From positions 1 to 26,266 of the IMG/VR virus record IMGVR_UViG_3300017747_000933: a DNA stretch of 26,266 nucleotides. The stretch is one strand, 5' to 3'. A program made the translations under genes and the position numbers. The notes beneath the pieces are model-generated. The model saw nothing but the letters and a program-made list of their open reading frames with translations. It was not told the DNA's origin and searched no databases. This stretch comes from a virus. Taxonomy: Duplodnaviria; Caudoviricetes. Numbering within the stretch: position 1 is the first letter of the stretch; the number at the start of each line of letters is the position of its first letter. Shown in pieces: positions 1-26,266 of the stretch.

Positions 1-678
1 GCCGTCCACCGTTTGGCGGCACAGCCCTTCCCAAACTTGCTGGTATTCCTCAAAATTGCGGCCCTTGCTGGCTTCCATTTCCAACTGCAACGTTTCAGGA
101 AACCACGGGTTGTCCCAGTAATTGATCTTGATGCTAATGCAGTCCCGCGGCGGGCTGACTACAAACCGCTGGTAAGTTTCGTCCGTTTCCAGTTCAGGAT
201 TAAATGACACCCAAATCTCTGAATCTTGCTTACGGATGGTTGGAATCAGGGTTTTCCAGGATATGCGGCTGACGCTCTGCGCTTCCTCAACCCAGCAAAT
301 GTCCACGCCCTCAAACGACTTAATGTTGGTCGGGTTGTTCTTCAGGCCAATGAACGCGAATTCGGTGCCGTTAGCGCCGCGGATGCTGATTTGCGTAATC
401 TCATAAAAGCCCAGTAGCCCCAGGGCTTCAATCTGGTCGGACAGCAGCTTGTGGACGGAATCTTTAATGCTGATCTGAAACTCACGCGCACACAGAATCC
501 GCATGGGCTTTTTGGCGCCCAGGATTAGCAGCGCCCTGGCAATCCCCCACGACTTGGCGCCACCTCGCCCACCGTACAAAACTTTGTAGCGGCTTTTGCG
601 GAACAGTCCTTCCAGCTTAACTGGGAACTGGGCCTTGGCGACCGCCTGGTCAATGTTCGATGTCGCGCTCTGATCCAT
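1..678 (-). CDS. terL: Terminase large subunit, PBSX/Terminase_3 type, N-terminal ATPase part (runs off left edge)
   Basis: Not in the ORF track; translated by hand from ATG at 676-678: MDQSATSNIDQAVAKAQFPVKLEGLFRKSRYKVLYGGRGGAKSW...ILCAREFQISIKDSV...IKSFEGVDICWVEEAQ...IWVSFNP. Has Walker A GGRGGAKS and Walker B WVEEA; overlaps the end of terS. Confidence 0.95.
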   Translation of the reverse strand, partial: MDQSATSNIDQAVAKAQFPVKLEGLFRKSRYKVLYGGRGGAKSWGIARALLILGAKKPMRILCAREFQISIKDSVHKLLSDQIEALGLLGFYEITQISIRGANGTEFAFIGLKNNPTNIKSFEGVDICWVEEAQSVSRISWKTLIPTIRKQDSEIWVSFNPELETDETYQRFVVSPPRDCISIKINYWDNPWFPETLQLEMEASKGRNFEEYQQVWEGLCRQTVDG

Positions 679-1195
679 CGGGGCTTACAAACATGACTTG
701 AATGCCCGCAAGCGGGGCGCCGTCCTTACCGGTTATTTCCTGCTCTACCTTGTCGCGCCAGCCCAGGACATTCTTGGCCGTAAAGATGGCAAACGTGCTG
801 TTATACGCGCCCGTGATCGTTCCTTCGACCAAATTCGCCTCTTGCAAACTCTTAGCTATTTTATAGGCGTCGGAAAATCGCGGATGCTTTAGGCTTCCGT
901 CCAAGTTTTTTGCGACTGACCAATCGTGCAATGTGTCACGGCACACACCAATATTAGTTGCAAATCGCGCAAGTGTCGGGAAAAAGCCAGGCAGGATTTG
1001 CGTGGTTTCGTTGCCCTTGGCGTCCTTAACCACAACTTCCCTGGTGGGCGGCTGCTTAAAAAATTCGACAAGTTCATCAGCAAACTCGTCCCTATACTTG
1101 GGCGGGCGTCCGGCACTCTTATCGACTGGCAGTGCGGCTGGGGGCTGGTCAGCTTTGGGTCGCCCCCGCCGTTTGACGGTGGCTTCAGCGGTCAT
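650..1195 (-). CDS. terS: Terminase small subunit (181 aa)
   Basis: GRPPKY start, HTH-like PTLARFATNIGVCRDTLHDW, C-terminal AIFTAKNVLGWRDKVEQEITGKDGAPL typical of TerS; directly upstream of terL. Confidence 0.88.
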   Translation of the reverse strand: MTAEATVKRRGRPKADQPPAALPVDKSAGRPPKYRDEFADELVEFFKQPPTREVVVKDAKGNETTQILPGFFPTLARFATNIGVCRDTLHDWSVAKNLDGSLKHPRFSDAYKIAKSLQEANLVEGTITGAYNSTFAIFTAKNVLGWRDKVEQEITGKDGAPLAGIQVMFVSPDGSERDIEH

Positions 1196-1341
1196 TTCTT
1201 ACCCTTGGCTGGTTTCTTGGCGGCTTCGCGTTTGACCGAATAAGCAATAGCGACAGCCTGTTTGACAGGCTTGCCCGCTTTTACTTCGGCTTTGATGTTC
1301 TTTTCAAACGCTTTGTTCGATGTCGATTTGGTCAGCGGCAT
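1192..1341 (-). CDS. Small Lys-rich hypothetical protein (49 aa)
   Basis: Hand translation MPLTKSTSNKAFEKNIKAEVKAGKPVKQAVAIAYSVKREAAKKPAKGKK; AGGAG upstream; stop overlaps the terS start (ATGA). Confidence 0.8.
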   Translation of the reverse strand: MPLTKSTSNKAFEKNIKAEVKAGKPVKQAVAIAYSVKREAAKKPAKGKK

Positions 1342-1486
1342 TGTCGGCTCCTTTGGTTTGGCTTAGTTCAGCCAGTACACGGTTGTACTCTTGGATGGCG
1401 CCGCTGATCTGCAACAGGATGGATTCGTGTTGCTTCGCCAGTTCTTGCAGTTCAGCCAGGCGTTTAGCAATTTGGTCAGGTGTCAT
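1304..1486 (-). CDS. Small coiled-coil hypothetical protein (60 aa)
   Basis: ORF track; heptad-like pattern; ATGA overlap with the upstream ORF. Confidence 0.7.
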   Translation of the reverse strand: MTPDQIAKRLAELQELAKQHESILLQISGAIQEYNRVLAELSQTKGADNAADQIDIEQSV

Positions 1487-1644
1487 TTGTTTTTTGCCGT
1501 TTTGGCACTTTGTTTAAAGGCTTTGGATGTTGGGGCGCCTGGGTCACCAGGGCTTCGCATCCGTTCAGGGGTTTTGCCCGCGGCTTTCTGGCGCTCTATG
1601 CGCTCACGCTTGGCGTGGATGTTGGCATACAGTCCTTTGGCCAT
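1483..1644 (-). CDS. Small basic hypothetical protein (53 aa)
   Basis: Hand translation MAKGLYANIHAKRERIERQKAAGKTPERMRSPGDPGAPTSKAFKQSAKTAKKK; TAATG and ATGA overlaps on either side. Confidence 0.8.
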   Translation of the reverse strand: MAKGLYANIHAKRERIERQKAAGKTPERMRSPGDPGAPTSKAFKQSAKTAKNK

Positions 1645-1817
1645 TAGTCAATCCCCCCAGGGTTTTCCACTACGTCGTCCGGTGTGTCTAGCTTGGCCAG
1701 CAACATCCGGTAAATTGCTAGGGAAGTTTCAGCCTGAATTACAAAAGTTTGTGCTTTCTGCAATTCAGACTGAACCTCGCTAATTTCAGCTTCGATAAAC
1801 TCTCGGCTGATTTCCAT
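1644..1817 (-). CDS. Small acidic coiled-coil hypothetical protein (57 aa)
   Basis: Hand translation MEISREFIEAEISEVQSELQKAQTFVIQAETSLAIYRMLLAKLDTPDDVVENPGGID; TAATG coupling at both ends. Confidence 0.78.
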   Translation of the reverse strand: MEISREFIEAEISEVQSELQKAQTFVIQAETSLAIYRMLLAKLDTPDDVVENPGGID

Positions 1818-2410
1818 TACGCAACCGTGCTGACCATAACGTAATAAGTCGTGCCGCCGCTAGTAACGGGAATGGTGTGCGTTACAACTGGCGAACCAAC
1901 TTTGGCGCGGAATACACCGGTTGCGCTTACTGCGGGCATGGCAGCAAAGTTACCGACTTCGCCAGTGCCGCTGTTAGTTACGCGCAGGAATGATGCGTTG
2001 CTCCATGTGCCGCCAGATGCAAAGTCCGAATCCAGTTGCAGTGCAGCCAGGGTGCCGCCAGGGTTGGTGGACGAACCGCCGATGGTTGCGCGAATTGCGT
2101 TTGCAGCGCCGCTGATCGTGCCACCAGTGTTCACTGACAAACTGATGTGTGCGCCATTGGTGGTCTGGCCAGCGCCCTGGGCGGCGGTCACTTGCGACAG
2201 CGCCCGCAGGGTTTCACCAGCGCCAGCGCCAGCAAAATTTACACGGGCATACAGGCCACGCATATCGCCCGACGCATGAGTAGTGTTTGAATAAATCTGG
2301 TTTAGGTTGCCCGATGCGGTGTTTGCGATTGGCGCCGACGCGGTGCCAACTTCAAAACTGTTCAAGGCTGGGTCAGCGTATGCAACGCCAATGGCTTGAG
2401 TATTAGACAT
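1817..2410 (-). CDS. Gly/Ala/Ser/Thr-rich putative virion (head fibre/decoration-like) protein (197 aa)
   Basis: Beta-rich small-residue composition; AAGGAA RBS; lies in the late operon. Function is inferred. Confidence 0.6.
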   Translation of the reverse strand: MSNTQAIGVAYADPALNSFEVGTASAPIANTASGNLNQIYSNTTHASGDMRGLYARVNFAGAGAGETLRALSQVTAAQGAGQTTNGAHISLSVNTGGTISGAANAIRATIGGSSTNPGGTLAALQLDSDFASGGTWSNASFLRVTNSGTGEVGNFAAMPAVSATGVFRAKVGSPVVTHTIPVTSGGTTYYVMVSTVA

Positions 2411-2420
2411 GATGTTCCTT

Positions 2421-2696
2421 TCAACAATTCCAATTCTTTAGGGATGCCTTGGCTCGTTCGGCTGGGCCTTTGGCGTGTTTTACCACCCCTTCCATTCTCG
2501 CGCAAAAACTCGCCTTACGTCCAGCGTCGGCCTTAGTTTTCGGATGTGGTGCTGGTGGTTTTAAATTTGCGTCATTCTTGCGATTGTATTCGGCACGACC
2601 CTTGGCAGTCATCCCCGCACCCTTTTCTGTCGGGTTGTAGGTTTTGCCCTTGCCGGTCGTGGTTTTGGGTATAGGTTTGTCGTGTGCTTTAGCCAT
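2421..2696 (-). CDS. DUF6321-like basic phage protein (91 aa)
   Basis: Motifs GMTAKGR...NLKPP...RKASFCARM...SLKNWNC; start re-called at ATG 2694-2696, right after the groES stop. Confidence 0.75.
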   Translation of the reverse strand: MAKAHDKPIPKTTTGKGKTYNPTEKGAGMTAKGRAEYNRKNDANLKPPAPHPKTKADAGRKASFCARMEGVVKHAKGPAERAKASLKNWNC

Positions 2697-2697
2697 A

Positions 2698-2964
2698 TTA
2701 GTCATCCACAACCATGCAAATGTCAGCTTCCTGAATAATCTGGTAATCCACGCCATCAATGTGCTGAATCGGCCAGTCCAAATAAGTGCCGTTGCCGTAT
2801 TTGATAAATTCGCCGACCCTGACCTCACGCACCGCTGGGCCAACAGCAACAATTCTGCCTTCGTTCATTTTTTCATTATTGACAACGTACAAAATGTCAG
2901 ACATTTTTCTGACGTGCGGTTTGACAATAACGCGGTCACTCAGCGGTTGCAGCGGGCAGGTCAT
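2698..2964 (-). CDS. groES: GroES/Cpn10-like co-chaperonin (88 aa)
   Basis: LQPLSDRVIVKP...EGRIVAVGPAVREVRVGE...IDGVDYQIIQEADI matches the Cpn10 pattern; start re-called at ATG 2962-2964. Confidence 0.88.
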   Translation of the reverse strand: MTCPLQPLSDRVIVKPHVRKMSDILYVVNNEKMNEGRIVAVGPAVREVRVGEFIKYGNGTYLDWPIQHIDGVDYQIIQEADICMVVDD

Positions 2965-3169
2965 TTTTTGGCTTCCTTCCTCGTTTTTTGGGTTCGACCA
3001 TCTCATCAGTCATGATGTCATAAACCGGCATGGCCACAGTAACGGCCAATTGATGCTCCCCGCACCAGTCCATCTCATGTTTATTTTGTGTTTCGGGGAA
3101 TCTACGGCAAAGGCCCATGACCTGGGCCTCGCTAAAAAAACGACAGGATTTGCAGCGCACCCCTATCAT
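2936..3169 (-). CDS. Small Cys-rich putative metal-binding protein (77 aa)
   Basis: CxxC...CRRFP...WCGEH pattern with a KKRGRKPK tail; ATGA overlap with the upstream ORF. Confidence 0.72.
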   Translation of the reverse strand: MIGVRCKSCRFFSEAQVMGLCRRFPETQNKHEMDWCGEHQLAVTVAMPVYDIMTDEMVEPKKRGRKPKNDLPAATAE

Positions 3170-3285
3170 CGGATCGGCTTTCCTGCGCGAACAGCGGCGT
3201 TCAGCGACGCGGCCATTTCTTCGGCGATAGTGCGGACAGCCCGTTCGTGCATCCGCTTCATGCGGTGTTCAACGGGGGTTGCCAC
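3166..3285 (-). CDS. Small helical protein downstream of the zeta-like kinase (about 39 aa; start uncertain)
   Basis: From GTG at 3283-3285: MATPVEHRMKRMHERAVRTIAEEMAASLNAAVRAGKPIR. Fills the gap, and its stop overlaps the next ATG. Alternative starts at 3261 or 3348. Confidence 0.5.
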   Translation of the reverse strand: MATPVEHRMKRMHERAVRTIAEEMAASLNAAVRAGKPIR

Positions 3286-4180
3286 GCGTTCCGCGGTAGA
3301 TGGCTTCGCTGATCTTTCCAGTTCGGTATGCTTCTTCGAGTGCATCATTTAGCCCCTTTCTAACTGCATTGTGGTTCAGTTTGGGCAATTTGTCAAGACC
3401 GCTTACCACTGTTGCATTCCCAGGGCCGCGGCTGTTGTCAATTACCGTCAAATGGAATCGGTGGTCGTTGCCGTACTTTGCTTGCAGCCGTTCCATCACG
3501 TCCCGAACGCCAGCGTGGGTGCGGAAATGTTCTTCGATTGGTACGGTGCGGCCAGTGCCTAGTTCGGCTTCCATGCGTGATGCGCGGGACAGGTTGCCGT
3601 TTTTTAAGGCTTCCACAGGGTCGCGGTAGACGTAGGCAATACCGACCTTGCGGCCAGCAGCCAGGGCTTGCTTGACCTTTTTGTCAGCCGATTCAAACGT
3701 GTTCATGTTGGTGTCGTACACCATTTCTGCGTTTTGAATGCCCTTAGATTGCTGAGCTGCGGCTTGCAAGCTGGTGCTTTTACCTGCGCCAGTGCCGCCC
3801 GCGGTAAACAACACCATGTTGTCGCGCCCTGGTGGTGTCGGCTGCGACAGCTTTTCGGCATACATTTGTTTTACGAACGCCGACGACGGTTCATGCACGT
3901 CAGCCGACTTAGTGCGGTCAGCGCGGTATTCGGGGGACATTTCACGGGCTTCGTCCGTGTTTAGAATGCGCCCGCCGTCAGTTGACGGTAGCGCGGCGTA
4001 TTCCTGCGTCAGACCTTGGTAATCATTGGCCAGACGGTCGAAATACGATTGCTCAATCGGATTGCCCGATTGGGCTGACATCTTTGGCTGCGGAACCATC
4101 CCCGCCAGGGCAGCTTGTGTGCCGCCCATGTCGGGGGGTTGTTGGCCCGCTGTGGCCAATTGCGACAGCGGGGTCGCCAT
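3269..4180 (-). CDS. Zeta-toxin-like P-loop kinase (303 aa)
   Basis: VLFTAGGTGAGKST P-loop, MVYDTN strand, R...GRTVP lid motif, VIDNS motif, plus the ILNTDEARE..PEY...VHE segment. Confidence 0.78.
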   Translation of the reverse strand: MATPLSQLATAGQQPPDMGGTQAALAGMVPQPKMSAQSGNPIEQSYFDRLANDYQGLTQEYAALPSTDGGRILNTDEAREMSPEYRADRTKSADVHEPSSAFVKQMYAEKLSQPTPPGRDNMVLFTAGGTGAGKSTSLQAAAQQSKGIQNAEMVYDTNMNTFESADKKVKQALAAGRKVGIAYVYRDPVEALKNGNLSRASRMEAELGTGRTVPIEEHFRTHAGVRDVMERLQAKYGNDHRFHLTVIDNSRGPGNATVVSGLDKLPKLNHNAVRKGLNDALEEAYRTGKISEAIYRGTRGNPR

Positions 4181-4399
4181 TTATTTCTGGTATGACTTGC
4201 GGTCGTGGACGTAGCAAACGCCCTTAGAACGGCCGCCGTCAAATTGCATATTGCTGCCGGTGGCGTCAGCTTTGCCCATGCCAATGCCGTTCACGACTTT
4301 GCCGTGGCGCTCGCCTGATGCGTCAGATGCGTCAGCACCAGCCGGTGCCTTGCCGCCCGCACCGTAGCCCTTTGGGGTCATCTCTGCGTTGTCTTTCAT
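4181..4399 (-). CDS. Gly-rich hypothetical protein (72 aa)
   Basis: ORF track; AAGGGA RBS; stop abuts the next ATG. Confidence 0.7.
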   Translation of the reverse strand: MKDNAEMTPKGYGAGGKAPAGADASDASGERHGKVVNGIGMGKADATGSNMQFDGGRSKGVCYVHDRKSYQK

Positions 4400-4410
4400 G
4401 GTTTTCCCTT

Positions 4411-4770
4411 TCAGTTTAGGAATTTCAGTTTGTACAGCGTTGAATCAATCAACTGCGTAATTTCGTCGATGATATTCTGAATCTCAGAATCTTGGGGCAA
4501 ATCTTCGCGGGCATCGTCCACAAACTTTTGCATTGTTTTCAGGTATTTGACCGGATCGGTGCTGGCGTGGAATTCGGACGGGTATTTTTTAATCTTGTTG
4601 TATCGGCCCTGATACGCTTCAGCAAAATCGTCAGCCAGTTCGATAATGTCCTCGTAATAATGCCCCAGCGCCTTGTGCGCCGAATACGAATCGGTGGCCA
4701 AGTGCATAAAATGTGTCACCGTGCTGCTATGCAACAAGGTGGCTATAAATTCGGCGGCGTCATCATCCAT
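4411..4770 (-). CDS. Dps/ferritin-like four-helix protein (DUF5856-like, 119 aa)
   Basis: HFMHLATDSYSAHKALGHYYE...ADDFAEAYQGRY resembles the Dps H..H...D..AE ferroxidase pattern; ends LYKLKFLN. Confidence 0.78.
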   Translation of the reverse strand: MDDDAAEFIATLLHSSTVTHFMHLATDSYSAHKALGHYYEDIIELADDFAEAYQGRYNKIKKYPSEFHASTDPVKYLKTMQKFVDDAREDLPQDSEIQNIIDEITQLIDSTLYKLKFLN

Positions 4771-4786
4771 AGGCTAATCATAGACG

Positions 4787-4813
4787 AAAAAAACGGGGGC
4801 GCACAGTCCCCCG
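4787..4813 (-). terminator. Intrinsic terminator ending the replication/nin operon
   Basis: Minus strand CGGGGG-ACTGTGCG-CCCCCG followed by T7, 11 nt after the stop at 4825. Confidence 0.75.
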
Positions 4814-4824
4814 CAAGCTGATGG

Positions 4825-5178
4825 CTACTGCAAAAATGAAAAAAGCCGCTGCCATTCTGTATCGTCAGGCACCGGTACGTCAATAGGCCAGCGGCCCGAT
4901 TCGATTAATTCTTCAACTGTTTTTCGGTGGGCGTACCACCAGGCTTGCTGTCGCTCATGTTTTGACCATTTGCTGCCTTGGTCTATGTCGAAATGACAAG
5001 TAAAGCACAGGGCTGCAATTAAGTTGTCGTCCGACTTAATCGACCGGCCTTTGCCGCCGCCCCAGTTGGTGTGCGACGCTTGGACGCCAACACCGCAGCC
5101 GCATAGCTGGCAATCCAGTTCGGCAACGATTTTCAGCAGTTTTTTGGAACGAATGTATTTTCTTTTTTGGATTTGCAT
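4825..5178 (-). CDS. DUF1364/DUF968-like Zn-binding HNH-type nuclease (117 aa)
   Basis: CQLC...VQASH.N..GGKG..IKSDD..IAALCFTCH; nin-region position; start re-called at ATG 5176-5178. Confidence 0.72.
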   Translation of the reverse strand: MQIQKRKYIRSKKLLKIVAELDCQLCGCGVGVQASHTNWGGGKGRSIKSDDNLIAALCFTCHFDIDQGSKWSKHERQQAWWYAHRKTVEELIESGRWPIDVPVPDDTEWQRLFSFLQ

Positions 5179-5201
5179 AATTTGTCGCTTTCGCCACAAC
5201 G

Positions 5202-5603
5202 TCACAACTCGATTCCCTGTTGCACCGACCAAGCATACAGCCATTCGATAAACTCGCTGGCGTCCTCAACGCTGAATTTGTGGCTCTGCCAGCCCAATTG
5301 CACCACCCGTTCGCCGTCCAGGCTTGGCGCGACCTTCCCGATCTTGCGGTTGGTTTCATGCGCCCACTGGTCGATTAAAAGCCGCTTCCAGTCATCATCC
5401 GACCAAGTTGACCCCGCGGCTCGCATCATGGCGCCAATCTCACCAATCATGGCGTGGAATTTGGCGTTTTGATCCAGGCTGCGCGTGGCCTTTTTAAGTT
5501 CCAAGCGCATTTTGTTGCCGGTGGCCAAATTGGTTTTAATGTCCGGCCAAATGCGTTCCATCAACATTTTGGCTTGTTGTGGATTTTCTAATTCAAAAAT
5601 CAT
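5202..5603 (-). CDS. ninB: NinB-family recombination protein (133 aa)
   Basis: RSLDQNAKFHAMIGEI...W..DDWKRLL...PSLDG...SHKFSVEDASEFIEWLYAW; start re-called at ATG 5601-5603 (ATGA overlap). Confidence 0.88.
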   Translation of the reverse strand: MIFELENPQQAKMLMERIWPDIKTNLATGNKMRLELKKATRSLDQNAKFHAMIGEIGAMMRAAGSTWSDDDWKRLLIDQWAHETNRKIGKVAPSLDGERVVQLGWQSHKFSVEDASEFIEWLYAWSVQQGIEL

Positions 5604-5890
5604 TTCAACACCCTTATCACGCGCAACGCTGCGTCCACAGAATCGACCACGGCCAACGGGCCGCCCCGCCAGGCACCATGCCAAATTAATTGGTCTTCAG
5701 TCAGCCGCCGTTCGGATGGCGGTTTTTGACCGTCCTTAACTTCAAGTAAAAAGGTTTGCCCCTGGTAACCCACCAACAAATCAGGGACGCCCTTGCCAAC
5801 TGCCGCCAAAGTCTGAACACTAGCACCGACGGCTCTAAGTGCCTTGACCACGTTTTCCTGGTTTTCATCAACCCTCGCCGCCCGCCGCAT
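5600..5890 (-). CDS. VRR-NUC-like PD-(D/E)XK nuclease / resolvase (96 aa)
   Basis: RVDENQ...GVPDLLVG...LLEVKDG...LTEDQ; start re-called at ATG 5888-5890. Confidence 0.85.
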   Translation of the reverse strand: MRRAARVDENQENVVKALRAVGASVQTLAAVGKGVPDLLVGYQGQTFLLEVKDGQKPPSERRLTEDQLIWHGAWRGGPLAVVDSVDAALRVIRVLK

Positions 5891-6107
5891 CTTTTTCCTT
5901 TTTGATGTCATCCAGCAGCATGGCCAACTTAGCCTTGCCCCTGGCCCGTTCTATGTCTAGCTTGGTCATCGCCCACCAACTGTCAGCAGCACGTTTGCCT
6001 TTTTTCTTGACTTGATAGTTGTAGCGCTTAATCCAGTCCCGCGCTTCGCAGACACGGCGCCATTCTTCGCCATAAGTGTGCGGTAGTTTTTCGTTAGTCA
6101 TGGTCAT
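5868..6107 (-). CDS. Hypothetical protein (79 aa)
   Basis: ORF track; EEWRRVCEARDW motif; packed within the operon. Confidence 0.7.
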   Translation of the reverse strand: MTMTNEKLPHTYGEEWRRVCEARDWIKRYNYQVKKKGKRAADSWWAMTKLDIERARGKAKLAMLLDDIKKEKDAAGGEG

Positions 6108-6210
6108 TAATGTCCATGTAAACCATTAATGCAATTAAAAAAATAATTAACAAAAATCCAGCGCCTATCATGGCGGCGCCAACAAAACTAATAATGTTAT
6201 AAATCGTCAT
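6094..6210 (-). CDS. Single-TM small protein (38 aa)
   Basis: Hand translation MTIYNIISFVGAAMIGAGFLLIIFLIALMVYMDINDHD; fills the gap between neighbours. Confidence 0.55.
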   Translation of the reverse strand: MTIYNIISFVGAAMIGAGFLLIIFLIALMVYMDINDHD

Positions 6211-6361
6211 GGCTGTTCAACGCTTTGTGCCTGGCATTAAATTCGCGCATATCCATTGCCAAATCAGCCACGCCGTGCCAATCTTCTAGCGCAATCATGA
6301 CCTGCAAATACTCTAACAAAACTCTGCGTTGGGTTTCAAATTGCGTGTAATCGGGTTTCAT
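6197..6361 (-). CDS. Hypothetical protein (54 aa)
   Basis: Hand translation MKPDYTQFETQRRVLLEYLQVMIALEDWHGVADLAMDMREFNARHKALNSHDDL; AGGAG RBS and ATGA overlap. Confidence 0.75.
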   Translation of the reverse strand: MKPDYTQFETQRRVLLEYLQVMIALEDWHGVADLAMDMREFNARHKALNSHDDL

Positions 6362-6558
6362 GTGTTCTTCTCCTTTAGCTTGGCTTCAATGGCGCGATAA
6401 AATACGTTACCTCGATTGCTGTAACACGCCAAAAGTTCCTCATCCGTCAGCCCCTGCCATTCTTTCTTTTTGTGATATTGCTCTTGGTAAAACTTCAATG
6501 CGTCGCTCTTATTACTAAAAGCCAAATCGCCGTCAATAACGTAATCATCACCGCCCAT
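6358..6558 (-). CDS. Hypothetical protein with EWQGLTDEE...EAKLKEKN module (66 aa)
   Basis: ORF track; AGGAG RBS. Confidence 0.72.
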   Translation of the reverse strand: MGGDDYVIDGDLAFSNKSDALKFYQEQYHKKKEWQGLTDEELLACYSNRGNVFYRAIEAKLKEKNT

Positions 6559-6664
6559 TGTTCTTCTCCTTCAGCTTGGCTTCGGTCATCGCAACACAAT
6601 GCGGCCCGTTGTTTGATTCCCATGCCAAATAAGTTCTCTCCTCATCCGTCAGCCCCTGCCATTC
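6364..6664. repeat. Two pairs of direct repeats shared by adjacent genes
   Basis: tcctcatccgtcagcccctgccattc is identical at 6437-6462 and 6639-6664; gttcttctcctt[t/c]agcttggcttc occurs at 6364-6387 and 6560-6583. Confidence 0.9.
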
Positions 6665-6805
6665 GCGTTCAGGCTGCGCTATTCGGGTGCGGAGCATTTT
6701 GACTAAGTTGTTTTCAAGGGTGGTAACGTCTTCAGCTTCCTCTAAAAACAATTCAAACACTTCTAATAACTGCTGTGCTTCCTCGCGTGTTAGTGTGATG
6801 GTCAT
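6548..6805 (-). CDS. Hypothetical protein with EWQGLTDEE...EAKLKEKN module (85 aa)
   Basis: ORF track; ATGA overlap. Confidence 0.72.
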   Translation of the reverse strand: MTITLTREEAQQLLEVFELFLEEAEDVTTLENNLVKMLRTRIAQPEREWQGLTDEERTYLAWESNNGPHCVAMTEAKLKEKNNGR

Positions 6806-6984
6806 AGCTTATGGCCCCTTATCAATCGACATTTTTGGCGGTCAGTATGGGAATAGTCAGGACTAATTTCGGCCACCGCGCAATTTAATTCGGCTTTGGG
6901 TTTAGCATCAATCGCCAGCATGGCCATGTATAGCGCCAGCATCCCAACGATAAACACATAAACGTAGATTAAAAGTTCTTTCAT
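6802..6984 (-). CDS. Small membrane-anchored protein (60 aa)
   Basis: N-terminal hydrophobic helix and two Cys; ATGA overlaps at both ends. Confidence 0.68.
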   Translation of the reverse strand: MKELLIYVYVFIVGMLALYMAMLAIDAKPKAELNCAVAEISPDYSHTDRQKCRLIRGHKL

Positions 6985-7367
6985 TTCATCCTCATTTTTT
7001 CCAACATTTCTGACAGCTTTTTCCTAGCTTCGTCACCGCGGCGCTTTTGCTCTGCCACTTCGGCTTGGGTCATTTGGCGTTCCAGGTGAAAGTCCGGTTT
7101 GTCAGGAATGCGCGGCCCTTCGTTCAGCAGCTTGGCAAACTGCAATGCGCTTGGTGGCCGGTCTGGATTCATGTATTGCAGGGCGTAATCCATCTTTGGC
7201 CGGTAGGTCAGCCCGATGCCGCACGTTTCCTTCCAGGTCTGACGGATCAAGTCAGCATCGACGTTTTTCCAGTTGCTTTGAAACATGGCGCCATACGTTG
7301 CATTCATTTTGGCAAACACATAATCAAAACCCGTGTCGGCATTACAAAAGTCGCTTTGTTTCCACAT
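6981..7367 (-). CDS. Lambda P-like helicase loader/replication protein (128 aa)
   Basis: FAKMNATYG..F..W...W...PDRPPSALQF pattern; directly follows the initiator; GAGGTG RBS. Confidence 0.6.
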   Translation of the reverse strand: MWKQSDFCNADTGFDYVFAKMNATYGAMFQSNWKNVDADLIRQTWKETCGIGLTYRPKMDYALQYMNPDRPPSALQFAKLLNEGPRIPDKPDFHLERQMTQAEVAEQKRRGDEARKKLSEMLEKMRMK

Positions 7368-8118
7368 GGATCACCTCGTTTGTTTCGTCGATTGTTTTTT
7401 CCCAAAAGTTTTTTGGTTTAGGGGTAGCCATGCCCCTGGTCAGTTCGGCCATGTGTTCACGGGCGCGTTGGGATTCGGTCACCTGCTCGACCGTCCAACT
7501 GGCCTTAAAACTTTGCCAGCCACGGGTGCAGCAAGTGGCCAAGGCTTCCTGAAGGCTCACACCGGCCTTGGCGGCTTCCCGCTGGATGCCTTCCAGGGCG
7601 ACGGTGGTCATTGGCGCCCGCTTGGCTTTTCTGATGGCAATAAACGAATCCCAAACTTCAACAGAAACGCCGTCAGGCGGGGCGGTAACAACCGCCTTTG
7701 TTTTTGTTGGTTTATGGTTATTGGTTATTGGTTTATGGTTAGTGGTTAGTTGAACGTCCGTTGAACACTCGTTCAACACCTGTTCAACTGGCGTTGAACT
7801 GTTGTTCTTTCGGCGTTCAGCAGATGCACGTCCAGCCGCGGATTTTTTGCCGCGAAAGGTACGATATTCTGCGATTTCCTTGTCGCAGCGCGTTTGTCGC
7901 CAACCATCAACACTCAACACAAAAAAGCTGGAAAGCAACAAATCAACATCATCTTGGCTAGCGCCAATTTGAAAAGCCAGAATTTTGGAATCTAGGGGAA
8001 GGGGTTTTTCGCTGTCGTAGTACATCCACAACAGCCGCAAATACGCCATTGTTTGATTGTCTGACAGCCTGGCGGTGGCTTTTATAAAGTCACCAATGTG
8101 ATGCTGGTAATAATGCAC
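7342..8118 (-). CDS. Replication initiator, DUF1376/YdaU family (258 aa)
   Basis: MHYYQHHIGDFIKATARLS...AYLRLLWMYY..EKPLP; C-terminal W..F...RKAKRAPMT...RGWQSF. GTG start at 8116-8118 with GAGG RBS; carries internal iterons. Confidence 0.88.
   Translation of the reverse strand: MHYYQHHIGDFIKATARLSDNQTMAYLRLLWMYYDSEKPLPLDSKILAFQIGASQDDVDLLLSSFFVLSVDGWRQTRCDKEIAEYRTFRGKKSAAGRASAERRKNNSSTPVEQVLNECSTDVQLTTNHKPITNNHKPTKTKAVVTAPPDGVSVEVWDSFIAIRKAKRAPMTTVALEGIQREAAKAGVSLQEALATCCTRGWQSFKASWTVEQVTESQRAREHMAELTRGMATPKPKNFWEKTIDETNEVIHVETKRLL
7708..7821. repeat. Putative replication origin: 11-bp-period iterons plus a 7-bp tandem array
   Basis: GTT(G/C)AAC at 7749, 7760, 7771, 7782, 7793 and degenerate copies at 7804, 7815; TGGTT(A/T)N at 7708, 7715, 7722, 7729, 7736, 7743. 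Located inside the initiator gene, as for lambda O. Confidence 0.8.
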
Positions 8119-8212
8119 ATTAACCTCACGTTGTTGGTCGTCGTTACAAAAAGGAAACATCGGCAGGGCGGTAACGAATCGCCTTTTCCCCCGCTAAAGG
8201 TAGCCGTGTTTC
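8119..8212 (-). ncRNA. Candidate structured cis-regulatory leader RNA of the initiator gene (three-way junction plus pseudoknot)
   Basis: P1 GAAACA-CGGC/GCCG-A-UGUUUC; P2 CCUU/GGGG; P3 GGCG/CGCC; the P3 loop UCGUUAC is perfectly complementary to downstream GUAACGA. Folded by eye only. Confidence 0.6.
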
Positions 8213-8217
8213 GCACA

Positions 8218-8247
8218 ACTCTACTCTCTAAACCACTCAGGGCGCAA
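8218..8247 (-). promoter_or_regulatory. Possible sigma70 promoter inside the 3' end of cro
   Basis: TTGCGC-18 nt-TAGAGT; the predicted +1 (about 8211-8212) coincides with the 5' end of the structured leader. Confidence 0.4.
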
Positions 8248-8379
8248 TGCTTTCAACTGCCAAACCCGCGCCTGGGGAATTGTCTTTCCCCACAGGCTGA
8301 TGGCCTGGCGCGTGATGCCCAGCAGCTTAGCCAGGGCAATTGTTGACCCAGCTTTCTCGATTGCTTGTTGTTTGTCCAT
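8221..8379 (-). CDS. cro: Cro-like HTH repressor (52 aa)
   Basis: Hand translation MDKQQAIEKAGSTIALAKLLGITRQAISLWGKTIPQARVWQLKALRPEWFRE; LAKLLGITRQAISLW...IP is the N15/P22 Cro-type HTH; first gene of the leftward operon. Confidence 0.88.
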   Translation of the reverse strand: MDKQQAIEKAGSTIALAKLLGITRQAISLWGKTIPQARVWQLKALRPEWFRE

Positions 8380-8385
8380 GCTCAC

Positions 8386-8414
8386 ATGGTAAGCCACCTT
8401 TCGTTTTTTTGCAA
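8386..8414 (-). promoter_or_regulatory. Leftward sigma70 promoter for cro (leaderless) with operator
   Basis: TTGCAA-17 nt-TACCAT, 6 nt before the ATG, no SD; contains AAGGTGGCTTAC. Confidence 0.72.
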
Positions 8415-8440
8415 CACCCTAAAATTTTTTGAAAGTATGC

Positions 8441-8469
8441 TTGACATGGCGGTTAAGCTGGCTTAACAT
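8441..8469 (+). promoter_or_regulatory. Rightward early sigma70 promoter with palindromic operator
   Basis: TTGACA-17 nt-TAACAT; perfect inverted repeat GTTAAGC-TG-GCTTAAC at 8452-8467. Confidence 0.85.
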
Positions 8470-8521
8470 GGGAACCGTACTAGATGACAACGCCCTGACG
8501 GGTCTTTTTAAGGAGAATCAA

Positions 8522-9109
8522 ATGTCCAAGCAATATCTTTCCTGCGCTGACACTGCCAAGCTGGTTCGGGCAACACTCAAAGAATCTTTCCCTGGCGTCA
8601 AGTTCAGCGTTCGCAGCAGTGTGTACAGCGGCGGCGCCAGCATCAACGTCGGTTGGGTTGACGGCCCAAACGCCGATCAGGTCAAAGGCATCGTCAGCGC
8701 GTTTGAAGGTTCGTACTTTGACGGCATGACTGACTACAAAGGCAGCAACTACGGCAGCCTGGACGGTCAAGAAGTACGGTTCGGTGCTGACTTTATCTTC
8801 GTCAACAGGCAAATCACTGCGCCGTTTTTGACTAGGGCAGCTAGTTTTGTTTTGAACTACTACGGCTTGGACAATGAAGTGGTGATCGACAGCGGCAACA
8901 AGTACAGCGGCGCGTACATCAAGTCAGTCAACAATTTGCCAGCCAGCGAAGCACGGGGTTTTAGCGCTTACGATATTCAGCGCAGAATCAATGAAGAAGC
9001 CAGCAAGTACAGCCTAGACGACGCAGCAGAAAGCGCCACGCTTAATCGTGTTGGCTTTCTGGGTGACGACCAGTACGGTTACGGTGCCGTTGGCCGGATT
9101 GCAGCATAA
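8522..9109 (+). CDS. LPD29 (large polyvalent protein-associated domain 29)-like protein (195 aa)
   Basis: TAKLVRATLKESFPGVKFSVRS...SINVGWVDGP...FDGMTDY; AAGGAG RBS; start re-called at ATG 8522. Confidence 0.8.
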   Translation: MSKQYLSCADTAKLVRATLKESFPGVKFSVRSSVYSGGASINVGWVDGPNADQVKGIVSAFEGSYFDGMTDYKGSNYGSLDGQEVRFGADFIFVNRQITAPFLTRAASFVLNYYGLDNEVVIDSGNKYSGAYIKSVNNLPASEARGFSAYDIQRRINEEASKYSLDDAAESATLNRVGFLGDDQYGYGAVGRIAA

Positions 9110-9120
9110 AGGGGACAACA

Positions 9121-9219
9121 ATGGACTGGGAACCAAACGAATGGCAAATCATACTGATGGCCATCATTGCAGCGCCGATTTTGTATGTTTTGCTGTGGGT
9201 TGCCATGGCGCTGTTTTAA
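9121..9219 (+). CDS. Single-TM micropeptide (32 aa)
   Basis: Hand translation MDWEPNEWQIILMAIIAAPILYVLLWVAMALF; AAGGGG RBS. Confidence 0.62.
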   Translation: MDWEPNEWQIILMAIIAAPILYVLLWVAMALF

Positions 9220-9223
9220 CCTG

Positions 9224-9253
9224 TTGACAGCCAGCGTCAAGCTGGCTTACAAT
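9224..9253 (+). promoter_or_regulatory. Second early sigma70 promoter with operator
   Basis: TTGACA-18 nt-TACAAT; contains GTCAAGCTGGCTTAC. Confidence 0.82.
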
Positions 9254-9294
9254 CAAACCATGCCGGAAACGGTCTATTACGAAAGGAAATTGAA

Positions 9295-9549
9295 ATGAAT
9301 GCAAACATCACAAACCGCGACAGCCAAGTGTATGGCTGCAACTTCCAAGAATTCCTGGCCGGTGTCACCGATTCCATCACCTACAAACTCAGCGGCGCCA
9401 ACATGATCGTGGCGGGCCTGATGTCGGATGCCCAGGAACAAATAGCGTTCGGCGACACCGAAGGCGCCCGCAAGACCCTGAATTGCGCCAAGGGCATTTT
9501 GTTCGCGGTCATGAACGGCGAACTGGACGCTGGCGGGGTGGCAGCATGA
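9295..9549 (+). CDS. Hypothetical early protein (84 aa)
   Basis: ORF track; AAGGA RBS. Confidence 0.78.
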   Translation: MNANITNRDSQVYGCNFQEFLAGVTDSITYKLSGANMIVAGLMSDAQEQIAFGDTEGARKTLNCAKGILFAVMNGELDAGGVAA

Positions 9550-9758
9550 ACGCCGTCACCATCACCAACCCCAACCAAATCGCAACGTTCATTAATGTTG
9601 AACTGGGCGTTGCGGCCCTGGTTACCAAAACCAGCACAGGTTACGCCGTGACGTTGTGGGACACCGACGCCGAACTGCCTGTTGGCAGCATCCGCACCTA
9701 TGGCAGCGCCATGCTGGTCGCCGCCATCAACTACGCAAAAGACATTTCGGGAGTATGA
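9546..9758 (+). CDS. Hypothetical early protein (70 aa)
   Basis: MNAVTITNPNQIATF...; start re-called at the ATGA overlap at 9546. Confidence 0.72.
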   Translation: MNAVTITNPNQIATFINVELGVAALVTKTSTGYAVTLWDTDAELPVGSIRTYGSAMLVAAINYAKDISGV

Positions 9759-9922
9759 GCATGAAACACAAACTTCGTTCTGTTAAACCGGTGGACGACC
9801 TGCCGGTTTTTAATATTCTTGATCGACGTTTTAAATACGTCCCAGCATCCAAAACCAACATCCTGAAACGCTTTCGCGCCATGGGCTGGGTGCCACCTTC
9901 CGAACGCAAGGTGACAGCATGA
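9755..9922 (+). CDS. Small basic hypothetical protein (55 aa)
   Basis: MSMKHKL...FKYVPASKTNILKRFRAMGWVPPSE; ATGA overlaps at both ends. Confidence 0.7.
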   Translation: MSMKHKLRSVKPVDDLPVFNILDRRFKYVPASKTNILKRFRAMGWVPPSERKVTA

Positions 9923-10173
9923 AAGCCGCAGCCATCATCCTGGCCGCGACGGTCGCGGGCTGCACTAGCTTGCCGCCTAACTCGACGCTGGACGCCCAGC
10001 AGCAATTAATCCTGGACAAAAAAATCCAACCGTTGTCCCGCAACGAAGTTATTACCGCGGTCAACGAATGCACCAACAGCGGACTACGCGCCGTCATGCT
10101 GTACGGCAAACGAAAAATCAATGACTACACAACCGAAATTGTCGTGGACGTTACCTGCGCCCCTAAATACTGA
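9919..10173 (+). CDS. Predicted lipoprotein (84 aa)
   Basis: Signal peptide with lipobox MKAAAIILAATVAG-C; two further Cys. Confidence 0.78.
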   Translation: MKAAAIILAATVAGCTSLPPNSTLDAQQQLILDKKIQPLSRNEVITAVNECTNSGLRAVMLYGKRKINDYTTEIVVDVTCAPKY

Positions 10174-10183
10174 AAGGCAAATT

Positions 10184-10786
10184 ATGGAAAATTCATTCAC
10201 TAAAGTTGCGGCGGCGTTCGTCAAAGCCCAAAAGGAATTTGGCCCTGCGCTCAAATCAGCGGTCAATCCTGCCTTTGTACGCAATGGCAAAGGTGGCCGG
10301 TATGCTGACCTAGCCGCTTGCGTTGAAGCGGTAATCGACGCGCTCAACAACAACAACATTGCGCTGACGCAACGCCTTAGTCCATGCGACAACGGCGTCA
10401 TTATTGAAACGGTGTTTGTCCACGAATCGGGCGAAATAATGACCAGCGGCCAGTTGCACGTTCCTGCGGCCAAACAAGACCCGCAAGGCTACGGCAGCGC
10501 CTTAACGTATGCCCGCCGTTACAGCCTAATGGCCGCTTGCGGTATCGCCCCCGAAGATGACGACGGCAACGCGGCAAGCGGCAGACCAAGCCCGCCAGCA
10601 GCACCCGTGCCTGACATTACCGACCACCTGTCAGCTATTGAAGCCAGCGCCAACAGCGAAGAACTAGCCACCTGCTACACCGCGGCAATCAACGCTTGCC
10701 AGGGCAACCAGGCACTTCAGAGCAAAGTAATGGCCGCTAAAAAAGCCCGCATCGAACGCGCAAAAAAGGAAAAAGCAAATGGATAA
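10184..10786 (+). CDS. erf: ERF-family ssDNA-annealing recombinase (200 aa)
   Basis: NPAF...YADL...HESGE...PQGYGSALTYARRYSL...GIAPEDDDGN; start re-called at ATG 10184. Confidence 0.93.
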   Translation: MENSFTKVAAAFVKAQKEFGPALKSAVNPAFVRNGKGGRYADLAACVEAVIDALNNNNIALTQRLSPCDNGVIIETVFVHESGEIMTSGQLHVPAAKQDPQGYGSALTYARRYSLMAACGIAPEDDDGNAASGRPSPPAAPVPDITDHLSAIEASANSEELATCYTAAINACQGNQALQSKVMAAKKARIERAKKEKANG

Positions 10787-11405
10787 CATCGAACAACGCA
10801 CCGACGACTGGTTTAGCGCCCGCCTGGGCAAAGTGACCGCCAGCAGCTTGCACAAAGTGCTAGCCCGTACCAAAACCGGCTACGGCGCCGACCGCGCCAA
10901 TTACCTGACCCAGCTTGTGTTGGAACGTGTCACCAACACCAAGGCCGAAGGCTACGTCAACAGCGAAATGCAATGGGGCATTGACCAGGAACCGTTCGCC
11001 AGGGCTACATACGAAGCCCACAGGGGCGTTTTGGTTGATGAAGTGGGATTTATACCCCACCCCATTATTGAAATGTCTGGCGCTTCGCCTGACGGCCTGG
11101 TGGGCGACAACGGCATGGTTGAGATTAAATGCCCTAGCAGCAAAACCGCGCTGGAATGCTGGCTATCCGACAATCCGGTCGAATCTAAGTATTTCGCCCA
11201 AATGCAATGGCAAATGCGCTGCGCTGGCCGTGCCTGGTGCGACTACGTTGTGTTTGACCCGCGGATGCCGCAAAAGGCCCAGCTATTCATTCACCGCGTC
11301 GAACGCGACGACAAATGGATTGAAGAAACGGAAAAAGAAGTCGTAAAGTTTTTGGCTGAAGTTGATGCCAAAGTTGCAGCCCTTAAAAAAATCATTGGAG
11401 AATAA
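10779..11405 (+). CDS. YqaJ/lambda-exonuclease-family protein (208 aa)
   Basis: EQRTDDWFSARLGKVTAS...MQWG...EP...GASPDGLV...EIKCP...YFAQMQWQM. Confidence 0.93.
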   Translation: MDNIEQRTDDWFSARLGKVTASSLHKVLARTKTGYGADRANYLTQLVLERVTNTKAEGYVNSEMQWGIDQEPFARATYEAHRGVLVDEVGFIPHPIIEMSGASPDGLVGDNGMVEIKCPSSKTALECWLSDNPVESKYFAQMQWQMRCAGRAWCDYVVFDPRMPQKAQLFIHRVERDDKWIEETEKEVVKFLAEVDAKVAALKKIIGE

Positions 11406-11408
11406 TTC

Positions 11409-11672
11409 ATGTCCAAAATCGTCAAAGAAATTACTTGCATCGTTGGCACCTATGTCAACGCCCAGGGCCAGCAAAAAAACCGCTACCAGCGCATCGGCTC
11501 AATTATCGACACCAAAAACGGCCCAATGTTGAAACTGGACGTGATACCGCTAAAAGAAGGGTCTTGGGACGGCTGGGCTTACATCAACGACCCAAAACCA
11601 AAAGACGACGCGAGACCGCAACGCCAGGCTGACGATTTCCCGCCTGACAGCGACTTCCCTGAATTTCCGTAA
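11409..11672 (+). CDS. Putative single-stranded DNA-binding protein (87 aa)
   Basis: Small beta-rich body with an acidic DDFPPDSDFPEFP tail; follows ERF and the exonuclease. Confidence 0.6.
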   Translation: MSKIVKEITCIVGTYVNAQGQQKNRYQRIGSIIDTKNGPMLKLDVIPLKEGSWDGWAYINDPKPKDDARPQRQADDFPPDSDFPEFP

Positions 11673-11683
11673 TGGGGGACATC

Positions 11684-11833
11684 ATGGGCGCCATTATTGG
11701 AATTTTGTGTCTGCTTGCATGGTTTACGCATATCTTCACTTGCTTTGCCAACGCCATGTGGGGATTTTTGCTGGCCGGTGCAATATTCTTTCCCATCGGA
11801 ATTTTGCACGGCTTTTACTTGTGGTTTAACTAG
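11684..11833 (+). CDS. Small two-TM membrane protein (49 aa)
   Basis: Hand translation MGAIIGILCLLAWFTHIFTCFANAMWGFLLAGAIFFPIGILHGFYLWFN; GGGGG RBS; an in-frame ATG also exists at 11672. Confidence 0.72.
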   Translation: MGAIIGILCLLAWFTHIFTCFANAMWGFLLAGAIFFPIGILHGFYLWFN

Positions 11834-11841
11834 GGGGCGCA

Positions 11842-12048
11842 ATGAATTCAGCAAACATTGAAAAGTCCGACCGGTTGCGACGGGTCTATAAACTGCTGTC
11901 CAAAGGTGGCGAATTCACCACCTTGGACATCATTTACAAGGCCGGTGTGTGCGCTGTAAACAGCATTGTCAGCGAACTGCGGGCCAACGGCTACAACATC
12001 AAATGTGAACGCCGCGCCAATAAGTGGTTTTACCGGCTGGTCAAGTAA
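11842..12048 (+). CDS. Winged-helix DNA-binding protein (68 aa)
   Basis: LLSKGGEFTTLDI...VSELRANGYNIKC...FYRL wHTH pattern. Confidence 0.72.
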   Translation: MNSANIEKSDRLRRVYKLLSKGGEFTTLDIIYKAGVCAVNSIVSELRANGYNIKCERRANKWFYRLVK

Positions 12049-12501
12049 CTAGGACAACTCAAAATGCGGCCCGTCAATAAACGGACGACGTTTGTTGGCG
12101 CGGCATCGGTCAACGTAGTTGTTCATGGCCGATTCCATTGTCCCTTGCCAGCGGCGAATGTCTTTGACAGTCCATGCCCCGCCCCATCGGATAGCGACAT
12201 CCATTTCGATGGCGGCGGCTTTCATGGCATCAGCCAGGTCGTCATATAGATTGAGTTCCCACGACGCCCTGGTGCCAATGTAGGCCATCAAATCCACCGC
12301 TTTGCCCTGGACGTGCTTGCTGTCCATAGTGTGGCTGGCGCCCTTGTTGACCAACTCCCGCTGGCGCTCGACGGTTCGCAAACCCTCAATCACAGCAAAG
12401 TCGGTTTTAGTCAATTCAATGGCCCGCTTGACCACTTTGACCAACCGTTCGTCAACGCCTTCCAAGTTGCCTAGGGAACGCTGCGACAGCTTAAACGTCA
12501 T
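12049..12501 (-). CDS. Endolysin, M15 (L-Ala-D-Glu peptidase-type) (150 aa)
   Basis: EGLRTVERQ, SKHVQGKAVD (SxHxxxxAxD) and DGPHFEL Zn-binding motifs. Confidence 0.93.
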   Translation of the reverse strand: MTFKLSQRSLGNLEGVDERLVKVVKRAIELTKTDFAVIEGLRTVERQRELVNKGASHTMDSKHVQGKAVDLMAYIGTRASWELNLYDDLADAMKAAAIEMDVAIRWGGAWTVKDIRRWQGTMESAMNNYVDRCRANKRRPFIDGPHFELS

Positions 12502-12665
12502 TTGTCTTTAGTCACTACACCGATCAGGCCGGTAATGGCTAGGCCAGCGGAAATAATGGCTTCAGAAAGGCCAGGCGCCATTGGGATGCCCAACGCGGTC
12601 AGAAACAGCGTAATGCCGCGCCAAGTCGATGCTTCCTTTAGACGGTCGAAAATGTATGCTTTCAT
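12498..12665 (-). CDS. Putative holin (55 aa)
   Basis: RLKEASTWRG plus two hydrophobic segments; GAGGA RBS; ATG 12663-12665; overlaps the endolysin start. Confidence 0.7.
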   Translation of the reverse strand: MKAYIFDRLKEASTWRGITLFLTALGIPMAPGLSEAIISAGLAITGLIGVVTKDK

Positions 12666-12672
12666 GGTGTCC

Positions 12673-12903
12673 TCACTTATGCCACAGGCTCGTAAAATAC
12701 CCAACTGCGCTTGATGCGGCTGAAACTAGCGCCATGCCAGCCCAAAAGCCGCCCCTTCCTTGGTTGGCCAATGCCACCAATTTTTCCAGATTGGATTCCA
12801 TTTTATCCATCTTTTTTTCCATGTCATCAAACCGGCGTTCGTAGTCCTGTACCTTTTGCCACAGCACACCGTATTTGACTGGATCAATTTCTGGCACGGC
12901 CAT
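12673..12903 (-). CDS. Coiled-coil plus C-terminal TM protein (XhlA-like/holin-associated, 76 aa)
   Basis: Coiled coil followed by GRGGFWAGMALV...; first gene of the lysis cassette. Confidence 0.65.
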   Translation of the reverse strand: MAVPEIDPVKYGVLWQKVQDYERRFDDMEKKMDKMESNLEKLVALANQGRGGFWAGMALVSAASSAVGYFTSLWHK

Positions 12904-12904
12904 T

Positions 12905-15496
12905 TCATTTCTTCCCTTCGCTAATGTCTTTTAGTGTGCTGCCCGCACCAGGCTCTAATGCCCGCTGCGCCCTGGTTTTGGCTTTTGATTCTTGCACCCG
13001 CTGGCGAACCATCGTGCCGACCGAAATGCCGCCCATAAACTTAAACCCAGCCACGTTGCCCGCCGCTTCCGCACCGCCCGCTGCTTTGTTTGCCAAGTAA
13101 CCGACAAGAGTGTTGGAATTGTTGATGTAATGGCCACGCGGCTGAAACTGCGTATATGCTGCCACATTCCCCAAAGTTTTCAACCGTAGCTGGTTGTCAG
13201 GGTCAAAAATCACGCCGAAATTATTAACGTCGTCCAGCTTTTTCAGCGCCTTGTTGTAATTAGCCTGGCTAAAATTGCCGCGGCCATCTATGACGCCAGC
13301 TTTGTCCGACAAATGGTTAATTGTTCCGGCCTTGATATGCTGGTGCGCCACGGAATCGCGGCCCAGCGTGTCAATCATTGTGTTGATGTTTTTGTTAACG
13401 CCGTTAATTACAAACTTGTCAAAATACTTGTCGGCTGGCACGGCGTCATCTACCGCGGCTTTGTAAGCTGGGTCTTTCTTTAGTGCCTCAAAACGCTCTC
13501 TGGCCAAAGTTCGGGCTTGGTCAGCAATTGGCTTTAGCGCCGCGGTTTCGTTAGCCAGCGGCAACTTGTCCAGTTCTTCGACCATTAACCGCGCTGCTTG
13601 GCGAATGTTGCCATCCTTAGATTCAGCAGACAAACGGCTTGCGTTGCGACGCATCGCCAAATAATTGTCAAATGTCATGCTGCCAAAGGCTTCGCTTAAC
13701 GCTTTCAATTCTTTGTACTGCGAAATGCTTTGGCCGTCGGTAGTCAGCAATTCCTTTTTTAAACGGGCATCAATATTTTTAATCAGCGTTTTTGCGTCAA
13801 CTGGCAATTCACCACCGGCTGCATCGCGCAATTCTTTATATTTGGCATCAATTGCCGTGTTGCGGTCTGTATCCAGCTTTTTGTAAGCATCAATAAGCGC
13901 CTGGCTAGATTCAATGGTTCTGGTCGCATATACATCAGGCGCGGCCAGTTCTTTAATTGCTGGGATGTTTTCGATCAATGCCTGATTGGCTTCATTTTTT
14001 CGCATCGCAAGTTCAGGATACTTGCCGCGCAAATTAGCTTCCTCAGACAACAAGACAGGGTTGCCGGTAGCTTCGCCCTCAGTTAAACGCACAGGAATTG
14101 GCAACGCGTCGCCTTCCAAGTGCCGCAAAACCACGGGCGTATTGACCTTGTTTAAATCCATCTTGCCGTACAACGCTTGAAATTCAGGCGTGGCGGTCTG
14201 TAACGCTTGCTGGATGATGGTTGCATCCGGCACACCAGCAGCACCCACGCTGGCGCGACCAGACTGAAATGGTGGCACATTTGCGGCACCAGGCTGCGGA
14301 ATGATTGCGGGCGCGGGTTTGGGCTTGATTGTCCCTGGCGCGATAGCTTCCACCGTACCGGCCACAGCGCGTTGAATGGGCGCGGGCGTAACATCACCCA
14401 AAGCACCAACCACTTTGCCACCGGCTTGTTTCACCGCTTCGCCAGCATAACCAACCTCACGGGTGACGGCTTGGCCAACCTTGGTTTGCTTTGCACCAGG
14501 CAAGCCAGCCAAAACCGTGTTTATCATGTTTTCGGCGTCGGCTTTTGGGATGCCTAGTTTTTGGCTAATCCAATCTGCGCCTTTGTTTATGTTTTCGCTG
14601 ACAAACTGCATAAACTGTTGGCTGGCTTCGCCCTTGTACGCGGGCGATTCAGTTACGCCCAAGGCTTCACCTACGGGGCGCTGGTACGGCTCAACAAATT
14701 GTTTATACGCGGCAGTGCGGCCACGTTCAGCACGGCCACGCTCAACCAATCCAAGCGCTTCACCAGCGCGAAGGCCCGCATAGCCGGTTTCGGCTACAAC
14801 CATGCCTGGCAATGATTGAATGTTGCCAATTACTGTGTCGGCTAGTCCCGCAGCGCCAGCGGTCAAATCACCAAAAAACGAACTAACTTTTTCGGCCACT
14901 TTGCCTTTTTTGGGCGGTTCTTGCATAGCCATATTGACCGCCGCATTGATTGCGTCGGGATTCATTAGCTTGTCAACGTTTTCAATACCCGTATCGTCGC
15001 GTGATGCGGTTACCACAACCTCAGGCAATGATGGCGCTTCAGCCGCGGCTGGTTGTGTTGTAGTCGCAGCTTTGGTCGGCGGCTTGGTCATCAACACCGC
15101 ATGAACGGGGTCTTTGCTACCCATAGGCCGGTGAATGCCAAATTCATTCAAAAAACTTTCCGGCACCGATGTCGAAATATCGACAGCATCGGAATGAAAT
15201 GTTTTTTGTTTTGGATAGTCCGCTGGATTAATCGGCTCATAAATGCCTTTTTCGCCAGCTTTCCAGCGGTTGTACAAGTCCTGCTGCTGTTCGCGTGTGC
15301 GAACGCCGCTAGTAATTTGCAAATCTTTACCAAATCTTTGACGATGTGCTTCTTGAGCTTGTTGCAAACGTTGCGCCAAATCAGGGTTTAACCCTTCCAA
15401 ATTTGGGGCGGCGGTCGGCGCTTTTGCTGGAACCGCTTTAGTGCCAAATGCTTTATTAACCGCAGCGTCAATTTTGGTTGGGTCAAAATCTTCCAT
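12905..15496 (-). CDS. Large DNA ejection/internal virion protein with N-terminal M15 peptidase domain (863 aa)
   Basis: Third of three Ala/Gly/Gln-rich genes after the gp10-like gene (P22 gp16 position); ITSGVRT...FHSDAVD...DPVH motifs. Confidence 0.8.
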   Translation of the reverse strand: MEDFDPTKIDAAVNKAFGTKAVPAKAPTAAPNLEGLNPDLAQRLQQAQEAHRQRFGKDLQITSGVRTREQQQDLYNRWKAGEKGIYEPINPADYPKQKTFHSDAVDISTSVPESFLNEFGIHRPMGSKDPVHAVLMTKPPTKAATTTQPAAAEAPSLPEVVVTASRDDTGIENVDKLMNPDAINAAVNMAMQEPPKKGKVAEKVSSFFGDLTAGAAGLADTVIGNIQSLPGMVVAETGYAGLRAGEALGLVERGRAERGRTAAYKQFVEPYQRPVGEALGVTESPAYKGEASQQFMQFVSENINKGADWISQKLGIPKADAENMINTVLAGLPGAKQTKVGQAVTREVGYAGEAVKQAGGKVVGALGDVTPAPIQRAVAGTVEAIAPGTIKPKPAPAIIPQPGAANVPPFQSGRASVGAAGVPDATIIQQALQTATPEFQALYGKMDLNKVNTPVVLRHLEGDALPIPVRLTEGEATGNPVLLSEEANLRGKYPELAMRKNEANQALIENIPAIKELAAPDVYATRTIESSQALIDAYKKLDTDRNTAIDAKYKELRDAAGGELPVDAKTLIKNIDARLKKELLTTDGQSISQYKELKALSEAFGSMTFDNYLAMRRNASRLSAESKDGNIRQAARLMVEELDKLPLANETAALKPIADQARTLARERFEALKKDPAYKAAVDDAVPADKYFDKFVINGVNKNINTMIDTLGRDSVAHQHIKAGTINHLSDKAGVIDGRGNFSQANYNKALKKLDDVNNFGVIFDPDNQLRLKTLGNVAAYTQFQPRGHYINNSNTLVGYLANKAAGGAEAAGNVAGFKFMGGISVGTMVRQRVQESKAKTRAQRALEPGAGSTLKDISEGKK

Positions 15497-17238
15497 TACT
15501 GGCCCCCAAGCAATTTTTTAGTTTTGCCAATATTTTCAATCAAGCGCTTGTAACCAGGCGAATCTTTGCCGCCCGCTTCATTTACTATTTCGCGGATGGC
15601 TTCGTTATCACTGTTTTTCATAGCGTCATACAAACGAATGGCATTAATGTCCACAGTCTGCGACCATTTGTTTTGGAAGTCACGCGCACTAAACGGGTCT
15701 TTGTTTTTCTCAAATGATTTTTGCACGCCTTGGTTAAACAATTCGGTTGCCGTGGTCAACGCACGGTTGACGCGGGCTGTTTGTTTAATTGCCGGTGCCG
15801 TCCAGTCAGTGGTTCCTGAAATTTGGCCAGCAATACCTCGGGCTGCATCTGTGCCGCCAAGTCCTGACGATGCCGACAGCGACGCGGTTTGCAGCGCCAT
15901 GTAATGGCCTAACTGGTTCAGGTTTGTGGCGTTGTCCGTTGTAAATGGCAACCCAGCATAACCGCCTGACAAGGCGCCAATAAAGTTTGCACCTTTTCCG
16001 GTAATAACATCATCAGCCAGCTTGATGATTTTGTTATTGTTAAACGTTTGCATCGGCACCTCTTTGGCGGCGTTCGATGCGTCCAAGCGAATTTTGTCTG
16101 CGGCTTGACGGGTTTCAATTGTTTCACCAGCGGGCAAACGCGCAACAGGCTCGGCTGCTGGCGCTTGTGACGTAACAACAGGGCGCGGGCTTTCGGTAGT
16201 AATTGGCGGCGTACCCGACGCTGCGCGTTGCCCAAGGAATCGACCGTCAGGGCCGTAAACATTAACAATTGGATTATTGTTGATGTCATATGATCCCGTT
16301 GGCACTTCACGCGATCCAGGCGGCAATTGTGCGGTAACCAAAGGTTTTTCAGCCACAGAAACGGTTGGCACTTCACCCGCCACTGATGGCCTAGTTGTGG
16401 TGACAAATGTCGCCGCGCCAGTGCTTGCCGTACCAGGTTGCGGTGCAAATTTTTCTTGTTGGGTGCCAACACTTAATAGCGAATTAGCTGCAGAAATTGC
16501 CAGCGACGGCAAATCAGCGTTTTCGGGCAACATCGCCAAAGTGCCTTTGTAAGAATCAATTAATTGTTTCAAACTTGCGTTGTTCGGATTTTCGGTTATC
16601 AATAAATCCAGTTCTTGCAAATATGCGTTTTTGTCTTTGACGCCAAGTCGGCCTAACATACCCAAACGCTGACTAATAATGTTGCGTTGGTCTTGCGTTA
16701 AATCTTGCGCCGCTTTGTTGGCTTGCGTTCTAACAGTCGCAACTTCGGCCATTTTTTTGTATGTGTCTTGGCCGGTCAGGGGAAAAAGTTTGAGAAAATT
16801 GTTTGCCTTGGCCAAATCAATTTGGCCATCGGTCATGTAATTTTTTTCGTCAGCCAAAAACGTTTGCAAGCCCTTGCGCTCTTTTTCTTTTTCCTGCTCA
16901 AGGGTCAACGCAATTCCAGCCGTTCCAGCTTGTGATTGTGCAGTCGATAAACCTGTCAACGAACTAATATATTCAGCACCCGTCAATGGCGCAATTTTTG
17001 TAATTTCAGCATTTAATTTATTAATGTCAACACGGCCATCTGTTTGGTAATTTTCTGGCTTTGACAAAAACTGCGTCATCGCGTTTCGCTCTTGCTCTTT
17101 TTGTTTTTCAAGCGAAAGGGCAATACCTTCTTTTTGATATGCTTGCGCGCCGCGGGCAAAATTAACCATCTCGCCCAGGCTCATGGTTGGCATGGGTTTA
17201 ATGTCTGCGCCAACTGGTTTTAAACTCAAATCTGCCAT
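15496..17238 (-). CDS. DNA ejection/internal virion protein (P22 gp20 position, 580 aa)
   Basis: Synteny and Ala/Gln/Thr-rich helical composition. Confidence 0.72.
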   Translation of the reverse strand: MADLSLKPVGADIKPMPTMSLGEMVNFARGAQAYQKEGIALSLEKQKEQERNAMTQFLSKPENYQTDGRVDINKLNAEITKIAPLTGAEYISSLTGLSTAQSQAGTAGIALTLEQEKEKERKGLQTFLADEKNYMTDGQIDLAKANNFLKLFPLTGQDTYKKMAEVATVRTQANKAAQDLTQDQRNIISQRLGMLGRLGVKDKNAYLQELDLLITENPNNASLKQLIDSYKGTLAMLPENADLPSLAISAANSLLSVGTQQEKFAPQPGTASTGAATFVTTTRPSVAGEVPTVSVAEKPLVTAQLPPGSREVPTGSYDINNNPIVNVYGPDGRFLGQRAASGTPPITTESPRPVVTSQAPAAEPVARLPAGETIETRQAADKIRLDASNAAKEVPMQTFNNNKIIKLADDVITGKGANFIGALSGGYAGLPFTTDNATNLNQLGHYMALQTASLSASSGLGGTDAARGIAGQISGTTDWTAPAIKQTARVNRALTTATELFNQGVQKSFEKNKDPFSARDFQNKWSQTVDINAIRLYDAMKNSDNEAIREIVNEAGGKDSPGYKRLIENIGKTKKLLGGQ

Positions 17239-17241
17239 GTC

Positions 17242-17886
17242 TTACCCCTTATTCAGCAGCGAATACATCATGGCCGTGTTTCCAATATTGCTTAGCCCAC
17301 CCGCATACGCGTTCGCTGCGCCGATCTGACCAGCGCTTAGCGCGGTGGCGCCACCGATAGCGGCTTGGCCAATATTGCCCGCTACGTTTTGCGCCAAATT
17401 ACTTACTTGACCTTGCGCGGTCTGACCGATGCCAGCAATGCCAGCCAGTGTGTTGTAGATGTTTTGGCGCTGGGCAATTACCTGCGGCATTGCCGTGCCA
17501 AGTGTGTAATCAATGGCAAATTTTTGAGCAGCGCGATCTACGTTCGACCCACCACCGCCGACGTTCATCATTTGACGGGCAGCGCCCGTTCCTTGTTCCA
17601 TCGCGAATTCGTAACCAGGCAACCCCATAATTTCCTCGCGGGATACTGGCGCTGTTAATCCTGGCAGCAGTGCGCCAATGCGCGTAAGGGCGCCGTAACC
17701 AGCTTTGCGGTAAGGTGCTTGCTGTTTGTTCTGGATGTCGAACATCTCTTTTTGGATGTCCGCAGCGTATTTTGTGGCTCCAGCCTGCCGTTCACCGCCG
17801 CGCTCGGCTGCGTCAGCCTGCATTTTTGATCCAATAAGGCCAGCGCCAGCCCCTAGCAATAAAGCGGTTCCAGTTCCGATTGCCAT
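17242..17886 (-). CDS. DNA transfer/pilot protein (P22 gp7-like, 214 aa)
   Basis: Gly/Ala hydrophobic N-terminus, QQAPY...G..AL, PGYEF...QG, Gly/Ala/Gln/Asn-rich tail. Confidence 0.78.
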   Translation of the reverse strand: MAIGTGTALLLGAGAGLIGSKMQADAAERGGERQAGATKYAADIQKEMFDIQNKQQAPYRKAGYGALTRIGALLPGLTAPVSREEIMGLPGYEFAMEQGTGAARQMMNVGGGGSNVDRAAQKFAIDYTLGTAMPQVIAQRQNIYNTLAGIAGIGQTAQGQVSNLAQNVAGNIGQAAIGGATALSAGQIGAANAYAGGLSNIGNTAMMYSLLNKG

Positions 17887-18344
17887 TATTTCAACTCCTT
17901 AATAAACGTTCGCTCAAGCGGTCGAAAGCCAGCCCGACAGTAAACTTTTTCCATTGCCGCTGCCCGATCATCTTCCAAAGCAATCATAAACAGCGCCTTG
18001 GCATCTTTACCCGCCGCCCAGGCTTCGATAGCCTTAAACATGGCCTGACCCACACCGCTACCCCTGGCTGCGGGGGTTAGCCACCACCACAATTCTTGGG
18101 CGACTTGGTAATCAGGATTGAAATACAGCGGGTAAAGTAAGCAGGAAGTTACGCCCACAATCTCGCCGTCCAATTCCCCGACTAACAGCAAAATACTGTC
18201 ATTTTCCAATGATGCTGACAAAAATGCACGGGTTTTTACAGCATTAAAGTCAGCCACGCCAATCATGGGCGACGCTTGATGAAAGTCGTCCAGCAGTTCA
18301 ATGTATCTATCCAAATCTTCCGCGGTCGCTGGTCTGACGTTCAA
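17886..18344 (-). CDS. GNAT-family acetyltransferase (152 aa)
   Basis: VRPAT.ED start, WLTPAARGSGVG acetyl-CoA motif A, Y.RAGF; TTG start with GGAGG RBS. Confidence 0.88.
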   Translation of the reverse strand: MNVRPATAEDLDRYIELLDDFHQASPMIGVADFNAVKTRAFLSASLENDSILLLVGELDGEIVGVTSCLLYPLYFNPDYQVAQELWWWLTPAARGSGVGQAMFKAIEAWAAGKDAKALFMIALEDDRAAAMEKVYCRAGFRPLERTFIKELK

Positions 18345-18571
18345 AATGTCCCTCCGCCAATTCCGTTCAAAGCGGTCAAATTGGTAAATTTACCTGCCGC
18401 TGGCGTTGTCAAACCGATTGTCGTATTGTTTATTTCGCCGCCATTGATGATTTGATAATCCACGGTGCTGCTTACAACGTTTGGGTTTTGCAACCATTGA
18501 ATCCACTCCCGTGATGGCCGTCCGGTTGTTTGCTCTATAAACGGCGAAGTTGGGAATCGAATGTTGGCCAT
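18341..18571 (-). CDS. Small tail protein (P22 gp26 needle position, 76 aa)
   Basis: Follows the gp10-like gene; TGRPSREWIQWL and fibre-type INGGEINNTTIGLTTPAAGKFT motifs. Confidence 0.6.
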   Translation of the reverse strand: MANIRFPTSPFIEQTTGRPSREWIQWLQNPNVVSSTVDYQIINGGEINNTTIGLTTPAAGKFTNLTALNGIGGGTF

Positions 18572-20043
18572 TAATTATCCCCAGCCGACGCCTTCAGGTT
18601 GGCCGACACAATTACAGCTTTGATTGGATCAGTAACGGCCACTTCAAAAATGCGATCACGCGCCCAGCCCAAACGGCGCCAGATAGCGCGGTTTGTGTAA
18701 TTGCCCTGGCGTCCAATACCAACCCAATGTTCGTTTGACCAAGTGCTGCCACCATCATTTGACCAGCGCAACATGGCTTGGGGATTATCACCCTGGCCAG
18801 TTGTTAGCCCTACTCCAGGCTGGAATTGAATCTGGAATTCCTCAAAATATTGGCGCTGCAAATCCGTCGTAATGTGCGGGGCGCGGCGCAAGCGGCGTAT
18901 CGGATTACCTGCGTCGGTGTACGTGTCAAAATCCAGACTATAAATCTTGCCGTTCTCATAATCGCCCACCAAGTTTTTGTTGGCAAATGCCATCGCACAC
19001 TGGCCGCGGTGGCGCTTATAAACAGCGTTTGGCGCATCCCACCACAGCCATTTAAACCACTGCTGGGTGGCCAAGTCGTAAACCCAAGTCAGGTCAATCG
19101 ACGGGAAGTTGATAACGTAAAATTCGTGGCCTTCAATCTGAAATGCCCAGGCGCGGACGTCTTCAACGTTGTAACCAACCAAGCTGTTTTCCACCGCGTG
19201 GGTCGAAACGCGCTGGTATTCGTAGCCCTTCATTTGGCCAATCGTCGCGGTTCCCAACGTGTCGCGGGACAAAAACATAAACGTGTCAGAAAAACGGGCA
19301 ATCGAAAACGGCGCACCGCAACCGTTCTGGCTGCTGGTGCCTGATACCCGCTGAAATGGAAAAGTAATAATTCCAGGAATAACGCCGCCAACATCAACCC
19401 AAACTTCGGTGGTGACCTCGCCCAGCAAATAAACCTGTCGATGGTCAACGATCAGCGCAACCAATGTATCTGGCGACCCATCTTTAGCCCCGTACAAGCC
19501 GGTAGTAGACAGGGGCGACCCCAAATCAGTTACCGCCCAGTTTTGCGTTCCTGGTTCGTTATAGGCCACATAATTGTCCACCGTATCCACCGTAGTGGCA
19601 CCTTGCCAATCACCATCAGTTGATGGCAACGTGACAAACGTATTGGTGGCCACAACGTAGTAATACCGGTTTACTCCGTCCACAATGTAAGCGGTTAGCC
19701 CCTCTGTGGTCATTACATTATCCGTAATCGACACCGGCCCGCTGCTTGTAGTCAGGGTGCCAACTTGTGTATAAGTTAAGTTTGTTTCAATTCTATATAC
19801 CAAATTGCCGCAAACGGCAATTGCGTACTGAAGGCCAGACAAAGCCCGCATTCCGCGAACTTCCGCAGTGATTGGAAATTGAATTTCTGTGACCAAACCA
19901 GGCGTTGGATATAGCGCCACCACACCCCGTTCGCCTGGCTGTTTTGTCGGGTCGATTTCAGGGTAAAAATTGATGCACTCCTGGTCATCTTGATAAATTG
20001 ACCTGGTGGTGTATGACGCGCCGACAAAACCAAAATCTGGCAT
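18571..20043 (-). CDS. Packaged-DNA stabilisation protein / tail hub (P22 gp10-like, 490 aa)
   Basis: CINFYPE...LYPTPGL start, beta-propeller-like body, LRWSNDGGSTWSNE...WRRLG..RDRIFEV C-terminus. Confidence 0.9.
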   Translation of the reverse strand: MPDFGFVGASYTTRSIYQDDQECINFYPEIDPTKQPGERGVVALYPTPGLVTEIQFPITAEVRGMRALSGLQYAIAVCGNLVYRIETNLTYTQVGTLTTSSGPVSITDNVMTTEGLTAYIVDGVNRYYYVVATNTFVTLPSTDGDWQGATTVDTVDNYVAYNEPGTQNWAVTDLGSPLSTTGLYGAKDGSPDTLVALIVDHRQVYLLGEVTTEVWVDVGGVIPGIITFPFQRVSGTSSQNGCGAPFSIARFSDTFMFLSRDTLGTATIGQMKGYEYQRVSTHAVENSLVGYNVEDVRAWAFQIEGHEFYVINFPSIDLTWVYDLATQQWFKWLWWDAPNAVYKRHRGQCAMAFANKNLVGDYENGKIYSLDFDTYTDAGNPIRRLRRAPHITTDLQRQYFEEFQIQFQPGVGLTTGQGDNPQAMLRWSNDGGSTWSNEHWVGIGRQGNYTNRAIWRRLGWARDRIFEVAVTDPIKAVIVSANLKASAGDN

Positions 20044-21023
20044 TAGTTAAAGCCCCCATCAAGTATGAACGCGGCATCTTTAGGCCGTCCGGTCATCAAT
20101 ACGTCAGGGTAACGGCTGACCTGCGGCGGCTTCATATTGGTGCGCTTAATTGTAGCTTTTGCTTGGGCCGCATATGCGGATATTTGGCCAATCTGCACTT
20201 GGTTAATTTTGCCGTACATCGGCATCAGACGTTCAGCCAAGCACCAGCGCAAACACATATTGTAGCCTTGGGGAAACTGAATTGCGCCGTATAGGTCACT
20301 AAACTCGCGGAAAATGGTCTGCGTGAACAAGTGCATTTCGCCCTGGGATGGATTAGGCCACAAGTAAATGGTTCCCAACAATTCGGACGGCTGGTAATAC
20401 AACGACTTTGGCCACGGGCCGTTCAGAGTTTTCAGGCCAATGGATTCGTATTCTTCCAGGCTCAAAATGGCAATTGGATAGTCCAGACCGCCACCGTAAA
20501 TTGGCACCCCATTGGACGTGGTATTAACCCGCACAAAGGCTGATTCGATGGTTAGCGGGCGCTCATAGTAAGAATCAATAATTTGAGACACAACGGGCGT
20601 CGTATGCCCGCGGCTGACCGTATACGTGCCGCCCTCGTTAACGTTGCCACCAGCTCCAGTACCAAATCCCACAATGGTGGTGCCAGACAGCACACCAGGG
20701 CCGGTTAAAGTCATGCCCATGGTAATAGCGCCTTTTAAAACACCATCGGTTGGAACGGTCAACGTCGTGCCGCTGATTGATCCAGTAAATTGGGCAGACA
20801 CAGTGCCGCCAGGGCCGATGGTGTATTGCACATTATTCTGGACGCACGGAAACACAATCTCGGTGCGGTAGAACACCATCATGTTTTCGTTCGACCACTG
20901 CGCGATCATGTCGTTCAGCATATCCAGCCCGTCTTGGGCTTCGTCTGCGGTTGGGATTTCGCCAGCAGCCAACGCGCCAATGTCCTTCATGGCGCGGGTG
21001 ATGATGTCATAAGGTGTTGTCAT
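20043..21023 (-). CDS. Head-to-tail adaptor (P22 gp4-like, 326 aa) with inserted beta domain
   Basis: DIITRAMKDIG...EAQDGLDMLNDMIAQW and PQGY...LRWCLAERLMPMYG; directly upstream of the gp10-like gene. Confidence 0.82.
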   Translation of the reverse strand: MTTPYDIITRAMKDIGALAAGEIPTADEAQDGLDMLNDMIAQWSNENMMVFYRTEIVFPCVQNNVQYTIGPGGTVSAQFTGSISGTTLTVPTDGVLKGAITMGMTLTGPGVLSGTTIVGFGTGAGGNVNEGGTYTVSRGHTTPVVSQIIDSYYERPLTIESAFVRVNTTSNGVPIYGGGLDYPIAILSLEEYESIGLKTLNGPWPKSLYYQPSELLGTIYLWPNPSQGEMHLFTQTIFREFSDLYGAIQFPQGYNMCLRWCLAERLMPMYGKINQVQIGQISAYAAQAKATIKRTNMKPPQVSRYPDVLMTGRPKDAAFILDGGFN

Positions 21024-21085
21024 TTTGTTTTAATCCATCCTTCCTGACGATCATGTTTGTTTGGAAAATCCATAGGCCAATTCAT
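21020..21085 (-). CDS. Possible 21-aa mini-ORF
   Basis: MNWPMDFPNKHDRQEGWIKTK; AAGG upstream; stop overlaps the adaptor ATG (ATGA). Confidence 0.35.
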   Translation of the reverse strand: MNWPMDFPNKHDRQEGWIKTK

Positions 21086-21094
21086 ATCAAGCCT

Positions 21095-23233
21095 TTAAAT
21101 GTTATTTGCAGAAATAACTCCAGTTCCCGCTGAAATATTTACGTTTGTATTAAAGTCTTGAGTTACGTTTGCAACGGCTGCGGAATAGGTAACAACGCCG
21201 CCAGCAGCAAACGACACGCCCGTAGTTGTAGTAACTGTGCTGGAATCAAGGCAAGTATTTGCGGTGACGTTTGAATACTCAGTCGTTCCTTGTAAACGAA
21301 TTCCATAACCGGTTGCACTCAAAGAATTGTCACCTATTAATTCAACAGAATTACCAGAAATAATACTATTGCTGCATTCTTCTAAAACGATACCAACATT
21401 ATTGGCAACAACTGTATTGCCCGTTACCGACGCTCTTGCCGCAGTAATATCAATGCCGGTAAGTGACGTTCCAGACGTAGATATTTGCGCGATATTGCCG
21501 GTCACTGACACTCTATTAAACACCTGCGTAGTATCTCGGCTTAGGGCAATTGGCGTGCTTTTTGATATGACGCGATTGTTTGCAATCACACAATTTGCCA
21601 TGTCCGTGACAAACAAACTTAAACGAATGCCGTCATTTTCTATGTTTAACAAATAATTATTAGTAACAATAAATGCTGAAGAACTATCTGCGCTAGGTCT
21701 ACAATTAATCCCACTGCTAACGGTGTTAAATATTTGATTTCCGCTAATTACAGCAGACTTTCCCTCAACATTTATGCCGTGGTTTGACGCTGAATTAACA
21801 ATATTGTTAATAATTGATATTTGATCTGACCCCGCATGAGTATCAATAGCATCGCCGCCAGTTCCGCCAGTTGCTTGGGCTGAATCTGACACATTGTTTC
21901 CCATAAACAAAATACGTCTGGTTATTCCGTAAGACGTGTTGACCGCATTATTTGTGCTTAATGAATGGCGAACATTCACAAAAGTATTGTTAACCGCGCT
22001 GCAATCTTGTGTAGCGTCTGCAAATGAAATGCCATACGCTTGAGAATCATTATTTGATTCTTGGAAATGGCAATTTATTATCTTGGTGTACACACATTGG
22101 TCTAAACGAACGTGTTTTTGGTCTACGTCGTAACTCTTTATGTTTTCAATTAAACAAGTGTCGCCGTACAAAATACGGATGCCAATAAGTTCATCGTTTG
22201 CTGTTGGCCCTAAAATAGTTCCGTTTTTAATCGTGATTCTTTTGACCGGCGTAATTTTTTGAATTGCTGCGCTGTCAGCAGTTAAATAGCTGCTTTGCAA
22301 TTCAAGGGTGGTAGTAAGCGACGTTGATCCAGGTATTGTCTCCACAAAATTAAGTTCGCCAATTCTTGTGCTTGTTCTTGCCGAATCCCAAATAGCGTTT
22401 GATCTAATCAACACCATGTCACCAACAGCAAATGATGTACTGGTGCAAGAAATTGCTTTTGTTCCTGATATAGCGTTAGAAGACAAACTTACCGCGCTTG
22501 CAATTGTTCCAGCAAACTGAATTAAAGAAACAGTTGTACCAGTTACATTAGCAAAATTTAAAATTGCAGAGTTTAAATCCAGCGTAATATCGTTTGCGGT
22601 AAATGGCCCTAATACTGAATCGCAACGGTAAGTGCCACCACCAAAATCAACTGTTGCTGGTGCAATTGCAATAGCGGCGGTTATAGCGGCTGTAATTGCC
22701 GCATAACTATTTGTTACGCCCGTAGGGTCAGCACCAAAATCGCGCACGTTAATAATGTCGCGCATTTTGCTTTGCGCTGACCTAGCAACTGCTCCGGTTC
22801 CTGCTTGTAGGAATCCAACAAAATCAGAGCCACTATTGCCAGCCAAACTAGCTACCGTGCCAACGGTAGTATTAAAGCCTGTAAACCCGACAAGCGTTGC
22901 GCCATTGGGTGCTGCCAATGATGACAAAATGCCAGACGCATTTCCAACAACATTATCGTAAGTGGCAATTAAATTGTTGGCAGAATCGTTTAAAACAAAT
23001 TTATAACTTTGTGCGTCGGTCAACCAAATTTCACCACCACCCGCAATGCGACCGCTTGCATTTAAAATAATAGGATTACTGTGCGCGATATTGCCAGCCG
23101 ATGTTGTGTAAGTTGCTTCGGGCGTTGTTGTGCCAGCTTGGTAACTATAAATTTTCCCGCCAGCCAACGGATTGCCGTTGTCATCAAAAAATTGCGCCCC
23201 TACACCGGCAAACATTGAAAGATTAACTGTCAT
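21095..23233 (-). CDS. Tailspike with right-handed beta-helix (pectate-lyase-like) receptor-binding/depolymerase domain (712 aa)
   Basis: N-terminal virion anchor QFFDDNGNPLAGGKIYSYQAGTTTP; ARSAQSKMRDIINVRDFGADPTG neck; Asn/Ile-rich I.GN repeats. Confidence 0.88.
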   Translation of the reverse strand: MTVNLSMFAGVGAQFFDDNGNPLAGGKIYSYQAGTTTPEATYTTSAGNIAHSNPIILNASGRIAGGGEIWLTDAQSYKFVLNDSANNLIATYDNVVGNASGILSSLAAPNGATLVGFTGFNTTVGTVASLAGNSGSDFVGFLQAGTGAVARSAQSKMRDIINVRDFGADPTGVTNSYAAITAAITAAIAIAPATVDFGGGTYRCDSVLGPFTANDITLDLNSAILNFANVTGTTVSLIQFAGTIASAVSLSSNAISGTKAISCTSTSFAVGDMVLIRSNAIWDSARTSTRIGELNFVETIPGSTSLTTTLELQSSYLTADSAAIQKITPVKRITIKNGTILGPTANDELIGIRILYGDTCLIENIKSYDVDQKHVRLDQCVYTKIINCHFQESNNDSQAYGISFADATQDCSAVNNTFVNVRHSLSTNNAVNTSYGITRRILFMGNNVSDSAQATGGTGGDAIDTHAGSDQISIINNIVNSASNHGINVEGKSAVISGNQIFNTVSSGINCRPSADSSSAFIVTNNYLLNIENDGIRLSLFVTDMANCVIANNRVISKSTPIALSRDTTQVFNRVSVTGNIAQISTSGTSLTGIDITAARASVTGNTVVANNVGIVLEECSNSIISGNSVELIGDNSLSATGYGIRLQGTTEYSNVTANTCLDSSTVTTTTGVSFAAGGVVTYSAAVANVTQDFNTNVNISAGTGVISANNI

Positions 23234-23244
23234 TTTTGTGTCCT

Positions 23245-23403
23245 TTAATTATTCCAACCCATGGCAACAATATCTGAACTCCGGTCAGGATAATCGCTAA
23301 GGTACGCATCCTTATCGGCTTGCGCGTATTCCTTTGCTGCGCCGTCATCAAGCGTGACGGTAATTTTTTGACTTACCCAGTCTAATTTTACCGACTCGAT
23401 CAT
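23245..23403 (-). CDS. Small hypothetical protein, possible fibre chaperone (52 aa)
   Basis: Hand translation MIESVKIRLGKSKITVTLDDGAAKEYAQADKDAYLSDYPDRSSDIVAMGWNN; ATG abuts the upstream stop. Confidence 0.65.
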   Translation of the reverse strand: MIESVKLDWVSQKITVTLDDGAAKEYAQADKDAYLSDYPDRSSDIVAMGWNN

Positions 23404-24360
23404 TTAAATAACCCTGTATGTAAAAGTATAAAACCAAGAAGCAGATGTTGTAATAGTTGAATTACACTGTAAAAATATACAGTCATCGGTAGCTTGTGCC
23501 GACAACCTGGCAAATGAATTATTAGCGACCGTGGTACTTGTAAATGCCGCTGTCCCCGCCCCTTGGGCGGTGCTAGAAAAATTAGACGCAATGGGCAAAC
23601 TAAACTGCACCTGTGTGTTACCAGTTGCGGTTGCGTCAATATCCACGCGCCCGCTAACCGTAACCGTATCGCCGACCCTCATATATTGAGCAGATTGATA
23701 AGTAACGGCATCAACGTTAGTGTTTGTGCTTACTTGGGTTGGCGTATAAGTCCCGCTGAACACGTTGCCGTCAGTAGCGGCTGGTGCTGTAACCCCAGTG
23801 CGGCTTGTTTTAATACCGCCCACAACGTCTAAAGCGCAAGTTGGTGTGGCAATATCTATACCCAAACGAATGTTTGCGGCATCCCAAAAAAAGTTTGAAT
23901 TGTCTTGGCTATAAACGCCTGACGCGCCAGCAAACACAACTGACCCAGCGGTAAATGCCGTGGCCGTGCCAGTGCCGCCATTGCTAACCGGCAATGTGCC
24001 AGAAACGTGGGTTGTTAACCCAATTTTTCCCCACGATGGCGCAACGCCAACGCCACCAGAAATTAATGCGTTGCCCGTGGCTACATCAGCCAATTTTGCC
24101 AATGTAGTAGTTGTGTTGGCATACAAAATATCGCCGACCGCATAAGATGTTTGGCCAGTACCGCCCGCAGTTGCTGGAACAACTTTCCAGCCAATAACTT
24201 GGATGGCGTTGGCATTATCTTTGTAAAACAATTTGCCGTCGGTAATGTTGATGGCAAGCTCAGACCCCAACGTGCTATTAGTCAAGTTTCCAACAGCAGG
24301 GGCATTAGTTGCCGTGCTGCTACTGTAAATCAATATCGGCGTGTAACCAGTTTGCGCCAT
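23404..24360 (-). CDS. Tail fibre-like protein (318 aa)
   Basis: ELAINITDGKLFYKD N-terminal module, GGTG repeats, RLGI..ATP..LDV.G, C-terminal GTYTP...YMRVGDTVTV knob-like domain. Confidence 0.8.
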   Translation of the reverse strand: MAQTGYTPILIYSSSTATNAPAVGNLTNSTLGSELAINITDGKLFYKDNANAIQVIGWKVVPATAGGTGQTSYAVGDILYANTTTTLAKLADVATGNALISGGVGVAPSWGKIGLTTHVSGTLPVSNGGTGTATAFTAGSVVFAGASGVYSQDNSNFFWDAANIRLGIDIATPTCALDVVGGIKTSRTGVTAPAATDGNVFSGTYTPTQVSTNTNVDAVTYQSAQYMRVGDTVTVSGRVDIDATATGNTQVQFSLPIASNFSSTAQGAGTAAFTSTTVANNSFARLSAQATDDCIFLQCNSTITTSASWFYTFTYRVI

Positions 24361-24362
24361 GC

Positions 24363-24671
24363 TTATTCCTCAAATTTAGGGGTAAACACCTGGGGCATCC
24401 AAGGTAATGGCATTTCTTGCTGCGCGGCCAGATTTTTTAATTGCTCAACCAGGCGTTTTTCAACAGCCTTTTCGGATTCGGCATTAATCCACTCGACCAT
24501 CATTTCTTCGGTCACGTCCTCAAACGGGACAATCAGCTTGGCGTTCTTAAAAAACCAATAACCTTCGGTATCTACCGCTAGGTCTTTTTCGGTCACGCGG
24601 GCTTCGTATCTCGCTTGGGTAATCAGGCCGTCCGTGGCTTTAATGCCCAAAATTTTCCAAGTAATCTTCAA
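24363..24671 (-). CDS. Fibre-associated small protein, possible assembly chaperone (102 aa)
   Basis: ITWKI...VPFEDVTEEMMVEWI...PLPW; sits between two fibre genes; TTG start. Confidence 0.65.
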   Translation of the reverse strand: MKITWKILGIKATDGLITQARYEARVTEKDLAVDTEGYWFFKNAKLIVPFEDVTEEMMVEWINAESEKAVEKRLVEQLKNLAAQQEMPLPWMPQVFTPKFEE

Positions 24672-26266
24672 AATGCACCCCCACCAATGCCGCCAGTCGT
24701 TGTCAAAACGCCGCTGGACGGGTTAAATTTGAGTTTAGTGCTGGTTACCTTGGCGGGCAAGTTTCCGGTCGAATTTGTCACCCAAACAGGAAAATAATCT
24801 GCGTTTGTGGACGTGTCGTCGGTAATCCCGATGTTGACTGCGTTTGTTGCGTTTGTCGCGCTTCCTGCGCTGCCGTCAATCGACACGCCGGTCAGGCTTT
24901 GGCTGGCGCTGGCGCGGTTCAGCGCAATCGTCGTCGTGCCAACGTGCAACGACGAATTGCCCAACACGGTCGATGGAATTGTTCCTGTTAATTCGCCAGC
25001 GGGCAAACCAGTCAATCCGGTGGCTAGGCCAGCAAACCCCGTGGCCGTCAAAATGCCGGTTGATGGGTTGAATTGCAGCTTGGTAGACGACGCATAAGTG
25101 GTCGTCAGGTTGCCCGCAGTCTGGTTCGCCAGCAGTGGGTAATACGTTGCGTTGGTTGTCGTGTCGTCAGTGACCGTCGCGTAAGCGGTTGGCGTCACCC
25201 AGGTCGGGGCGCTGGTTCCGTTGCTTTGCAGCACCTTTCCTGCGTCACCCGCGCCAGACGCTAGGAACGTCGTTACACCGGCTCCGGTTTGGTAGGGAAT
25301 ACTCGCAGCCGCACCGCCCGCCAAATTTGTGGCTGTGCCAACCGTCACCCCTGACGCTGCCGACCACTGCGGTGCGCTGCCCGATGATGTCAAAATCGTT
25401 GTGCTTGCGCCGATGCCCAGCTTGGATAATGCCGTCGATCCGGTCGCGTACAACAAATCGCCAGCCGTATAACTGGACTGCCCTGTGCCGCCATTTGCAG
25501 CCACTAACGTGCCGCCTAAAGTGACATTGCCATACGTCGCAGAATTGGGTGTTAGCCCTGTTGTGCCAGCACTGAAGGTCGTAACGCCGCTGCTGCCCGA
25601 TACCGAAATATCCCACGCTGATCGCGCCGATGATCCATTAAACGCATCGATCAAAACGTTCATACTAGTGCCGCTGAACGAAGTGATAACGCCTTGCATG
25701 AATTCTGTCGGATCGCTTTGATAAGCAACCCTGACCGCTGTTCCAACCGTAAACGCAACGCTAGTTGACGGCTGGTTGGTGACAAATGTTTTGGTGCCTA
25801 GTCCAGGTGTGACAGTGCTAGTCGATGTTAATCCGTAATAACCAATGCCAATTTGCGCTTGGCTAGTTACTGAAACGATCACGCCTGGTACTGCTGGCGT
25901 TGTGGGCGTGGTTCCTGCTGGATAAGTGCTAATAAAAACACTAGTGTTTGTAACCGCCCATACCATTTCGACATAATCACCAGCATTTAATGTAACGGTA
26001 AATGCTAATGCTGCAATTAAATTGCCATTTACGCCGCCATGTTTATTTGGCACGCTCCACTGGCTATTGCTGTCAGGAATATCGGTGCCATTTTTTCTGA
26101 ACCAAACTTGAGCATCATGAATTTGACTGTCCGAGTTTACAAATTGAATTGATGGAATGAAACTGTACACCCCGCCGTTAGCAACCGTCATGCGCGACAG
26201 ATAAGTACCGTTGCTGGCTAACGAAATGCCGTTACTTTCAACGGTAGTGTTAATCCGCATCACATA
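24668..26266 (-). CDS. Tail fibre protein, C-terminal part (5' end beyond the right edge)
   Basis: Frame is open to the window edge; Thr/Gly/Ser/Ala-rich with GGTG and FNPS.G.LT repeats. Confidence 0.82.
   Translation of the reverse strand, partial: YVMRINTTVESNGISLASNGTYLSRMTVANGGVYSFIPSIQFVNSDSQIHDAQVWFRKNGTDIPDSNSQWSVPNKHGGVNGNLIAALAFTVTLNAGDYVEMVWAVTNTSVFISTYPAGTTPTTPAVPGVIVSVTSQAQIGIGYYGLTSTSTVTPGLGTKTFVTNQPSTSVAFTVGTAVRVAYQSDPTEFMQGVITSFSGTSMNVLIDAFNGSSARSAWDISVSGSSGVTTFSAGTTGLTPNSATYGNVTLGGTLVAANGGTGQSSYTAGDLLYATGSTALSKLGIGASTTILTSSGSAPQWSAASGVTVGTATNLAGGAAASIPYQTGAGVTTFLASGAGDAGKVLQSNGTSAPTWVTPTAYATVTDDTTTNATYYPLLANQTAGNLTTTYASSTKLQFNPSTGILTATGFAGLATGLTGLPAGELTGTIPSTVLGNSSLHVGTTTIALNRASASQSLTGVSIDGSAGSATNATNAVNIGITDDTSTNADYFPVWVTNSTGNLPAKVTSTKLKFNPSSGVLTTTGGIGGGAF

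Follow-up and report, generated by a model that had tools for sequence, protein, structure and literature searches.

The locus

The window (the whole 26,266-nucleotide stretch of DNA analysed, from an uncultured short-tailed phage) encodes an 863-aa protein that, judging from the position of its gene, is likely an ejection protein, which virions would carry and release into the host. A tail hub gene (phrog_578), a GNAT acetyltransferase gene (phrog_1249), a gp7-like gene (phrog_598), and a 580-aa open reading frame lie upstream of it, all in the same orientation (Table 1). The hub, gp7-like, 580-aa, and 863-aa genes follow the order of phage P22, so that the 863-aa frame corresponds in position to gp16: it comes third among the ejection genes, behind the gp10-like hub and with the gp7-like gene ahead of it. 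The same slots are labelled internal proteins in annotated relatives.

Likeness to P22 gp16 extends to several features: the gene is the last of three after a gp10-like hub, GNAT, and gp7-like gene; the protein is largely helical; and it is expected to cross the periplasm and arrive at the inner membrane. The 863-aa protein differs in having no sequence or fold match to gp16, and in carrying an extra, swappable wall-hydrolase domain and linker. Its core has no significant match to PHROG families, PDB sequences, or Foldseek folds, and a profile match to a phrog_770 member is insignificant. The label "ejection protein" rests on position because the core has no homology to any studied ejection protein. 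The neighbouring 580-aa frame has no Pfam or PHROG family and no match to the TonB-box profile described below.

Table 1. Features of the ejection-gene locus, in window coordinates
Feature	Position	Strand	Basis
TonB-box-like motif LPEVVVTASR	14999..15028	-	ORF translation, profile score, transporter match
863-aa putative ejection protein, P22 gp16 position	12905..15496	-	ORF, gene order, 375 homologues
M15-like peptidoglycan peptidase domain, ~residues 34-136	15089..15397	-	PHROG match, conserved residues
Predicted disordered Pro/Ala/Thr/acidic linker, ~residues 137-200, swappable allele (box / alternative insert / none)	14897..15088	-	
Conserved helical C-terminal core, ~residues 430-780, family-defining	13157..14209	-	alignment, AlphaFold2
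580-aa putative ejection protein, P22 gp20 position	15496..17238	-	position only
214-aa DNA-ejection protein (gp7-like)	17242..17886	-	phrog_598 E 6e-20
GNAT acetyltransferase between tail hub and ejection genes	17886..18344	-	PF00583, phrog_1249
Head closure / tail hub Hc3 (P22 gp10-like)	18571..20043	-	phrog_578 E 7e-108, PF11134

The N-terminal domain resembles M15 peptidases. It matches PHROG endolysin families (phrog_2649, E 7.8e-12 over residues 30-167; also phrog_465), and residues R68, H101, D106, D129, and H132 are invariant in 54 aligned sequences. Pfam VanY scores only E 0.029, below the VanY cut-off, and the Foldseek endolysin match has a probability of 0.94 with an E of 0.4. The spacing of H101 and D106 is 4 residues, versus 6 in the window's own endolysin. 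This wall-hydrolase domain (15089-15397 and its homologues) is exchanged on the conserved core, in M15-like, SLT-like, and third-type versions; by residue patterns among the best 120 of 375 homologues, 77 are M15-like, 26 SLT-like, and 15 other. Two F/L-D/N-P-x-x-I-D/N-A-A-V repeats flank the swapped domain.

Behind the M15-like domain comes the linker described in the first-pass annotation, which AlphaFold2 predicts to be disordered (pLDDT below 50 for residues 135-233, coil at the motif). The N-terminal 232 residues, modelled separately, gave a mean pLDDT of 38.6, too low to be informative. By prediction, LPEVVVTASR would lie in an unstructured, accessible segment, as expected of a TonB box.

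A host search in GTDB found no close prophage; in one bacterial family, 9 of 401 genomes have homologues, all of them distant. Hub matches reach at most 42% identity, the closest cultured hub being that of Rhodoferax phage P26218 (42%). In one candidate host family, all 41 of the 41 genomes have TonB_C matches.

Elsewhere in the window, a 303-aa frame near the small terminase gene (3269-4180, minus strand) matches the Zeta_toxin kinase family (Pfam E 2.5e-12), and a 226-aa frame (8429-9109, plus strand) carries the large polyvalent protein associated domain LPD29 (E 1e-24).

A transporter-type TonB-box sequence

Translation of the 863-aa frame (12905-15496, minus strand) confirms the motif reported earlier: residues 157-166 read LPEVVVTASR (nucleotides 15028-14999). 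It occurs once, internally, C-terminal to the hydrolase domain, and contains the L-x-x-V-x-V-[TS]-[AG] strand that precedes Plug domains.

The suggested likeness to TonB boxes proved to be letter-for-letter identity with many transporter boxes. A DNA pattern for LPEVVVTA[ST]R yielded at least 120 loci in GTDB genomes, about half of the estimated number. Pfam was applied to 113 of the 120 listed loci, the other 7 being omitted because their frame ends within 25 codons; in 107 of the 113, a Plug domain begins 12-35 residues past the motif's first residue. Exact LPEVVVTASR accounts for 21 of the 120 listed loci, 13 of them with Plug. Source genomes include Rhodoferax, Comamonadaceae, and Burkholderiaceae, plus many other phyla, and because the bacterial carriers are so widely spread the motif gives no pointer to the host.

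A box profile was built from 33 of 34 Plug-selected transporters in one betaproteobacterial sample. The phage motif scores 24.0 versus a training maximum of 24.1, a score that is partly circular because the training boxes were preselected by a V-x-V-x-A/G pattern. Shuffles peaked at 17.6 (630 whole-protein shuffles) and 19.1 (20,000 linker shuffles), and the runner-up 9-mer in the six frames of the window scores 11.1; these comparisons concern a motif picked post hoc out of a genome-wide scan. Judged as sequence, LPEVVVTASR is a genuine transporter-type TonB box, beyond local chance.

Comparison with the box that precedes the transporter Plug (PF07715) thus reveals ten identical residues, a top-range profile score, and a disordered setting. 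The differences are equally clear: the phage protein has no signal peptide, Plug, or barrel; the motif lies at residue 157; and binding is only putative.

Eight short bacterial frames (L248, L271, L287, L303, L309, L326, L335, and L337) contain no Plug and end with LPEVVVTA[ST]R plus three residues. They have an N-terminal hydrophobic helix and about 60-100 residues (four were read out), and the box is doubled in L303. Four of the records have titles, and all four come from Steroidobacteraceae. Possibly, these proteins are host-encoded TonB decoys or regulators.

An exchangeable linker

Conservation among homologues, proposed by the first-pass annotation as a test, largely fails. Classification by sequence patterns of the best 120 of 375 homologues found the box in 7, an alternative insert in 7, a third insert in 4, and no recognised insert in 102, of which 2 lack the N-terminus. 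The alternative insert reads G-P-E-I-x-F/Y after G-x-G/E-T-T, and the third R/H-V/L-D/E-V-A/S-G. All 7 box carriers among these 120 have the M15-like domain. The box is present in 1 of 150 distant representatives, the one for the query's own cluster, with no excess over shuffles. It is therefore not conserved across orthologues.

The alleles are mixed even among close relatives. The 15 closest homologues (73-97% identity) comprise six with the box, seven with the alternative insert, and two with none; there are homologues of 83-89% identity that lack an insert or have one that is not a box. A tree of the C-terminal core was built from 29 rows, after 13 of 42 were left out because the anchor pattern missed them. 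On this tree the box needs five changes, and its carriers form a single clade in 0 of 200 bootstrap trees. One box-bearing protein (P0005) is sister to one with the alternative insert (P0013), with branch lengths near 0.004, and an insert-less protein (P0004) has a core almost identical to that of the query. Five changes, the lack of any single clade, and near-identical cores with different linkers together indicate that the linker is a recombining allele.

Does another protein compensate where the box is missing? A scan of 39 loci found no box in a neighbouring ejection gene among the box-less loci; its three matches fall in frames at the tail-spike position. Ten annotated regions of related phage records contain no box in an internal protein, nor is there a box-bearing cultured relative among them.

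The other inserts do not score as TonB boxes. The alternative insert was rejected as such (profile scores -7.5 to 3.8), and the third is unsupported (best score 6.2, versus a null 95th percentile of 10.8). Within the family, the alternative allele often begins D-G-x-G, a start that resembles the TolB box of group A colicins, without the tryptophan. The alternative allele (G-T-T-V-G-P-E-I-F-Y-K-K) also recurs in another phage, in a 745-aa putative ejection protein (L535, 7707-9944, plus strand), the only such match in two scans.

Boxes in other phage proteins

In viral contigs, [LF]PEVVVTA occurs at 77 loci in 45 clusters, 19 of which lie in frames of at least 350 codons. Two scrambled motifs gave 80 loci in 43 clusters, with 2 of 43 in such frames (p 3e-5 versus the motif); another scramble was left out of this comparison because a single family made up 115 of 120 loci among the matches listed. 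PHROGs assigned 22 long frames as follows: two DNA-transfer proteins, three tape-measure proteins, two virion structural proteins, one lysozyme-bearing protein, one RNA replicase, one of unknown function, and 12 with no family. The replicase match is likely due to chance, and the frame at L005 resembles a host exported protein. A hub homologue lies near the box in five loci.

The idea of an envelope-entering phage protein with a box thus extends to other phage proteins that likely enter the envelope. None of these long-frame carriers matches the profile of the window's family; a remote kinship with it is possible.

One group (L019, L021 and eight similar loci, L032, L023, and L047) comprises virion-sized proteins of 1,300-1,600 aa, encoded on contigs of 90-190 kb, with the box late in the chain. 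Three box-bearing viral proteins have multiple copies: three in L032, and two each in L023 and L047. LPEVVVTA is also present in tape-measure proteins (L016, L036, and L071), so that the theme may extend to long-tailed phages.

A proposed, optional helper role for TonB

What might such a box do? Group B bacteriocins (colicins B, D, M, Ia, 5, and 10; klebicins C and E; pesticin) provide a close precedent: each is a foreign protein with a TonB box in a disordered segment, as here. Pesticin combines a muramidase with its box (PMC3390615), a coupling to a wall hydrolase that the phage protein would share. For box-bearing bacteriocins, TolC or OmpC can serve as the channel for TonB-driven import (PMC11658791 section 4.10; PMC10906532), so a pull needs no TonB-dependent transporter; klebicins C and E use such non-transporter channels. 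The differences are substantial. The bacteriocin box is near the N-terminus, ahead of receptor-binding and killing domains, and is needed for killing, whereas the phage box is internal, behind a hydrolase domain, optional, and of the transporter type. Unlike the bacteriocins, it would be delivered through a phage tail.

Phages also provide comparisons. TonB is involved in infection by T1 and phi80, where its action on the receptor FhuA makes adsorption irreversible (PMC11658791); here, by contrast, the phage protein would bear its own box. For P22, a recent channel study (10.64898/2026.09.03.749273) describes gp16 as the inner-membrane part of the channel, argues that it enters the periplasm as diffusible monomers, and reports that the phage requires the host inner-membrane protein YajC; its abstract and main text passages do not mention TonB.

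These observations suggest a model in which the box is an accessory, swappable allele that would bind host TonB and assist the ejected protein on its way to the inner membrane, entry itself being possible without it. We give this reading a probability of roughly 45%. The 863-aa protein would be packaged and then ejected into the periplasm, where its N-terminal domain would cut peptidoglycan and open the wall. The exposed box could then add a β-strand to the TonB C-terminal domain. This pairing would act as a tether or a short pull, either catching monomers that diffuse freely close to the inner membrane or drawing them through the wall. It is cast as a helper step because most relatives do without the box. 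Its benefit presumably varies with the host or the conditions, and this dependence would maintain the box, the alternative insert, and the null allele side by side in a single population. The box identity, the predicted disorder of the linker, and the recurrence in other phage proteins support part of the interpretation first offered for this locus; conservation and a general TonB requirement are not supported.

A broader version regards the linkers as exchangeable host-docking cassettes: one grips TonB, D-G-x-G-T-T-x-G-P-E-I-x-F/Y grips another periplasmic partner, and a third grips none. This version is rather doubtful.

Alternatives

The strand might instead bind a different partner by β-augmentation: another periplasmic host protein, or a phage protein at the stage of packaging or of channel assembly. 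Its resemblance to TonB boxes would then come from a common strand chemistry. The alternative allele, which aligns with the box at P-E, likewise forms a short hydrophobic strand, has a non-box score, and recurs once outside the family (L535), fits this explanation, as does the S-L-P-E-V-V-V-T-A-D-R form common to several freshwater phage proteins. It is unlikely all the same: the match runs over all ten residues of the transporter form, with the L at its start and the S/T-R at its end; a phage-internal partner should be needed by every family member; and in the full-length AlphaFold2 model, itself of low confidence, the motif strand is predicted not to pair with the M15 domain.

Another possibility, of decidedly low probability, is that the box is a near-neutral passenger: a box-like stretch that arose or was acquired in a tolerant linker, is shuffled by recombination, and has no function here. 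Absence of the box from most relatives, the insert-less protein with a core almost identical to the query's, and the post hoc choice of a short motif agree with this notion, and selection on the box provides the pertinent evidence. Across seven box-bearing genes, silent and replacement changes number at least 9 and 4 in the eight box codons, 19 and 31 in the 19 linker codons that precede the box, and 25 and 22 in the stretch after it. The box therefore has fewer replacements than the upstream linker, which upholds in part the earlier expectation that it is more conserved than its flank; the support is weak and not significant (Fisher p 0.06 versus the upstream linker; p 0.14 with the downstream stretch added), and the test is circular and biased toward the box because the genes were chosen for possessing it. 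All box replacements fall at two positions between conserved hydrophobic residues. Family variants (LPEVVVSAS, LPEVTVTAS, and LPEVQVIAS) keep L-P-E-V-x-V-x-A, changing only at x positions that likewise vary in transporter boxes. Against a mere passenger stand the enrichment in long, virion-type frames and a comparison of the window with L199, in which six of eight box codons differ by 6 silent and 0 replacement changes, versus 5 silent and 7 replacement in the upstream linker (p 0.04, for one chosen pair).

An ejected box might also jam TonB: by occupying it briefly, it could dampen uptake and exclude TonB-dependent phages or bacteriocins early in infection. Growth of Pseudomonas aeruginosa is repressed when TonB-box peptides are brought into its periplasm (PMC9841981), and an accessory, frequency-dependent allele would suit a role in competition. 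Such a role is improbable, since P22 ejects only about 6-12 gp16 copies (according to the channel study), few for inhibition; moreover, the protein would end fixed in one channel, and a gene expressed after infection would do better.

TonB-powered, colicin-style import required for ejection or genome entry, the strong form first put forward, has a perfect box and the bacteriocin precedent (including pesticin, PMC3390615) on its side and is nonetheless very improbable, because the box is not conserved, relatives as close as 83-89% identity have another insert or none with no compensating box nearby, the alleles are scattered over the tree, and the P22 channel study is silent on TonB. On the sequences compared, entry in the 863-aa family cannot in general depend on TonB.

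Implications

A literature search that covered mainly open sources found no phage-borne TonB box, in keeping with the first-pass remark that none is known to be described for ejection proteins; judged by title and beginning of abstract, the papers listed concern receptors and bacteriocins. In term searches, "TonB" is absent from the main text of a review of ejection proteins (PMC8954989) and of the crassvirus atlas (PMC10172136). One paper concerns a transporter receptor (PMC9294509), and in another the relevant terms occur only in the references (PMC11990801).

A phage-borne TonB box would therefore be the first case found of a tailed phage protein directly engaging the TonB motor. If binding holds, it extends the bacteriocin-type use of TonB, here as a single, optional, and putative instance. 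It bears on the question of how ejection proteins are driven out of virions and set in place across the envelope. The family shows that the box is not a general requirement, and the locus offers natural controls: near-identical proteins with the box, another insert, or none, in one phage population. If the linkers are indeed docking cassettes, proton-motive force acting via TonB would pull a channel protein into place, and allele swapping would tune host range or entry speed after receptor binding.
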